From Fibrobacteria bacterium (GTDB taxonomy: Bacteria; Fibrobacterota; Fibrobacteria; UBA11236), in NCBI GenBank assembly GCA_041746255.1, contig JBGTHM010000039.1, positions 27,701 to 91,700 of the forward strand: 64,000 bases of DNA. The letters run 5' to 3'. Within the stretch, counting starts at the first letter, position 1; each line of letters begins with the position of its first letter. The notes beneath the pieces are model-generated. The model was given only the letters and a program-made list of their open reading frames with translations, had not been told where the DNA came from and did no database searches. A program made the translations under genes and the position numbers. Below are positions 1 through 64,000 of this stretch, in pieces.

Positions 1-187
1 CGGGCGGATAAGTTAATAAATAATCCGTTCGGTTTGCTCAAGCTTAAGGATGGCGGACACCGAAATATCGGCAGAGCATGGATTACCGAAGCCGTCTTTA
101 AAGCGCCGTTCTTGGTGCGATCCCCATGCCTTCAATGGGCCAAATACGGCTTCACCGCTCCTTTTCGAATAGCTAACTTTGGCATTC

Positions 188-2296
188 ATGCTTGATGCAA
201 CCCCTTCCGAATTGTCTTCCGGCACCCCTTATCCCCTGGGCGCCACCGCTACCGAAGTCGGCGTGAATTTCGCCGTTTATTCCCGTTCCGCCGAATCCAT
301 AGACCTGGTTCTTTTTGACTCTCACGATGGAGAACCCACCCAGACTTTTCCCTTGGCCTACCGGACCGGTTTTATTTTCCACCTGCATGTTCGTGGTTTA
401 AAACCGGGACAACTCTACGGTCTCCAAGCGCACGGTCCCTATCAACCCGAAAAAGGGTTGCGGTTCAATCCCCACAAATTGCTGCTTGACCCCTATGCGA
501 AAGCCTTGGTGGGCCGCTTTTCCAATGCGGAGGGGTTACTCCTGGGCTACCGTCCCGGAGGTCCCGATGCCGACCTGACCCTGGATACCCGTCCCAGTCA
601 TTTCGCCATGCCCAAGTGCCTGGTGCATGACCGCCCTTTCGATTGGCAGGGAGTCACCCGTCCCCGCCTACGCCCCTCCGATCTGGTGGTTTACGAAGTG
701 CATCTCAAGGGATTCACCCGCGACTCCTCTTCCGGCGTTAGTAATCCCGGCACCTACCTGGGCTTTATCGAAAAAATTCCGTATCTCACCTCCCTGGGTA
801 TCAATGCCGTCGAGTTTCTTCCCCTGCAGGCCTTTTATTCCGAGGACTTTCTCGCGAACCGGGGACTTCGCAATTACTGGGGCTATAACACCATTGGTTT
901 TTTCGCTCCCCATGCCGAGTATGGCAGCGGCTCCTATCCCGGCTGCGAGGTGGAGGAATGCAAAACCCTGGTACGCGAATTACACCGTGCGGGAATCGCC
1001 GTCATTCTGGACGTGGTGTATAACCATACCGCGGAGGGTAACGAATTCGGGCCCACTTTGAGCTTCCGTGGGCTCGACAACCCAGGCTATTATACCCTGC
1101 GCGAAATCGGAGATCATTCCTGGCGCGGGTATATGAATTATACCGGCACCGGTAATACCGTTAACTTCGGACATAAGGTCTCGCAGCGTCTTTGTCTCGA
1201 TTCCTTGCGATATTGGGCCGATCAAATGCAGGTCGATGGGTTTCGTTTCGACTTGGCTACGGTGCATGGACGAAGCCACCGCGTCGATTTCAGCAGGAAG
1301 TCGGCATTCTTCACAGCCGTGGCGCAAGACCCGGTGTTGGCCGAGCGCATTCTCATTGCCGAGCCTTGGGACATGGAAGCCTATGCGGTGGGTGGTTTTC
1401 CCGAGGAATGGAATGAGTGGAATGGCAAGTTCCGTGATTCTGCGCGTCGATTTTGGAAAGACGGCAACCTCCCCGTCCTGGAGTGGCAGCAGCGGTTTAC
1501 CGGCTCCCCCGATCTCTTTTCCATGGAACAGGGCCGGGCCCCGCACAACAGCGTCAATTTTACCACTTGTCACGACGGTTTCACCTTGAACGATCTGCTC
1601 TCCTATGCGTCGAAGCGGAACTTAGCCAATGGCGAGGAAAACCGCGATGGTAACGACGACAACATATCCTTGAATTGCGGGCATGAAGGTCCCAGCGAAG
1701 ACGCCGCTGTAAATGCCCTGCGTTGGCGCCTTGCCAAGAATCATTTTTGCACAGTCCTGTTCAGCCACGGGATTCCCATGCTGCTCGGGGGGGACGAAAT
1801 GCTGCGCACCCAGGGAGGCAATAACAACGCTTATTGCCAGGATAACTCCATCAGCTGGTTTGATTGGAGCCTGGCCGAGAGTAACTTGGCAATGACGTCG
1901 TTCGTCCGAAACCTGATCAAGATACGGAACAGGTTCCCGGTTTTCACCCATTCTTTTCCATGGACGGATGTCGGGGAAGGGTTCCTGCGTTGGACCTTGC
2001 CCGAAGCCGCTCCCGAGGCTCCCTTCAAGATAGCCGCCCAGGGCTGCCTGTTGGGGCCTCATCCGTCCCTTACCCTCGATGCCGGTCTTATCCTGCTTTT
2101 CAATGCATCCGAAATTGAAGCCTCTTTCAGACTGCCCGGCGCCGACGACGGCAAGGTTTGGATCCGGTGGGTGGATACTTCATTGGAACGGGGAGATGAT
2201 TTTCCCCAGCCGACGCCCATAACCACCACCGGTGGTTTGTTTCCCGTGGCGGGTCGGAGCTTTTCCTTTTGCGTAACCGGAGGTCGATATGCTTGA
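188..2296 (+). CDS. glgX: Glycogen debranching enzyme GlgX (GH13 isoamylase)
   Basis: PYPLGAT, NPHKLLLDPYAK, NYWGY, ILDVVYNHTAEG, DGFRFDLA, IAEPWD and CHDGFTL motifs. ATG at 188 preferred over TTG at 179. Confidence 0.96.
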   Translation: MLDATPSELSSGTPYPLGATATEVGVNFAVYSRSAESIDLVLFDSHDGEPTQTFPLAYRTGFIFHLHVRGLKPGQLYGLQAHGPYQPEKGLRFNPHKLLLDPYAKALVGRFSNAEGLLLGYRPGGPDADLTLDTRPSHFAMPKCLVHDRPFDWQGVTRPRLRPSDLVVYEVHLKGFTRDSSSGVSNPGTYLGFIEKIPYLTSLGINAVEFLPLQAFYSEDFLANRGLRNYWGYNTIGFFAPHAEYGSGSYPGCEVEECKTLVRELHRAGIAVILDVVYNHTAEGNEFGPTLSFRGLDNPGYYTLREIGDHSWRGYMNYTGTGNTVNFGHKVSQRLCLDSLRYWADQMQVDGFRFDLATVHGRSHRVDFSRKSAFFTAVAQDPVLAERILIAEPWDMEAYAVGGFPEEWNEWNGKFRDSARRFWKDGNLPVLEWQQRFTGSPDLFSMEQGRAPHNSVNFTTCHDGFTLNDLLSYASKRNLANGEENRDGNDDNISLNCGHEGPSEDAAVNALRWRLAKNHFCTVLFSHGIPMLLGGDEMLRTQGGNNNAYCQDNSISWFDWSLAESNLAMTSFVRNLIKIRNRFPVFTHSFPWTDVGEGFLRWTLPEAAPEAPFKIAAQGCLLGPHPSLTLDAGLILLFNASEIEASFRLPGADDGKVWIRWVDTSLERGDDFPQPTPITTTGGLFPVAGRSFSFCVTGGRYA

Positions 2297-2771
2297 AATG
2301 GAATTGCGACTGCAAGAAGTCTTCGACCATGAAATCCCCTTGAGTCGGGCATTGGGAATCCGTATTCTGGAGGCGAAGCCGCCTCGATTGGTATTGCAGG
2401 CTCCGCTTGCGCCCAATCTCAATCATAAACGCACCGCCTTCGCGGGAAGCCTTAACGCGGTGGCTACGCTGGCGGGTTGGGGGGTCGTGTATACCGCTTT
2501 GTACCAGGCGGGTTTTAAAGCGCAGGTCATTATTCAAGAAAGCGCAATTTCATATATCAAGCCCGTGCAGACGGATTTTCAGGCTATATGCGAATACCCT
2601 CCTGAACCTGTTTTCGTGGAAGCGATGGAACTTTTCGGCCGTAAGGGTAAGTCCCGTTTGAGTCTGGATGTCCCCATCTACGCTGCGGGTGTATTTCCGT
2701 CTACTCCGGAAGGAAACGATACGGGGCCATTAGTCGTATTTTCAGGGATTTATGTAATTCTGCAGAACTGA
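2289..2771 (+). CDS. Hot-dog fold thioesterase-domain protein (YiiD C-terminal-like)
   Basis: IPLSRALGI...APLAPNLNHKRTAFAGSL...TLAGWG motif. Overlaps the glgX stop, suggesting translational coupling. Confidence 0.85.
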   Translation: MLEMELRLQEVFDHEIPLSRALGIRILEAKPPRLVLQAPLAPNLNHKRTAFAGSLNAVATLAGWGVVYTALYQAGFKAQVIIQESAISYIKPVQTDFQAICEYPPEPVFVEAMELFGRKGKSRLSLDVPIYAAGVFPSTPEGNDTGPLVVFSGIYVILQN

Positions 2772-2828
2772 AAACCCGAAATCCTTCTCAACTTCAAGCA
2801 CCCCCTTTCCATTCATCTTCTTATATGA

Positions 2829-2858
2829 CGTTTCGTCCTGCTCCCAGGTCGTTTCGTC
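2829..2858 (+). promoter_or_regulatory. Putative LytTR-family binding site (CGTTTCGTC-N12-CGTTTCGTC)
   Basis: Two perfect 9-bp direct repeats at 2829-2837 and 2850-2858 (21-bp period). They lie upstream of an operon ending in a LytTR regulator and resemble the AlgR core CCGTTCGTC. Confidence 0.7.
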
Positions 2859-2940
2859 GGGTGACCTCTATACGCACAGCCAAATCGTACTAGATTCCGC
2901 AACGGCCTTGAGGGTCGGTGAAGGTCGGTTAGTGGGCTTT

Positions 2941-3564
2941 ATGTCAGGAGATATGTTGGGGATGGGTAGGTCAGACACCGAAGTGCTTTTCCGCAGCCAT
3001 TATGGCAGCGTACTGGGGTTTTGTCGAGGTTTTGCGAAAAGTAAGGAGGAGGACCAGGATCTCACTTGCGAAGTCTTTCTTCGCATAGTTCGAAGCTATT
3101 CCCGATTCGAGGGCCGATCGCATGTATCCACTTGGATTCGCACCATTGCCCGCAATGTCTGTTTTTCCCATATTGCGCGCGCGCGGAAAGAAAAAGCCGG
3201 CCTCTCTCCCGCTTATTCCCATTCTCCCGATTCTTTTCCCTCACTCATTTTGTTGCGCCCGAGCCCGATTGAAGCGGAGGAGGACGCGCGCTTGGGTAAT
3301 ATCATGATAGAAAAGGCCTTGGGATCCATCGGGCGGCAGACCCGCGACATTGTGAAGAAATATTATCTGGAAGGCATGAGCCAGGGCGAGGTTGCCCGGG
3401 AATTGGGGGTATCCAGGCCCGCGATTGGGAAAAGTCTGAAACGCGCCAAATCCCATTGGCAACAAATGTTGCTGGGAAAAAATGGCTTGTCGACCCAACC
3501 ATCCCCAGTAAAGAAGCAACGCAAAGCGGTAACACCAAAGGTGGTGATGAAGGTCGCAGCCTGA
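2941..3564 (+). CDS. ECF (sigma-70 group 4) RNA polymerase sigma factor
   Basis: Region 2 (QDLTCEVFLRIVRSYSRFEGRSHVSTWIRTIARN) and region 4 HTH (YLEGMSQGEVARELGVSRPAI). Start uncertain between 2908 and 2962. Confidence 0.9.
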   Translation: MSGDMLGMGRSDTEVLFRSHYGSVLGFCRGFAKSKEEDQDLTCEVFLRIVRSYSRFEGRSHVSTWIRTIARNVCFSHIARARKEKAGLSPAYSHSPDSFPSLILLRPSPIEAEEDARLGNIMIEKALGSIGRQTRDIVKKYYLEGMSQGEVARELGVSRPAIGKSLKRAKSHWQQMLLGKNGLSTQPSPVKKQRKAVTPKVVMKVAA

Positions 3565-3583
3565 ACGTGAGGTTTCTACGTGT

Positions 3584-4186
3584 GTGATTCCGGTTCCAGG
3601 GTGGTGGAATTCTACGATAGTACTTGGAGATTGCCGGGGAAGAAACCCAGGCGCCCCTGGTATTTTGGCGGAATGCCTCGCGAGGCTGCTCCGAGGGGCC
3701 TCCCTACTGTATCTTTCCCCTATGTTGCGCCGGAGTCCCGCCGCGCTTAAAATGGACATTCAACTCAAAAACTCCGAATTAGAAGCTTATTTGCGCCGAA
3801 TCGCCTGGCCCGGGTCTTTTGAGGCCCTTACCCATTTTTGGCGGGGGGATGATTTATTGGGTGGAGAAGCTAAATTCCAGCTTGCTTGCGGGGATGGGTT
3901 GCATCCCCTAATTGAATTCGAATTTGATATTTTTTCCGATTCACGCAGCCTTGTCAAAGCCGAAAAACTTGTAAATTTTCTGCAAGCCAGAGGCCTTTGC
4001 GATAAAGGTCGCGGGCAGGCTTTGCTGGCATGGCCGGGCGAAACCCGGTTACGAATGGTTGCGGATGGATCGGAGATCCGAACGCAGCGATGGCTCGACT
4101 TGAAACTTTGCTGGCATGCCGGTAGCGGATGGTCGGCCAAAGCCTATTTGGGATTCAGTCCACGTTTTTCCGTACCGGTCACCTAG
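3584..4186 (+). CDS. Hypothetical protein, possibly an N-terminally shortened member of a conserved uncharacterised family
   Basis: 200-aa ORF filling the gap between the sigma gene and the kinase. Motifs YLRRIAWPG, GLC...ALLAWPG and AKAYLGF. In-frame stops at 3545-3550 prevent upstream extension. Confidence 0.65.
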   Translation: MIPVPGWWNSTIVLGDCRGRNPGAPGILAECLARLLRGASLLYLSPMLRRSPAALKMDIQLKNSELEAYLRRIAWPGSFEALTHFWRGDDLLGGEAKFQLACGDGLHPLIEFEFDIFSDSRSLVKAEKLVNFLQARGLCDKGRGQALLAWPGETRLRMVADGSEIRTQRWLDLKLCWHAGSGWSAKAYLGFSPRFSVPVT

Positions 4187-4218
4187 GGAACACCGGTTTA
4201 CAACTTTCAGGAAATTCA

Positions 4219-7200
4219 ATGAATTATTCCGGCACGAACGGTAGCGAAACCTTGTCCGCATGGATAGCCCATGACGCGCTGGACTTGGAGGAGTTTTTCG
4301 GTTTCGCCCGGAAAATTTGCAGTGAAATTACGCGACTCCACTCTGCCGGCGAAATGTTGGGAGTTCTGTATCCAGGCCGGATTGAGGTCTCTTCCAATAC
4401 GGAGCTTCTCGAATTTCTCGCCGTGAGCTCGATTATACCCTCCGAACCGCCACTTTCGGAACGGTTGAACCTGACCTCCCTTTCCGACGCCTGGCCCTAC
4501 TTGGCTCCCGAGATGACCGGACGCATGAACCGGCTTCCGGATAAACGATCCGATCTGTATTCCCTGGGCATGTTGTTTTTCCATTTGCTCACGGGCCGAC
4601 TTCCGGTGGCCTATACGACCTATCCGGAATGGACTCACTGGCATTTGACGGCGACCCCTGTACCCGTTCATGAATGGAACCCCCTCGTGCCCATGCCGCT
4701 CTCCGCGATTGTGGCCAAGTTGATTGCCAAGGATGCGGACGATCGATATCAAGACGCCGGGAGTTTGCAGCGCGATTTGGGAATTTGTAATAAGCAATGG
4801 AACACTGTCGGGAAAATGGCCGGCTTTGCTCCTGGTTCGACGCCTGTTTCGAGACCCCTGGTTTTCTCCGACCGGCTTTTCGGTCGCGATGAAACACTGA
4901 AGGAAATCCTTTCGATGACTGATTTCGCCAAGCGGGGAAGTCGCCGAATACAGTTACTTTCGGGCAGCCCGGGTGTGGGAAAATCGGCATTGGCGGCCGA
5001 AGCCGGTCGTATCTTCCTCTCAAAGGGAATGCAATTTTTCCATGGAAAATTCGAACCGTTGCAAAAAAACACTCCCTATGGCGCCTTCGTAACCGCTTTC
5101 AGGCAAATTGCGGAGCGAATGTTGGGGTTGCCGCCCGAACGTCTGGAATGGTGGAAAAGCCGCTTACTGGAGTGCCTCGAGAGTAACGGGCGTGTTATTA
5201 TCGAATTGGTGCCCGATTTTCGGCATGTGCTCGGGACGCTACCCGATTTGCCTCAATTGGGAATTCCCGAAGCCCAGCACCGTTTTCGCATGGCCATCCA
5301 GGATTTTTTGCGGGCCGTCGCTCCGTCCGAATCTCCGCTGGTACTATTACTCGACGATTTGCACTGGGCCGACGCGGCCTCTCTGGAGCTACTCCGTATC
5401 TGGATGCAAGATACCGAACCCGCGCATATTCTGATTATCGGCACGTTTAGGGAAGGCGAGGGGGATGCCGATAGCCAATTGGGAAAATGGCTGGGCGAAT
5501 GCCGAAAACTTCCGGAGACGGTGCGAAGCCTTTTTCTGGAGCCCTTACAGGAAAGGCAGGTCACCGCGTTTTTACAGCAGGCGCTTTGCGTGGAATCCGA
5601 CCGCTTGGCGCGTTTGTCCGAATTGGTGTTTCGTCACACGCAGGGAAATCCATTTTCCATGCGCCAATTGCTGTTACAATGGCGGCAGGAAAACATGCTT
5701 CGCTTCGAATACGATTTCGACAGGGCTTCCCAACCACACGGGCATTGGGTCTGGGACTTGAAGGCTATCGAAAACATTGGGGTATCATCCCAGGTATCGG
5801 AGCGGTTAAATGCGCGCATTAACGGCTTGGAAGCGGAACAAAAACATACGCTTCTACAGGCTGCTTGCTTCGGAACCCGCTTCCAGGTAAAAGTTCTCGC
5901 CGACCATCTGGAGCAAAGCGTCGACCAGACTCTATCCCTATTGGGAGCTTTGCAACTCAGGGATTTACTCACCTCTTGCGGGGGAATCGCAGAGACTTTC
6001 GATTTTCAGCATGACAATGTTCGTGAAGCGGCCTATCGCATTTTGACGGAGCCGGAGAAACACCAGGCACACTGGCGCATCGGGCAACGCTTGCTGGCCG
6101 AAATGAAATCGCTGGACCAGGGAGATACCCTATTCGAAGTCGCGAATCATCTCATCGCCGGCATATCCCAGGCCCGTGGCTCATTTGAACGGAACCAAGT
6201 CGCCCAGCTCATTTGGGCGGCGAGTCGCAAGGCCTTGGCATCGGCCGCATATTTTTCCGCTGCGAATTTCATCCATGCGGCCAGGCGATTGCTTGGAGAC
6301 ACGGCCTGGGAAGACAACTATCCCCTGGCATTCGGATTGGCTCTTGACCGGATGGAATGCGAGGCCCTGGTTAATAATGTGGATGCCGCGCGCGCGTGTT
6401 TGGAGGAGTTGTTGGAAAAGGCCTCTACGCCGTCCGACAAGTTGGCCGCCTATTGCGGCTTCATCCGGATTTTGTTGCACGAAAACGCCTATGGCGAAGC
6501 GATAACGCTGGGAACCGAAGCTTTGCGGCTGTTGGGCGTCCATATTCCCAAGCGCGCCCACCCGGTGAGCCTGTTGGTGGAAATGGCAACGGCCGAATGG
6601 CTGCAGCGAAAAAGCCGGCACGAAAAATTACGGCGCCTGTCACCCAATTTGAGCGCGGAAAACCAGACTGCGCAAACATTGCTTACCCATTTATGGGTGG
6701 CTTCCTATTGGGAGGATCAGGCGCTTTACGCGCTCGTTACGCTGAAGATGGTGAATTTTTCCATGCGTCACGGAAATGCGGAAATTTCCTCGGTGGCATA
6801 TGTTTTTTATGGGGCCATGCTCAATTCGGTCATGGGACGCACTGAAAAAGCCCGCTGGTTCGGGGATTTGGGATTGGGTCTTTCCCGTGATGTGCGCAAT
6901 CCCGGCATCCGCGGCAAAGTTTACATGTTCTACGGCGGGTTCATCAACCTCTTTCACGCTCCCCTCGAGTCCAGTCTTGCTTTTTTCGAGGAAGGCTACA
7001 AAGAGTGCCTGCGCGCCGGTGAAAGGGTATTCGCGGGTTTCGCCGCCGAGGCGTATATCACCTGTCTTCCGATGGCGAATCGGGGTCTGGACGAGGTGGA
7101 GTCCGAATGCCGGCGCTATGCGCATAAACTGGAATTGCTGGGAAAGCATTCCAGTTCTTTCGTAGTAGCCTTGGTGTTACATCATGTCAGGGAGGTTTCC

Positions 7201-9036
7201 GGATCCGGCGGTTCCGACAATCCCGCGCCTTCACGCCCACCTTCCCGGCCCTTGGGTTCGGAGCCGGAGGGTGAATCCGGGAAACCCCCGAAGGGGAAAG
7301 TAAATCCGAAAGAAAATTCGCGTGCCGGCCGCGGCATTCAACTGCTCTACGCTATGCAGTCGGCATTCCTTGCCGGAGAGTGGGAACAAGGCTTAGCAAG
7401 CGGAGAAGACTTGCAGGGCAACCCCTTATTGAAAGGCGTTCCGGTTTTGGTGGCCGCTTATCACGTGCATGCGGCGCTCCTTTGCGCCGAGGGTATGGCC
7501 AGGCTGGGGGAACCGAGTCGTCGTAAATGGCTCTCCCGCATTCGCAAAGCGGCCAAACAGTTACGTAAATGGAAAGATCTATGCCCGGAAAATTTCCAGG
7601 CTCCCCATGATTTGGTTCATGCCGCCTTGTATCGCATCCAGGGTGATTTCACCCAAGCTGCCCGGTTGTGTGAAGCGGCTGTTGAAGCCGGGCGGCGCTT
7701 CGGGTCGCAAATGTATGAAGCCGAAGCGCTCGAGCAGGCCGCGCGGAATTATCTGGAGGCGGGATCCACGCGCTTGGGCTGCCAGGCCTTGGTTGAGGCC
7801 GAAGCCTCCTATGTTCGCTGGGGCGCGCTACCCAAGGCGACCGCTGTGAGAGCCGAACTCGATTCGCTCCCGCGTTGGGCGTTTACCAAGCCCAAAGGAA
7901 GGGACATTTCCTCCGATGAAGATGCGGTTAAACCGGGAATCCAGGATATCGATCTCCATTCCGTAATGGCGGCTTCGCGAGCCATATCCGGCGAGATTGT
8001 TTTTAAAAGCCTGTTGGCGAAACTTTTGGAGACCATTCTCAAATGCGCCGGCGCGCAGCGGGTCGCACTCATCCTGGAAAGAAAAAGCGTGTTCATCGTA
8101 GAAGCCGAGGCGGTGAGCGATAAAACCCGTCTGTTCGAGTCCACTCCGCTCGATTCCCATTCCGGCTTACCCACTTCCATCGTTTATTATGTGGCCCGTA
8201 CCGAAAAAAGCCTGATATTATCGGATGCCCGCACCGATACGCGTTTTATTCACGATCCTTATTTGCGGCGCAACGAACCGAGGTCGGTTTTGTGCGCCCC
8301 ATTGCTCAGCCAGGGCAAGTTACGAGGCATCATTTATGCTGAGAACAACCTGACCACCAGCGCCTTCACCCTGCAGAGGCTTGAGGTGTTGAATATTCTC
8401 GCGGCCCAGGCGGCCATATCCCTGACCAATGCCGACTACCATTCCCTGCAAATCGAGGCCTTGCAGGCCCGCGTTTCCCCGCACTTCCTTTTCAACGCCT
8501 TGAGTTCCATCGCCGAGTTGATTCTCGACGACCCGGCGGGAGCGGAAAAGGCGGTCATTCTGCTTTCCGGCCTTTACCGTTACATTCTCACCGCTTCGCT
8601 CAACAATTCGGTGCCCTTGTCGGAAGAGTTGGAAATCGTGCACGCGTACCTGATGCTGGAAAAGCTTCGGTTCGGCGACAAACTGGATTTCGAAATCACT
8701 TCCGAAGGTGATATCGGTTCCGTGCAGGTTCCGGGTCTGATCATCCAGCCACTGGCCGAAAACAGCGTTCGCCACGGCATCAGCCCTAATATCGACGGGG
8801 GAAAAGTGAGCGTGCATGTCGAAAACCGCGATGGGCATTGTCGGATCATTGTTTCGGACAACGGCTTGGGCTTGGGGAATAACCATTCCACCGGCACGGG
8901 TTACGGATTGAAAAACGTGCAAGAACGTCTGAAATTGGTTTATGGAGAAGGGTATTCCCTTTCCATTTCTTCGCAAGCCGGTTATCGGGTCGAAATCAAC
9001 TTGAGACTTTCACACTTCGAAAAAGCAGCTCCGTGA
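4219..9036 (+). CDS. Multidomain sensor: degenerate Ser/Thr kinase, AAA ATPase, helical repeat region, GAF and LytS-type histidine kinase
   Basis: YLAPEMTGRMNR/SDLYSLG kinase C-lobe; Walker A GSPGVGKS and Walker B LLLDDLHWAD; GAF (SVLCAPLLSQGKLRGIIYAEN); LQARVSPHFLFNAL H-box; QPLAENSVRHG and DNGLG/TGYGL HATPase. ATG at 4219 preferred over 4129. Confidence 0.92.
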   Translation: MNYSGTNGSETLSAWIAHDALDLEEFFGFARKICSEITRLHSAGEMLGVLYPGRIEVSSNTELLEFLAVSSIIPSEPPLSERLNLTSLSDAWPYLAPEMTGRMNRLPDKRSDLYSLGMLFFHLLTGRLPVAYTTYPEWTHWHLTATPVPVHEWNPLVPMPLSAIVAKLIAKDADDRYQDAGSLQRDLGICNKQWNTVGKMAGFAPGSTPVSRPLVFSDRLFGRDETLKEILSMTDFAKRGSRRIQLLSGSPGVGKSALAAEAGRIFLSKGMQFFHGKFEPLQKNTPYGAFVTAFRQIAERMLGLPPERLEWWKSRLLECLESNGRVIIELVPDFRHVLGTLPDLPQLGIPEAQHRFRMAIQDFLRAVAPSESPLVLLLDDLHWADAASLELLRIWMQDTEPAHILIIGTFREGEGDADSQLGKWLGECRKLPETVRSLFLEPLQERQVTAFLQQALCVESDRLARLSELVFRHTQGNPFSMRQLLLQWRQENMLRFEYDFDRASQPHGHWVWDLKAIENIGVSSQVSERLNARINGLEAEQKHTLLQAACFGTRFQVKVLADHLEQSVDQTLSLLGALQLRDLLTSCGGIAETFDFQHDNVREAAYRILTEPEKHQAHWRIGQRLLAEMKSLDQGDTLFEVANHLIAGISQARGSFERNQVAQLIWAASRKALASAAYFSAANFIHAARRLLGDTAWEDNYPLAFGLALDRMECEALVNNVDAARACLEELLEKASTPSDKLAAYCGFIRILLHENAYGEAITLGTEALRLLGVHIPKRAHPVSLLVEMATAEWLQRKSRHEKLRRLSPNLSAENQTAQTLLTHLWVASYWEDQALYALVTLKMVNFSMRHGNAEISSVAYVFYGAMLNSVMGRTEKARWFGDLGLGLSRDVRNPGIRGKVYMFYGGFINLFHAPLESSLAFFEEGYKECLRAGERVFAGFAAEAYITCLPMANRGLDEVESECRRYAHKLELLGKHSSSFVVALVLHHVREVSGSGGSDNPAPSRPPSRPLGSEPEGESGKPPKGKVNPKENSRAGRGIQLLYAMQSAFLAGEWEQGLASGEDLQGNPLLKGVPVLVAAYHVHAALLCAEGMARLGEPSRRKWLSRIRKAAKQLRKWKDLCPENFQAPHDLVHAALYRIQGDFTQAARLCEAAVEAGRRFGSQMYEAEALEQAARNYLEAGSTRLGCQALVEAEASYVRWGALPKATAVRAELDSLPRWAFTKPKGRDISSDEDAVKPGIQDIDLHSVMAASRAISGEIVFKSLLAKLLETILKCAGAQRVALILERKSVFIVEAEAVSDKTRLFESTPLDSHSGLPTSIVYYVARTEKSLILSDARTDTRFIHDPYLRRNEPRSVLCAPLLSQGKLRGIIYAENNLTTSAFTLQRLEVLNILAAQAAISLTNADYHSLQIEALQARVSPHFLFNALSSIAELILDDPAGAEKAVILLSGLYRYILTASLNNSVPLSEELEIVHAYLMLEKLRFGDKLDFEITSEGDIGSVQVPGLIIQPLAENSVRHGISPNIDGGKVSVHVENRDGHCRIIVSDNGLGLGNNHSTGTGYGLKNVQERLKLVYGEGYSLSISSQAGYRVEINLRLSHFEKAAP

Positions 9037-9776
9037 AGATTCGCGCCCTCATTGTTGAAGACGAAGCCCATTCGTTGCGGCGCCTGGTCAGGCTTTTGAA
9101 TCCGTGGAATCTTGAAATAGAAGTAGTCGGGCAATGCACCAACGGTATAACTGCCGTGGAACAGATTCAAACCCTGAAACCCGACCTGCTGTTTCTGGAC
9201 ATCCAGCTGCCGGGTCTTAACGCTTTTCAAATCTTGAGCCGGCTGGAAAAACAACCCTTCATCATTTTCACAACCGCATTTGCGACCCATGCCCTGGAAG
9301 CGTTCAAGCATAACTCCGTCGATTATCTGCTCAAGCCCATCGAGCCGGAAGCGCTGGAACGCGCCATGTTGAAAATGCTCAACAGGAGTACGCCGAAACT
9401 CCCCAAAATAGATCGAATTTCACGATTATTGGAAAACCTGGAACAGGGTTATTTGACCTTTATTCCCTGTAGGGTGGGGGAAAGGACCCTATTGGTAAAA
9501 GTAGGGGAGATCCTTTATTTTCAGGCTGACAGCAAATACACCATGGTGAAAACCAATGGGAAATCCTATGCCATTACCACCCCGCTGGTGGATTTGGAAC
9601 GGCAACTCGACCCCAAGGAATTCATTCGCATCCATCGGGGAACCTTGGTTAATCTGGCGTGGATTGCCGAAATCCGCAAATCCTTCGAAGGAAAAGTCAA
9701 AATTTTGATGCTGGACCAGCCTTCCTCCGAATTGTCTGTCAGCAAGGCCTTTGCCGAGCGATTGCGCGATTTTTAG
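9033..9776 (+). CDS. LytTR-family response regulator
   Basis: Receiver (IVEDE, LFLDIQLPG, DYLLKP) plus LytTR domain (FIRIHRGTLVNL). GTGA overlap with the kinase stop. Confidence 0.95.
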   Translation: MKIRALIVEDEAHSLRRLVRLLNPWNLEIEVVGQCTNGITAVEQIQTLKPDLLFLDIQLPGLNAFQILSRLEKQPFIIFTTAFATHALEAFKHNSVDYLLKPIEPEALERAMLKMLNRSTPKLPKIDRISRLLENLEQGYLTFIPCRVGERTLLVKVGEILYFQADSKYTMVKTNGKSYAITTPLVDLERQLDPKEFIRIHRGTLVNLAWIAEIRKSFEGKVKILMLDQPSSELSVSKAFAERLRDF

Positions 9777-9804
9777 CCGCCTTGCATGTTTCCGGTGTCC
9801 CTGC

Positions 9805-9833
9805 TTGACCGGCGGAACGCTTGGCTGTATCTT
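9805..9833 (+). promoter_or_regulatory. Putative sigma70 promoter of the DAHP synthase gene
   Basis: TTGACC-17 nt-TATCTT, about 80 nt upstream of the ATG. Confidence 0.45.
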
Positions 9834-9862
9834 TTTACCGCCTATGCGCAAACAGAATTTTC

Positions 9863-9894
9863 AAACCCCGGGGCCGACTCGGGGTTTCTTGTTT
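9863..9894 (+). terminator. Terminator/attenuator-like hairpin
   Basis: AAACCCCG (9863-9870) pairs with CGGGGTTT (9880-9887), followed by CTTGTTT. Confidence 0.45.
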
Positions 9895-9910
9895 CAAGGG
9901 TTGAAGGAAT

Positions 9911-10963
9911 ATGAAACGCACCGAAGACTTGAATGTAACGCAAACTCAGCCGCTCATCTCGCCCCGCGAGTTGAAATCGGCCTTTGTCATGGACGAAACG
10001 GCGAATAATGTCGTCATTCAAGGTCGGGAAACCATTCAGAACATTTTGCGGGGGAAAGATAAACGGCTTTTGGCCATTCTCGGACCCTGTTCCATACACG
10101 ATCCCGAAGCCGCGCTCGACTATGCCCGAAAGCTCGCGGCTGTAAGCGAAAAAGTAGCGGATCGCATCGTCGTGGTCATGCGGGTGTATTTCGAGAAACC
10201 TCGCACGACTATCGGGTGGAGGGGTCTCATCAACGATCCGCATCTCGACGACTCTTGCGATATCGAAACCGGGCTGCGTATCGCGCGAAAACTTCTGCTC
10301 GATATCAATCATCTGGGTCTGCCCGCCGCCACCGAATTTCTCGATCCCATCGTCCCGCAATATATCGCCGATTTGGTGAGCTGGGCCGCCATTGGAGCGC
10401 GCACTACCGAATCGCAAACGCATCGTCAAATGGCCAGCGGCTTGTCAATGCCCGTGGGTTTCAAAAATGGAACCGACGGCAATGCGCAAGTCGCCATCGA
10501 CGCCATGCAATCGTCGCGCAGCGCGCATAGTTTTCTCGGACTCGATCCTGACGGAAGAACCTGCGTAATCAAAACCAAAGGCAATCCCTGGAGCCATCTG
10601 GTTTTGCGCGGAGGACGGGATAGGACCAATTACGATGCGAAGAGTGTCGCGGAGGCGGTGGAAAAAATCCGCAAGGCCGGCTTGGAAGAACGCCTCGTCG
10701 TCGATTGCAGCCACGGAAATACCAATAAGCAGCATGAATTGCAGGAAGTAGTGATGCAAAGCATACTGAGCCAAAGAAGCGACGGCAACCGCAACATTAT
10801 CGGAGTAATGGTCGAAAGCAATCTTTTCGGAGGCAGCCAGAAAATCAACCCGGATCGCTCCAAAATGCGGTACGGTGTTTCGGTAACCGACGATTGTATC
10901 GATTGGGATGCGACCGAACGCATTCTCCTCGAAGCGCACGCGGCCATGGCCAGGGTGGAATAA
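9911..10963 (+). CDS. 3-deoxy-7-phosphoheptulonate (DAHP) synthase, class I-alpha (AroF/G/H family)
   Basis: [42 protein letters not shown] and DCSHGN motifs. Isoenzyme type not determinable. Confidence 0.97.
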
Positions 10964-10966
10964 ATT

Positions 10967-11260
10967 TCATTCCGCCGGGGGAGGTAATTTATCCGCTCTA
11001 TCCGGCCCGGGCAGGAAAACCAAACCGATCAGGGCGAAAGCCACGATGAGAATCAGCGCTTGAACGCCTACCGCCACCCAGGCTGAGCCGCCTAATTCTC
11101 CGAAAAACCGGTTGGTTAAGAAAAGGGCGGCGGGGAGTAACACGAAAATTCCCAATAGCACCCAACTGCTGCGTTTTTCCAGATCGACATGCCGCGCCCT
11201 GCGCTTCAGCCATAAAAAACCGGCCAATACCACGGCAGCTAACACCAGATTTTCCGCCAT
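10967..11260 (-). CDS. Small membrane protein (about 3 TM), unknown function
   Basis: 97-aa ORF with three hydrophobic segments that fills an intergenic gap. Confidence 0.65.
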   Translation of the reverse strand: MAENLVLAAVVLAGFLWLKRRARHVDLEKRSSWVLLGIFVLLPAALFLTNRFFGELGGSAWVAVGVQALILIVAFALIGLVFLPGPDRADKLPPPAE

Positions 11261-11338
11261 AGGCGATTAAGATACCTATTTTATGAGAGTACACTCGGGA
11301 AAGCGAATTCCGCTTTCCAAGTAACATAGGAGGTCTTC

Positions 11339-11806
11339 TTGAAAAAACGGTTTCATCTCGGGCATTATCTTGCGATTGCGTCGCTGTTTATGGTTCTTTC
11401 TTCCGGACAGGCAAGGGCGCAGGCCTCGGGTTTGGGGTTGGGAGTCATTCTGGGCGAGCCCACAGGCCTAAGCCTTAAAAATTGGTTGGGCGGCAGCACG
11501 GCTCTCCATGCCGCTTTAGCCTGGTCGTTAAGCCATAATAATGTTTATGCCCATGCGGATTACGTATTTCACAATTTCAATATCGTCCGGGTCGACGTGG
11601 GAAGGTTGGCGGTGTATTATGGAATCGGTGGTCGCTTTTACGCGGCGGACGATCCGGGAGTGGGAGTACGCGTTCCCATCGGCTTAAACTATCTCTTCGC
11701 TGATATGCCCTTGGATGCCTTCGTAGAATTGGTGCCGGTTTTGGCGGTGTTGCCCGATACCGATTTCGACTTGTCCGGAGCTATCGGACTCCGGTATTTT
11801 TTCTGA
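11339..11806 (+). CDS. Small outer-membrane beta-barrel protein (DUF3996-like)
   Basis: Signal peptide, GLGVILGEPTGLSLK motif, C-terminal GLRYFF aromatic end, AGGAGG RBS. Confidence 0.8.
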   Translation: MKKRFHLGHYLAIASLFMVLSSGQARAQASGLGLGVILGEPTGLSLKNWLGGSTALHAALAWSLSHNNVYAHADYVFHNFNIVRVDVGRLAVYYGIGGRFYAADDPGVGVRVPIGLNYLFADMPLDAFVELVPVLAVLPDTDFDLSGAIGLRYFF

Positions 11807-11846
11807 TAACGACTTAGTCCTTCACCTGATTAAGGAGTGAACGCCG

Positions 11847-14123
11847 ATGATATTGCGATGGTTACCTTGGAAATACGTCATTCGCCGCGCCGCGCATGCG
11901 CATGGCTTCCTCGATCCTCTATCCATACTTGGCCGCCTGGGAAATTTCGCGCAACCTTCCGAAGTCACCGAGCCGGTGGAGTTGTTGCGCGCCGGACTGG
12001 TCTTCCATGCCCGGGGCCTAATCAATACCCGCGCCATTCAGAACAATCTCGACTGGGTGTGGCCTTATTGGGTGGAGCGCCAGTTTAATCCGCGCGATCC
12101 TTCTTTTATCCCCCGGGGTTTTTCCTTCAGCCATATCAATCTCTCGCACCGGAATTGGACCGCGGTAGGCGTGCCCGACTGTCCGTTTCTACCCTTGGTC
12201 GATCCTACCGGGTTGGTCACGCCTTTTATCGATGGTTGGTCGCTCGACGGTTGGATATTGCGTGAAGACGGAACCCGACTGCTTCCTTCCAAACTCAAGG
12301 AAAACAAGGAAATCCATCAAAACCTGATTCTGGAACCGGACGGGTTCGCCGTGGAAACGCAGGTTAAAAAAGGCGATATGACTTTGAAAAGCCGGGTGGA
12401 AGTGATTCTAAACGATGGGGAGCCTTATTGCATTATCCGCTACGAAGCGAAATCGCGCAAGCCGGGATGGGTGGCCGTATCCCTTCGGCCTTATAATCCG
12501 GAAGGGGTGAGCTTTGTAAAAAGCGTGCATTTTCACCCCGGGCAGGCTATCTGGACGATCAATGGCGAGCCTTGCGTCCGGTTCGTGGAGCCGGTGGAAA
12601 GTCATGCGGTATCCGAATATCGCCAAGGCGACGTATTGTCGCAATTGCCGCATCCCTCTCCCAATCTTTACCAAACCCAATGCAAGGTGGAAATGGCCAC
12701 CGCGGCGGCTTTGTTCCCTCTCGACGACAAAGGCCGGGGAGTGGTCACGGTTCAGGTGAAGTTGCACAAGGACAAGGAAACCCTGGACCGGTTCGGCAAA
12801 AAATATAAGGCGGTTCCCTGGCAGAAGGCTTTGGCCGAAACCTGCTCACTCAGCGTCCCTGATACCCGGTTTCAAAATCTTTTCGACATCGCGGTGCGAT
12901 CTTTGTTATTGCATTCGCCGGGAGAGGTTTTTCCCGGGCCTTACACGTATAAGCGATTCTGGTTTCGCGACGCGGCGTTTATGCTCGATGCCCTGCTGGC
13001 GGTCAACCTTCCGGATAGGGTCCGTCGCACCCTGGAGATTTTCCCGGAAAAGCAGACGGTAATGGGCTATTTTCTCTCCCAGGAAGGCGAGTGGGATTCC
13101 AATGGCGAAGCCATATGGATAATCAACCGTTATTGCGAGGTAACCCGCTCCTCTGCTCCCGAACATCTGCTCAACGCAGTGCGCCGAGGGGCGGAATGGA
13201 TTTGCCGCAAACGTATCCGGGGCGGTAAAGACGAACGGGTGGAAGGCCTGTTTCCCGCGGGTTTCAGCGCCGAACATCTGGGTCCCAACGACTTCTATTA
13301 CTGGGACGATTTCTGGGGCGTGGCGGGATTGCGCGCCGCAGCGGCGCTCTTTGATCGCGATGGATACGCCCAAGAGGCGGAACGGTTCCGAAGAGAAGCG
13401 GACGATTTTCAACAGGCGATAGATAGGAGTATAGCCCTCACCCAGAAAGAAGGCGGCTTGGGCCGAGCCGTTCCGGCGGCTCCCCGCAGACGCATGGACT
13501 CGGGAGCCGTGGGATCCCTCGCGGCGTCATACCCATTGAAGCTCTATCCCTTAGCTGATGAGCGTATGTTGGAAACCGCCCTCTATTTGCGCAAGCACCA
13601 TAGCGTACGTGGGGCCTTCTTCCAGGATATGATCCATTCCGGCATCAACGCCTACCTCACCTTGCATATCGCCCAGGTCTTGCTGCGCGCGGGCGATGCC
13701 GGGCATTTTGAATTGGTGGAGAAGGTGGTCGACCTCGCGTCGCCGACGGGTCAATGGCCCGAAGCCATCCATCCCCATACCTTGGGCGGTTGCATGGGGG
13801 ATGGCCACCATGCCTGGGCCTCGGCCGAGTGGGTATTGATGATACGCAGCCTGTTCCTGATAGAGGAGGAGGATTCTCTCATCCTTTGTGCAGGCATTCC
13901 ACGCAAATGGCTGGATCAGGGGAGTCCTCTGCGTTTCGGCCCGACACCTACCCGGTTCGGTACCGTTACCGTCCATGTCCGCCCTGAAAAAGGCCGGGTG
14001 AAAGTGGCCTGGGAGGCCGATTGGAAAGGGCCGCAGCCCCGGATTGAGGTGCGCCTCGAGGGCGCGGAAACGGCGGAGAGGCCTGCGAAAGGTATTGCTG
14101 CGGTGGCGATAGACCGGGTTTAA
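11847..14123 (+). CDS. Six-hairpin (alpha/alpha)6 glycosidase-like protein
   Basis: PGPYTYKRFWFRDAA, GEWDSNG, YYWDDFWG and GQWPEAIHP...GDGHHAW motifs typical of inverting glycosidase-like barrels. Lies next to a sugar ABC transporter. Confidence 0.75.
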   Translation: MILRWLPWKYVIRRAAHAHGFLDPLSILGRLGNFAQPSEVTEPVELLRAGLVFHARGLINTRAIQNNLDWVWPYWVERQFNPRDPSFIPRGFSFSHINLSHRNWTAVGVPDCPFLPLVDPTGLVTPFIDGWSLDGWILREDGTRLLPSKLKENKEIHQNLILEPDGFAVETQVKKGDMTLKSRVEVILNDGEPYCIIRYEAKSRKPGWVAVSLRPYNPEGVSFVKSVHFHPGQAIWTINGEPCVRFVEPVESHAVSEYRQGDVLSQLPHPSPNLYQTQCKVEMATAAALFPLDDKGRGVVTVQVKLHKDKETLDRFGKKYKAVPWQKALAETCSLSVPDTRFQNLFDIAVRSLLLHSPGEVFPGPYTYKRFWFRDAAFMLDALLAVNLPDRVRRTLEIFPEKQTVMGYFLSQEGEWDSNGEAIWIINRYCEVTRSSAPEHLLNAVRRGAEWICRKRIRGGKDERVEGLFPAGFSAEHLGPNDFYYWDDFWGVAGLRAAAALFDRDGYAQEAERFRREADDFQQAIDRSIALTQKEGGLGRAVPAAPRRRMDSGAVGSLAASYPLKLYPLADERMLETALYLRKHHSVRGAFFQDMIHSGINAYLTLHIAQVLLRAGDAGHFELVEKVVDLASPTGQWPEAIHPHTLGGCMGDGHHAWASAEWVLMIRSLFLIEEEDSLILCAGIPRKWLDQGSPLRFGPTPTRFGTVTVHVRPEKGRVKVAWEADWKGPQPRIEVRLEGAETAERPAKGIAAVAIDRV

Positions 14124-14251
14124 ACTGAAAGGCCCATTCCCGACTTCCTCGGTCTAGGGGAGTTCCCGATAGGCCACGTGACCGGCCTAAAAACAGGCCA
14201 ACCTTAGTATATTAAACCCAATCCCCATCCTAAACTGGAGAGTGTGCGCTG

Positions 14252-15538
14252 ATGACTATGAAAATGCATTTTGCGGGAATTCGGACCGCATGGATTCTCT
14301 TGATTTTTTCCCTTTCTTCCGTGACCGCTAAACCGTTACAACTCTGGGTGAACTCCGATACGGACCGAAAATATTATGAGAACATGGTCAAGCTTTACCA
14401 GAAAGACTTCGATCCGAAGTTCAAAATGGATATTCGCTCCTACGGTTTCGTCGAGATGCCCGACAAGCTTTCCATCGCCATTAAAACCGGCATCAACGCG
14501 CCCGACATCGTGCAAATCGATGAGCTCTATTTCAGCCTCTTTTTGAAACCCGACGACATGCCTTTTCTCGATCTCACCGAAAGGATCAAGAAAAGCGGCC
14601 TTGAGCGCGGAATGATGCCGCAACGGATGCGCCTCTTCGAGCATAAGAATCGATATTACGGGCTCCCCCAATCCATCAGCGCGGTGGTGCTTTACTACCG
14701 GGCCGACGTCTTCGAAGAATTGCAGATTTCCCCGCGCTCCATCGACACCTGGGACAAATTCATGGAAGTGGGCAGGCGGCTGAAAACCGGCAACCGCTCG
14801 CTTCTGGCTATGGATTGGTCTTATTTCGAAATTCTCTTGCGCCAGCGTGGCTATGACCTCTTCGATACCGACGGCAAAGATCGCCTGCTGGATTCCGTGA
14901 CGGTGGAAACCCTGGACTTTCTGGTGAAGATGTCCCAGGAGGGAGTCGGTGAAAATCCGGACCGGGGTTCCATTTTCGATGCGACTTTTTTCGGCGGCGA
15001 CGTAGCGAATAACGAAGTGATGGCTATCATGGGCGCGGGCTGGTACGGGCTGGATATGATTCAAAATCTCTCTCCCCCGGAATTAATCGGCAAGTGGAGG
15101 GCAATGCCGCTGCCGACCTGGACCGACGACAAATCGAATAAACGCACCACTTCCACATTTTCCGGTCAAGGCCTGGTTCTATTTTCGAAAACCAAGCGGG
15201 CCGACGATGCCTGGAAATTCGTACAATGGGTGATGGAAAACCCGGAAGCCAATGTACAACGCTACCTGCAGGGCAATTGCATTACGCCTTTCCGGCCGGC
15301 ATGGGTGGATATGCGCTTCAACCGTCCCGACTCCACTTTCGGAGGCCAGTCGCTGGGCGCGATAACTCTTGAACTCGCATCCCAAGTTCCCGCCATGGTT
15401 CAGGACCCACGCCGGATTATCGTAGTCAATTTGCTACGCGAAAATTACTGGCAATCCCTGATGGATGGAACGACAAGCGCGAAGGAGGTGCTTACCGCAA
15501 TTCGCGCTGAACTGGGCAAGGGGAAATCCCGGAAATAA
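14252..15538 (+). CDS. Carbohydrate ABC transporter substrate-binding protein
   Basis: Signal peptide; APDIVQID, YGLPQS...LYYRAD and AWKFVQW motifs; first gene of a CUT1 operon. Confidence 0.9.
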   Translation: MTMKMHFAGIRTAWILLIFSLSSVTAKPLQLWVNSDTDRKYYENMVKLYQKDFDPKFKMDIRSYGFVEMPDKLSIAIKTGINAPDIVQIDELYFSLFLKPDDMPFLDLTERIKKSGLERGMMPQRMRLFEHKNRYYGLPQSISAVVLYYRADVFEELQISPRSIDTWDKFMEVGRRLKTGNRSLLAMDWSYFEILLRQRGYDLFDTDGKDRLLDSVTVETLDFLVKMSQEGVGENPDRGSIFDATFFGGDVANNEVMAIMGAGWYGLDMIQNLSPPELIGKWRAMPLPTWTDDKSNKRTTSTFSGQGLVLFSKTKRADDAWKFVQWVMENPEANVQRYLQGNCITPFRPAWVDMRFNRPDSTFGGQSLGAITLELASQVPAMVQDPRRIIVVNLLRENYWQSLMDGTTSAKEVLTAIRAELGKGKSRK

Positions 15539-15550
15539 TGGGGGAGAGCC

Positions 15551-16438
15551 ATGAGCGCCCAGCCTGGCTTGAAACCTTTCCCCAAAGCCTATTTAGCGCC
15601 CTTTTTATTGGGGTATTTGGCTTTTTGGCTCATCCCCCTGGTGGAGGGCTTCGGGTTAAGTCTGCAAAGCGACACGCGCTTTAAGCAAAGCGAATTCGTG
15701 GGTGCGCAACACTATCTCAACCTTTTAGACGATGGCCGGTTTTTCACGGCCTTGCAGAATACGGGCCTCTATGCTTTTGGCACCATTGCGGTCATATTGC
15801 CCTTGTCCCTTTTGTTGGCAAGCCTGCTACGAGGCGCTTTAGGCCGATTACGCGGGATCTACGCTTTTCTCCTCCTGCTCCCCGGCTTGACCCCTCCTTC
15901 GGTACTGGCGTTTTTGTTCCTGATGGTATTCAGCGGCCCCAGGGGATATCTCAACGCCGGTCTCGAGCTTTTCGATTTGGGACCATTCGGTTGGTTTCAA
16001 GATCCCGTCTTCATCCGCCTGTCCTTGGTTTTACAGGCGGTATGGCGGTGGACGGGCTTCGCCACGCTTTTTCTGGCAGCGGGCATGGATTCCATCCCCC
16101 GATCACTTTATGAAACCGCGCGTTCCGAAGGGGCGGGGGTGTGGCAAAGATTCGTCCATGTAACTCTGCCGCTACTACGTAACGTAATCATCTTCGTCTG
16201 CGCGTTTTTATTGCTGGACGCCTTCGTGCTATTCGAAGGAGCATATGTTTTGCTGGGAAGCTCGGGCGGGCCGGGCGATGCCGGATTATTGCTGGTTTCC
16301 TATGCCTATTTCACCGCCTTTACCCTGGGGCGTTTCGGGTCCGCGGCGGCCATGAGCTTTTCGCTTATACCCCTGGTTTTGCTCATGCTCGGCGTTTTGT
16401 TTCTGGTTTTTGGACGACGACGCGGGAAGGAGGCTTAA
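15551..16438 (+). CDS. Carbohydrate ABC transporter permease 1
   Basis: Multiple TM segments; EAA loop LYETARSEGAGVWQRFVHVTLP. Confidence 0.92.
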   Translation: MSAQPGLKPFPKAYLAPFLLGYLAFWLIPLVEGFGLSLQSDTRFKQSEFVGAQHYLNLLDDGRFFTALQNTGLYAFGTIAVILPLSLLLASLLRGALGRLRGIYAFLLLLPGLTPPSVLAFLFLMVFSGPRGYLNAGLELFDLGPFGWFQDPVFIRLSLVLQAVWRWTGFATLFLAAGMDSIPRSLYETARSEGAGVWQRFVHVTLPLLRNVIIFVCAFLLLDAFVLFEGAYVLLGSSGGPGDAGLLLVSYAYFTAFTLGRFGSAAAMSFSLIPLVLLMLGVLFLVFGRRRGKEA

Positions 16439-16445
16439 ACCCGTC

Positions 16446-17306
16446 ATGCTGCCTTCGCTGGGATTTAAAACTCTTTCTCCCGATCGTCGCCGCCTGGCAC
16501 AACGGATCGGCATCAGTTTGATGCTTTCCCTGCCCTGCGCCTTTTTCGCCTTTCCTTTTCTCTGGATGCTTTTCTCGGTTTCCAAAACCAATCTGGAGAT
16601 TTTCACTCCCCTTAAATTCTTTCCCGACGCTTATTCCTGGGATGCCTTTCGGGCGCTGCTGGGCGGCGAACATATTCCCTTCGTAAGGCAATACGCCAAT
16701 TCCCTGTTTATCGCTTCGGTGCAATCCGTGGGGGCGGTTGCCGTTTCCGCCACCGCCGGATTCGTTTTCGGCCGCTACGAATTTCCCTTTAGACGTACCC
16801 TGTTGGTGCTGGCCGTGTTTACCGTACTCATCCCCCGGCAGGTGCTGGTGCTTCCGCTATTTTTGTGGATGCACCGTTTGCATCTGCTTGATACGCCCTT
16901 CGCGGTTATCCTCCCCGGGGTGGTTACGGGCTTGGGAATCCTCTACTTCACCATGGTGTTCCGCAGGGTGCCGGGCCATTTGTTGGATGCCGCGCGCATG
17001 GAAGGAGCCTCCGAATACCGGGTGTTTCGTTTCGCGCTTCCGCTTGTCCTGCCCTCGCTGCTTACCTACGGGCTCATCCATTTTATCCTGGCCTGGCATG
17101 AGCATATCATTCCCCTGGTCATGCTCAACACGGAAACCCGCTTGACGGTGCCCTTGGCGCTGAGCAGCCTTTACGGGGGTGACATGCGCGTTCCCTACGC
17201 CATGCTCATGGTCGGCTCGCTGGTAACGGTATTGCCTACGGCATTGCTGTATTTTTTCTTGCGGCGCCATTTTCAATCATCCCTGGCCGACCTTACTTCG
17301 CGATAG
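16446..17306 (+). CDS. Carbohydrate ABC transporter permease 2
   Basis: EAA loop LLDAARMEGASEYRVF and TM segments. ATG at 16446 follows AGGAGG. Confidence 0.92.
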   Translation: MLPSLGFKTLSPDRRRLAQRIGISLMLSLPCAFFAFPFLWMLFSVSKTNLEIFTPLKFFPDAYSWDAFRALLGGEHIPFVRQYANSLFIASVQSVGAVAVSATAGFVFGRYEFPFRRTLLVLAVFTVLIPRQVLVLPLFLWMHRLHLLDTPFAVILPGVVTGLGILYFTMVFRRVPGHLLDAARMEGASEYRVFRFALPLVLPSLLTYGLIHFILAWHEHIIPLVMLNTETRLTVPLALSSLYGGDMRVPYAMLMVGSLVTVLPTALLYFFLRRHFQSSLADLTSR

Positions 17307-17316
17307 GAGGAGATGC

Positions 17317-18456
17317 TTGCCTTACCTTTCATTCCGAAATGTCGGTAAAACCTTTGCCGGTACGGTCAAAGCCGTAAACGATTTCACGCTGGAGATAGGC
17401 GAGGGTGAACTTGTCACCCTGGTTGGGCCGTCGGGATGCGGAAAATCCACTTTGTTGCGGCTGACGGCCGGGTTGGAAGACCTTACCACCGGTGAAATCC
17501 TGCTCGCGGGCAAACCCGTGCACCACCTTCCCCCCGGGCGTCGCGACATGGCCATGATGTTCCAGGATTATGCGCTGTTCCCGCATATGACGGTGGAGGA
17601 AAACATGGGCTTCGGCCTGCGCATGCGGGGCCATGCCAAACGCGAGGTCTCGGAAAGCGTGCGCGAAACCGCCGCTTCGTTGGGATTGGGCGACTTGCTG
17701 GCCCGCTTTCCTTCCGAATTGTCGGGAGGGCAAAGACAACGTACCGCTTTGGGGAGGGCCATATTGCGCCGTCCCCGCGTTTTTCTGATGGACGAGCCCT
17801 TATCGAATCTTGACGCCGAGCTGCGCCAGCGTATGCGCGTGGAGCTTAAAGAATTGCACGGACGCCTCAAGACCACCATGCTTTTTGTTACTCACGATCA
17901 AAGCGAGGCCATGACCCTGGGCGACCGCATCGTGGTCCTGCGCGACGGGACTATCCAGCAGGTTGACACGCCGCTTAGGCTATACAACAAGCCTGAAAAT
18001 GAATTCGTGGCGGGTTTTTTCGGCTCTCCCGGAATGAATCTCCTGCCGGGCCACGTCGAGAAGGATGACGGAGGCCTTTGGTTTCGGGGTGCAGGGTTCC
18101 GGGTAAGAATCGCCACGGGTGAAGCGACGCTCAGGGATGCATCCGGAGCGGAAGTCGTCGAAGTCACTCTGGGTGTGCGGCCGGAGGGTTTCACCCACAA
18201 GGATGAGTCCGTTACCCGAGAAGGGGAGGGAATCGAAGGAAGGGTAAGGCTTTGGGAACAAATGGGTTCGCACCTGCTGCTTTATTTGCGCTGCGGGTCC
18301 GCGGAGGTGGTGGCGCGCATGGAAAGTGGGTGGGAATCCGCCGCGATTCCCCATGTAGGTGAGGCCTTGCGACTCTCCATCGACATGGCGCAGGCACATT
18401 TTTTCGCAAAAAAGACGGGGATGCGGCTAACCCTGACAACGGCCGTCGCAAGTTGA
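17317..18456 (+). CDS. Sugar ABC transporter ATP-binding protein (MalK/MsmK family)
   Basis: GPSGCGKS, LSGGQRQR, DEPLSNLDA and VTHDQ motifs, with a C-terminal TOBE-like domain. Confidence 0.96.
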   Translation: MPYLSFRNVGKTFAGTVKAVNDFTLEIGEGELVTLVGPSGCGKSTLLRLTAGLEDLTTGEILLAGKPVHHLPPGRRDMAMMFQDYALFPHMTVEENMGFGLRMRGHAKREVSESVRETAASLGLGDLLARFPSELSGGQRQRTALGRAILRRPRVFLMDEPLSNLDAELRQRMRVELKELHGRLKTTMLFVTHDQSEAMTLGDRIVVLRDGTIQQVDTPLRLYNKPENEFVAGFFGSPGMNLLPGHVEKDDGGLWFRGAGFRVRIATGEATLRDASGAEVVEVTLGVRPEGFTHKDESVTREGEGIEGRVRLWEQMGSHLLLYLRCGSAEVVARMESGWESAAIPHVGEALRLSIDMAQAHFFAKKTGMRLTLTTAVAS

Positions 18457-18476
18457 ATAGATGCGACGGGGACGAT

Positions 18477-19673
18477 TCACATTAGAGCCATAAGTAGCGA
18501 ATCCGGAGCGGAAAAAAAACAAGCCTTCTCGGCGGAGGCCGAAACCGCTTCCTGCAAGGCCGGGTCCCGGGTGACGAAAAAGGCGGTAACCCGGGCGCCA
18601 TGGTTCTTGGCGACCTTAATCATGGGGAGATCCGCCCAGGTATCCCCGCAAATAAGCGCCTCTCCGGTCAGGGGTATTTTCAGGCGGCTCGAAAGGAACA
18701 AGAGTCCGTCTCCCTTGGTGAACTCCCGGAGCGAGCCCCCCGGTCCGCTTTCATCGACGGTCAGGAGAATTTCCACATCGAGTCCGGTATCTTCCAGCCG
18801 GAAATACTTTTGTTCGGGATCGGTTTCCCAAACGGCGGCTTCCACTTCAGCCTTGAATTGCGCGCTTAAAGCCGGGGAGGCCGAACGGGCGATGTCCTGT
18901 ATCGCTACCGTAAGTTGACCGAACTTTTTTTGCATTCCCGAACCAATGCGTGCAAACAGGCCGTAATGCGGAAGTTGCAGGAGGCGAGTGAGTTTTTCCT
19001 CCAGGCGTAAAAGTTTTTCCTCCTGGTCGGGGAGCAGCGTGTCGTGGCCGCAAAGGCCGTCGGGAGTCGAATACTCTCTGCCCTTCGACCCGGCATAAAC
19101 ACAGAGGTCCGACGGCATGACGTTGACATCGACCAGCCCGCCTCCTTTTAGTGGTGCGGAGGTCAGTACCATGGCCCGGGTGCAATACGCACGGATGAAG
19201 CGGGAGAGGATGACGGCGGCGTGTACCGGTTGCACCGAAGACCAATATCGGGCGCAATAATTATTGATGGTTCCGTCGCGGTCGGCGACCAGGATATCGA
19301 GTTTCGCGCCGGCCAGGGCCGCGGACCCGCTTTCGGCTTCCTGCTCCCATTGTGGATGTGATCCCCGCCACCATTTCCGGAAACTTCCGGCGTCCCGGCT
19401 CAAGTAGACGTCGTCTTTCTGCGATTCTCGGATTTCATAACCGATATCCAATGCCACCGGTTTTTCCGCTTCAAGAAACAGACGGAGGCCATCACGCTCC
19501 GGCAGGCTCGATAATTTCTGTAAATAATGTAACAAAAAATCGATATCCTTTTTTTGCGGAGATTCGTCGGCCAATAACCGGGAAGCCACGCGGGCGCGTG
19601 TAGCCCTCAAAATCGGCATGCTTTCGCGGAATTCCTTAAGATTCATTGTCGAGTGGGAATAGAAAGCGGGCAT
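18477..19673 (-). CDS. HAD phosphatase, nematode GOB-1-type trehalose-6-phosphate phosphatase homolog
   Basis: HAD motif I DRDGT followed by NNYCARYWSSVQP, VLTSAPL, GSKGRE, IGSGMQKK, KGDG and ICGDTWADLPM. N-terminal helical extension. Divergent from the TPS gene. Confidence 0.8.
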   Translation of the reverse strand: MPAFYSHSTMNLKEFRESMPILRATRARVASRLLADESPQKKDIDFLLHYLQKLSSLPERDGLRLFLEAEKPVALDIGYEIRESQKDDVYLSRDAGSFRKWWRGSHPQWEQEAESGSAALAGAKLDILVADRDGTINNYCARYWSSVQPVHAAVILSRFIRAYCTRAMVLTSAPLKGGGLVDVNVMPSDLCVYAGSKGREYSTPDGLCGHDTLLPDQEEKLLRLEEKLTRLLQLPHYGLFARIGSGMQKKFGQLTVAIQDIARSASPALSAQFKAEVEAAVWETDPEQKYFRLEDTGLDVEILLTVDESGPGGSLREFTKGDGLLFLSSRLKIPLTGEALICGDTWADLPMIKVAKNHGARVTAFFVTRDPALQEAVSASAEKACFFSAPDSLLMALM

Positions 19674-19859
19674 GGTTCAAAAAGTAAAACCTTCCCCAGC
19701 GCCGCAAAGGGGTATTCTGCGAAAATAACGCTGGATCGGTGCGTAGAGGAAAAACTATTTTGGGGCGAATGCCGGAAAGTTATTACAATTCGAGGTAACA
19801 CCCAAAATCAGGAAGGACAATCAACCGCGTCCTTCCATTCAGCCATAAGGAGACTTCCC

Positions 19860-22097
19860 ATGCGCTTGGTGGTCGTTTCGAACCGTTTACCCTTTACGGT
19901 GGTGGAAAAAGAGGGCAAGCTGCGTTTTAAAGCCAGTTCCGGAGGATTGGTCAGCGGTCTGGGCGCATATATCGATAAGATGCGCTCCCTGGGCCACGCA
20001 GCGGAAACCCTGTGGGTGGGCTGGCCCGGTATCACAGTCGATAAACCGGAATTGCGGGCCGGCCTCAAGGCCAAGGCCTTGTCCGATCACTCCGCCTACC
20101 CGGTTTTTCTCTCCGAAGAGGCGATGGATAATTTTTACTTCGGTTTTTGCAACGGCACGCTCTGGCCGCTATGCCATTATTTCCCCACCTTCGCGAAATA
20201 CGAAGAGGAATATTGGGAAGTATACCGCGAAGTCAACCAGGCTTTTTGTGACGCGCTGCTTGAGATAGCCCAACCGGGCGATATTTTCTGGGTACACGAT
20301 TATCAGCTCATGTTGTTGCCGGCGATGTTGCGCGCCCGCATGCCCGAGGCCCTCATCGGATTCTTTTTTCACATCCCCTTCCCATCCTTCGAGATTTTCC
20401 GCTTACTGCCTCGAACATGGCGAGAGCAGCTGTTGGAAGGCCTTAACGGTTCCGACTTGGTGGGATTCCATACCAACGATTATACGCAAAACTTCTTACG
20501 CTCCTGTTTGCGAAACCTCGGTTTGGAGCATAACCTAGGCTACCTCTCGCAGGGCGAACGCACTTGGAAAGCCGATACCTTTCCCATGGGCATCGATTTC
20601 GACAAATACCATGACGCCGTCGGCACCCCCGGAGTGGTCAAGGAGGCGGACAAGTTGCGCCGGAAAATGGAGAACGTCCGTACGGTATTTTCCGTCGACA
20701 GGCTCGATTACAGCAAAGGCATCCTCAATCGGCTGGAGGGTTACGCACAATTTCTGGCCGACAACCCCGATTGGCACCGCCGCGTCATCCTTATCATGGT
20801 GGTGGTGCCTTCCCGCACGGGCGTGGAGCAGTACCAGATCATGAAGCGGCAGGTGGATGAGGCCGTAGGCCGCATCAACGGGGAATATGGCGACGTGCAT
20901 TGGACGCCGGTTCTCTACCAGTACCGTTCCGTTTCCTTCGATCAACTCATCGCCCTCTATAGCTTGAGCGACGTGGCCCTTTTGACGCCGCTTCGCGACG
21001 GCATGAATCTCGTCGCCAAGGAATATGTGGCGGCCCGCGCCGACCAGACGGGGGTGCTCATTCTCAGCGAGATGGCCGGAGCCGCCAAGGAAATGGGAGA
21101 GGCCCTAATCGTAAACCCCAACCATAAAAAGGAAATTGCGGAGGCCATCCGTACCGCCTTGGACATGCCGGTGCAGGAACAGGTACGTAATATCCAGGCC
21201 CTGCAAGATCGGCTTCGTCGCTATAGCGTCTTCCGGTGGGCCGAGGATTTCGTGGAAAGGCTGCGTGAAGTCAGAGCGAGACAAAAGCAGATGGAGTCGC
21301 GCCTCCTCACCCAGGATAAACGCCAGGAAATGCTGGAGGCATTCGCCAAAGCTAAAAACCCCCTGCTGTTCCTGGACTGCGAGGGCACCTTGATGCCTAT
21401 GCCGCTGGATACCAAACAGGTGTCTCCCGATGAGGAATTGGTGGAGTTGCTGGGCTCCCTGGCCTCAGATGGAAAGAGCCGCGTGGTATTGCTCAGCGGA
21501 CGCGACAAGGAATCGGTGGAATCGTGGTTCGGCGAATTGCCGGTGGATTTGGTGGCGGAGCACGGCGTATGGATCCGCGATCAGGCACGGGCGTGGAGTC
21601 TCATTCTCCCCATGCACGCGGAGTGGAAATCCACCCTGATTCCCTTGCTGAATGCCTATGTGGACCGGCTTCCGCGTTCGCGCCTTATTGAAAAGGAATT
21701 TTCCCTGGCCTTTCACTACCGCCAATCCGATCCGGAACAGGCGTTTTTGCGCGCCAGTGAATTATTGGACGATTTGGTGGGTCTCACATCCAATTTCGGA
21801 CTGCAAATCCTGGAAGGTTACAAAGTCATCGAAATTCACAATGCCGGCGTCAATAAACATGCCGCTGCCATGCATTGGCTGGCCGAGGTGAACCCGGATT
21901 TCGTGTTGGGGATTGGGGATGACCGTACCGACGAAGACCTTTTCCGGGCTCTGCCGGAAAACGGCTATTCCATCAAGGTAGGAGCGAGCAAATCCTTCGC
22001 ACGTTTCAACCTCTCCCAAAGGGACGATGTGCGGAAACTCCTGCTTCATATGGTGCAGGCCAATCAGGTGGCGGGAGGCGTGTCTTTGAGAGTTTAG
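19860..22097 (+). CDS. otsA: Trehalose-6-phosphate synthase fused to a trehalose-phosphatase domain (GT20 + HAD-IIB)
   Basis: VVSNRLP, SSGGL, WVHDYQL, HIPFP, DRLDYSKG and DGMNLVAKEY motifs; C-terminal HAD with DCEGT, SGR and GDDRTDED. ATG at 19860 follows AAGGAG. Confidence 0.95.
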   Translation: MRLVVVSNRLPFTVVEKEGKLRFKASSGGLVSGLGAYIDKMRSLGHAAETLWVGWPGITVDKPELRAGLKAKALSDHSAYPVFLSEEAMDNFYFGFCNGTLWPLCHYFPTFAKYEEEYWEVYREVNQAFCDALLEIAQPGDIFWVHDYQLMLLPAMLRARMPEALIGFFFHIPFPSFEIFRLLPRTWREQLLEGLNGSDLVGFHTNDYTQNFLRSCLRNLGLEHNLGYLSQGERTWKADTFPMGIDFDKYHDAVGTPGVVKEADKLRRKMENVRTVFSVDRLDYSKGILNRLEGYAQFLADNPDWHRRVILIMVVVPSRTGVEQYQIMKRQVDEAVGRINGEYGDVHWTPVLYQYRSVSFDQLIALYSLSDVALLTPLRDGMNLVAKEYVAARADQTGVLILSEMAGAAKEMGEALIVNPNHKKEIAEAIRTALDMPVQEQVRNIQALQDRLRRYSVFRWAEDFVERLREVRARQKQMESRLLTQDKRQEMLEAFAKAKNPLLFLDCEGTLMPMPLDTKQVSPDEELVELLGSLASDGKSRVVLLSGRDKESVESWFGELPVDLVAEHGVWIRDQARAWSLILPMHAEWKSTLIPLLNAYVDRLPRSRLIEKEFSLAFHYRQSDPEQAFLRASELLDDLVGLTSNFGLQILEGYKVIEIHNAGVNKHAAAMHWLAEVNPDFVLGIGDDRTDEDLFRALPENGYSIKVGASKSFARFNLSQRDDVRKLLLHMVQANQVAGGVSLRV

Positions 22098-22249
22098 CGG
22101 TACTGGAGTAATGGCAAGGGCCCTGCGATAAAGCGGGTACCTGCTGGTTCAATCGGCCCGATGGGATGTGAACCTGCGCCGTAATAATACACTTTTTATC
22201 CCCTCAAACGGTTGCGGGTCGCAATTCGACACAACAGGAATTTTGCGCG

Positions 22250-22990
22250 GTGGATGTTTTCTGGTACATCTTGGGCAGTGGCGTTCTCATGAGCGTAATC
22301 TCGCTTGCGGGTATCACCACTTTGCTTTTCAGTGAAAAAAACCTGGAGAGAATCCTCACCACTTTGATTGCCTTTTCCGCCGGTTCACTGATGGGTGGAG
22401 CCTTTTTTCACCTTTTACCCACCGCCCTGGAACAAATTCCGGATCCCATGACCTCTCTGACTTGGATGATCGGAGGCTTCACGCTGTTTTTCGCGCTGGA
22501 GCAATTCATGCATTGGCACCATCACAACGGTTGGCTTTCGACGACGAAACAGCCCGTAACTTATTTGATATTGGTAGCCGATGGGCTGCATAACTTACTC
22601 GGGGGATTGGCCGTGGCCAGCGCCTTTCTGATCGATATTCACCTGGGGATGACTACTTTACTGGCGGCGGCGGTACATGAGATACCGGAAGAGCTGGGAG
22701 ATTTCGCGATATTGGTGAAAGGCGGCTGGGAGAAATTGCCGGCGCTGGCGGTTAATTTTCTTTCTTCTCTGACTTTTTTGGGCGCGGGTCTAGCGGTTTA
22801 TTTTGTCTCTTCCGATATCGATTTACGGTATATCATTCCGTTTTCAGCCGGGAATTTCCTCTATATAGCGGCCTCCGACCTGGTGCCGCAAGTGAATAAA
22901 TGGAATTCCTACCGGAAAAACGGGCTGCAATTTACAGCCTTTTTGGCCGGGTTGGCCTTGTTGCTTCTCATAACCGACCACGGCCATTGA
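22250..22990 (+). CDS. ZIP-family divalent metal transporter
   Basis: Multiple TM segments, His-rich loop HWHHH, DGLHN and HEIPEELGDF motifs. Confidence 0.92.
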   Translation: MDVFWYILGSGVLMSVISLAGITTLLFSEKNLERILTTLIAFSAGSLMGGAFFHLLPTALEQIPDPMTSLTWMIGGFTLFFALEQFMHWHHHNGWLSTTKQPVTYLILVADGLHNLLGGLAVASAFLIDIHLGMTTLLAAAVHEIPEELGDFAILVKGGWEKLPALAVNFLSSLTFLGAGLAVYFVSSDIDLRYIIPFSAGNFLYIAASDLVPQVNKWNSYRKNGLQFTAFLAGLALLLLITDHGH

Positions 22991-23005
22991 AGGGCTGTTG
23001 AGGAA

Positions 23006-24025
23006 TCAATTGGGAGAAGGACTCACTCTCTTTTCCAGGCCGACCTCGTTTTTGCATTTTCCGGTTTGCACCAATTCCGTGACGTTACCCAGGGTGGTAT
23101 CGGCGATTTTTTTCAGCGCGGTACGGGTGAAAAAGGCCTGATGCCCGGTAATAAGCACGTTGGGAAAGGTTACCAAGCGGGAAAAGACGTCATCCTGGAT
23201 TACCCGGCTGGATAAATCCTCGAAAAACAAGTCGGCCTCCTCTTCGTAGACGTCAAGCGCCAAATGCCCGATGCGGCCCGATTTCAAGCCCCCAATCACG
23301 GCTTTGGTGTCAATGATGGCGCCGCGGCTGGTATTGATGATCATCACACCGTTCCGCATTTGGCCTATCGAATCGGGATTGATGAGATGGAAAGTATCGG
23401 GAGTCAGCGGGCAATGCAGGGATAGGATGTCGGACTCGCGGAACAGGTATTCCAATTCGACGTACTCTACGATGTGATTGCGTAAAGCCTCGTTAGGGTA
23501 GGGGTCGTAAGCCAGGAGGCGGCAACCGAAGCCCTGCATAATGCGGGCGAAAGCCTCCCCGATTTTTCCGGTACCGATAATACCTATGGTAAGTCCGTGT
23601 ACGTCGAACCCCAACAACCCTTCCAAGGAGAAGTTTCCCTCCCGGACGCGGTTGTAGGCGCGGTGGATCTTCCGGTTCAAACTTAAGAGCAGCCCCAGGG
23701 TATGCTCGGCGACGGCATGGGGTGAATATGCGGGAACCCGTACAACCTTGATACCCAGTTCCTGGGCGGCGGCCAAGTCGACGTGGTTGAAGCCGGCGCT
23801 GCGCAATGTGATGAGCTTCACGCCATGCTTTGCCAATTCGACCAGGGTTTCGCGGTCAGCCTTATCGTTGACGAAAAGGCATACACACTCGAAATCCCTG
23901 GCAAGCGGAGCCGTATCAAGAGCGAGACGGGCCTCCAAAAAAACCATTTCATGTCCGAAGGCTACGTTGGCGGCGGTAAAAAAATCACGGTCGTAGGATT
24001 TGGTGCTGAAAAAAGCGATGCGCAT
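23006..24025 (-). CDS. ldhA: D-lactate dehydrogenase (D-2-hydroxyacid dehydrogenase)
   Basis: [41 protein letters not shown] and TGHQAF motifs. Confidence 0.92.
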
Positions 24026-24027
24026 AC

Positions 24028-25419
24028 TTAGGAAAATACCTCCGGTTTGAGGGTTTGCGGCTGCCGCCGGTTGTCGTTTTGATTGGCCTGCTCCAGTTTT
24101 CGGTAGACCGTTCTCAGGCTGATACCCAAATCTTCGGCGGTTTTCACCTTGTCGCCGTGATTATGCTTGAGTGTATTCATGATGACGTTCAACTCTATTT
24201 CCTCCATGGTCATGCCCTTGCCGATGAAGAGTTGGTTTCCGCCCGAAGCCCCTTGGCTCAACTCGTCCGGAAGGTCATCCACGGTGACTTGATGGCCCAG
24301 GCATAGGATTACCGCGCGTTCAATCGCGTTTTCGAGTTCGCGGATATTCCCTGGCCAGCCATAGGCCTCCATGACTCGGAGGGCATCGGCGCTGATGGAG
24401 AGATTGGGGCGTTTATTTTTTTGGCAATATTTGCCGATGAAAAAGGAGATGAGCGAATGCAAATCTTCCGTGCGCTGCCGCAAGGGCGGAATGACTAGGG
24501 GAATCACGTTAAGACGGTAGAAAAGATCCTCACGGAACAGGCCCAGTTCCACCTGCTTACGCAGGTTTTTGTTGGTCGCCGCGATGATTCGGACGTTGAC
24601 CTTATGGGCGCTACCGCCTACCGGGCTGATTTCACCCTCCTGCAAGACTCGCAACAACTTGGGTTGCACGCTAAGGGGAACTTCACCGATTTCGTCCAGA
24701 AAAATAGTTCCGCCATTGGCTTCGAGAAACTTGCCTTTTTTGTCCTGGTATGCGCCCGTGAAGGCTCCTTTTCTATAACCGAACAATTCGGCTTCGAGCA
24801 GGTTTTCCGGAATGGCGGCGCAATTTACGGTTATGAAAGGTTGATTCAAGCGATGGGAGTTGGAAAAAATATGGTTGGCCACCACTTCCTTTCCGGTTCC
24901 GGATTCACCCATGATGAGAATAGTGGCGTCGCTGGCGGCAGCCTGGCTTGCGCGCGTCAACAAATCCTTGAAGATCCGGCTTTTCCCCCATTCAAATTCA
25001 CCCAATTCCGATTTTTTAAGTTTTTCCTTGAGGAGAAAGTTTTCCTGCAAAAGCGCGACCTTTTCAAAGGCCCGGTTGACGACCGCAAGGATTTCCACCT
25101 TGTTGAAGGGCTTAGCGATGAAATCATAGGCCCCCTTTTTCATGGCCGCTACGGCATCATCGATTGTGCCGTTACCGGTAATCATGATGGTTTGAATACT
25201 GGGATTCACTTCCAGCACCTTTCCCATCAAGGTAAGCCCGTTCATTTTCGGCATCTTCAGATCGGTTATCACGACCTGAGGAATTTCTTCCTTTGCCAGG
25301 TTAAGCCCTTCCAAGGGATCGGTGGCGGTGAGAAGGGTAGCGGGAAAGCCGTGAAAGGCCCGCTTCAGCGAATCGATAATACTTTGCTCGTCGTCGACTA
25401 TGAGGAGTTTCTTTTCCAT
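24028..25419 (-). CDS. Sigma54-dependent response regulator (NtrC/AtoC family bEBP)
   Basis: Receiver domain, [35 protein letters not shown] and a Fis-type HTH. Confidence 0.97.
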
Positions 25420-25431
25420 GTATCCTTGTAA

Positions 25432-25447
25432 AGCAACCTTTGGGCCA
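25432..25447 (-). promoter_or_regulatory. Sigma54 -24/-12 promoter of the bEBP-ldhA operon
   Basis: Minus strand reads TGGCCCAAAGGTTGCT (GG-N10-GC). Confidence 0.65.
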
Positions 25448-25510
25448 GCAAACTTGGGGTATAAATCGCTAAAATACGGGTAAAAATCAACCTAAATAAC
25501 TATCGGTAAT

Positions 25511-25552
25511 GTACAAAATGACAAAATGGCAAGCAACTATGACGTAATGACA
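25511..25552. promoter_or_regulatory. Putative bEBP upstream activating sites
   Basis: GTACAAAATGACA (25511), TGACAAAATGGCA (25519) and TGACGTAATGACA (25540). The same motif recurs at 30172, 34059, 35298, 39829 and 39858. Confidence 0.6.
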
Positions 25553-25666
25553 TGTCCGTGGCAAAGGGCGGCCATTTTGCATATAACGGCCTCTAGGGGC
25601 GGGGTTTTCTCAATTTTGGATGAAGCAACAGCTGATTTGGCCAATTTTAGGTAGATTCCTCTATAA

Positions 25667-26803
25667 ATGCAAAGTGATCAGACTGCCATTACCTCCAAAC
25701 CGGTACCAGACCGTCCCCTCGACGAAATCGCGCTTTGCGAAAAAGCTTTCAGCCAGGCGGAGTACGCCATCAATATCACCGATAAAAACGGCATTTTGGT
25801 GAAGGTGAACCAGGCGTATTTGAGGCTCTATAAATTCGCGGACGAATCGGATATCCTTGGCCATACCCAGCGGCTGATACGGTCTCCGCAAACGCCCAAG
25901 GGTGTTTACAAGCATATGTGGGATACCATACTCGCGGGGGAGACTTGGAGGGGAGAGCTCAGTAATCTAGCCCAGGATGGAAGCGAGGTCTTCATCCACC
26001 TCACGATTACCCCCATCCGGGAAGAGGGAAATATCATCGGATATATGGGCTTTTCGCTGGACCGCAGCCAGCAGGTCATGTTGGAAAGGCAGCTTTTCCA
26101 TGCCAACAAACTGGTCGTGCTGGGCACATTGGGGGCGAGTCTCGCTCATGAACTGAATAATCCCCTGGCCAGCATTCTCCTGGACGCGGAATATATTCGC
26201 GAATTATTCGACTCGCCTAACCGGGATTTCGATGTTCAATCCGCGCTTTCGGCGGCGGATTCGGTAATCAAGGGCGCGGAACGAATGAAAAAAGTGGTGG
26301 AGCATTTGCTTAACTATTCCCGCAAAGAAACGGAATCCCTTGGCATTTTCTCCCTACTCGACCTGGTGGAAGACAGTTTTCTTTTCATGGACAAGCAGTT
26401 GAAGAACCGGGGTATACAACTGGAATACCAGATTGAAGAGGGTATTTATGTCCAGGGGAATCGTACGCAATTGGAGTCGGTGATCCATAATCTTCTCAGT
26501 AATTCCAGGGATGCGTTCGATACTTTCGATCCTGCGGAAAAACTCATCAGCATCAAGGCAACCGATTGCGGCGGTAATCTGTTGATGGAATATACCGACA
26601 ATGCCGGCGGGATTTCCGCCGATGTGAGACCCTACATTTTCGATCCCTTCTTTACCACCAAAAAGGAGACGGACGGCACCGGTCTAGGCCTGTCCATCTC
26701 CAAAAAAATCATCACGGAACATGGTGGACAAATCACCTGCCAGTCCGAGTCCGACAAGACCTTGTTTCGCATCGAGCTTCCGATTGCAAAACCCTCAGCC
26801 TAA
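25667..26803 (+). CDS. Soluble PAS histidine kinase (copy 1)
   Basis: NifL-like PAS, LAHELNNPL H-box, DNAGG and FDPFFTTK...GTGLGL motifs. No TM segment. Divergent from the bEBP gene. Confidence 0.95.
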   Translation: MQSDQTAITSKPVPDRPLDEIALCEKAFSQAEYAINITDKNGILVKVNQAYLRLYKFADESDILGHTQRLIRSPQTPKGVYKHMWDTILAGETWRGELSNLAQDGSEVFIHLTITPIREEGNIIGYMGFSLDRSQQVMLERQLFHANKLVVLGTLGASLAHELNNPLASILLDAEYIRELFDSPNRDFDVQSALSAADSVIKGAERMKKVVEHLLNYSRKETESLGIFSLLDLVEDSFLFMDKQLKNRGIQLEYQIEEGIYVQGNRTQLESVIHNLLSNSRDAFDTFDPAEKLISIKATDCGGNLLMEYTDNAGGISADVRPYIFDPFFTTKKETDGTGLGLSISKKIITEHGGQITCQSESDKTLFRIELPIAKPSA

Positions 26804-27654
26804 TTCGGAAACAAGGCATTGATGCGGGAAAGCAACACGCTTGCCCTGCGCTGCTCATAAATGTTTTCGGGTTCGATGGCCGGAACAGTTCCGGGCGAGG
26901 CTTCGACGACATATTCCAATAGGTCTTGGAAAAGTTGCTTGTCCCCGGCACGCACGGCATAATATTCCGCGAACAGGGTGCGCGTACCGAAGTAATGGGG
27001 CGCCATTTCCAGGGATTTTTCAAAATGGGAACGGGAAACCTCCAGGTTTCCCCCGGGAAGGAGGGCATGGAGGCTCCCCATGTACCTATGGGGACCACCA
27101 TAATAATAATTCTCGTCGAGACTCATGACTTGGGCGCAGAAAGCCTCGGCCAACACGGCGTTTTCCAGCCGGATTATGGCGGTTTCATTCGCGACCCGCT
27201 TTCCGAGGTTGGCGGCATACCACCATGCCGCCGCCAGGAAGTTGGAATCGATTTCCCGGATGGCCAATATTTCGCTTCCCGTGGCGGTCATGACGCGAGC
27301 GTAGCCGGCATGGAGCATTAGCGCCCTTTCGGCGGCCCGCATGCCTTTGTGGAAGAGCCAATATTGCTTATCGGGGTTGGTTTCCGCGTAATTGGCCTGC
27401 ATATAATAGGCATGTGATAACCGGGTCCATAATTCCGGATCGTGATTCTGCATGCCCGTGAGTCGGATGAAGGCGCGAACGGCTCCGCGCGCGGATTTGA
27501 GGGAAGCCCGATCATTCCAAAGGCTATCTGCGTAAGCGATTTCCCGCGCGAATTGGGCTTCGGTCGGAGGAAAGAAACGGTATCGCACGGAACCCACCTG
27601 GGAGCAGCTGGAGAAAAACAGGGACGCCACCAGCAGGAAAAAAAATTTATGCAT
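26800..27654 (-). CDS. TPR lipoprotein, TatT-like (TRAP-associated T component family)
   Basis: Lipobox FFSSC; YYYGGPHRYMGSL...GGNLE.SRSHFEKSL and EQRRA motifs. Start overlaps the ppsA stop. Confidence 0.7.
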   Translation of the reverse strand: MHKFFFLLVASLFFSSCSQVGSVRYRFFPPTEAQFAREIAYADSLWNDRASLKSARGAVRAFIRLTGMQNHDPELWTRLSHAYYMQANYAETNPDKQYWLFHKGMRAAERALMLHAGYARVMTATGSEILAIREIDSNFLAAAWWYAANLGKRVANETAIIRLENAVLAEAFCAQVMSLDENYYYGGPHRYMGSLHALLPGGNLEVSRSHFEKSLEMAPHYFGTRTLFAEYYAVRAGDKQLFQDLLEYVVEASPGTVPAIEPENIYEQRRASVLLSRINALFPN

Positions 27655-30076
27655 TCCCGGGAGTCTTTCGCTTGGTAAGTCCGTCCTCGGCTGCGAGGAT
27701 ATTTTCGATTCCCCGCAATAAGGCATCCGGAGTGAAGGAGACGCTGGTAATGCGTTGTTCCACCAGGAATCGGGCGAAGTCGGGGAAATCACTGGGAGCC
27801 TGTCCGCATAAACCGATAGGCGTTTTGGTTTTGCGCGCGGAACGGATGGCTTCGGATATAAGCCGCTGTACCGCTGGGTTGTTCTCGTTGAAGAGATTGC
27901 TGACCAGAGCCGAGTCCCGATCGAGGCCGAGGGTCAACTGCGTCAAATCGTTCGAACCGATGGAAAAGCCGTCGAATAAATCCGCGAACTCCCGCGCCAG
28001 GATGACGTTACTGGGGATTTCCACCATGACGTAGACTTCCAGGCCGTTCCCGCCCCGTTTGAGGCCGTGTTGCGCCATGACTTCCAGCACCTTGGCCCCT
28101 TCATCCAGGGTGCGACAAAAGGGTATCATCACCTTCACGTTTTCCAAGCCCATGCCTTCGCGCACGCGTAAAATGGCTTCGCATTCCAGCTTGAATCCGT
28201 CGCGGTAACGCTCATGGTAATAGCGCGAGGCTCCCCGGAAGCCTATCATGGGGTTCTCTTCTTCCGGTTCGAATTGACGGCCTCCTAACAGGTTGGCGTA
28301 TTCATTCGATTTGAAATCGCTCATGCGCACGATGACGTCTTTGGGATGAAAGGCCGCGGCGATGGTACCCACGGCCTGAGCCAGCCTTTCCACGAAATAA
28401 TCTTCTTTGCGGGCATACAGGCTTGTAAGTCGTTCGATTTCAACCCTTACCTTTTCGTCTTTTACGGTATCGAAGCGCGCCAAGGCCACCGGATGGATCC
28501 CGATGGCGTTGGCGATGACGAATTCCAGCCGCATCAAACCCACGCCCCGGTTGGGGAGAAAGGACAATTGAAAGGCCTTGTCGGGATCGCCCAGAATGAG
28601 CATGGGTTTGGTTTTGGGCATACGGAAATTCCGCATGTCGATTTCTTCTTCGTCCCAATCCAACTTTCCGTCATAGACGAAACCCGTTTCGCCTTCCGCA
28701 CAGGAAACCGTAACCACTTGGCCGTCGGGAATGTTGTAGATGCCGCTTCCTGCGCCGACAATGGCCACCGCTCCCATTTCCCGGGCGACGATGGCTGCAT
28801 GGCTGGTGCGCCCACCCTTGGCCGTAATGATGGCCGAGGCTTTTTTCAAAATGGGATCCCAATCGGGATTGGTGGATTCGGTAATCAGCACCTCCCCCTT
28901 TTTCAGCTTGTCGGAATCCTCCGGACCGGAAAGCCGTCTCGCCGTCCCCGAAGCGATTTTGCTGCCTACGCTGATTCCCGTGGCCAACACCGTTCCTCGG
29001 TTGCGGATGGCGTAAGTGCGCAAGCTCAGACCTTGTGATTGGGAGGCATGCACCGTTTCCGGACGGGCCTGCACGATAAACATTTCCCCTGTGAGTCCGT
29101 CCTTGGCCCATTCGATATCCATGGGACGTTTATAATGCTTTTCAATGCGCAAACACCATCGGCCCAGTTCTTCGATTTCGGAATCGTCGAGAATATAGCG
29201 TTGTTGCCTTTCGAGGGGAGTATCCACATTGATGGTGGGGGGGCGTGAGGAAAGTCCGGTTTCCCCGGCATCGGGTTCGCAGTAGATCAGGGTTTTCTCT
29301 TTTTCGCCCAGCTTCTTATTGAGAATGGCTGTTTTTCCGGCGACCAAAGCCGGCTTGAACAAAGTGAACTGGTCGAGATTGACGGTGCCCTGTACCACGT
29401 TTTCCCCGAGGCCCCAACTTCCTGTCAATAAGATGACGTTACGGAACCCCGTTTCCGGCTCCAGGGTGAAGCCAACTCCCGCGCAGGCTTTATCGGAACG
29501 CACCATACGCTGCACGCCCACCGAAACGGCTACTTTCATATGGGGAAAGCCGTTGTCGGTGCGGTATTTAATCACCCTGTCGGTAAAAAGAGAGGCGTAG
29601 CATTTACGGCAGGCCTCGAGCAGCGCCGCTTCGCCGCGAATATTCAGATAGCTTTCCAATTGGCCGGCGAAACTGGCCGAGGGCAGGTCTTCGGCGGTCG
29701 CGCTGCTGCGAACGGCTACTTGCAAATCCCCCGGGGTCCTTTGTGCAAGTTCGCGATAGGCTTTTTCTATGGCCAAGCGGATGGAATCGGGAAACTCTCC
29801 ACCCATAATCAATTGTCGCGCTTTTTCGCCTACCTCGCGAAGGTTGCTAAACTCGACTATGTCCAGGTCATCTAAGAGAGAAGTGAGGCGAGCACGCAAG
29901 TCGTTGGCGTCGAGATATTCCCAATAAGCCTGCGCATGGGTGGCGAATCCATCGGGTACGCGAATGCCCTCAGGCGCCAAGGCTCGGAACATCTCTCCCA
30001 GCGAAGCGTTTTTTCCTCCCACCTGGGGGAGGTTCCGCAGGGTGATTTCGGAGAAGTTCAGAATGGATTTTGCCAT
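27647..30076 (-). CDS. ppsA: Phosphoenolpyruvate synthase
   Basis: VGGKNASLGEM, AVRSSATAEDL, GGRTSHAAIVARE phospho-His motif and DGFSIGSNDLTQ. Confidence 0.97.
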   Translation of the reverse strand: MAKSILNFSEITLRNLPQVGGKNASLGEMFRALAPEGIRVPDGFATHAQAYWEYLDANDLRARLTSLLDDLDIVEFSNLREVGEKARQLIMGGEFPDSIRLAIEKAYRELAQRTPGDLQVAVRSSATAEDLPSASFAGQLESYLNIRGEAALLEACRKCYASLFTDRVIKYRTDNGFPHMKVAVSVGVQRMVRSDKACAGVGFTLEPETGFRNVILLTGSWGLGENVVQGTVNLDQFTLFKPALVAGKTAILNKKLGEKEKTLIYCEPDAGETGLSSRPPTINVDTPLERQQRYILDDSEIEELGRWCLRIEKHYKRPMDIEWAKDGLTGEMFIVQARPETVHASQSQGLSLRTYAIRNRGTVLATGISVGSKIASGTARRLSGPEDSDKLKKGEVLITESTNPDWDPILKKASAIITAKGGRTSHAAIVAREMGAVAIVGAGSGIYNIPDGQVVTVSCAEGETGFVYDGKLDWDEEEIDMRNFRMPKTKPMLILGDPDKAFQLSFLPNRGVGLMRLEFVIANAIGIHPVALARFDTVKDEKVRVEIERLTSLYARKEDYFVERLAQAVGTIAAAFHPKDVIVRMSDFKSNEYANLLGGRQFEPEEENPMIGFRGASRYYHERYRDGFKLECEAILRVREGMGLENVKVMIPFCRTLDEGAKVLEVMAQHGLKRGGNGLEVYVMVEIPSNVILAREFADLFDGFSIGSNDLTQLTLGLDRDSALVSNLFNENNPAVQRLISEAIRSARKTKTPIGLCGQAPSDFPDFARFLVEQRITSVSFTPDALLRGIENILAAEDGLTKRKTPGNA

Positions 30077-30211
30077 GGCTTCGGCGCCTTTCGATTCACA
30101 GATAGGAATTCCGCAACTGGAATAAAAGCAAATTCCGGGTCGGGATGGCCGCTTGCCGTTTTTCCAAATTTAGTCATATTGTCAAAATTGGGTTCTTCCA
30201 GAGACATCGCT

Positions 30212-30388
30212 GCGGACCGGAGCCACGGTGAGGAGATTTTTCCGGCACGCTCCGCCCATTCCGCCTTGCGATACGGTTGCCGTCGCAACTCGCCCGCTCG
30301 CGGGCTCAGACAGGCGCCGGCACCCTACGCAAGGCGGGGGCTTCGCTGACGCCTGCAAAATCTCCTCACCGTGGCTCCGGCCCTCCGC
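30212..30388. repeat. About 175-nt nested palindromic (REP/MITE-like) element
   Basis: Perfect 24-bp inverted repeat at 30217-30240/30357-30380, inner 10-bp IR at 30261-30270/30328-30337, apical GCCCGC-TC-GCGGGC hairpin. Confidence 0.8.
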
Positions 30389-30436
30389 TTGGTGGTGGCT
30401 TCATCGAAGTGACCGTTTAATTCGTTGATGTCCGCC

Positions 30437-30850
30437 CTAGTTCGGGAGCCGGGGGCTTAAAACGGCATAGAGGTAGGCTCCCAATAAGGCTCCGCCCAAG
30501 GTGATGAATGCGGCTGATTCTCCGGCTCCGATTTGCGCGTAAATCGGTCCGGGGCAGGCTCCGGTGATAAACCAACCCAAACCGAACAGAAATCCTCCCA
30601 GAAATGTTCCTTTGTTCAGCGGCTTTTTCGGAATAATGATTTCCTCGCCGGTCACCGATCGGAGATGGAATTTTTTCAGTAGCCATATGGATAGCATGCC
30701 GGTTACCACGGCGGACCCGATGATGAGGTACAAATCGGGTTCACGGAAATAGAACATGTCGCGAATGCGAAACCAGGAAACCACCTCGGATTTGGTAAGC
30801 ACCACGCCGAAGTAGACGCCGAAAAGCAGAAACTTGAAATAGCCTAGCAT
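30437..30850 (-). CDS. YeeE/YedE-family sulfur transporter subunit
   Basis: GGFLFGLGWFITGACPGP motif and TM segments. Confidence 0.88.
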   Translation of the reverse strand: MLGYFKFLLFGVYFGVVLTKSEVVSWFRIRDMFYFREPDLYLIIGSAVVTGMLSIWLLKKFHLRSVTGEEIIIPKKPLNKGTFLGGFLFGLGWFITGACPGPIYAQIGAGESAAFITLGGALLGAYLYAVLSPRLPN

Positions 30851-30871
30851 AAAATATCTCCTAACGGTAAA

Positions 30872-31354
30872 TCAGAAAAAAAGCATGGCGATTAAGGCCG
30901 CGGTGAGTCCGCCGGCAAAAAAGGAAAGGGTGGCGTAAAGACTGACCGATTGCAAAGTGGACAACCCGAAAATGGTATGGCCGGATGTGCAGCCGCCGGC
31001 ATAACGGGTTCCGAAGCCCACCAGCACTCCGCCGGCCAGAAGCTGCAAATACCCTTTCACCGAATAATAGTGGTCGGGAAGCAGCTGAGGTCTTTGCGCG
31101 GAGAGCAAATAGGCGGCGACGAAACCGCCGATCACCAGCCCCGCTACGAATACCAGGTTCCAAATCTCTGCGCGCCAGTCGTGGTCCCGTAAATACTTGG
31201 CCTTGCTGCGCGGCAGCGCGATGGCGCATACATGCCGGAAGCTGCTGGAAATGCCCAAGGCTTTATTGGTCAAGAGTAGCATTAGCGGAACGGTCAGCCC
31301 TATCAAGGGTCCAGCCACATACCAAGGCCAAGTTCCGAAGGGAAAATTTTCCAT
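30872..31354 (-). CDS. YeeE/YedE-family sulfur transporter subunit
   Basis: [17 protein letters not shown] and [14 protein letters not shown] motifs. Confidence 0.92.
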
Positions 31355-31366
31355 GTTGTGTCTCCT

Positions 31367-32764
31367 TTATCTTTCCTTGTCGTCAATGGCCAATCCGGCC
31401 TCTGCATAGGCATTCATGCCGCCCCTGACATCGGATACGTCGGTTAAACCCAGTCGGCGTAAGAGGCTGACCGCGATTAGCGAACGATATCCGCTGGCGC
31501 AATGGACGGCGATGGTTTTGTCTTTGGGAAGGCGTATCGATTCTTTCTCCAGATTGTTCAGGGAGATGAAATCGGTGCCGGGGATGCGGGAACGGCTTCG
31601 TTCACCTGGACGGCGCACGTCCAGAACCAGGTTGCGCTCCCCCTCGCGTATCAATGATGGGACCTGGGAGGGTTCTAGCCGACGAAGAGTCGTTATGGGG
31701 AAGCCCGCTTGCTTCCAGGCCTCGATTCCGCCCTTGAGATAACCCGCCACCGAATCATAACCGATGCGTGCGCATCGGATTGCGGCTTCCTCTTCGCGAC
31801 CTTCATCGCACAGGAACAGCAGTGGTTCTCCTTTCGGCACCAAGGTTCCTACCCAGCCGGCAAATTGCCCGTCCAGTCCGATATAGACGGCACCGGGAAT
31901 GGTCGCTTCCGCAAAGGCTTCCGCTGACCGGGTGTCGATAAGCAGCGAGCCTTGTTGCATGGCATCCTTGATTTCCCCGGGCGCGAAGGGGCGCATGCCG
32001 TCTACCACCTCCTCCAGGCTTTTGGCTCCGGCTCGATTGAGCAGCACATCCTCGGAAAAGTATTTGGGTGCGTCCGGCAAATCGGTGGTTACCAGCTCAA
32101 TGAATTTATCCCGAGACATTGGCTGCAAGGCGTAATTGGAGCGAAGCTCCTCTCCGATGGTCGTGAATTCCGCGCTGCCGATATTGCGGCCGCAGGCGGA
32201 ACCCGCGCCATGCGCCGGGTATACCCGGGTATCGGGGGGCAGGGTCTTGATTTTGTTTTGCAGGGAGTCGTAGAGCATGGAAGCCAGTTCCGCGGCGCTC
32301 ATGCGGGCTCCGAGCAAGTCGGGTCGGCCCACTTCACCTACGAAAAGCGTGTCGCCCGAAAAAAGCACAGCCGGTTCCTCCGGTGCTCGCTTGTCTTTCA
32401 CCACATAGCAGACGCTTTCGGGAGTATGTCCCGGTGTTTGCAATACCGTGATCCCGATATTCGTTCCCAGCAGCAAAACGTCGCCTTCGTTTACGACCTT
32501 ATGCTTGACCATCACACCTGATTGGGCCCCATATACCGTTTCGGCTCCGGTGCGCTCGGCGAGTTCCCGGTAACCCGATACGAAATCGGCATGCACATGG
32601 GTTTCCAATACGTATTTGAGCTTGAGCCCCTCTGTTTCGAGTATCCGGATATAGTGGTCGACGTCGCGCTGGGGATCCACCACGGCGGCTTCCCGTGATT
32701 CGTCGTCCGCGAAAAGGTAGGAACCATGGGCCAGGCATTTTAAAAAGTACTTGTGCAAAATCAT
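31367..32764 (-). CDS. MBL-fold persulfide dioxygenase-like protein fused to two rhodanese domains (CstB-like)
   Basis: [34 protein letters not shown] and C-terminal CASGYRS motifs. Confidence 0.93.
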
Positions 32765-32801
32765 TTCGCACTCCCTTCCAGTTTGGTTGTCGGTGTGATA
32801 A

Positions 32802-33605
32802 TCATGTGAGTATTTCCCAAATTAGAACGGCCAATCCGAAGAAAAACAGAAACACACCGAAATAGAGCTGCAGCCTCTTTCCGGAAATCATGCGGCATAG
32901 CCGGGACCCCAAAGCCACGCCCAAGGCCGAAAGGGTCGTGAAAAGGAGGAGAAAACTCCAATCCATTTCGGGTAGCACGCTAAGATCGCCTGCGAATCCC
33001 ACCAACGATTTCGCGGCAATGATGGCCAGCGAGGTTCCCACGGCTTTTTCCATTGTGAGCCCGGTGAAAAGCACCAAGGCGGGCACAATGAGAAATCCGC
33101 CTCCGGCACCGAGAAATCCAGTCACGGCTCCGATGAAGAGTCCTTCGGCCATGATCAGGGAATAACGCGTCGCGGGCTTGGGCGGAAGTCCTGGAACGGG
33201 GGGCGGACGCCTAGCGTCCCGGATGAGGGAAACCGCCGCGGCCACCATCATTATGGCGAAGGCCAGCATTATCAAATCGTCTTTGGTCAGAAAATAATTT
33301 TGCGATTGCCAAATCATGTCGGGAAGATCGTGGATAACGTATTTTCGTACTACGAAAACTCCCACCAAAGAGGGAAGGGAAAATAATAAGGCGGTGCGGG
33401 AGTCAAGGCGGCCATGCCGGAATTGATAAACCGCACCGAAAAGACCGGTTATGCCTACGATGAACAGCGAATACGAGGTTGCCAGGAGCGGGGTAATTCC
33501 CAGCGCATAGACGAAAACCGGAACCGTAAGAATGGAGCCGCCGCTTCCCGTCATCCCCATCACGAGTCCGATTATCAAGGCTGCGACAATCGTTGATACT
33601 TCCAC
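32802..33605 (-). CDS. TauE/SafE-family sulfite exporter
   Basis: GSGGSILTVP, GAGGGFLIVP and AVGTSL motifs; multiple TM segments. Confidence 0.93.
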   Translation of the reverse strand: MEVSTIVAALIIGLVMGMTGSGGSILTVPVFVYALGITPLLATSYSLFIVGITGLFGAVYQFRHGRLDSRTALLFSLPSLVGVFVVRKYVIHDLPDMIWQSQNYFLTKDDLIMLAFAIMMVAAAVSLIRDARRPPPVPGLPPKPATRYSLIMAEGLFIGAVTGFLGAGGGFLIVPALVLFTGLTMEKAVGTSLAIIAAKSLVGFAGDLSVLPEMDWSFLLLFTTLSALGVALGSRLCRMISGKRLQLYFGVFLFFFGLAVLIWEILT

Positions 33606-33663
33606 TTCCCTTACTCACTTCTTTCTGGACGCGTAAAAACGGCACCAACGTTCACTAGAAATA

Positions 33664-33693
33664 TACATTAGAATATAATAATAAACTAATATA
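33664..33693. promoter_or_regulatory. Putative ArsR/BigR-type operator
   Basis: AT-rich imperfect inverted repeat TACATTAGAATAT-aata-ATAAACTAATATA (10 of 13 positions pair) between arsR and tauE. Confidence 0.55.
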
Positions 33694-33714
33694 AAGGCCC
33701 GGGTTTAGGGATGA

Positions 33715-34014
33715 TTAACAATACAGGTCTTGGAGGGCTGAAACGAATTTGAGGACTTGGGTGTTGCTGACCCGATAGAAAATCTGGTTGGCCTCGCGTC
33801 GGGTTTCCAGCAAACCCTGTCGTTTTAAAATGGCCAAGTGCTGGGACAGGTTGCTTTGGCTGATTCCTAACAGTTTTTCCAGCTCTCCCACCGATTTCTC
33901 GCCCTTACCTATAAAGCAAATGGCCAACAACCGGGTTTGATGCGCCAAGGCCTTGAGGCCGTCCGCGGCTTTTTCCGCCCTGGGGATAAGTTGATCGAGA
34001 GATTTGGTGGCCAT
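33715..34014 (-). CDS. ArsR/SmtB regulator, BigR/SqrR/YgaV-type (persulfide sensing)
   Basis: LKALAHQTRLLAIC, SQSNLSQHL HTH and C-terminal LYC give the two-Cys pattern. ATG at 34014 preferred. Confidence 0.92.
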   Translation of the reverse strand: MATKSLDQLIPRAEKAADGLKALAHQTRLLAICFIGKGEKSVGELEKLLGISQSNLSQHLAILKRQGLLETRREANQIFYRVSNTQVLKFVSALQDLYC

Positions 34015-34129
34015 GCCTTCAATATAGATAGTGGAATACGACCCTGTCGGCACGTCGGTGCCAAAATGACAGCAATTGCCGCATGGGTCCGGGGAGGTGG
34101 AAGCGATGAATCTGTAATATGTTATACCC

Positions 34130-35242
34130 GTGCAACCTGGAACCGCCTTTTCCCTGAATTCCCTGATCGAAAAAGCCGTTTTCCAAACGGAGTACGCCAT
34201 CAATTTGACCAATATTTCGGGCGAATTGTTGATGGTGAATCGGGCTTATCTTCAATTGTACAAATTCGATTCCGAAGCGGAGATCATCGGAAAAAAGCAG
34301 AACATCATCAAATCTCCACAGACATCCGCTACGGTTTACCGGAATATGTGGGAGACCATCATGTCGGGCGCAGTTTGGAAGGGCGAGCTTACGAATCGAG
34401 CCCATGATGGAAGCGATGTCTTCATTCATCTCACCATTTCACCCGTAATTGAGGATGGCCAAATCATCGCCTTCATGGGTTTGTCGCTGGATCGTCGCCA
34501 GCAAATCATCCTGGAGAGGCAACTTTTCCAGGCCAACAAGCTTGTGCTTTTACATGAATTGGGAACTGGTCTGGCCCATGAATTGAACAATCCTTTGACG
34601 AGCCTTCTGCTGGAAACGGATTATCTCACGGAGGAAATGGGAAATGCTTCAAGCGAGCAGCGGGAAAGTCATATGCGGCAAGCGGTTGCGAATATCCAAT
34701 CTGGGGTAAAACGCATCAAAAAAATGACCGGGCAATTGCTGGAATATTCCAACTCCAATAATTCCCACGACTTGGAAATCGTGGGAATTGCCGAGGTGAT
34801 CCAGGATAGCCGGCTGCTTTTAGACGGACGGTTGGATTCGGCGAAGATTAGCGTAGAAACCACCGTGGATTCCGCGCTGGAAGTCTGCGCGAGCCGGGTT
34901 CACCTGCGTTCGGTATTCCAAGGCCTATTCACCAATTCGCTGGATGCTTTTTTGGGATCATCCGTGGAGGAAAAAAGGATTCGAATCTCAGCCAAAGCCC
35001 TGGATAATGGTTGCCTGGAAATCCATTTCCAGGATAATGCGGGGGGTATGCCGGAAGCGGTGGCCTTGCAGGTTTTCGATCCCTTTTTCACTACTCGAAA
35101 AGACCGGAACCATTCGGGATTGGGCCTTACCTTGGCCCGCAAAATCATAGGCGATCATGGAGGTAAAATCACCGCGCTTTCCAGCGATGGTTGGACCACC
35201 ATGCACATAGACTTGCCCCAATCGGTTTCCCATAAGCCCTAG
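34130..35242 (+). CDS. Soluble PAS histidine kinase (copy 2, paralog of 25667..26803)
   Basis: EKAVFQTEYAINLT PAS, LAHELNNPL, DNAGG and FDPFFTT...GLGL motifs. Confidence 0.94.
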   Translation: MQPGTAFSLNSLIEKAVFQTEYAINLTNISGELLMVNRAYLQLYKFDSEAEIIGKKQNIIKSPQTSATVYRNMWETIMSGAVWKGELTNRAHDGSDVFIHLTISPVIEDGQIIAFMGLSLDRRQQIILERQLFQANKLVLLHELGTGLAHELNNPLTSLLLETDYLTEEMGNASSEQRESHMRQAVANIQSGVKRIKKMTGQLLEYSNSNNSHDLEIVGIAEVIQDSRLLLDGRLDSAKISVETTVDSALEVCASRVHLRSVFQGLFTNSLDAFLGSSVEEKRIRISAKALDNGCLEIHFQDNAGGMPEAVALQVFDPFFTTRKDRNHSGLGLTLARKIIGDHGGKITALSSDGWTTMHIDLPQSVSHKP

Positions 35243-35390
35243 TCATCAGACGGGGTCGGTGATAGCGGCGCTTCCTTGTTTTACTGGCAGAATCGCGTGT
35301 CAATTCGACAACGCTTCGGATCATCCTGGTCCAATTCCGGCGACGTGCTGAGAAATATTCGGTTATCGCGGGATTCCATCCCTCAAAATC

Positions 35391-35406
35391 AGGTACGGTT
35401 GTTGCT
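35391..35406 (+). promoter_or_regulatory. Sigma54 -24/-12 promoter
   Basis: AGGTACGGTTGTTGCT (GG-N10-GC), with TGTCAATTCGACA about 80 nt upstream (35298-35310). Confidence 0.6.
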
Positions 35407-35412
35407 TACCTG

Positions 35413-35748
35413 ATGTCTATGACTATCCCCGATAACCTCCCACCTTGCGGCGGATCGCATAAATTTCCTTCTCCCGGAATCCATATCCTCGAAGACACGA
35501 TGGGATGGCAGGTGGATATAGCCTGGAAGGGTTTCATCCTGGAAGATTTCACAGTTGAGGTTTCGGAAGATTCGATTGGTTTGCGTGGACGCATTTGCGT
35601 GGCGCGAAAGCCGGAATCCAATCCGCGTGACCCTGATTGGAAGGGGAGTTTTTACCGCAAACTGGGTTTAAACGGAAGGCCCGATAAAGCCACCGTCCGC
35701 ATTGAGGCCCAAGAAAACAGCTATCGTATTTTCATTGCGAGAGCTTAA
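35413..35748 (+). CDS. Divergent Hsp20/alpha-crystallin-like small protein
   Basis: EDFTVEVSEDSIGLRG...GSFYRKLGL resembles the Hsp20 core. Start at 35413 or 35419. Confidence 0.55.
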   Translation: MSMTIPDNLPPCGGSHKFPSPGIHILEDTMGWQVDIAWKGFILEDFTVEVSEDSIGLRGRICVARKPESNPRDPDWKGSFYRKLGLNGRPDKATVRIEAQENSYRIFIARA

Positions 35749-35767
35749 GCATCGCGTCGGGTGCGTC

Positions 35768-38536
35768 CTAGGCTACCAAACGCGCCCGTATCACCTTGAA
35801 GATTTCCATTACCGCGATAATGCCCAGAGACAGGCCCAGCACATAAAGCCACTCATTGAAAGCGATGGGTTCGATCCGCAGCACATTCTGCATGAAGGGA
35901 ATGTGCATGGATGCGATATGCAATAGCTGTGCGGCTACCACCGCCACCGGCAGAAAGATATTCCGTTTAAAGGGGATACGAAAAATGGAAAGGGTTTCGG
36001 AACGGCAGTTGAAGACATGCGCATTTTCCAGCAGAACCATGAAAAGCAAAAGTATATTGCGTGCGGACGACTCGTCCATCCCCACAACATTGAGAAGGTA
36101 ATACCAGAGCAGCGAAGCCGTGGCGCCCATGACGAGGCCGGACAGGGCGACTTGCTGGATCATAAGCGAGTTGAAAATACCTTCGCTGGGACGACGGGGC
36201 GGTCGTTGCATGGCGCCGGGTTCGCCTCCCTCAAAGGCCAGCGCCACATGCTGTATGCCGTTGGTAACCAAATTGAGCCACAGCAATTGCACGGCGAAAA
36301 GCGGAATGGGCAAGCCGGCCATTACGGTCAGGATGAAAAGAGCTAATTCGGCGGCGCCGGTGGACACCAGCAGGTAAATCACCTTTCGCACGTTGTCGTA
36401 TGCGAATCGGCCTTCTTCGATTCCCGAAACGATGGAGGTGAAATTGTCGTCGGTGACGATGATGGAGGCTACGTCCTTGGCGACATCGGTTCCCGATCCC
36501 ATGGCCACTCCGATGTTGGCCTTGCGTAAGGCCGGAGCGTCGTTGACTCCGTCACCGGTAACAGCCACGAAATGGCCGGCATCCACCAGGGAGCCGACGA
36601 TTTGTTGTTTTTGTAAAGGAGACACCCGCGCATATACTTTGGCGGGAACCGCTCGTCCATTTATCATCCGTAGCGGTTCCATGGATTCACCGGAGACAAC
36701 CCATTCTTCATCCTCGGCAATGCCTATTTCGCGGGCTATCGCCAGGGCCGTGATGGGATGGTCCCCCGTCACCATGGATACGGCCACTCCCGCCGCGTGG
36801 CATTTTTCCACTGCGTCCCTTACTTCGGGTTTAACCGGATCGATGAAAGCGACTAAGCCCAACAAGGTCAGATTCTCAAGCGAGGCTTCGTTCCACCCTT
36901 CGGCTTTGGCTGGGTCCAAATCCCCGTCCGCAATAGCCAAAACCCGGTATCCATTGGCGGCAAGCCCTTGCACCACTTCGAAAATCGCGGTTTCATCGAT
37001 GGTTTCCAATCCGTTGTCGGTCAGCATGGAGCCACAGAAGCTGACGATGGTTTCCGCCGCTCCTTTTACGACAACCCGAATATTGCCGGATTCCCGATAA
37101 AACCGCGCCGAGTATTTGGTTTCCGATTCAAAAGGAATTTCCCCGACCGTTTCCACCGCCTGCATTTCTGTTTCGGGGTGGAAGCCCATCTTATACCCCA
37201 AAGCCAGCAGGGCGACATCCATGGGATCCCCCTGGTGGTTCCAAACGTCTCCCGCAAAACGCAATTGCGACTCATTGCAGATTATGCCGGCTTTAACCAA
37301 CCTTTGCAGGCGTTGACGGGATTGGGGAGTAATGGCGGAATCGTCGTTGTCATCACCATTGGAAAGGGTGACTTCACCTTGACCGGAGTAACCTTGTCCC
37401 GAGACGCGATAACGTTCGCCGCACGGCAGGTGAATGAGTTTCACCGTTTGCTGGTTGACGGTAAGCGTGCCGGTTTTGTCGCTGGCGATTACCGTGCAGC
37501 TCCCCAGGCTTTCCACGGCTGTGAGACGCCTGACTATCACGTTTCGCTTGGCCATTCGGGTCGAGGCGATGGATAGCACGATGGTCAATGCCACCGGAAG
37601 ACCTTCCGGGATGGCGGCGACGGCTAACGCCACCGAAAGAATAAAAACGTCTTGCAGGGAATTCCCCTTCATGAGCAGAATGGCTGCCAAGATAACGCAT
37701 GCTCCCAAAATGATATAGCTGATTTGGGTGGCGAATTTTTCCATTCGCTGCACCAGCGGTGTTTTAGTCGCCGCCGATACGCTCACCGCATTGGCAATAT
37801 GGCCTACTTCGGTTTGCGCTCCGGTGGCCACTACAATACCCCGGCCGCGGCCGATGGATACCGTAGTTCCGGCATACGCCATATTTTTCCTCTCGCTCAA
37901 CGGTTTATCCCCGCTGATTGGGTCGGCTTTTTTTTCCGAAGCGACCGATTCTCCGGTAAGTATGGACTCGTCAATGCTGAGGTTGGATGTCTGCAACAAA
38001 CGGATATCGGCGGGAACGCGATTGCCCGATTCCAATCGCACCAAGTCGCCGGGCACCAGTTCCTCGGCGGGAATATTGAATTCTTGTCCTCCACGGATCA
38101 CCCTCGCGGTTATCCGCAGGAGTTGTTGCAAGGCCAAAGCGCTTTTTTCCGCCTTCCACTCTTGACCGGTACCGATGGCGGCATTCAGGAGTATCACAAC
38201 GAGGATGAAAAGGGCGTCGGTTATTTCACCCATGGCGAGGGATACAACGGCCGCGACCAGCAGGATATAAATGAGGGGGCTGCGGAATTGGCTCAGGACG
38301 ATCATCATCAGGGTAGGCGGCGGCTTGGAGGGTAGCCTGTTGGGGCCATGTTCTTTGAGTCTTTTGCCCGCCTCGGGGCTGTCCAGCCCTTCGGGAGTGA
38401 GCTTCAGGTTTTTCCGAAGTTCAGCTTCAGTCAAAGCATGCCAAGTTGAAACGATGGAAGCGGCAACATTCGGTTTCATTACTGTTCCTAGGGAATCCAA
38501 GAAAGCGGTGAGTCGTTTTTCAGCGGATAACTTCAA
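35768..38536 (-). CDS. Cation-transporting P-type ATPase (P2A, Ca2+/CtpF-like)
   Basis: TGES, IPEGL, SDKTGT, KGA, TGD, GDGVNDAPAL and LWLNLVTNG motifs. Confidence 0.96.
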   Translation of the reverse strand: MKLSAEKRLTAFLDSLGTVMKPNVAASIVSTWHALTEAELRKNLKLTPEGLDSPEAGKRLKEHGPNRLPSKPPPTLMMIVLSQFRSPLIYILLVAAVVSLAMGEITDALFILVVILLNAAIGTGQEWKAEKSALALQQLLRITARVIRGGQEFNIPAEELVPGDLVRLESGNRVPADIRLLQTSNLSIDESILTGESVASEKKADPISGDKPLSERKNMAYAGTTVSIGRGRGIVVATGAQTEVGHIANAVSVSAATKTPLVQRMEKFATQISYIILGACVILAAILLMKGNSLQDVFILSVALAVAAIPEGLPVALTIVLSIASTRMAKRNVIVRRLTAVESLGSCTVIASDKTGTLTVNQQTVKLIHLPCGERYRVSGQGYSGQGEVTLSNGDDNDDSAITPQSRQRLQRLVKAGIICNESQLRFAGDVWNHQGDPMDVALLALGYKMGFHPETEMQAVETVGEIPFESETKYSARFYRESGNIRVVVKGAAETIVSFCGSMLTDNGLETIDETAIFEVVQGLAANGYRVLAIADGDLDPAKAEGWNEASLENLTLLGLVAFIDPVKPEVRDAVEKCHAAGVAVSMVTGDHPITALAIAREIGIAEDEEWVVSGESMEPLRMINGRAVPAKVYARVSPLQKQQIVGSLVDAGHFVAVTGDGVNDAPALRKANIGVAMGSGTDVAKDVASIIVTDDNFTSIVSGIEEGRFAYDNVRKVIYLLVSTGAAELALFILTVMAGLPIPLFAVQLLWLNLVTNGIQHVALAFEGGEPGAMQRPPRRPSEGIFNSLMIQQVALSGLVMGATASLLWYYLLNVVGMDESSARNILLLFMVLLENAHVFNCRSETLSIFRIPFKRNIFLPVAVVAAQLLHIASMHIPFMQNVLRIEPIAFNEWLYVLGLSLGIIAVMEIFKVIRARLVA

Positions 38537-39437
38537 CGCTGCAGGGCGCGTACATGGCCAGGGACAGGGAGACGCTTCCTAGGAAAAACCGTTCCACTCC
38601 GCTTAAACCGCGGGTGCCTACGAAAATACAATCGGCGCCCCAACTCTGCGCTTCGTGAAGCAATACCTGGCGTGGATCGCCGGATTTCACCTCCGTCGAC
38701 ACATGGGACATCGAGGAACTAACGGGTTCGGCAATGGATTCTACCATGCGCGTGAGCCAATCCCGATCGTTCTCATCTTTTTCATGGATCCAATCCGATG
38801 CGATTCCGGAAAAGGGCGAAGGGTGGGGGAGGTCGATATCGGCGACTGCGAGTATACGGGCGGAAGCGTCTTGGGGCCAGGACCGGGATGCCACGACGCG
38901 TGTCGTTTCCAGCGAATCCGGTGATCCGTCCACACCTACAATCAGCCGCAAGGGCGTATCGGAAATGGCCTCGGATCCGCGAGCTATTCGCACCGAACAG
39001 GGAGCATGGGTCAATACTTTGTGGGAGACGCTTCCCAAGGCTATTCTTCCCAAGGCTCCGCGGCCATGCGATCCCAGTACAATCAAATCCGGTTTCCATT
39101 CATCCGCATATTTGAGAATTCCCCAAGCGGGAACATCGGCCTTGACCTGTTTTACCACCTTCCAATCGGGAAAGTGGGTAAGGACGAAAGCTTCCGCCTC
39201 GCCGGCGATTTGTTCCGCCTCGGCCATCAAGGTGGCAACCCTCAGCTTGGATTTTTCCGTCAATTGCCGGGTATACTCCGAAGTGAAAAAACTCTCCTTT
39301 CCCGTAGGCGGAGGTATGAAAACATCCGCATAGGAAAGTACGGTCAATTCAGACTTCGGGGGCATTCCCGCCCGCGTTAAATCGGCAAGCGCCGTCTTCG
39401 AGGAGGAAGAGCCATCGTAGGCGAGTAGAATTCTCAT
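38520..39437 (-). CDS. Universal stress protein (tandem USP domains)
   Basis: ILLAYDGS...DLIVLGSHGRG..LGSVS; second domain VGVDGS...GTRG...LGSVS. Confidence 0.94.
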   Translation of the reverse strand: MRILLAYDGSSSSKTALADLTRAGMPPKSELTVLSYADVFIPPPTGKESFFTSEYTRQLTEKSKLRVATLMAEAEQIAGEAEAFVLTHFPDWKVVKQVKADVPAWGILKYADEWKPDLIVLGSHGRGALGRIALGSVSHKVLTHAPCSVRIARGSEAISDTPLRLIVGVDGSPDSLETTRVVASRSWPQDASARILAVADIDLPHPSPFSGIASDWIHEKDENDRDWLTRMVESIAEPVSSSMSHVSTEVKSGDPRQVLLHEAQSWGADCIFVGTRGLSGVERFFLGSVSLSLAMYAPCSVEVIR

Positions 39438-39514
39438 GGTTACTCACTTATCCTTTCTGCGTTGGTATTTACGCATCATCGAGGAAAAGTAGTTATCTAA
39501 CCACCTCAATCCTG

Positions 39515-39703
39515 TTATCGTTCCGAATCCAAACCGGAAACCCGGGTAGCGTCCCTGTCATGGATATCCTGAATTTCCTTTTTATGCTTTTCCAGGATTT
39601 CCAACAAGTGCTTGGCGGGATAATCACCTAACTCGCCTTGAGGCTGAATCTGATCCAAATCGATTTCCGGTTCTTTTTCGGATTTTTTAAAAAAGTCGAA
39701 CAT
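39515..39703 (-). CDS. Small acidic hypothetical protein (62 aa)
   Basis: MFDFFKKSEKEPE... with a strong GGAGGTG RBS. First gene after a sigma54 promoter. Confidence 0.7.
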   Translation of the reverse strand: MFDFFKKSEKEPEIDLDQIQPQGELGDYPAKHLLEILEKHKKEIQDIHDRDATRVSGLDSER

Positions 39704-39751
39704 AATGACACCTCCTGGTTTGGTGCCTTCGCACCTGCCGCTAAACATTAA

Positions 39752-39767
39752 AGCAAAGCCCGTGCCC
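39752..39767 (-). promoter_or_regulatory. Sigma54 -24/-12 promoter of the small protein-usp-ATPase operon
   Basis: Minus strand reads GGGCACGGGCTTTGCT (GG-N10-GC with GGCACG core). Confidence 0.75.
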
Positions 39768-39828
39768 TTCAGTTTGGGGCAATTCATGCTTAAAATGGCC
39801 AATGATTCTCAAATTCCCCCGAGGGAAT

Positions 39829-39870
39829 GGACAAAATGACAAACTATGTGTATAAAATGCCAAAATGACA
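39829..39870. promoter_or_regulatory. Putative bEBP upstream activating sites (pair)
   Basis: GGACAAAATGACA (39829) and TGCCAAAATGACA (39858), 29 bp apart. Confidence 0.62.
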
Positions 39871-39995
39871 CATGGACGGGGAGAGGGTAATTTTCCCTAT
39901 TGAATTGGAAATTTGGGAGTTCCTTTATTTCTTCGGCTAAGGCTATATTCTAAGGGTCAATTTTGCGTTATACTCCCTATTAAAGGAGAAATAGG

Positions 39996-40814
39996 ATGAA
40001 CCCTACAATTCCCGGTTTACTCATAGCTGTAATCTTACTTTTTTCCGGATGCAATTCAGGCACGGATTCGAAGGGGGGAAGCTCCCATGGAAGTTCCCTT
40101 TTTGAGTTCAAAGCGAACGTGAAGGAAATAAACCACGTCGCAGGAATTTTGGTGACCGAATCGGAAGTCTATGAATGTATTGATAAAAAAGCGGTTAAAA
40201 ATATCGAGGTGGATACCGTCAAATACGCCATAGACGGGGGCCAGCTCATTCTCCTCGATGAAGAAAATTGTTCGGCAACCCTATTGCAGGGAACTTCCAA
40301 TAATATTATCGGAACCTGGAAAGGCGGATTTGAAAACGAAACCGCAATTCCGGAAAAATACCGTCCCGACCAATGTACGGAAGGGGTAGGGGGCGGTGAT
40401 ACCACTTCCCTGGATTTCTTCAAGGATTTGGTGATGACGGTAGAAGTGACCGACCAAGAAGTTCTGACGCGGGTTGACGGATCGGTTTGCATGGGTGATT
40501 TTATTGCGGCTCAATTCGGCGCTATGTCGGGCGGATCGCCTGGTGGATTGGCTTCTTTAATTTCCATCAAGGAAAAAGGCTGTTCGCATGTCATTCTGGA
40601 AAACAATACCTCAAAGGAAACTGCTCGAGTCGACGGGTCTTTTAGTAAAGAGGGTATGAAAACGGATTTCAAATATAAACAGAAGACCTGCGCCATGGTC
40701 ACTCCGATGGAAATTCCGTATGTGGTGCCGGATTGCACTATCGATCGGGAGGCCGCCGCCGCCGAATTCTACCAATGTGTCTTTGCATCAGGTTTTCTAT
40801 TTAGCGGAATGTGA
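39996..40814 (+). CDS. Hypothetical Cys-containing lipoprotein
   Basis: Lipobox LFSGC, AAGGAG RBS and several Cys residues. Confidence 0.8.
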   Translation: MNPTIPGLLIAVILLFSGCNSGTDSKGGSSHGSSLFEFKANVKEINHVAGILVTESEVYECIDKKAVKNIEVDTVKYAIDGGQLILLDEENCSATLLQGTSNNIIGTWKGGFENETAIPEKYRPDQCTEGVGGGDTTSLDFFKDLVMTVEVTDQEVLTRVDGSVCMGDFIAAQFGAMSGGSPGGLASLISIKEKGCSHVILENNTSKETARVDGSFSKEGMKTDFKYKQKTCAMVTPMEIPYVVPDCTIDREAAAAEFYQCVFASGFLFSGM

Positions 40815-40838
40815 ATATCCGGTGGATGGGAAGGCTCG

Positions 40839-42395
40839 CTAAACCTTCCCCATCCATTTGATGGAATAGAGATCCTCGCGCCGGTCTTTCTGGTTTTGCA
40901 CCGAGCCTTCGTAATGCAGCTGCTTCAATTTGTCCATGTCCAAGTCCACGATAATCGTCATTTCCGTATTCGGGGTGGTTTCCGCCAGGGTGGCGTCATG
41001 GGGAAAGGCGAAATCAGAGGGAGTGTAAACCCCGCTCTGCGCATATTGGATTTCGGCATTGTCGACATTGGGTAGATTGCCGACACTTCCGGAAATGGCC
41101 ACGTAGCATTCATTCTCGATGGCCCGGGCCTGAGCGCAGCGTTGCACTCGCAAAAAGCCGTTTTTGGTATCCGTCCAAAAAGGAACAAAGAGAATTTGCA
41201 TCCCCTTGGAAGCCAGAATGCGTCCTAGTTCGGGAAATTCCACGTCATAACAAATCAACACGCCGATTTTCCCCGAGTCGGTATCAAATATCCGCAAGTT
41301 TTCACCACCGTCCATGGCCCAGAACTTCCGCTCCGAGGGTGTGATGTGCAGTTTGTATTGTTCGTCCACTTTTCCACTGCGATGGAGCAGGTAGGCTACA
41401 TTGTATAATTTGCCGTCCTCCACCAAGGGCATGCTACCCGCGACAATATTGATATTGTAGCTCACCGCCAATTTCAGCATGGCTTCTTTGATAGGCAAGG
41501 TGTATTCCGCCAAGGCGCGGATGGCTTCGGCGGAATCTTTGGGAGCGCCCACCGCCATCAAAGCTGCGTTGAAAAATTCTGGAAACAGGCAGAAGTCGCA
41601 ATTATAACTGGCTAGGGCATCGACGAAGAACTCCACCTGGCTCATCAGGGAATGCAAGGATTCAACCCGCCGCATTTGCCACTGGACCGTTCCGAGCCGT
41701 ACCAGGGTTTTCCTTTGCGGAAGCAGCGGTGCTCCCCGGCCTTCGAAATAAATGTTGTTCCATTGCAGCAGGGTTGCGTAGCCATGCGATTCCCGGTCTT
41801 CGGGAAGGTATTTCTGCAATACCCGCTTAACCTGGAAATCATTAGCGATTTGAAAGGTGAGAATGGGATCATAAATTTCTCGGCGCGTTACCTGCTCGAT
41901 ATATTCCTGCGGCGTCATTTCCGCTTGATAGCGGGTATAACCCGGAATGCGTCCTCCGGCGATAATGGCGCGAAGGTTGAGCACCCGGCAAAGTTCTTTG
42001 CGGGCATCGTAAAGGCGGCGGCCCAGCCGCATATCCCGGTAATCGGGGTTCACGAAAACGTCCACGCCGTAGAGGATGTCTCCACTGGGATCATGGGTCG
42101 AGAGGGTCGCGCTTCCAGTGATTTCATCGTAAGTATGGTCGTCGCCGAAATACCGGTAATCGACGATAACGGAAAACGCCGCCGCGACTACCTTCCCCTT
42201 GTCCGCGATGCAAAGCTGGCCTGCGGGGAAGCGGTGAAGTTGGGCTGTGAATTTTTTTAGTGGCCAGGCGCCGCCCAATTGTTTGTAGACACGGTTCATG
42301 ATGCGAGCCACGTCCGGATAATCCTCCAGCTCCAGGTTCCGTAATTTGAGGCGATGTTCTTCCAGATGCTTGCGCGGTTGCCGTTTTTCGTTCAT
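40839..42395 (-). CDS. GNAT acetyltransferase / carbon-nitrogen hydrolase fusion
   Basis: GNAT motif (VNPDYRDMRLGRRLY) plus nitrilase triad Glu (FPEF), Lys (QYKLH) and Cys (ICYDVEFPE). Confidence 0.93.
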   Translation of the reverse strand: MNEKRQPRKHLEEHRLKLRNLELEDYPDVARIMNRVYKQLGGAWPLKKFTAQLHRFPAGQLCIADKGKVVAAAFSVIVDYRYFGDDHTYDEITGSATLSTHDPSGDILYGVDVFVNPDYRDMRLGRRLYDARKELCRVLNLRAIIAGGRIPGYTRYQAEMTPQEYIEQVTRREIYDPILTFQIANDFQVKRVLQKYLPEDRESHGYATLLQWNNIYFEGRGAPLLPQRKTLVRLGTVQWQMRRVESLHSLMSQVEFFVDALASYNCDFCLFPEFFNAALMAVGAPKDSAEAIRALAEYTLPIKEAMLKLAVSYNINIVAGSMPLVEDGKLYNVAYLLHRSGKVDEQYKLHITPSERKFWAMDGGENLRIFDTDSGKIGVLICYDVEFPELGRILASKGMQILFVPFWTDTKNGFLRVQRCAQARAIENECYVAISGSVGNLPNVDNAEIQYAQSGVYTPSDFAFPHDATLAETTPNTEMTIIVDLDMDKLKQLHYEGSVQNQKDRREDLYSIKWMGKV

Positions 42396-42489
42396 AGCCT
42401 TGGATTATACCAATCTACCGGGGTAATCTGAAGTTATTTCAAGCCTGATTTCGGAAAACCTCCTGCAAATCTCCCTTTAAGGTCCGATA

Positions 42490-42948
42490 TCAATCATCGT
42501 CATCGTCGTCATCGTCATCGTCATCATCTCCTCCGGTGGGCCTGCCTCCCTTATTACCCTTGGAACCCTTTTTTCCTGTATCCGGTTTTTTTATTGGAGG
42601 CTCTATTGAAGAGGGGGTACCGGTTAGAGGTGGAGGCGACTGGAAATCGGAATTGGGGGATGGTGGCGGATTGGGAGGCGGGGGCGGAGCAGGTGGACGT
42701 GTGGGATGAATAAATGTTTGACCAGCGCGTTCCCTAGCGGTTTGGAGACACTCCCTCGGAGTCGCGGTGCATCCGGGAGCATATTTTTCCACGCTGTCGG
42801 CTATTCCGTTTCCATTGCCATCGAGCGCCCACTCTTGCCCAGGATAGGCAGTATTTTCTGGAAGGTAGGCGGAGTTCGTCGGCCAAAATTCGCATCCAGT
42901 CAAAAAGGCGATTCCGAAGTAACTCATTAAAAACAGTTTTAGAATCAT
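42490..42948 (-). CDS. Hypothetical lipoprotein with EF-hand-like motif, Pro-rich linker and poly-Asp tail
   Basis: Lipobox LTGC, DGNGNGIAD, PPAPPPPPNPPP and 12 terminal Asp residues. Confidence 0.7.
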   Translation of the reverse strand: MILKLFLMSYFGIAFLTGCEFWPTNSAYLPENTAYPGQEWALDGNGNGIADSVEKYAPGCTATPRECLQTARERAGQTFIHPTRPPAPPPPPNPPPSPNSDFQSPPPLTGTPSSIEPPIKKPDTGKKGSKGNKGGRPTGGDDDDDDDDDDDD

Positions 42949-42965
42949 TTTTGTGCTCCCTTCAA

Positions 42966-44189
42966 TTAAAAACTCCAAATCATCCCGATTGTTGAGACAG
43001 CGCCGACAAACCCCAGGGCTCCGAAGCGACGGACATTGTCGGTATACCGATTAACTTGTGATTGATGGTGTGTGGCCGTTTGCTGGGAACGTGCTTGCTT
43101 CACATTGAGCGATTCACGATAGCCGGCTTCCCAGGCAAGATAGGCTTCCATTCCCGAGGCGGCCGTGATTGCCAAACCTAATCCGAACAATCCCACTTTG
43201 AGGAGGGAGCGTTTCGGGACTCGGTGCTCCGTTCTTGACCTGGTGTAGAAATCATCGCCAGACTCTAGCGATTCCTCAAAAAAATTAGTGTTGAAATCGA
43301 GCAAATGGGAAAAATCCCTGTGCACCATAGAGGAAGCTTGTCGGATGGGTATAACTTCTTCGACGTCCCCCCATAGGTAACGTGCCCGGTAGGCCTTTCC
43401 GATTTGTTCCAAGTTGGCGCTGAAAATCCGGGAAACCCCCAATTGTCGGGCCAGGTGGTTCCACCGTTCCGTCTCTACCGCGCTTTGTATCTCAGGTACC
43501 GCAAGCAGTTCGGATAATTCAGTTGGACTCATCAAATCATAGCTTCGGGTGGAGGCAAGATTTGCAAAAACCTGCTCCGACAAAATCCTTCCGGGCAATA
43601 TGTTCGGCCCTGTCTGGATTACCACGGCAAGTTGGCGCCGCTTCGGTTCAGCCAATACAATGCGGTCGGGGTGGATGGTCGCAAGTCTTTCGAGCAAAGT
43701 TGCAGCCAATTTTTGGGGCCGATGGCTCTGGGAATCCGTGCGTACATCCCCGGCGTCCGCCCAAATTACCCGGACGGTGGGAACATGGAGTAGGTAAAGC
43801 GCGAAGATTTCCATATTCGCATAGAAGGTAAAGGTTCCGAACAAGGCGAATTCAACCTGGAGTGTAGTGGCGGCTTCATAGGCGCATTGGAATTCCCGGC
43901 ATAATGCCGGCAGTTCGACTCCCGCATTGCGCATGTGGATTTCCAGGGAGTCCGCCCCCACCACTGTCCAATCCATTTCCGTTCGCAGCACTGTCTGCAT
44001 GAAGGTTCCAATCTCGGCACGGTTCCGGTTTTTACCTAAATCAACCGGGTCCAAGACAAGGATGGTGGGCTTATCCTGGGTTTCGGAAGCTTCGGAAAAA
44101 TTGTCGAATGAGGGTAAATTGACTGGGGTCCCATTGGCCCAAGTCGCAGATAACCACCAAACAACCAGGAATAAGCCTGTGAAACCCAT
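42966..44189 (-). CDS. Hypothetical secreted/membrane protein (two CsgG/TolB-N-like alpha-beta domains)
   Basis: Signal peptide, CxxxxC motif (CREFQC), repeated domain pattern and two C-terminal hydrophobic segments. Confidence 0.6.
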   Translation of the reverse strand: MGFTGLFLVVWWLSATWANGTPVNLPSFDNFSEASETQDKPTILVLDPVDLGKNRNRAEIGTFMQTVLRTEMDWTVVGADSLEIHMRNAGVELPALCREFQCAYEAATTLQVEFALFGTFTFYANMEIFALYLLHVPTVRVIWADAGDVRTDSQSHRPQKLAATLLERLATIHPDRIVLAEPKRRQLAVVIQTGPNILPGRILSEQVFANLASTRSYDLMSPTELSELLAVPEIQSAVETERWNHLARQLGVSRIFSANLEQIGKAYRARYLWGDVEEVIPIRQASSMVHRDFSHLLDFNTNFFEESLESGDDFYTRSRTEHRVPKRSLLKVGLFGLGLAITAASGMEAYLAWEAGYRESLNVKQARSQQTATHHQSQVNRYTDNVRRFGALGFVGAVSTIGMIWSF

Positions 44190-44264
44190 GGCAAAATCCC
44201 CCTGCCTTTAAGAAAATTTCCAAAATGAGGGAAAGCACGGTAGAAGTGAAGGAAGTACTCTGAA

Positions 44265-45158
44265 ATGCGCTCTTTAATGCCCGGCACCCTGGGTCTCACC
44301 GCCTTGGCCTTAATCGCATTTGCGGCTAATTCCATCCTGTGTCGCTTGGCTTTGGCCGATCCCATGCTGGATGCGCTGTCCTTTACGGTAATTCGTCTAG
44401 GCAGCGGTGCGGTCGTGTTGTCGTTGCTTATCATTCGACGAATTGGGAATGGGGTTTGGATGGCGCCACGGTGGATTTCCGCCTTCGCATTATTCCTTTA
44501 CGCTGCTTCGTTTTCCCTGGCCTATTTACGTATTCCAGCTGGGTTTGGAGCCCTTATTCTCTTTGGCTCGGTGCAGGTGACCATGGTGGGTAGGGACATG
44601 TTTAACGGGAATAGACCGAAACCCGCGGAATGGATGGGATTCGGACTGGCTATAGGCGGATTGGCTTCCCTGACCTTACCGGGAGTGGAAGCCCCCGATT
44701 TCCATGGGGTTTTGTTAATGGCCCTATCGGGATTGGCCTGGGGTATTTATTCCCTAAAAGGGAGAGGCGTTGCCGACCCTATCGGAGCCACGGCGGCAAA
44801 TTTTCTTTGGAGTCTGGTTTTCGCAATCCCCGTATTTTTGTCAGTCTTGGGAGTATACCCCGAGTCGTTTTTTCTCTCGGCTCCAGGAGTGGCGTTGGGT
44901 GTTTTATCGGGCGGCCTGACCTCGGCGATAGGTTATGTTATCTGGTATCGGGCATTGCGAGGCTTGACTGCGACACGAGCGGCCATCGTGCAACTTCTTG
45001 TACCCGTGATAACTGCGCTGGCCGGTGTATTGCTTCTCGGAGAAAACTTGAGCATCCGGCTGTTGTTTTCAGGAATCGTAATTTTGTTTGGCGTCGCCCT
45101 GGCGGTATTACATCCGCAGGTAAAACGGTCATCGGGAAGATTAAACACCGGCGAATGA
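44265..45158 (+). CDS. DMT/EamA-family transporter
   Basis: About 10 TM segments; AFAANSILCRLAL and SAIGYVIWY motifs. Confidence 0.92.
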   Translation: MRSLMPGTLGLTALALIAFAANSILCRLALADPMLDALSFTVIRLGSGAVVLSLLIIRRIGNGVWMAPRWISAFALFLYAASFSLAYLRIPAGFGALILFGSVQVTMVGRDMFNGNRPKPAEWMGFGLAIGGLASLTLPGVEAPDFHGVLLMALSGLAWGIYSLKGRGVADPIGATAANFLWSLVFAIPVFLSVLGVYPESFFLSAPGVALGVLSGGLTSAIGYVIWYRALRGLTATRAAIVQLLVPVITALAGVLLLGENLSIRLLFSGIVILFGVALAVLHPQVKRSSGRLNTGE

Positions 45159-45757
45159 AAATGCCTGATTTTAACAAAGTGATTACAGCCATTGCGGAAA
45201 AGGACTGGTGCGTCGATCCTAGTTTCATTACGGAAACAGAGTCGAGGCCGCTCATCCGGGAAGCGTCTGCGTTAAGCGACGCCGGAGCGTTTCGCCCGGC
45301 GGGAATCGGCAGGGGGATGGGTGCGGCCATGCGCCCCGACATCAGGGGGGACAAAATTCTCTGGCTCGATCCGGAAAGCCCCACTACGGCCCAATCGGCT
45401 TTTTTTCTCAAACTGGAAACCTTGCGGATAGCGTGCAACCGTGAGTTGTTTACGGGACTCTCCGCCCTGGAAGCGCATTATGCCTGTTATCCCCCTGGCG
45501 CGGGTTATGCGCGTCACCTGGATCGTTTTTCCGACTCGGATACGCGTGTGATTTCATTCGTGCTCTATTTGAATCCGAATTGGGAATCCCATTGGGGCGG
45601 ACAATTAAGAATGTATTTACCGGAAGGTCACGTGGATGTGCAGCCGGTAGCGGGTACCTTGGTTCTGTTCCGCAGCGAGACGGTTTATCATGAAGTTCTA
45701 CCGTCAAGCGCATATCGTTACACTTTGACCGGGTGGTTTCGGCGTCGAGCGATGTGA
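45155..45757 (+). CDS. 2OG-Fe(II) oxygenase, prolyl-4-hydroxylase (PHD/EGLN-like) family
   Basis: IRGDKILWL, YARHLD, YLNPNW...GGQL, HEVLP and RYTLTGWF motifs. ATGA overlap with the EamA stop. Confidence 0.9.
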   Translation: MKMPDFNKVITAIAEKDWCVDPSFITETESRPLIREASALSDAGAFRPAGIGRGMGAAMRPDIRGDKILWLDPESPTTAQSAFFLKLETLRIACNRELFTGLSALEAHYACYPPGAGYARHLDRFSDSDTRVISFVLYLNPNWESHWGGQLRMYLPEGHVDVQPVAGTLVLFRSETVYHEVLPSSAYRYTLTGWFRRRAM

Positions 45758-45779
45758 TTTTTTGGGGAGGGGACCGGAA

Positions 45780-46604
45780 TTAGTTTCTGTAGGCGGCGCG
45801 GAAAAGTAATCCGACGCATGCCACAGCGACTGCGGCCATGGGCGAAGGGGGAAGATCGAATCCCAAGGCAATCAAGAAACCGGTAACGGTGCCGAAGAAG
45901 CCGATGCCGGCGACGGCCACCATATATTTGTCCATTCCCGTTACCTTTTCCCCCAACAAGGCCGGAAGTATCAGCAAAGTCGTCATGAGCATGGGGCCGA
46001 TGAGAAGTATGCCACCCGATACAATGGCAACGGCCGCCAAACGATAGGTGAAAACGGTGCGTTTATATCCCTTCCTTCGAATGAAGAGGCTTTCTTCGTC
46101 CAGGCAAAAGGCATAGGCTGCCTTGCGACGCCAAAGGAAGAGAAGGAGCAGCATCACGCTCGCGACGGCGGCGACCCAGACTTCTCCGATGCGGACGGCC
46201 AGAATTTCGCCATGCAGAACGTAGTGCAAGTAGGTTTCGGCCCGGGGGGACAGGGCCAGCACCAGCATGGTCAAGCCGCCCGACAAAGCGAATACCGAGG
46301 CCAGTACGATTTCGCGCCTGCGGGGAGGCATGCGTCCTCCGCGCATTCCCAGGGGTAGCAGCCAGGTTAATAGCATTAGGAATAGGAATGTCAGGCCATA
46401 GAGAAGATATCGGTCGCCTTCCGCCAGGCCGAAAGCGGCTCCGAAGGCTACCGCCAAGGCTCCCGCCGGGGGAAGCGCGATGCCGAAGAGGATTTCCTGG
46501 CGTAAATACAAGGTGGCTCCCAAGGGAGGGGTCACCAGTGAGAAGAGGGCTGCCGCTATCAGAGGGAGGGTGGAGAATCCGAGTACGAGCAGGAAATCAT
46601 CCAT
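45780..46604 (-). CDS. Metal ABC transporter permease (ZnuB/ABC-3-like)
   Basis: Multiple TM segments, GEILAV motif, last gene of the metal ABC operon. Confidence 0.82.
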   Translation of the reverse strand: MDDFLLVLGFSTLPLIAAALFSLVTPPLGATLYLRQEILFGIALPPAGALAVAFGAAFGLAEGDRYLLYGLTFLFLMLLTWLLPLGMRGGRMPPRRREIVLASVFALSGGLTMLVLALSPRAETYLHYVLHGEILAVRIGEVWVAAVASVMLLLLFLWRRKAAYAFCLDEESLFIRRKGYKRTVFTYRLAAVAIVSGGILLIGPMLMTTLLILPALLGEKVTGMDKYMVAVAGIGFFGTVTGFLIALGFDLPPSPMAAVAVACVGLLFRAAYRN

Positions 46605-47214
46605 GCAGACGTCCTTTTTCGACCAGCATCCTTCGGGCGGATGGAGCCCAGGCCCAATCGTGGGCGGTAGCCAATACCGAGATTCCCTGGTTGGTGCGCA
46701 GGTCTTCCAGCAAGGCTGAAAGTGCTATTTCGGTTTCTCCGTCAACATTCGCCATGGGTTCGTCCAGAATGAGCATGGTCGGGTTGCCCGCTAAGGCCCG
46801 AGCCATGAGGACCCGTCTTTTCTGCCCTCCGGAGAGGCTGCCGAAGCGGTGGTGGGAGCGTTCCGCGAGATTGACGCGTTCAAGGGCTGTCTTAGCAGCC
46901 TCCTCCCGTTTCCCGTTTGCAAATGGGAATGCGGTGTACACGACGTCGAGGCATGTGGCCGGTACACTGGGATCGATGCCGGATTCTTGCGGCACATAAC
47001 CCAATTGGGTCAAGGGAATATTCCATCGCAATTTTCCGGAACGATAGGATGTTAAACCGAGCACTCCCCGTAAAATTGTGGTTTTGCCGCTTCCATTGGC
47101 TCCCGTAAGCAGAATGAAATCACCGGACTCAACCTCCAAGTTGATGTGCTCTACCACGGGGGATCCGGAATATCCGAAGGCGGCATTTTCCAAGGAAAGT
47201 AGCTTCGTTTTCAC
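46597..47214 (-). CDS. Metal ABC transporter ATP-binding protein (ZnuC-like)
   Basis: GANGSGKT, GYVPQ, LSGGQ and ILDEP motifs. GTG start overlaps the SBP stop. Confidence 0.92.
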   Translation of the reverse strand: MKTKLLSLENAAFGYSGSPVVEHINLEVESGDFILLTGANGSGKTTILRGVLGLTSYRSGKLRWNIPLTQLGYVPQESGIDPSVPATCLDVVYTAFPFANGKREEAAKTALERVNLAERSHHRFGSLSGGQKRRVLMARALAGNPTMLILDEPMANVDGETEIALSALLEDLRTNQGISVLATAHDWAWAPSARRMLVEKGRLHG

Positions 47215-48143
47215 TTCCGGTTTCCGTTCAAGGCATCCAATAAGGCCTGAAGATTGTAGCGTTGCAAATCCTCCCACGTATGGATACCGGGTTTGGCGCC
47301 GACCATGTTAGCCAATTGCACCGTATTGGCGGTAATGTCGGCGGCGAATTTACCGGGCAATTTGGGGTTTTGCGCTTGATTGAATAAAACCAAGCGGACG
47401 TTCGAGGCCATAGCCTCCTCGGCCAGACGGGCTAAGTGCCGTGAGGTCGGTTGCACTCCGGGTTTGGGTTCGAGGCTTCCGATTTCGGTCATGCCGTAAA
47501 ATTCCGTAAGGTAGATAACATCCGGATGATAGGATACCACCTTCAGGCCTTGCAACGGCTTTCCGGCCTCCTGCAATTCCGAAACCAGGTTTTCCAATTG
47601 GAGGCGATATTCCGCCAAGCGATTTTCAAAATACGCGGCATTGTCGGGATCGTGAGCGATAAAGGCCCGGGCGATATTTTCGGCCACCGTCACTCCGCTT
47701 TGCGGACCGATATTGAAATGGGAGTTTCCTTGGGGGTGCTGATCCCCTTCGCGGCGGTCCAACACTTCCGGTTTATCCAACACCTCAATACCGGAGTGTA
47801 CCTCAACCCAACCTTTACGTCCCGGCAGGATGTCGCGATTACGGGCTTCACGCGCCAGGGCGGGTAGCCAGGCATGTTCCGCGTCCAGACCCAGGGAGAG
47901 TACGATATCAGCTCGGTTCAGTTTGGGAAGGAAGCTGGGACGGACGGGAACGGCGTGGAGATCTTCGCGCCCGGAGGCCAGGGAGATGACTTCGACTTTA
48001 TCGCCTCCGATTCGCTCCGCCATGACGCCGAGATCGGGTATGGAAGCCACGACGCGTAAATCCGCGAGGGCCATACCGGCCAGCAACGATACCATAAGGA
48101 AGAGGGTGGCGGGAGCTCTCCAGAATTTAGCTGGAATTTTCAT
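47211..48143 (-). CDS. Metal ABC transporter substrate-binding protein (ZnuA/TroA family)
   Basis: Signal peptide; EDLH, HPQGNSHF, SYHP and EPKPG motifs. Confidence 0.92.
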   Translation of the reverse strand: MKIPAKFWRAPATLFLMVSLLAGMALADLRVVASIPDLGVMAERIGGDKVEVISLASGREDLHAVPVRPSFLPKLNRADIVLSLGLDAEHAWLPALAREARNRDILPGRKGWVEVHSGIEVLDKPEVLDRREGDQHPQGNSHFNIGPQSGVTVAENIARAFIAHDPDNAAYFENRLAEYRLQLENLVSELQEAGKPLQGLKVVSYHPDVIYLTEFYGMTEIGSLEPKPGVQPTSRHLARLAEEAMASNVRLVLFNQAQNPKLPGKFAADITANTVQLANMVGAKPGIHTWEDLQRYNLQALLDALNGNRK

Positions 48144-49483
48144 CGCAAACTCCCGTGCGTATGATAGCCGATGACGGCATCGTATTGCAGCGCGATTCGA
48201 TGTAAGGCGTCGGCTCCCTCCGCATAATGATGTCGGCTGACTTCAATCCGGAAAAACTGAAAATGGGAAGGCGCGTAGGTGAAGAAAAGTCCATAACGAT
48301 TTTGCGCGTAGTCCTCTCTCGATCGGTTGGTGAATCTTTCGTAGAAGCTGCCGACTTGCTTGCCTTGCAAGTGCTGGTAACGCACGAAGGAGAAAAAACC
48401 GCCTCGGTGAAAGGGTTCCGATATAATGGTTCGGTCTTGCTGCCGCTCAAACATTTCGGAGTTCATGAGAAATTCGACGCCAAAATCCGCATTGCGATAT
48501 TGATTCCGATCCAGGGGATGCCAGAAGAAGGTCAAGTCCGCACCGTATAAAGCCTTGGGGTATCTCTTCCCATCCAGGCGCTGGGAGATTTTATATCCGT
48601 GCTGATAAAGCCCGCTGATGCCGGCATCCAAGCTCCAATCTCCCCCGAATTCGAAAACGGTGCGCGCCCGGCCGCCGCCGGCGAAATCCTGCGCGGAAAA
48701 CCGAGATCGCCGAGTCACCGGCTCCATAGAATCGATTCCCGCTTCGGCCAGTAAATCCTCCTCCCGAAGAATCTGCCCTCCGGGACAGTCCCAATGATCA
48801 CCATGGGAAACGCATCCTTTTTCCCGTGCGATATCGTTAAGAATTTTTTCGATACTAACTTCGCCGTTACCTCCGGAAACGGGAATGGGCGAGTCATGGG
48901 TATGACCTTGCATGCTTTCATAGGCGGAGACGGTGATTTCCAGAAAGCGCTCGAAAGGGGCGAGCCAGGAAAGCTCCAGCCCTTTGTTCAGCATCATCCC
49001 TCCCAAATATTCATGGTAGATGCGCGGCTCGCTGGTAAAGGGCATGAAATGCGTGTGAAATCGGTTCCAACGGCCAAAATTGGCCAGCATCAAGCCGCCC
49101 TTAGCCTTCAGGTTTCCCGGAAGGAAGGGGAAAAGTGCGAAGGCCTCATGCATTTCCGCCCCGGTGGGAGTGACGAGAATATTGGCGTGCAGCGAGGAAA
49201 AGGGATCGATATGGGCGCTGATATCCAACTCGGCGGCGCGCAGTTGAATGCCTTCGCTGCGCCAGGTCGACCCTTGGGACTCGGCATCGTGAAGGTCGGC
49301 GATGAAATCGGCGACGACTCCGATATTGGGATTTTGCCAGGCTCCCAAAGGTTTGTCCTGCGCGGATACCATTGTGGTTAAAAGAACCAGCGTCGTAAAG
49401 GCCTTCCCCAATGGAAGGCGATACGCTGTTTTAGTGAGTCCCGGTTTGGGCGGGAGGTTAATGACCATGCTCACCTTCTTCAA
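48140..49483 (-). CDS. Outer-membrane beta-barrel protein associated with metal uptake
   Basis: NPNIGV, IDPF and FGRWNRFHTH motifs, internal CVSHGDHWDC, C-terminal IGYHTH. The true start may be slightly downstream. Confidence 0.75.
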   Translation of the reverse strand: MKKVSMVINLPPKPGLTKTAYRLPLGKAFTTLVLLTTMVSAQDKPLGAWQNPNIGVVADFIADLHDAESQGSTWRSEGIQLRAAELDISAHIDPFSSLHANILVTPTGAEMHEAFALFPFLPGNLKAKGGLMLANFGRWNRFHTHFMPFTSEPRIYHEYLGGMMLNKGLELSWLAPFERFLEITVSAYESMQGHTHDSPIPVSGGNGEVSIEKILNDIAREKGCVSHGDHWDCPGGQILREEDLLAEAGIDSMEPVTRRSRFSAQDFAGGGRARTVFEFGGDWSLDAGISGLYQHGYKISQRLDGKRYPKALYGADLTFFWHPLDRNQYRNADFGVEFLMNSEMFERQQDRTIISEPFHRGGFFSFVRYQHLQGKQVGSFYERFTNRSREDYAQNRYGLFFTYAPSHFQFFRIEVSRHHYAEGADALHRIALQYDAVIGYHTHGSLR

Positions 49484-49961
49484 TCACCATTTTGACCTGG
49501 GTTTCGGAGGTGGGGCCGAATTCCAGATAGGATGTTCCTTGGGTAAGGGGGACGGTATGATAGGCCTTGATGCCCGCGCAATCGATTCCGGAAGTAATGG
49601 TTTCTTCGATATCGATATCTCCCCCTGCGGCGTCGCGCACCTTTAATGGTATGGCGGAACTGAGGAAAATTATGAAATCGGTGGATTCGTCGGCAACGAA
49701 TTTTACCATTCCACCTTTGTTTGCTTTGAAATCGATGAGTTGCACGGAATAGGGGGTATGCGGCTTACTGACATCGGGACTTCCCGCGTCCGTGGATGCC
49801 GCTGTCACAGCAGTCGGCGTTCCCGCAATATGCTCACAGGCGTGTTCCAGAGGGGTTTCGCCATCGGTATGGGTATGGGAGTGGCCAAAGCATCCCGAGA
49901 ATAGGAATGCGGCCGCGGAAATTGAAGTCAGTGTGAGAAAGGAACGGATGAATGGTTGCAT
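49458..49961 (-). CDS. His-rich putative metal-binding lipoprotein
   Basis: Lipobox FSGC, HSHTHTD, EHACEH and C-terminal EHGH. Confidence 0.8.
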   Translation of the reverse strand: MQPFIRSFLTLTSISAAAFLFSGCFGHSHTHTDGETPLEHACEHIAGTPTAVTAASTDAGSPDVSKPHTPYSVQLIDFKANKGGMVKFVADESTDFIIFLSSAIPLKVRDAAGGDIDIEETITSGIDCAGIKAYHTVPLTQGTSYLEFGPTSETQVKMVIEEGEHGH

Positions 49962-50131
49962 TTTTTCTCCTGGGCGTGAAGTGACGCCGGGTATTTTTGG
50001 TGGTTGGCTGGAGCCATTTCTTTAGGGACGGTAGGGATATAGGCTAACCGATTTATGTACCCATCGCGTAATCGATGGCAATTTTTAATCGCCGTGATTT
50101 TGCGGAGGGAGGCAAGCGGTCGGGCTTGGAA

Positions 50132-50494
50132 TCAGCTATGCGACGCGATAGGAGGACCGCGGGAGGGAGGCAGGAAGAAAAAAGCCTTGGAACCCGGAGG
50201 AGATACTATTGGTGGTATCCATAAGGAGGGGTTCGCAATGAAGTGCCAAAGGGGGGCCGACAGGGCGGGCGCAGACTTGAAGGAATTTTGCAACAGGCAA
50301 AGGGGACAGTGTCCGCCGTGGGCATCGGTATGGGTGCTCGGGTTTTGTAGCGATTCCGTGAGATTCGGTGTCGAACCATGGGCATGGGTGGAGGCCAGGG
50401 AGAAACAGGAAAAGAAAACTAAATAGAGGGAAAGCAGCGCACCGGTGAACGTTATGCGGAGGGGAGGCAAATTAGGGTTCATCGATTTTCGCAT
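50132..50494 (-). CDS. DUF2946-like leader protein (CxxC + RGPP)
   Basis: Hydrophobic N-terminal segment, His-rich stretch, HCPLC and C-terminal SRGPP. Lies upstream of the metal operon. Confidence 0.75.
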   Translation of the reverse strand: MRKSMNPNLPPLRITFTGALLSLYLVFFSCFSLASTHAHGSTPNLTESLQNPSTHTDAHGGHCPLCLLQNSFKSAPALSAPLWHFIANPSLWIPPIVSPPGSKAFFFLPPSRGPPIASHS

Positions 50495-50602
50495 GAACGA
50501 GTCGCTTCGAATCCTTAGTGAGAGTCCATTATCAAAGTACTTTTCCGGTCCACCATCGGCAAGGCCACGCGCCTCCCAGGACGGTTCGAAGGTTGGTCGC
50601 CT

Positions 50603-51388
50603 TTAGATTCCCTCAATTTCCACAATGAAGATGAGCGGCCAGTTCTTACCCGTCAAATAGAAATGGTTGGTCTCAGGGTTATAGGCGATGCCGTTTAGTA
50701 CGTCTTCAGGTCCTCTGCGGGGTAGGGTTCGTCCCAAACCGGATGCATCGATAAGGGTGGTAACCCGACCGGAATGCGGATCAATAACGGCTATCTCATC
50801 GCTTTGCCAGATATTGGAAAAAATTCGGTTTCTGGCAAATTCCAGCTCATTCAGGTAAATCAGGGGCTTACCGTTCAAGCGAATCGGTTTTTTCTCGACC
50901 ATGCGGAATAGGCTGTCTCGAACAAAGAGGGTGTCTGTTCCATTGCTCATGAAAAAATGGGGACCGACCGTGGTAAGTCCCCAACCTTCACCCTGATAAC
51001 GGAAGGTTAGTTTTCGGCTGAAATCATCGCTGTCATAGGTTTGGGCTAGCCCTTCCTTCCAAGTCAATTGCCAGATACGGTTTTTTCGAAAGGCGATTCC
51101 TTCCCCAAAGAGCGAATCGGGAAGCCGGGTGTGCAGTAAAACCTTTCCGGTGGCCGCCTCGATTTTCCTAAGGCTGGAACGGCCATATAACCCGGTACTT
51201 TCGTAGAGGAATCCGTTACGATAGAGGAGGCCTTGTGTGAAGGCCCCGGGATCATGGGGAAGAGTGTGAATGATTTTGGGGGTTACCATCCGCACTGGGA
51301 CGGGAACAGGCCCTTGCGCGAAGGCGGATAGGAATCCAAAAATCGTCGCTAATATTCCGATAATCCTGGACGGAATCAGGCGTAACAT
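50603..51388 (-). CDS. Glutaminyl-peptide cyclotransferase (beta-propeller, plant/bacterial type)
   Basis: FTQGL, LYESTG, FGEG, QLTW, EGWGL, LNELE, NGIAY and TGKNWP motifs; signal peptide. Confidence 0.95.
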   Translation of the reverse strand: MLRLIPSRIIGILATIFGFLSAFAQGPVPVPVRMVTPKIIHTLPHDPGAFTQGLLYRNGFLYESTGLYGRSSLRKIEAATGKVLLHTRLPDSLFGEGIAFRKNRIWQLTWKEGLAQTYDSDDFSRKLTFRYQGEGWGLTTVGPHFFMSNGTDTLFVRDSLFRMVEKKPIRLNGKPLIYLNELEFARNRIFSNIWQSDEIAVIDPHSGRVTTLIDASGLGRTLPRRGPEDVLNGIAYNPETNHFYLTGKNWPLIFIVEIEGI

Positions 51389-51574
51389 CGGAACAAAGTA
51401 GGAAATTTCATTTCTTTATTTCTTGAGACCCGCCTTTCCGGCTCGCTTTGGCAGCCATGACCCTATTGACATACATACGTCTTGCGCAGGGCTGGTAAAA
51501 AAGGATTTTTTGGGAAGGGGGAAGTGGGCTGTTCGAGGAAGGGAAAATGGGTCCCTTCCGGGTCCGAAAGGATT

Positions 51575-53185
51575 ATGGATTCCGAAAGCAACCGATTGGA
51601 AGGTCCCGGTCGTATCATCATTTTAGGTATGCGCACGGCGGAGGCTGAGAGTCTCTGTGACACACTATCCCAAGCAGCCTATGAAGTTGAAATCCGGGCG
51701 AATTTGGATGGGCTGCACGGAGAGACTTTGTCCCTGGATGTTTTGATAACCCCCCTTGAAGCGCTTTCGACGGAAACCCGCGGACAATTGATAGGACTTG
51801 TCGATTCCCAACCTAGCTGGAGTTTTCTCCCCGTGATTCTGGTTAGTCATCACCTGCAAAAAGGCGAAGCGCACCCTGTCGACAAGGGATTTATGCAAAA
51901 CGTGGGACCCGCTTTGGTGGAGCGTCCCATTCGATCGCCTATTCTTCTCAATCTCATCGCTTGCTTAATTCGGATGCGCCGGGGACAACGCGAAACCGCC
52001 CGGTTATTACAGCAATTTGAGGACCGGTTGAGCCAAGCGCAAAAATTCGAATCCGTCGGGAAATTGGCCAACGGTATAGCACATGATTTCAATAATCTGC
52101 TCACGGCGGTAAACGGTTATAGCGATTTGGTCCTTTCCATGATGCGCTCCGACGACGTCCTGCGCCCGAACCTGGAGGAAATCCGCAAGGCGGGCGAAAG
52201 GGCGGCCCGGCTGACGCAGCAATTGCTTACCTACAGTAGGCAGCGGGCGCTTTCGGTGAAATTAATCGACTTGAATGAATTGGTGAAGACCATGGAGGAC
52301 GTGATAAAACGCCTGGTCGGTGAAAGTGTTGAGGTCACCTTGCAGCTCGATCCTAATGCCGGACGTATCAACGCCGATGTCGGTCAAATCGAACAGGCTA
52401 TCATGAACCTGGTGGTGAATGCGCGGGACGCCATGCCCGGAGGAGGATATTTAGAATTGTCCACCGGCAACATCCGGGCTGAGGATGTGGTGGAAGCCCC
52501 GGTACGGGTAGGGGAGAATAGGCTTTATTCGGTATTGTCGGTAAAAGACAGTGGAATCGGGATGAGCGAAGAGGTTAAGGGACGCATTTTCGAGCCTTTC
52601 TTTACCACCCGTGATTCGGAAAATTTCGCGGGGCTGGGACTCTCGGCTGTACAGGGCGCCGTGCGGCAATTCGGAGGATTTGTTCGGGTGGACACAGGGA
52701 TGGGATTGGGTACGATTTTCCAGTTGTTTTGGCCTCATGCTGAACAAGATGTCGAGGCGCAGGAGCAATCCGGTTCCGTGGAAATATCCAGCGACAACGC
52801 CAGGGACACCATTTTAGTCGTCGAAGATGAGAGCATGGTGCGGGATTTCATGGCCCAGATTCTGCGCACGGCCGGATATCGGATCCTGACCGCTTCCAAA
52901 GGTATGGAAGCAATTTTGGTCAGCACGAATTACCAGGAAGATATCCATATGCTCCTTACCGACGTGGTTATGCCGGGAATGAGCGGACGGGAATTGGCGG
53001 AAACGCTGGTTTCGCTGCGTCCGGGAATCAAGGTTCTCTATGTTTCGGGATATACCGATGACGCGGTTTTGCAACATGGAGTCTTGGTGGGGAAGGTGGC
53101 CTTTCTCAACAAGCCCTTCTCATCGCGGGATTTACTGGCAAAAGTGCGGGATGTTCTTAAAGCCCGCGCCCAGTTAAGCGGTTAA
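51575..53185 (+). CDS. Hybrid histidine kinase/response regulator
   Basis: Degenerate N-terminal receiver-like domain, IAHDFNNLL, NARDAM, FEPFFTT and C-terminal receiver (LLTDVVMPG). ATG at 51575 preferred. Confidence 0.93.
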   Translation: MDSESNRLEGPGRIIILGMRTAEAESLCDTLSQAAYEVEIRANLDGLHGETLSLDVLITPLEALSTETRGQLIGLVDSQPSWSFLPVILVSHHLQKGEAHPVDKGFMQNVGPALVERPIRSPILLNLIACLIRMRRGQRETARLLQQFEDRLSQAQKFESVGKLANGIAHDFNNLLTAVNGYSDLVLSMMRSDDVLRPNLEEIRKAGERAARLTQQLLTYSRQRALSVKLIDLNELVKTMEDVIKRLVGESVEVTLQLDPNAGRINADVGQIEQAIMNLVVNARDAMPGGGYLELSTGNIRAEDVVEAPVRVGENRLYSVLSVKDSGIGMSEEVKGRIFEPFFTTRDSENFAGLGLSAVQGAVRQFGGFVRVDTGMGLGTIFQLFWPHAEQDVEAQEQSGSVEISSDNARDTILVVEDESMVRDFMAQILRTAGYRILTASKGMEAILVSTNYQEDIHMLLTDVVMPGMSGRELAETLVSLRPGIKVLYVSGYTDDAVLQHGVLVGKVAFLNKPFSSRDLLAKVRDVLKARAQLSG

Positions 53186-53188
53186 GGG

Positions 53189-53428
53189 TTAATTTTTCTT
53201 TGATTTTCGGCGATTTCCGAATTTTCGAGGTTTGGAGTCGGACAAACGGTTTCTCTGCATGTTTACTTGCCTCAAAATCATGCTGATCAGGCTGAGAACA
53301 ATGAATATACCCGGCAAGGCCATTTTCAGGATTTGCTCAGGGGTTAGTAATCCCATCAAACCGATTAATCCCGAGATGATGAGGGCAATAACCAGGTTTT
53401 TTAAATGCACCTTCAATTTTTCTTCCAT
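53189..53428 (-). CDS. Small 2-TM membrane protein
   Basis: 79 aa with two hydrophobic segments and a basic tail; fills an intergenic gap. Confidence 0.6.
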   Translation of the reverse strand: MEEKLKVHLKNLVIALIISGLIGLMGLLTPEQILKMALPGIFIVLSLISMILRQVNMQRNRLSDSKPRKFGNRRKSKKN

Positions 53429-53561
53429 GTAAGACTATTTAGAAAATTTCGCCTGGGATCGCTCGGCAGACCCTATGCGAATTCCTTGCGTTTGTGGAGT
53501 ACAGGCGAGTACCTATAGATTCTACTTGGTCGTGACCTGCCCAAGTGATACAATTGAGGGC

Positions 53562-54875
53562 ATGCATCCCATAAAAAACTCAACTCTCTTCCTGGGGAGC
53601 CTCGCATTGCTTTTCGGTGGTTGCAACTTATTCCGAGATGCCTTTGACACCCAACCGGAAACGGCGGATGAACATATCATCGAAGCTCAATTGTTCCTGC
53701 AAAAATCCGAATACGGCAAAGCTTTGCTGCATTTCGAGAAGGCCATCAAAATGGATTCCTCCAAATCCGAAGCGTATTACGGTGCGGCCAAGGCCGTTTT
53801 GCTGCAGGAACGCATTAATATGTTCGAGCTTTTGTTGTCGTTCGATGGCGATGGGTCCGGCAGTCTGCCTTTTATCGGGGAACCCGATTCGGTTCGAAGT
53901 AAAATATACGTGGCCAACCGTGGTATCAATAAATACTTGAAAATTCTGGTTGCCCGCGAAAAACTGGGTAAAACCGATCAGCGCATCGGCATGGCGAGCA
54001 TCTCCGCGGATTACGCGCTCGCTTCGGCGTTGGAAGCCGTGCTTTCCTTGGCGGACGTCAATGGGGACGGCATTATCGATGCACGGGACAATATTCTCGA
54101 CGGTATTATCGACTTCAAGAATCTCACCAAAGTAAATCCCGACAGCCTAATGGCGAATATCAAAGAGGTTCAGAACGATACCGTTAAAATAAAAGCGTTG
54201 AACGATATGCTGACCAAATCGAACGAATTGCTTACCCAAAGCGATGCGGCCATCGACCTTTTTCTGAACCAAGCTTTGGGTTCCAAGGGTGGTGGAGACT
54301 CGTTGGGCCTTTCAGGATGTCCCGCAGGTCAGTCGAGCTGTCCGCAAGGCGAGAAGAGCAAAGCCGCATCCGATTCGACCATTCAACAGATTAAGAGCTT
54401 CATTGGCGGCGCCGGAGCATCCATAGTCATTTATAAAATTGCCGACGGCGTTGATAATGACGGTGATGGATGCGTAGACGAAGAGTATTTGGATGGCGTC
54501 GACAACGACGGCGACGGTTTTGTCGATGAGGACTCACGGGGCGTGCCCGACAAGGAAGGAAACCCGCGCTATTTCGCTGTTTCCGACAAGGCGGATAATA
54601 ATGGGAACGGCCAAATTGATGAGCAGCAAGAAGCTCTTTTCAATACTCGATTCGATGCGTCTTTCGAAATGCTGCGCCTGGCGGCCTTTCCCGGGGGTGC
54701 AGGCCAGATTTTTTGGGAGGACAGCATCGGAGCCATGGGCAATACCTTTTTAAAAGATCGGCGCGATACCGTATATATCGTCGATAATGCGGTCAAACCG
54801 GTTTTCCGCGATACGGTAGTGACTTTCGACCTGTGCAAAGGCCCGGTTAAGGGGTATAAAAGGAGAACGCAATGA
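53562..54875 (+). CDS. TPR lipoprotein with Ca-binding DxDGDG repeats
   Basis: Lipobox FGGC; TPR (ALLHFEKAIKMDSSKSEAYYG); DVNGDGIID, DNDGDGCVDE, DNDGDGFVDE and DNNGNGQIDE. Confidence 0.82.
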   Translation: MHPIKNSTLFLGSLALLFGGCNLFRDAFDTQPETADEHIIEAQLFLQKSEYGKALLHFEKAIKMDSSKSEAYYGAAKAVLLQERINMFELLLSFDGDGSGSLPFIGEPDSVRSKIYVANRGINKYLKILVAREKLGKTDQRIGMASISADYALASALEAVLSLADVNGDGIIDARDNILDGIIDFKNLTKVNPDSLMANIKEVQNDTVKIKALNDMLTKSNELLTQSDAAIDLFLNQALGSKGGGDSLGLSGCPAGQSSCPQGEKSKAASDSTIQQIKSFIGGAGASIVIYKIADGVDNDGDGCVDEEYLDGVDNDGDGFVDEDSRGVPDKEGNPRYFAVSDKADNNGNGQIDEQQEALFNTRFDASFEMLRLAAFPGGAGQIFWEDSIGAMGNTFLKDRRDTVYIVDNAVKPVFRDTVVTFDLCKGPVKGYKRRTQ

Positions 54876-55987
54876 TCCGGGCCTCGGCTTTGCTGTTGGT
54901 TATAGGATTGGCTGAAATCCTGGCAGTTCCCGCGCCACGCTATTTGGGTTCGCGACCGCTGGGGATGGGGGAGGCCTTTATTGCCCTGGCCGACGACTAC
55001 AACGGTTTATTCTATAACCCCGCGGGATTGGCCCGACTGAACAGCCCCATGAATGCCGGAATCGGAATGAAACTGGACTTGGGCGACCTTTTTGGAATGG
55101 CTGGAGATGCCTTCGACATTTTCGATATGCACGGCGAAAACATGCAAAGTATGGAGGGCATGGCGTCTGACCCCACTTTGGTTGACGATTTGATGCTCTA
55201 CGATCGCGAGCCCATCGGTTTTGCGACCTTGCCGGAAATGCATTTCGCGGCTCGCTCTACCGATCCGGATTTCCCCTTGGGCATAGGCGGAGCCTGGTTT
55301 TTGCACTCGCAGGGTGTTTTCACCCTGGACAAGGGGATATACCTTCCGAAAGGAAACGCGGCGGTTCGTACGGATCTGGTTTTCCGGGTGGCTGCGGCAG
55401 CGGACATCTGGAAAGGCTTGAGCTTTGGAATTGCCCCCATCATGGCCACCTATAGCTTCGTGGAACAGGGTATTGGCTTCGATGAAATCCAAACCGTGGC
55501 CGATACCTTGAATGTGAAAATCGATAAGGAAGCATCCAGAATTTATGAACCGGGGTTCGGTTTCGGGGTGTCGATGGGATTGTTGTATGACATAGTTCCT
55601 ACCGAGTTACGGGTAGGCGCCGTGGTGGACAACCTCTTTTTAAAAATCAATGATGACCCGGTTCCCGCTTCGTATAGTCTCGGAATCGCCTATTTGCCCG
55701 CCATCTTCCGCAATCAGGGAATGATGCGCCACGTCAACCTGGCCTTGGATTGGCGTGATATCGGATCCGACCGGCCCATTCTCACCAACCTCAATTTTGG
55801 CGGAGAAATGGATTTGACCTTGGCTCGGTTACGCGGTGGGTTCAAGGGCGGATATCCCACCTTCGGCTTGGGTCTTAACCTTTTCATCATGCAAATGGAG
55901 TTCACATCCTGGGCGGATGAACGTGGGTTGTACGCGGGTCAGTGGGAGGAGAGGCACTACCTCCTGTCTTTTCGACTCGGAATCTGA
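54872..55987 (+). CDS. Outer-membrane beta-barrel, PorV/TraF-like (FadL superfamily)
   Basis: RPLGMGEAFIALADD...FYNPAGLA motif and amphipathic strands. ATGA overlap with the lipoprotein gene. Confidence 0.8.
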   Translation: MIRASALLLVIGLAEILAVPAPRYLGSRPLGMGEAFIALADDYNGLFYNPAGLARLNSPMNAGIGMKLDLGDLFGMAGDAFDIFDMHGENMQSMEGMASDPTLVDDLMLYDREPIGFATLPEMHFAARSTDPDFPLGIGGAWFLHSQGVFTLDKGIYLPKGNAAVRTDLVFRVAAAADIWKGLSFGIAPIMATYSFVEQGIGFDEIQTVADTLNVKIDKEASRIYEPGFGFGVSMGLLYDIVPTELRVGAVVDNLFLKINDDPVPASYSLGIAYLPAIFRNQGMMRHVNLALDWRDIGSDRPILTNLNFGGEMDLTLARLRGGFKGGYPTFGLGLNLFIMQMEFTSWADERGLYAGQWEERHYLLSFRLGI

Positions 55988-56015
55988 CTCCCTCGGGTGG
56001 GAGCCTCCTTATCTA

Positions 56016-57548
56016 CTACAATTTCACTTCCACCGTGGTTTTGAAAAGCGCCACAGGAAAGGCGAATAAGGATACCGTGGTGGTTACTTTGGGGCCTATG
56101 GGGAAGTGGTATCCCATATTGAACAAGGGAATGAAGGGCAGAAAATCGGGACGGTAATCGACCGCCTCGCTCAGTACGTCCTGGCTGCGGATATCATAAA
56201 ACAAAGCCCCGAAGTGAAAGAATATCTGATGGATTTCCAGTCCGAACGCGAGTTGATGTCCCGCGCGTAGTTGGTAATTCCGCGTGAAGCCGTCGGTGAT
56301 GACCGAATCCTTTCCATCGCTGCTTTGCAACGCAGCATTGGTAACCGTGTCGAAGGCGGCGGCCGAGGATTCATAGCGATATTCAAGTGATAAACCTTTC
56401 AAGTAGTAAACATAATCCAGGTTGAATCGATAGTTATCGAAATCGGCGAAAGCCGAAAGCCCAAGCTCCCAGGGTAGACTGAGTTGAACGCGGTCTATCA
56501 AAATGGAGTTGCGTCGGGTATGGGCGGGTTCATCGGTATTCACCTTTTCGCTTTGGAATACCTTTTCTTCACCGGGTTGGAGGGCTGGGAAGGTATGGTA
56601 GATTCCCGCAATGTCGCCTTGTAAATCCATCGATTGGATAACAGTCGCTAAACCATCTATTCCGAAATGAGGACCCCATTGCATTCCCGCGCCTAGTCTT
56701 ACCCCATGGGCAAGACCCTGTAAATCTCCAGTGAGTGCGCCTCCAATAGCCGTTGGATATTCGGAATCCTTCTGATTAAACGCATGGGTTTCCTGCCCGG
56801 AAGTTACGGTTCCGCTCCAGTCGGTCGAAATTTCAGCCAGGGCGGTTCCTCGGTAAAGGTGGTAGGCTATTCCCCAGTGCAAGAATGGGAGCGGACGGCC
56901 CGCTACTCCCAATGACCAGTCGGAAACGGATAGCTCTCCCTCGGCTTTCATGTCTCCGGCCAAGGATACCTTAACGCTATCGCCGGAATTCCCTTGCGGA
57001 GCCCCCGCTCCCAGAGCGAAATCTTTCGAGTCGAACCGAAAACTTCCTGCCAGCGGCTGTTGCACGCCCATGGCGAAGATATGCTTTCTCCAGGGATAGG
57101 CGGCCGTCAAGCTGCTGAAGGATGCGCTTTGATAAAGTTCCAAATCGACTTTCGGGTATTCCGGATTTTGCACGCGATGTCCAGGTTCATTCAAAACGGC
57201 ATGGATGGGTTCCCGCAAATCACCGCGTAGAAGCCGCATACGCTCGCTGCCGATTCCCAAGCCCAAGCCCGGCAAGAAAAAATCCGTCTGCGCCGCAGGG
57301 CCGGTCAAGCGTGCGAGCGCAGCCGGGTTGCCGTACAGGGCGCTGGAGCTTGGGTAGAGGCTGGATACGTTATCCAAAGCGCCTCGGGCGCCGGTATTGG
57401 AAGCCAGTCCGTAGGGGGAGAGGTGGCCTCGCATATTTAAATGCAACTCACCACCTCGAAAATGCGTGATTTGCGCCGTCAATACCGAAGGTGCGATCAA
57501 CGCCATCAATGCCGTTCGCCAATGCAGGCCTTTAAATATTATTGACAT
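56016..57548 (-). CDS. Putative outer-membrane beta-barrel (FadL-like)
   Basis: Signal peptide, ALYGNPAALA motif and alternating aromatic beta-strand pattern. Confidence 0.68.
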   Translation of the reverse strand: MSIIFKGLHWRTALMALIAPSVLTAQITHFRGGELHLNMRGHLSPYGLASNTGARGALDNVSSLYPSSSALYGNPAALARLTGPAAQTDFFLPGLGLGIGSERMRLLRGDLREPIHAVLNEPGHRVQNPEYPKVDLELYQSASFSSLTAAYPWRKHIFAMGVQQPLAGSFRFDSKDFALGAGAPQGNSGDSVKVSLAGDMKAEGELSVSDWSLGVAGRPLPFLHWGIAYHLYRGTALAEISTDWSGTVTSGQETHAFNQKDSEYPTAIGGALTGDLQGLAHGVRLGAGMQWGPHFGIDGLATVIQSMDLQGDIAGIYHTFPALQPGEEKVFQSEKVNTDEPAHTRRNSILIDRVQLSLPWELGLSAFADFDNYRFNLDYVYYLKGLSLEYRYESSAAAFDTVTNAALQSSDGKDSVITDGFTRNYQLRAGHQLAFGLEIHQIFFHFGALFYDIRSQDVLSEAVDYRPDFLPFIPLFNMGYHFPIGPKVTTTVSLFAFPVALFKTTVEVKL

Positions 57549-58452
57549 AACCTAACACGCCTAAGGTGGAACCGTAAAAGAACAGCATGAATCCGAATCC
57601 GGTAACCGCTTTGGCCCAGTAATTGACGGGCGGGTATTCAATCTCCTCCAAACGATAGCGTTCCATGTCGGCCATGACCGGTTCCCACCCTTGCATTTCT
57701 TCAGGTGGCGCCGGGCCGCTTTCAAAAACGCCTCGGGAGGCGCTCAACCTTACGAGACGCCCCGTTTCAACGACCAACTCGCCTGGGCTTGCAAGGCTTT
57801 GCTGAATACCGCACAAACCCTGCAAGCATACCGTGCGCATAGAAGAATCCTTCGGCGCCGTAGTAACCACCAGAGACGAGTACCCGCGCGCGACACCTAC
57901 TCCCGCGTTAGTTTTAATCTGTGCCAGGGCTTTTTCCTGGCGGCCCCAAATAAGCACTTGGCCGCTGTCTAAGCGTATCACCACGGGATCCCGGTCGGAG
58001 GAGGGGGCTTTCAATACTCGGAAATGGGCGCCGGGTGTAAAGCGAGCGTGTATGCCGTTGCGGAAATGCACGTCGAGTTCCGAAAGTGAATCGGTACGGT
58101 AATCGGCCTTGATGTCGAAGTCGTCCCGGTTGCGCAGACGGAATTTTCCGGTCCGGTCGGTGGGTTGCCCCTTCCGAAAGGCGGCTTTCGCGTCTCCGCG
58201 TAATTTATTGATGTCGTAGAGGATGGTGTCGACTTCGCCGGCGCTGATTTGGCGCGGCCTATCGTACCGATCGAGATAGCGAACCACGGAATCTCTTTCG
58301 CTGCGGATTTTTCCATACACGGTTTCGCCGGATTTGAAAATCATTTTATCGGCGTGGGACGGATGGGTAAATAGGCATACAAGCAGAACTACGATTGCCA
58401 CCATGTGGCGGCCTATTCCCTTTCCTGTGGACTTACGCCTTATTGCTACCAT
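57532..58452 (-). CDS. Secreted protein with FecR-like domain
   Basis: Signal peptide, DKMIFKSGETVYGKI, and FecR-like IRLDSGQV...IKTNAGVGVARG...VCLQG pattern; C-terminal TM. Confidence 0.62.
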   Translation of the reverse strand: MVAIRRKSTGKGIGRHMVAIVVLLVCLFTHPSHADKMIFKSGETVYGKIRSERDSVVRYLDRYDRPRQISAGEVDTILYDINKLRGDAKAAFRKGQPTDRTGKFRLRNRDDFDIKADYRTDSLSELDVHFRNGIHARFTPGAHFRVLKAPSSDRDPVVIRLDSGQVLIWGRQEKALAQIKTNAGVGVARGYSSLVVTTAPKDSSMRTVCLQGLCGIQQSLASPGELVVETGRLVRLSASRGVFESGPAPPEEMQGWEPVMADMERYRLEEIEYPPVNYWAKAVTGFGFMLFFYGSTLGVLGYVNNI

Positions 58453-60017
58453 TTTTTCTTCACTTCCACCTGGGTTTGCGAGGTGGCGGTTCGACCGTCG
58501 GACGAGGTTACCCTTAGGGTGAGCTTAAACTCACCGAGATGCGCGAAGGTATAGCGTAGGTTACCGGAATCAGCGGATATAAATTCGAATTCACCGTCGC
58601 CGTTCAAGTCCCATTCCCATTTGACGATTTTTCCATCCGGGTCCTCGGCCGTGGGTTTCAGTTCCACGGGTTGGCCCAAGGTAGCCCGGATGGCAGGGCC
58701 CGCGGAGCATACCGGGGGGGCGTCGTATATTTCCAGTTTCGTCTTGGCGCAGGCAATCCTGCCATCCGCAGAGGTGACGCATGCCTGGGGAACATAATGT
58801 CCGGGCTTGTCGAATGTTTGGACCCACTCCATTTCCAGGCGGTTTTTTCTTCCCGTGGAATCCGCCGGAATAGCCTCTTCCTGCCAAGCGTTTTCGAGTC
58901 CCGACAGGTTGTATCGCAAGTGGGTAAAATCATCTTCGGAATCGAATGCTCGGATTTGCACCGTAACGGGTGTGACAAGATTAGTCTTTTGGAGATTGCT
59001 TTTGATGCGTAAACCGGGAGCGGCATTGGATACATAGCGCTTTTCCGCCCGGTGGGTTGAACCGGTGGCATCACGGACCTCCAAAATGGCCGTGTATTTC
59101 CCCGCCGGTGGTGCCGCAAGCTTGAATTTCCCGGCTACTGAATCCAGTGCATCCCAGGTTCCGTTCCCATCTATGTCCAAACGATAGCGTAAGGGGCCAT
59201 TGCCCTTGGATTCGGTTGCATCCCAGACGATTTCACTGCCGGGTTCAAGTGTATCCGGAAAGTTCAGCACGGCCCGGGGAGGTATATTGACCAGGAATCG
59301 AACGCTTACCGACCGTTCTTCCGAATTCCGGTATTTCACCAAAATACGCGGTGTCATAGTACCGGGAAGTTCATACCTATGGGTATGGACGCGGGTGCCG
59401 GAGAACGGAAGAAAAGGCGTATCCCAGTTCTCGTCTCCGTCGAAGTCATAACGAACCCTAAGGTCGGACCATGCCCAGGATGGATATTTTGAGGGTCCCA
59501 AATCGAAGGTAACTGGTGTTCCAGTCGTGACCTTTCCGGGTAGCGGAACAATTTGAGCATCAGGCATCCGGAAGGTTCTTAGGAAAAAATCCTGGGATGG
59601 CCAGAGAGAATCGGGCAAATCGGCCCAGGTTTCGGCGTTGGCGCGCAGGGAAATCGAAAACCGACCTTCTTTTTGGGGTGTCCACTGGAGGATGTTTCTC
59701 TCGATACGCATTCCTTCCGGCGAACGCAAAAGCTCCCAGCGGATATCCTCGAATGTCCGGGAAAGCTCAACTTGGTAGGCATAAGGATGCCCGGTAAATG
59801 CTTCCGTCAAAGGAGTTGAAAGGATTTCGGGCAAAGTGTCCGGATCAAATAGCGCCACCGGCAGCCCATCGTCCGGTTTTACAGTATTTGGCAGTGGCGC
59901 GACCTCGACCTGTTCAGGTTCTGGCTGATTCTTATCGGCGCATCCTGACCAGAGGAAAATCAAAAGGGCAAAATATGGCCAGCCGACAGGCTTCCCTGCG
60001 AATGTGGTGCGATCCAT
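58446..60017 (-). CDS. PKD/Ig-repeat lipoprotein
   Basis: Lipobox WSGC; Ig-like PEGMRI..LQWTP; repeated YDFDGD/LDIDGNG/WDLNGDG PKD units. Confidence 0.85.
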   Translation of the reverse strand: MDRTTFAGKPVGWPYFALLIFLWSGCADKNQPEPEQVEVAPLPNTVKPDDGLPVALFDPDTLPEILSTPLTEAFTGHPYAYQVELSRTFEDIRWELLRSPEGMRIERNILQWTPQKEGRFSISLRANAETWADLPDSLWPSQDFFLRTFRMPDAQIVPLPGKVTTGTPVTFDLGPSKYPSWAWSDLRVRYDFDGDENWDTPFLPFSGTRVHTHRYELPGTMTPRILVKYRNSEERSVSVRFLVNIPPRAVLNFPDTLEPGSEIVWDATESKGNGPLRYRLDIDGNGTWDALDSVAGKFKLAAPPAGKYTAILEVRDATGSTHRAEKRYVSNAAPGLRIKSNLQKTNLVTPVTVQIRAFDSEDDFTHLRYNLSGLENAWQEEAIPADSTGRKNRLEMEWVQTFDKPGHYVPQACVTSADGRIACAKTKLEIYDAPPVCSAGPAIRATLGQPVELKPTAEDPDGKIVKWEWDLNGDGEFEFISADSGNLRYTFAHLGEFKLTLRVTSSDGRTATSQTQVEVKKKW

Positions 60018-60108
60018 GCTGTGGGTATTTTAGCACCCAGGCCTCGGTTGAGTCAACGATGACGCCGACGTTCGACCGGGTTTTTCTCTCCCAACTTGAA
60101 TTAGGCCA

Positions 60109-60762
60109 TTACTTGTGTAACAGCCTGAATGCATGGCTCCACTGGTTATGTAAAAAACCGGGTATACACCACAACATGGCCAAGGGCTCTATTGCGCGGG
60201 CGGCTTCGGCTCCACCCATATCCGCAGGTTCGAAACCGAATTGTACCAGGATGCGCTCGGCTTCCTTTTTCGCATCGCTATGGTTACCGCAATAAAACAT
60301 GGTGGGCTTTTCGCCTCCAAAATCCGGATTCACCATTGCGGCGGCGCCGATACAGCTGAAGGCTTTTACGAAGCGGGCTTTGGGATAGGTCGCCTGTAAT
60401 TGTTCCATGAGAGAGCGATCGAGGGAACTGAAGTATTTGAGTACCCCATTTTCCGGTGGGACCGCCGCGATGGGGTTGGTGGTATCCAAGATTAATTTGT
60501 TCGCAAGATTATCCGCGCCTGCTGCTTGCAAAGCAGCCTCCGCAGCGGCGCCTTTTACCGCGAAAACCAAGATTTCTCCAAATGCCGCTGCTTCGGCGAA
60601 GGATCCCACTTTGCCCTGACCCTCGGTGGCATTTACCCAATCCATCAAGTTTTCGGGATTACGGGTACCAATTGTCACTTGATAACCATGCCTCAGAAAT
60701 CCCTTGCCGAGAGTTTGGCCTACCGAACCCGAACCGATGATTCCGACTTTTCTGCTAGCCAT
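60109..60762 (-). CDS. NADP oxidoreductase, F420-dependent NADP reductase-like family
   Basis: GIIGSGSVG Rossmann motif; DTTNP, VKAF and ARAIEPL. Confidence 0.9.
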   Translation of the reverse strand: MASRKVGIIGSGSVGQTLGKGFLRHGYQVTIGTRNPENLMDWVNATEGQGKVGSFAEAAAFGEILVFAVKGAAAEAALQAAGADNLANKLILDTTNPIAAVPPENGVLKYFSSLDRSLMEQLQATYPKARFVKAFSCIGAAAMVNPDFGGEKPTMFYCGNHSDAKKEAERILVQFGFEPADMGGAEAARAIEPLAMLWCIPGFLHNQWSHAFRLLHK

Positions 60763-60903
60763 CGTTTTCGCTCCTTTGAGGAAATGGAAATATCCAAGGA
60801 AAAATAGGTATTCCGGGCCTTTTGGGAAAGAATGATGTGATTTTGGTTGCTTCTTTCCTTCACGAAGCTTGTTTTTTTAGTCGACTTACAGGGGTGCAAT
60901 CAA

Positions 60904-62043
60904 GTGGGTTACAAGAAAAGATTTTTAGGGTCGCTTGCTCTTGCACTTTGGCTTTTGCCTAGCCTTTTCGGGCAAGAACTACACATTTTTGAAATTGATC
61001 GGCTGGTTACCAAGTCGGACCGTGGTTTTCCATGGGAAGAGCCCCCCCATGTGTCGGTTAACGGGGATTGGACGCAGCCCGTGAACTATGCGGAAGGCGT
61101 GCTGTATTTTCGCGTCGAAATTCGGTCTCAGCCGGAATCACAAGACATGCAAATGCAATTTTGCATGTGGCAGAGAGGTCGGACGGGTGGATTCAAGGAA
61201 CTTGAGAATTGCGCGGAATGGAAACAGGTTCTGGGAGACTCGGGTTTTACCCTGACTTGGTCTACTCCGATATTTAGGATGTGGCAAAAAAATAACCGGC
61301 CACTAGACTGGGATAGAGAGAGACAAACCTATGGCATTGCGATTAAGAATGCAAAATTCGGTCCGGTATCGAACTTCAGTAATTATAACTGGAGCGGAGA
61401 GGACCCGGATAAATGGTATCCCTTGGATATGCGTTTCACAGCGGTGGTGGTTGCAAAGGGCTCAACCTTTTCCGGTTGGCAAAATTATCCGAGGGATGCC
61501 GCAACCATCCCCGGGAAGAATCCACCGGTAACGGAGCCGGAGCCTACGCCCGAGCCGGAGCCTACGCCCGAGCCGGAGCCTACGCCCGAGCCGGAACCGC
61601 AGCCTACGCCTGAGCCGGAACCGGAGCCCACGCCTGAGCCGGAACCGGAGCCTACGCCCGAGCCAGAACCGGAGCCCACGCCCCAGCCTGACCCGGAGCC
61701 TACGCCCGAGCCTGACCCGGAGCCCACGCCCGAGCCTGACCCGGAGCCCACGCCCGAGCCAGAACCGGAGCCTACACCTGAGCCAGAACCGGAGCCTACG
61801 CCCGAGCCTGTGCCCGAGCCTGACCCGGAGCCCACGCCTGAGCCGGAACCGGAGCCCACACCCGAGCCGGATCCTGTGCCCACGCCGCTAGCTCCTGGGG
61901 TGAGCCACGAGCAAGGAACGCGGAGAAACGGGGCGATTAATAATCCGGGACGATTCTATACCCCTGATGGTAGACGCGTTGCACCATCGGAAGAAAAACC
62001 TGGGGCTTTACCACGATTCAGGGGTAAGGAGTCCGGACGATGA
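60904..62043 (+). CDS. Secreted protein with Trp-rich N-domain and long Pro-Glu-Thr repeat stalk
   Basis: Signal peptide, about 170-aa Trp-rich domain, about 118-aa (PE)nPT repeat and C-terminal FYTPDGRRV. Start at 60847 or 60904. Confidence 0.8.
61534..61887 (+). repeat. Coding tandem repeat (18-bp, then mostly 24-bp units)
   Basis: GAGCCGGAGCCTACGCCC x3, then degenerate 24-bp units encoding [16 protein letters not shown]. Confidence 0.92.
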
Positions 62044-62174
62044 CAAACCCCATGTTATTCTGAGAGTGGGTCTAATCGATGTCTCGATTAGCTTTTCCCA
62101 CTAGGTTGAAATTCCCGGAGGAAGAGTGAACCTTTTAAGGACCTTGAACCTATTCGGGAGTCAAAATCCAAGTA

Positions 62175-62735
62175 ATGAAGTTTCAGAAACCGTTAATCAA
62201 AATTCATACCGTCCTTGCCGCCTTTTTCCTCCCCGTCGGTATTATGTACGCCGTTACCGGCGGACTCTATACCTGGGGAATCACGGGAAATTATAATTCC
62301 CAAGAGTATCTTCTTGAGCTGGGAAAACCGGTCCCAGTCGATCTCTCAAGCCTGACTGCGTTGGCTGAGGAAGAGTTGGCCAAGAAGGCAATACCATTCC
62401 CAACGGGTGGCGCCCGCATCAGGAAGGTGGGAACATCTTACGCTCTCGAATGGTCGGGAAGCCGCCGGGATATCGAGATATCTCCCACTCCGGATTTCGG
62501 AGTCGCAAGGGTAAAAATCAAGGAAACCACGCCGCATCGGTTCTTCGTACAACTCCATAAGGCCAAAGCCGGCGCTGGATTTAAGGTTTATGCCGCAATT
62601 TGGGCAATTGGATTGTTGGGGTTATTCCTTAGTGGCGGGCTTATGGCCTTTTTCGCCAAGCCCTATCGCAAATTAGCCGGGGTGGCCGCGGGATTAGGCC
62701 TAGCAAGCTTTATCCTGATGGCTTTGACCAGCTGA
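62175..62735 (+). CDS. PepSY-associated TM-like membrane protein
   Basis: KIHTVLAAFFLP...VTG and QLHK motifs; three TM segments. Confidence 0.72.
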   Translation: MKFQKPLIKIHTVLAAFFLPVGIMYAVTGGLYTWGITGNYNSQEYLLELGKPVPVDLSSLTALAEEELAKKAIPFPTGGARIRKVGTSYALEWSGSRRDIEISPTPDFGVARVKIKETTPHRFFVQLHKAKAGAGFKVYAAIWAIGLLGLFLSGGLMAFFAKPYRKLAGVAAGLGLASFILMALTS

Positions 62736-62871
62736 TTTTTTCGCCAAAAATCCTCGACACCGATATTACGCTTGAGGGTCAGCTTTTAGCGCCAGAACCT
62801 CCAGTTTCACAATTATCAGCCTGATTCCCAAGGTTTTAACTATACCCTTTTGTGCCCATCCCCCGATTATA

Positions 62872-63174
62872 ATGTCTGGTGAACGGGGGATAGCAGTAAT
62901 GTCAAATTCGGGAAATTTACCGGAGCCGCCTCCGGCCTTTGCATCCTTGAGGCAATTAATCCATTATTATCGGGAATGGCTGGCAGCTGAAAAAATCGAG
63001 ACAACTTTGGTTCATGCCGGTCGGTTATTCGTGATACGTAGCGGAGAACGCCCCCCCGATGAGAGAAAACGATTTCTGAGATTATGCGCTTATGCGCTGG
63101 ACGCCGAGAGGCACCTTTCGCCGCATACCGAATCGGAGGGTTTGCAACTTCCCATCAAGGGCGTCATCGATTGA
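62872..63174 (+). CDS. Hypothetical protein, related to the next ORF
   Basis: 100-aa ORF sharing a residue pattern with 63222..63461. Confidence 0.55.
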   Translation: MSGERGIAVMSNSGNLPEPPPAFASLRQLIHYYREWLAAEKIETTLVHAGRLFVIRSGERPPDERKRFLRLCAYALDAERHLSPHTESEGLQLPIKGVID

Positions 63175-63221
63175 ATTCGCTGGCCACTGTTTCCGGTTTG
63201 AGGGGAAGGATGTTTCAATAA

Positions 63222-63461
63222 ATGCGGGAAGGGAAAGATAGACGCGAGGAGAGGTTTCACTTTCTGACACTGGAAGCCTTGTTGGAACACTATTCCGGGA
63301 TGATATCCGATGATCAAATGCAGGATATTGTTCTGGATGCGGCGCGTGATTTCAATCCCCGCGCGGAAACCACCGATGAAAGGTCCCGTTTACAATTCAT
63401 CCGCAAATGCGAATTGGCCATGGATACCGTGGCCGAGCTAAAGCGCGAAGGGGTATGGTAG
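63222..63461 (+). CDS. Hypothetical protein, related to the previous ORF
   Basis: 79-aa helical-looking ORF sharing a residue pattern with 62872..63174. Confidence 0.55.
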   Translation: MREGKDRREERFHFLTLEALLEHYSGMISDDQMQDIVLDAARDFNPRAETTDERSRLQFIRKCELAMDTVAELKREGVW

Positions 63462-63479
63462 CGCGGCTTAATAGCAATT

Positions 63480-63695
63480 CTATAAATCCCGGGCTTTTTC
63501 GCTACGGCAATCGCTTCTGGAAACCTCACCCAGCGGGGATTTCCAGCCCACTCTACATTTCATCACATCATAATTGCCGGTTCCATCGGGTGAAACATAA
63601 GTGACTTCCGGGCCAGGGGTATGACCTCCGGTGGCACATCCTGCCAGGAAGAGTGCTGCCGTTGCAATCATTGGTAGAAATATCAAAGCCTTCAT
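63480..63695 (-). CDS. Small lipoprotein (71 aa)
   Basis: GGAGGA RBS, lipobox LAGC and a C-terminal Cys pair. Confidence 0.7.
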   Translation of the reverse strand: MKALIFLPMIATAALFLAGCATGGHTPGPEVTYVSPDGTGNYDVMKCRVGWKSPLGEVSRSDCRSEKARDL

Positions 63696-64000
63696 TAATC
63701 CTCCGAGCGACACCCCATTCTATTAAGGTCGCGACCCAGGATGCAACTCGAATCGACTTATGCGGAGAAAAATCCAGGAGTGAAGGGTGGCCTAAGGGGC
63801 GGAACGCAGGGAATCACCGGGGTTAATGGAAGCTTTCCTATCGCACTATTCCATGGTGGGAACGATAGGGGAAACTTTCTAAATAGGTTCACTTCACCGA
63901 ATTTCCCACTCTGGGGTGGGTTCTATTTTTGAGAATGGGGAGGATCCCGACGTATGGGAACGCATGGTCTTGGTACCCGCATAGGCATGGCCCTTTTATC

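Follow-up and report, generated by a model that had tools for sequence, protein, structure and literature searches.

Why should a bacterial gene for a nematode-type trehalose-6-phosphate (T6P) phosphatase stand head-to-head with a T6P synthase (TPS) gene whose product includes a phosphatase (TPP) domain of its own? The locus lies in a 64,000-nt stretch of contig JBGTHM010000039.1 from a Fibrobacteria bacterium, referred to here as the window, and its features are collected in Table 1. An earlier note on this DNA had proposed a bacterial homolog of the GOB-1/Brugia phosphatase, head-to-head with TPS, and the two genes are indeed divergent, with the likely start of TPS an ATG preceded by aaggag. 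The OtsB-type phosphatase domain that makes the neighbour a TPS-TPP fusion was overlooked in that note.

Table 1. Features of the phosphatase locus (positions in the window)
Feature	Position	Strand	Basis
HAD phosphatase gene, T6PP_N + T6PP_C (GOB-1/Brugia) family	18477..19673	-	ORF, Pfam, PDB match, model, Foldseek
N-terminal helical (MIT-like) domain, residues 12-93	19395..19640	-	Pfam T6PP_N, model helices, Foldseek
HAD core + cap domain, residues 128-391	18501..19292	-	Pfam T6PP_C, translation
Divergent intergenic region, phosphatase / TPS-TPP	19674..19859	.	sequence
TPS-TPP gene, 745 aa from ATG 19860: GT20 synthase + OtsB-type phosphatase domain	19860..22097	+	Pfam, NCBIfam
Atypical HAD motif I of fused TPP, D-C-E-G-T	21375..21389	+	translation LFLDCEGTLMP
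Upstream neighbourhood: 758-aa protein, then sugar-type ABC transporter (binding protein, two permeases, ATPase)	11847..18456	+	ORFs

The phosphatase open reading frame fills its interval exactly and encodes 398 aa; translation starts either there, at 19673, or at Met10 (19646), which gives the 389-aa catalogued protein P0001. The protein is a member of the GOB-1/Brugia T6PP family, with the same fold and its motifs intact. Both T6PP Pfam models match above cut-off, T6PP_C (PF21141) with an E-value of 5.3e-69 and 232.9 bits (cut-off 26.7) over profile positions 1-265 of 267 (234.2 bits in a whole-genome scan), and T6PP_N (PF18572) with an E-value of 1.1e-6 and 28.9 bits (cut-off 25). The Brugia T6PP (4ofz/5e0o) is the sole match in a sequence search of the PDB (E 1.1e-40). 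The motifs quoted in the earlier note (DRDGTINNYCARYWSSVQPVHAAV, VLTSAPLKGGG, GSKGRE, FARIGSGMQKK, KGDG and ICGDTWADLPM) are all present in the translation, and the Brugia motifs cited there are accurate, BLASTP with GOB1_BRUMA giving ITDWDGTMKDYCSQYATNLQP, VLTAGPLRGPG, GSWGRE, VGSGVQRK and ICGDTLSDIPM, their order unchanged.

The predicted structure (pLDDT 87.6, pTM 0.86) agrees. By far its best Foldseek match is 4ofz (E 2.3e-29, TM 0.77/0.74), and the alignment of 429 columns against a target of 418 residues runs the whole length, so that the N-terminal helical domain is included; the next matches are other T6P phosphatases, first OtsB2 of M. tuberculosis (TM 0.50) and then fungal and Burkholderia enzymes. 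With significant HMM and structural matches to nematode T6PP in hand, the sequence-based refutation proposed in the earlier note does not apply. The N-terminal domain is modelled as helices at residues 12-34, 41-55 and 78-92 (pLDDT 83-96). The T6PP_N match covers the same part of the protein, and neither PF02358 nor TIGR00685, both OtsB-type models, matched the 398-aa protein at E-values up to 1.

All four HAD motifs are present. Motif I reads D131-R-D133-G-T (19269-19283; LVADRDGT in the translation of 19269-19292), and is followed by LTSAPL (170-175, with T171/S172), GSKGRE (195-200), the cap segment GSGMQKKFGQ (244-253), K320 and GDTWAD (343-348, G343-D344-T-W-A-D348). None of the residues D131, D133, T135, S172, K320, D344 and D348 varies among the 120 aligned family members, and every one of the 63 columns invariant in a 36-sequence family alignment is retained. 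In the BLASTP alignment D131, D133 and Y139 correspond to Brugia D213, D215 and Y221. Mutagenesis of the Brugia enzyme showed that Y221, Q332, K334, D336 and R337 matter (PMC4081830); among these five, three are kept, as Y139, Q248 and K250, and two are changed, D336 to G252 and R337 to Q253. The KFGQ form of this region is invariant across the bacterial members of the 120-member alignment, and a Caenorhabditis homologue (P0374) reads KHYGH there, so the Brugia D-R pair is not universal even in nematodes. At three near-invariant positions the window phosphatase departs from the bacterial consensus (S149P, S347A and T254L).

The neighbouring gene, catalogued as P0137, encodes a bifunctional enzyme by homology, with matches to PF00982 (E 3.2e-143) and PF02358 (E 3.7e-38) and a full-length match to NF011071, the bifunctional TPS-TPP model, at 960.8 bits (cut-off 634). 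No OtsB-type domain occurs elsewhere in the window genome. The Asp at position +2 of motif I is the general acid/base of HAD phosphatases. In the fused TPP it is replaced by Glu (codon 21381-21383), and the catalytic DxD is absent. This change from DYDGT to DCEGT is a new observation. In the best 120 homologues motif I is DYD in 118, DCE in one (the window protein itself) and could not be parsed in one, which makes the substitution 1 in 119 among homologues with a readable motif. DCEGT is found also in a congener (G001), both of whose contigs break off at the borders of the permease-ATPase-phosphatase stretch, an assembly gap that may hide the phosphatase gene. DYDGT is found in six family-level relatives; one of these (G021) is unpublished, and the remaining five suffice for the comparison. 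The remaining motifs of the fused domain (SGR, NK and GDDRTDE) are intact. A general role of the T6PP family as substitute for fused TPP domains that have degenerated was considered and rejected, as a canonical DxDGT was read in every other TPS-TPP neighbour.

The best reading of the locus, which we consider likely, is that 18477-19673 encodes a catalytically intact GOB-1/Brugia-type phosphatase working on T6P for the adjoining synthase. We infer T6P to be its most likely substrate. Asp131 would take the phosphate from the substrate and Asp133 would act as general acid/base, while Thr171/Ser172, Lys320, Asp344 and Asp348 would bind phosphate and Mg2+, and the cap residues Tyr139, Gln248 and Lys250 would hold the sugar. 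The divergent TPS-TPP gene would supply T6P, and the pair would make trehalose. The phosphatase probably accounts for the bulk or the whole of the T6P phosphatase activity in this genome, because the OtsB-type domain of the synthase has Glu in place of the acid/base Asp; the activity of that domain has probably been lost.

The Glu variant may nevertheless be active, in which case the phosphatase would be redundant or auxiliary, adding capacity for instance against a toxic build-up of T6P under stress. Canonical TPS-TPP and phosphatase genes do coexist at other loci, and 5 of 20 same-phylum carrier genomes have both. Glu at this position may keep some activity, and the fused domain, intact outside motif I, is 82% identical between the window genome (G000) and G001. 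The substitution strikes the very residue that serves as general acid/base, however, and is unique among the 119 readable homologues and 13 further neighbour or relative sequences, so we regard redundancy as rather unlikely. The locus offers a testable case in which a Glu-variant fused TPP domain is accompanied by a further T6P phosphatase unrelated to it.

The wider family has a different habitual partner. Among 57 loci on metagenome contigs with at least 1500 bp downstream of the phosphatase gene, a fusion of beta-phosphoglucomutase (beta-PGM) and GH65 follows directly on the same strand in 44 and occurs at any position in 51. The fusion gene encodes about 1060 aa, and its best solved relative is 9lb6, a T6P-acting GH65 (518.8 bits, against 386.3 for kojibiose phosphorylase). 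That the usual bacterial partner is this fusion, not TPS, is new here. A TPS-TPP gene lies beside the phosphatase gene at L033, where it is again head-to-head, and at L052, L053, L071 and L078. Neither TPS nor OtsB was found in 15 of 20 carrier genomes of the same phylum. The window genome is the exception: no GH65 was found in it, the sole such case among 21 carrier genomes in the phylum sample, and its phosphatase gene faces a TPS-TPP fusion. The earlier argument that the position beside TPS supports T6P phosphatase function is supported, with one caveat: the function is plausible because the family has two independent kinds of T6P-making neighbour, but TPS adjacency is a minority context in the family.

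These partners also bear on whether an active phosphatase of this family might use another substrate here, such as an alpha-glucoside phosphate or beta-glucose phosphates, in which case the place beside TPS would be incidental or regulatory. The G and Q at the cap positions of Brugia D336/R337, the three departures from consensus, the long and isolated branch described below and the lack of a characterised bacterial member in the literature searched would fit such a reading. It is nonetheless improbable: the recurrent neighbours and fusion partners are two unrelated T6P-forming enzymes (a GT20 synthase and a GH65 like trehalose-6-phosphate phosphorylase, TrePP), Y139, Q248 and K250 match Brugia residues that bind T6P, and every one of the leading structural matches is a T6P phosphatase. 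Some shift in specificity is possible, given the lack of a close relative.

For the bacterial and protist members of the family, the fused beta-PGM would turn glucose 6-phosphate (G6P) into beta-glucose 1-phosphate (beta-G1P), the TrePP-like GH65 would run in reverse (beta-G1P + G6P -> T6P + Pi), and the phosphatase would pull the reaction towards trehalose. We propose tentatively, as a reading that may quite possibly be right, that the phosphatase is the last step of an undescribed, nucleotide-sugar-free trehalose synthesis, and that the lineage of the window captured the phosphatase without GH65 and rewired it to a TPS whose TPP then lost its acid/base Asp. If true, this lineage would show one T6P phosphatase family having naturally taken the place of another within a single pathway. 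The near-constant beta-PGM-TrePP-like pairing, often without detected TPS or OtsB, itself points to a natural T6P route; such a route built in vitro is still termed 'new-to-nature' in a 2026 paper (PMC13121652). No paper on a biosynthetic pathway of T6PP with beta-PGM-TrePP was found in a literature search of open-access papers, and a search for 9LB6/9LB7 gave only irrelevant matches.

The T6PP_N/T6PP_C family comprises 259 clusters at 50% identity. Most are bacterial; others come from nematodes and, as triple fusions, from euglenozoans and a dinoflagellate, and T6PP, beta-PGM and GH65 also occur joined in one polypeptide. Bacterial homologues abound, and in databases they are already annotated with the T6PP Pfam domains. 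Farelli et al. 2014 placed the MIT-like N-domain only in nematodes and Mycobacterium, a restriction that no longer holds. The same search of open-access papers found neither a characterised bacterial member of the family nor a paper on PF18572/PF21141 in bacteria. Bacterial members are easily expressed relatives of an anthelmintic target.

Within the family the window phosphatase is an ordinary, isolated bacterial member. Its closest relative is 44% identical, its terminal branch measures 2.44 against a median of 0.19, and the family was found in none of 40 other genomes of the same class; the gene probably entered this lineage by horizontal transfer. A drifting remnant of a lost T6PP/beta-PGM-GH65 module, under relaxed selection and with no present role, might also show the long branch, the missing GH65 and the absence from those 40 genomes, but this is very improbable for a full-length open frame with all 63 invariant columns kept and a confident structure model, on a branch that shortens to 1.07 against a median of 0.62 among 50%-identity representatives and owes its length mostly to missing close relatives.

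The earlier note also expected the protein to bear on the origin, possibly horizontal, of the nematode enzyme, and to this the window adds little. An especially close kinship with the nematode enzymes was rejected, since in a BLAST ranking with the Brugia enzyme the window phosphatase is 30th of 137, scoring 150 bits where the best bacterial representative reaches 176. With midpoint rooting the nematode clade (SH-aLRT 96) lies to one side, and nesting within bacteria is not seen in the trees. The FastTree placement of a Solidesulfovibrio-type protein (P0400) beside the nematodes is treated as an artefact because its motifs are degenerate, its branch is long and a quick IQ-TREE tree did not repeat it. 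The question itself had been raised before, gob-1 being a horizontal-transfer candidate in Crisp et al. 2015 (PMC4358723).

The intergenic region, about 190-210 bp long, has an inverted repeat with a 9-bp stem (19811-19836), which shortly precedes the ribosome-binding site of TPS. A promoter scan of 18300-20000 gave no sigma-70-like site. The genes upstream are convergent with the phosphatase gene. The 758-aa protein has no Pfam family and no PDB sequence match; its NCBIfam matches are weak and GH15-like only, and its look-alikes in the atlas fall into unnamed clusters close to glycosidase families of the (alpha/alpha)6 type. These genes possibly serve disaccharide uptake or turnover, and may or may not be linked to the phosphatase.

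The closest known systems are the Brugia T6PP (4OFZ/5E0O, GOB1_BRUMA) and Caenorhabditis GOB-1, which have the same two Pfam domains, full-length fold and motif order. Identity is 28% over 433 columns with the B. malayi protein (P0403) and 33% over 307 columns with a C. japonica homologue. The nucleophile, the acid/base and Brugia Y221/Q332/K334 are conserved; the window protein is about 70-100 residues shorter at its N-terminus and has G/Q for D336/R337. Nematodes have a separate tps gene, whereas the window phosphatase is bacterial, of predicted activity and encoded beside a TPS-TPP fusion. Phosphatases of the OtsB type (PF02358; E. coli OtsB, M. tuberculosis OtsB2 and T. acidophilum 1U02) share the HAD-IIB core and cap and the presumed reaction, but are weaker structural matches (5gvx TM 0.50; 1u02 TM 0.44/0.70), and the window protein differs from them in its additional N-terminal helical domain and the lack of a PF02358 match.

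The two activities of the usual partner fusion are those of the trehalose catabolic pathway of Lactococcus lactis, in which a GH65 trehalose-6-phosphate phosphorylase (TrePP) works with beta-PGM (Andersson 2001, as cited in PMC12125463). There T6P is broken down and a phosphatase is not required, whereas the family module has a T6P phosphatase attached; the synthetic direction of the beta-PGM-GH65 module is therefore the sensible one, and the window is without the module. The bacterial T6PP proteins encoded upstream of beta-PGM-GH65, 38-44% identical to the window phosphatase, have all invariant residues in common with it. NCBI often names such proteins 'trehalose 6-phosphate synthase', for example in Pseudodesulfovibrio, and the annotation given here replaces that misnomer and the label 'hypothetical'. 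In those bacteria the T6PP gene is followed by beta-PGM-GH65; in the window it is paired with TPS-TPP instead.

The 398-aa predicted phosphatase was claimed in the earlier note, from the sequence alone, to be a bacterial homolog of the nematode-type trehalose-6-phosphate phosphatase (T6PP), and the searches bear this out. All the motifs quoted there are found in the translation, which matches the Pfam models T6PP_C (PF21141; E 5.3e-69, profile positions 1–265 of 267) and T6PP_N (PF18572; E 1.1e-6), both above the gathering score; no NCBIfam model matches it. The only solved structures matched by sequence are two Brugia malayi T6PP entries (E 1.1e-40). An AlphaFold2 model built with an alignment of 36 sequences as input (mean pLDDT 87.6, pTM 0.86) finds 4OFZ first in a Foldseek search of the PDB (E 2.3e-29, TM 0.77/0.74), and as 429 columns are aligned, the N-terminal helical domain falls within the structural match. 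Mycobacterium tuberculosis OtsB2 is second (TM 0.50), followed by more trehalose 6-phosphate (T6P) phosphatases. The public collection has the same protein from Met10 (P0001, 389 aa), so the start lies at 19673 or 19646. The GC content of the gene region (0.56) is unremarkable against the rest of the window.

With this gene an already known family gains a new member, somewhat atypical, whose interest lies mainly in a variant partner and in a family-wide gene association. The nematode-type T6PP family is very common. A word-indexed search in which 8000 candidates were scored gave at least 1149 proteins matching at E ≤ 1e-3, the best non-self match being 44% identical; the homologs listed, from Pseudodesulfovibrio, Acidobacteria, Chitinivibrionales, Bacteroidota and Cloacimonadia, carry both Pfam domains in 120 of 120 cases. 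An exhaustive search of 1.84 billion representatives returned 259 clusters at E ≤ 1e-3 (216 at ≤ 1e-10, 135 at ≤ 1e-30), and the Atlas clusters of the family are bacterial (Chlorobiota, Thermodesulfobacteriota) plus one nematode. The bacterial motifs are near-frozen in 120 sequences: DRDGTxNNYCxRY..SxQ, LTSAPL, GSKGRE, GSGxQxKFGQ, KGDG and CGDTxSD. Many bacterial members (P0041, P0055, P0069, P0072 and others) are named ‘trehalose 6-phosphate synthase’ in NCBI/UniRef, others ‘hypothetical protein’; on homologs of a HAD phosphatase the former label looks like a propagated misnomer. One member, P0400/P0413 (Solidesulfovibrio carbinoliphilus, Desulfovibrio sp. U5L), has degenerate catalytic motifs (DAVL.. 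for DGT.., GGPSGL for GDTxSD) and is probably a non-catalytic derivative.

Elsewhere the usual neighbour of these genes encodes a fusion of beta-phosphoglucomutase (beta-PGM) and GH65 parts. Among 80 metagenome loci, some of them near-duplicates (the locus tree had 88 different rows of 97), 57 continue for 1500 bp or more beyond the 3' end of the phosphatase gene. An ORF of the fusion family lies directly downstream on the same strand in 44 of these; in a further five it is on the same strand, missed by the ORF rule or with a gap or frameshift, and in two others it is convergent (one) or divergent (one). The remaining six lack it, the scanned neighbours in four (L014, L018, L035, L037) being unrelated. 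Where the sequence continues for 3400 bp or more past the gene (49 loci), an ORF of at least 1000 aa is present in 42. The ~1060-aa product of the fusion gene joins a beta-PGM-family HAD domain (TIGR02009, above cut-off) to a complete GH65 enzyme. Among solved structures the nearest relative of this product is 9lb6, which carries the title ‘Trehalose-6-phosphate hydrolase’ (518.8 bits), ahead of kojibiose phosphorylase (386.3), glucosylglycerol phosphorylase (257) and maltose phosphorylase (217 bits). As a fused beta-PGM would be sensible only with beta-glucose 1-phosphate (beta-G1P) as reactant, the GH65 part is read, from sequence, as a putative phosphorylase acting on T6P. GH65 T6P phosphorylases of non-PTS bacteria (Caldithrix abyssi, Ca. 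Kuenenia) form T6P from beta-G1P and glucose 6-phosphate, according to the available text of PMC8537180.

The link between phosphatase and fusion is confirmed by single polypeptides: bacterial proteins of ~1070 aa combine T6PP_N, T6PP_C, beta-PGM and GH65 parts, and eukaryotic ones of 1400–2100 aa combine beta-PGM, GH65 and the T6PP_N/T6PP_C phosphatase. An unfused 487-aa homolog from the euglenid Peranema clusters with these eukaryotic proteins. All 20 other carrier genomes of the phylum possess GH65, which in 19 lies no more than about 2.5 kb from the phosphatase gene; an OtsB-type domain is present in only five, the same five have a GT20 synthase, and neither was found in the other 15 (completeness 77–98%). 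The association suggests a trehalose route independent of trehalose-phosphate synthase (TPS). The literature searched, with subscription journals and supplements outside its scope, holds no description of the bacterial family members, the Pfam names or a biosynthetic route based on T6P phosphorylase (TrePP); in their accessible portions a GH65 review (PMC11442529) is silent on fusions and a T6P review (PMC12125463) gives TrePP as a degradation route only.

The window differs. Its genome has no GH65 gene, and its sole OtsB-type domain is the one fused to the divergent TPS (TPS-TPP). TPS is a minority partner of the family: of 30 loci that reach 5 kb or more to either side, 6 have TPS-TPP in the flanks, and of 48 that reach 2.5 kb or more upstream, 4 have it as the immediate upstream neighbour, to which locus L078 is added. 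Locus L033 has the same head-to-head arrangement, yet retains the GH65 fusion downstream. The TPS-TPPs adjoining the phosphatase gene elsewhere all have a canonical DxDGT, whereas motif I of the fused TPP domain in the window reads LFLDCEGTLMP. Among the 120 best homologs of the fused TPP domain, 118 have DYD, one (self) has DCE and one was unparsed. The TPS-TPP of the congener G001, with 87% and 82% identity in its two halves, also has DCEGT, and six same-family TPS-TPPs, about 50% identical, carry DYDGT, which holds on five without the unpublished genome G021. The congener frame (L013/L007, G001:C106) is broken into two ORFs near residue 461/466, by either a frameshift or an assembly error.

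The aspartate at position +2 of motif I is the general acid/base of HAD phosphatases, and glutamate there strongly lowers phosphoserine phosphatase activity. A protein of the T6PP family and fold, with its catalytic set intact, stands divergently beside a synthase with a unique DCE motif; it probably dephosphorylates T6P from that synthase, and would replace, or back up, an impaired fused TPP domain. Less probably, it could act on another substrate. It could also be merely redundant: the remaining motifs of the fused domain are intact, with motif I as the exception. A decaying remnant is the least likely alternative, with the long branch described below in its favour and the intact catalytic set against it.

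The family occurs in one of 41 genomes of the class-level neighbourhood, namely the window's own. Across the phylum 21 of 296 genomes carry it, and apart from the window's all of these belong to other families. The congener has no family match, but its two relevant contigs stop exactly at the edges of the permease–ATPase–phosphatase stretch, so the gene need not be absent there. The window protein lacks close relatives, and its terminal branch measures 2.44 against a median of 0.19 in the tree of locus-derived sequences and 1.07 against 0.62 in that of 50%-identity representatives. We infer acquisition by horizontal transfer. The TPS-TPP is 49–53% identical to its family relatives against 45–46% to TPS-TPPs adjoining the phosphatase gene elsewhere, by which the synthase looks resident and the phosphatase a newcomer.

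Features of the window and of related loci and proteins
Feature	Position	Strand	Remark
Phosphatase ORF, 398 aa	18477-19673	-	ORF call
Inverted repeat, 9-bp stem, GGAAGGACG...TGTCCTTCC	19811-19836		divergent intergenic region, about 15 nt upstream of TPS ribosome-binding site
758-aa protein	11847-14123	+	just upstream of sugar-type ABC transporter
beta-PGM-GH65 fusion examples	L022:9188-12385, L027:9203-12373, L054:4257-7445		outside the window; about 50 other loci
Eukaryotic triple fusions			P0124, P0127, P0128, P0346, P0353 (Diplonema papillatum), P0361 (Flectonema), P0376 (Biecheleria), P0421 (Euglena mutabilis)

Two nearby features deserve mention. The inverted repeat may serve as an operator or form a structure in a 5' leader. 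The 758-aa protein, with no Pfam family and no PDB sequence match, is kept in the congener (74% DNA identity); in the Atlas it resembles large, unnamed clusters of bacterial proteins close to (alpha/alpha)6 glycosidase families (MGH1-like, rhamnosidase, GH65C), and it could represent a new glycoside hydrolase or phosphorylase that acts on a compatible solute.

The nematode gob-1 has been classed as a ‘class A’ foreign gene, its best match outside the metazoans scoring 135 bits and the best within them 39 (available text of Crisp et al. 2015, PMC4358723). An IQ-TREE quick tree of 69 of the 137 available sequences, with 28 of the bacterial representatives chosen at random, has a nematode clade of seven named and two unnamed sequences (SH-aLRT 96) with two deep subclades, of Brugia and Caenorhabditis type; the protist fusions form a clade (SH-aLRT 99) set among bacterial sequences, apart from the nematodes. 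The midpoint root separates nematodes from all other sequences, so the tree does not show them nested inside bacteria. The window protein falls into a bacterial cluster whose branching is unresolved, and as a match to Brugia it is 30th of 137; the suggestion that it bears on the origin of the nematode enzyme therefore gains nothing specific on the donor. A T6PP_C-like region of the Caenorhabditis subtype also occurs in some nematode proteins annotated as trehalose-phosphate synthases, namely P0382 (Romanomermis, 773 aa) and P0387 (Aphelenchoides avenae, ‘TPS-2, partial’); in nematodes the domain appears to exist as two deep lineages of paralogs.

BLASTP aligns the B. malayi enzyme (GOB1_BRUMA, P0403) at 28% identity over 433 columns, with D131, D133, Y139, Q248 and K250 of the window protein at Brugia D213, D215, Y221, Q332 and K334; Brugia D336 and R337 are replaced by G252 and Q253. 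Mutagenesis found Y221, Q332, K334, D336 and R337 important (Farelli et al., PMC4081830, in the text available). A Caenorhabditis japonica homolog (P0374; 33% identity over 307 columns) carries DRDGT and KHYGH and is nearer the bacterial form than Brugia is, so the D–R pair of the Brugia enzyme is not a hallmark of the family.
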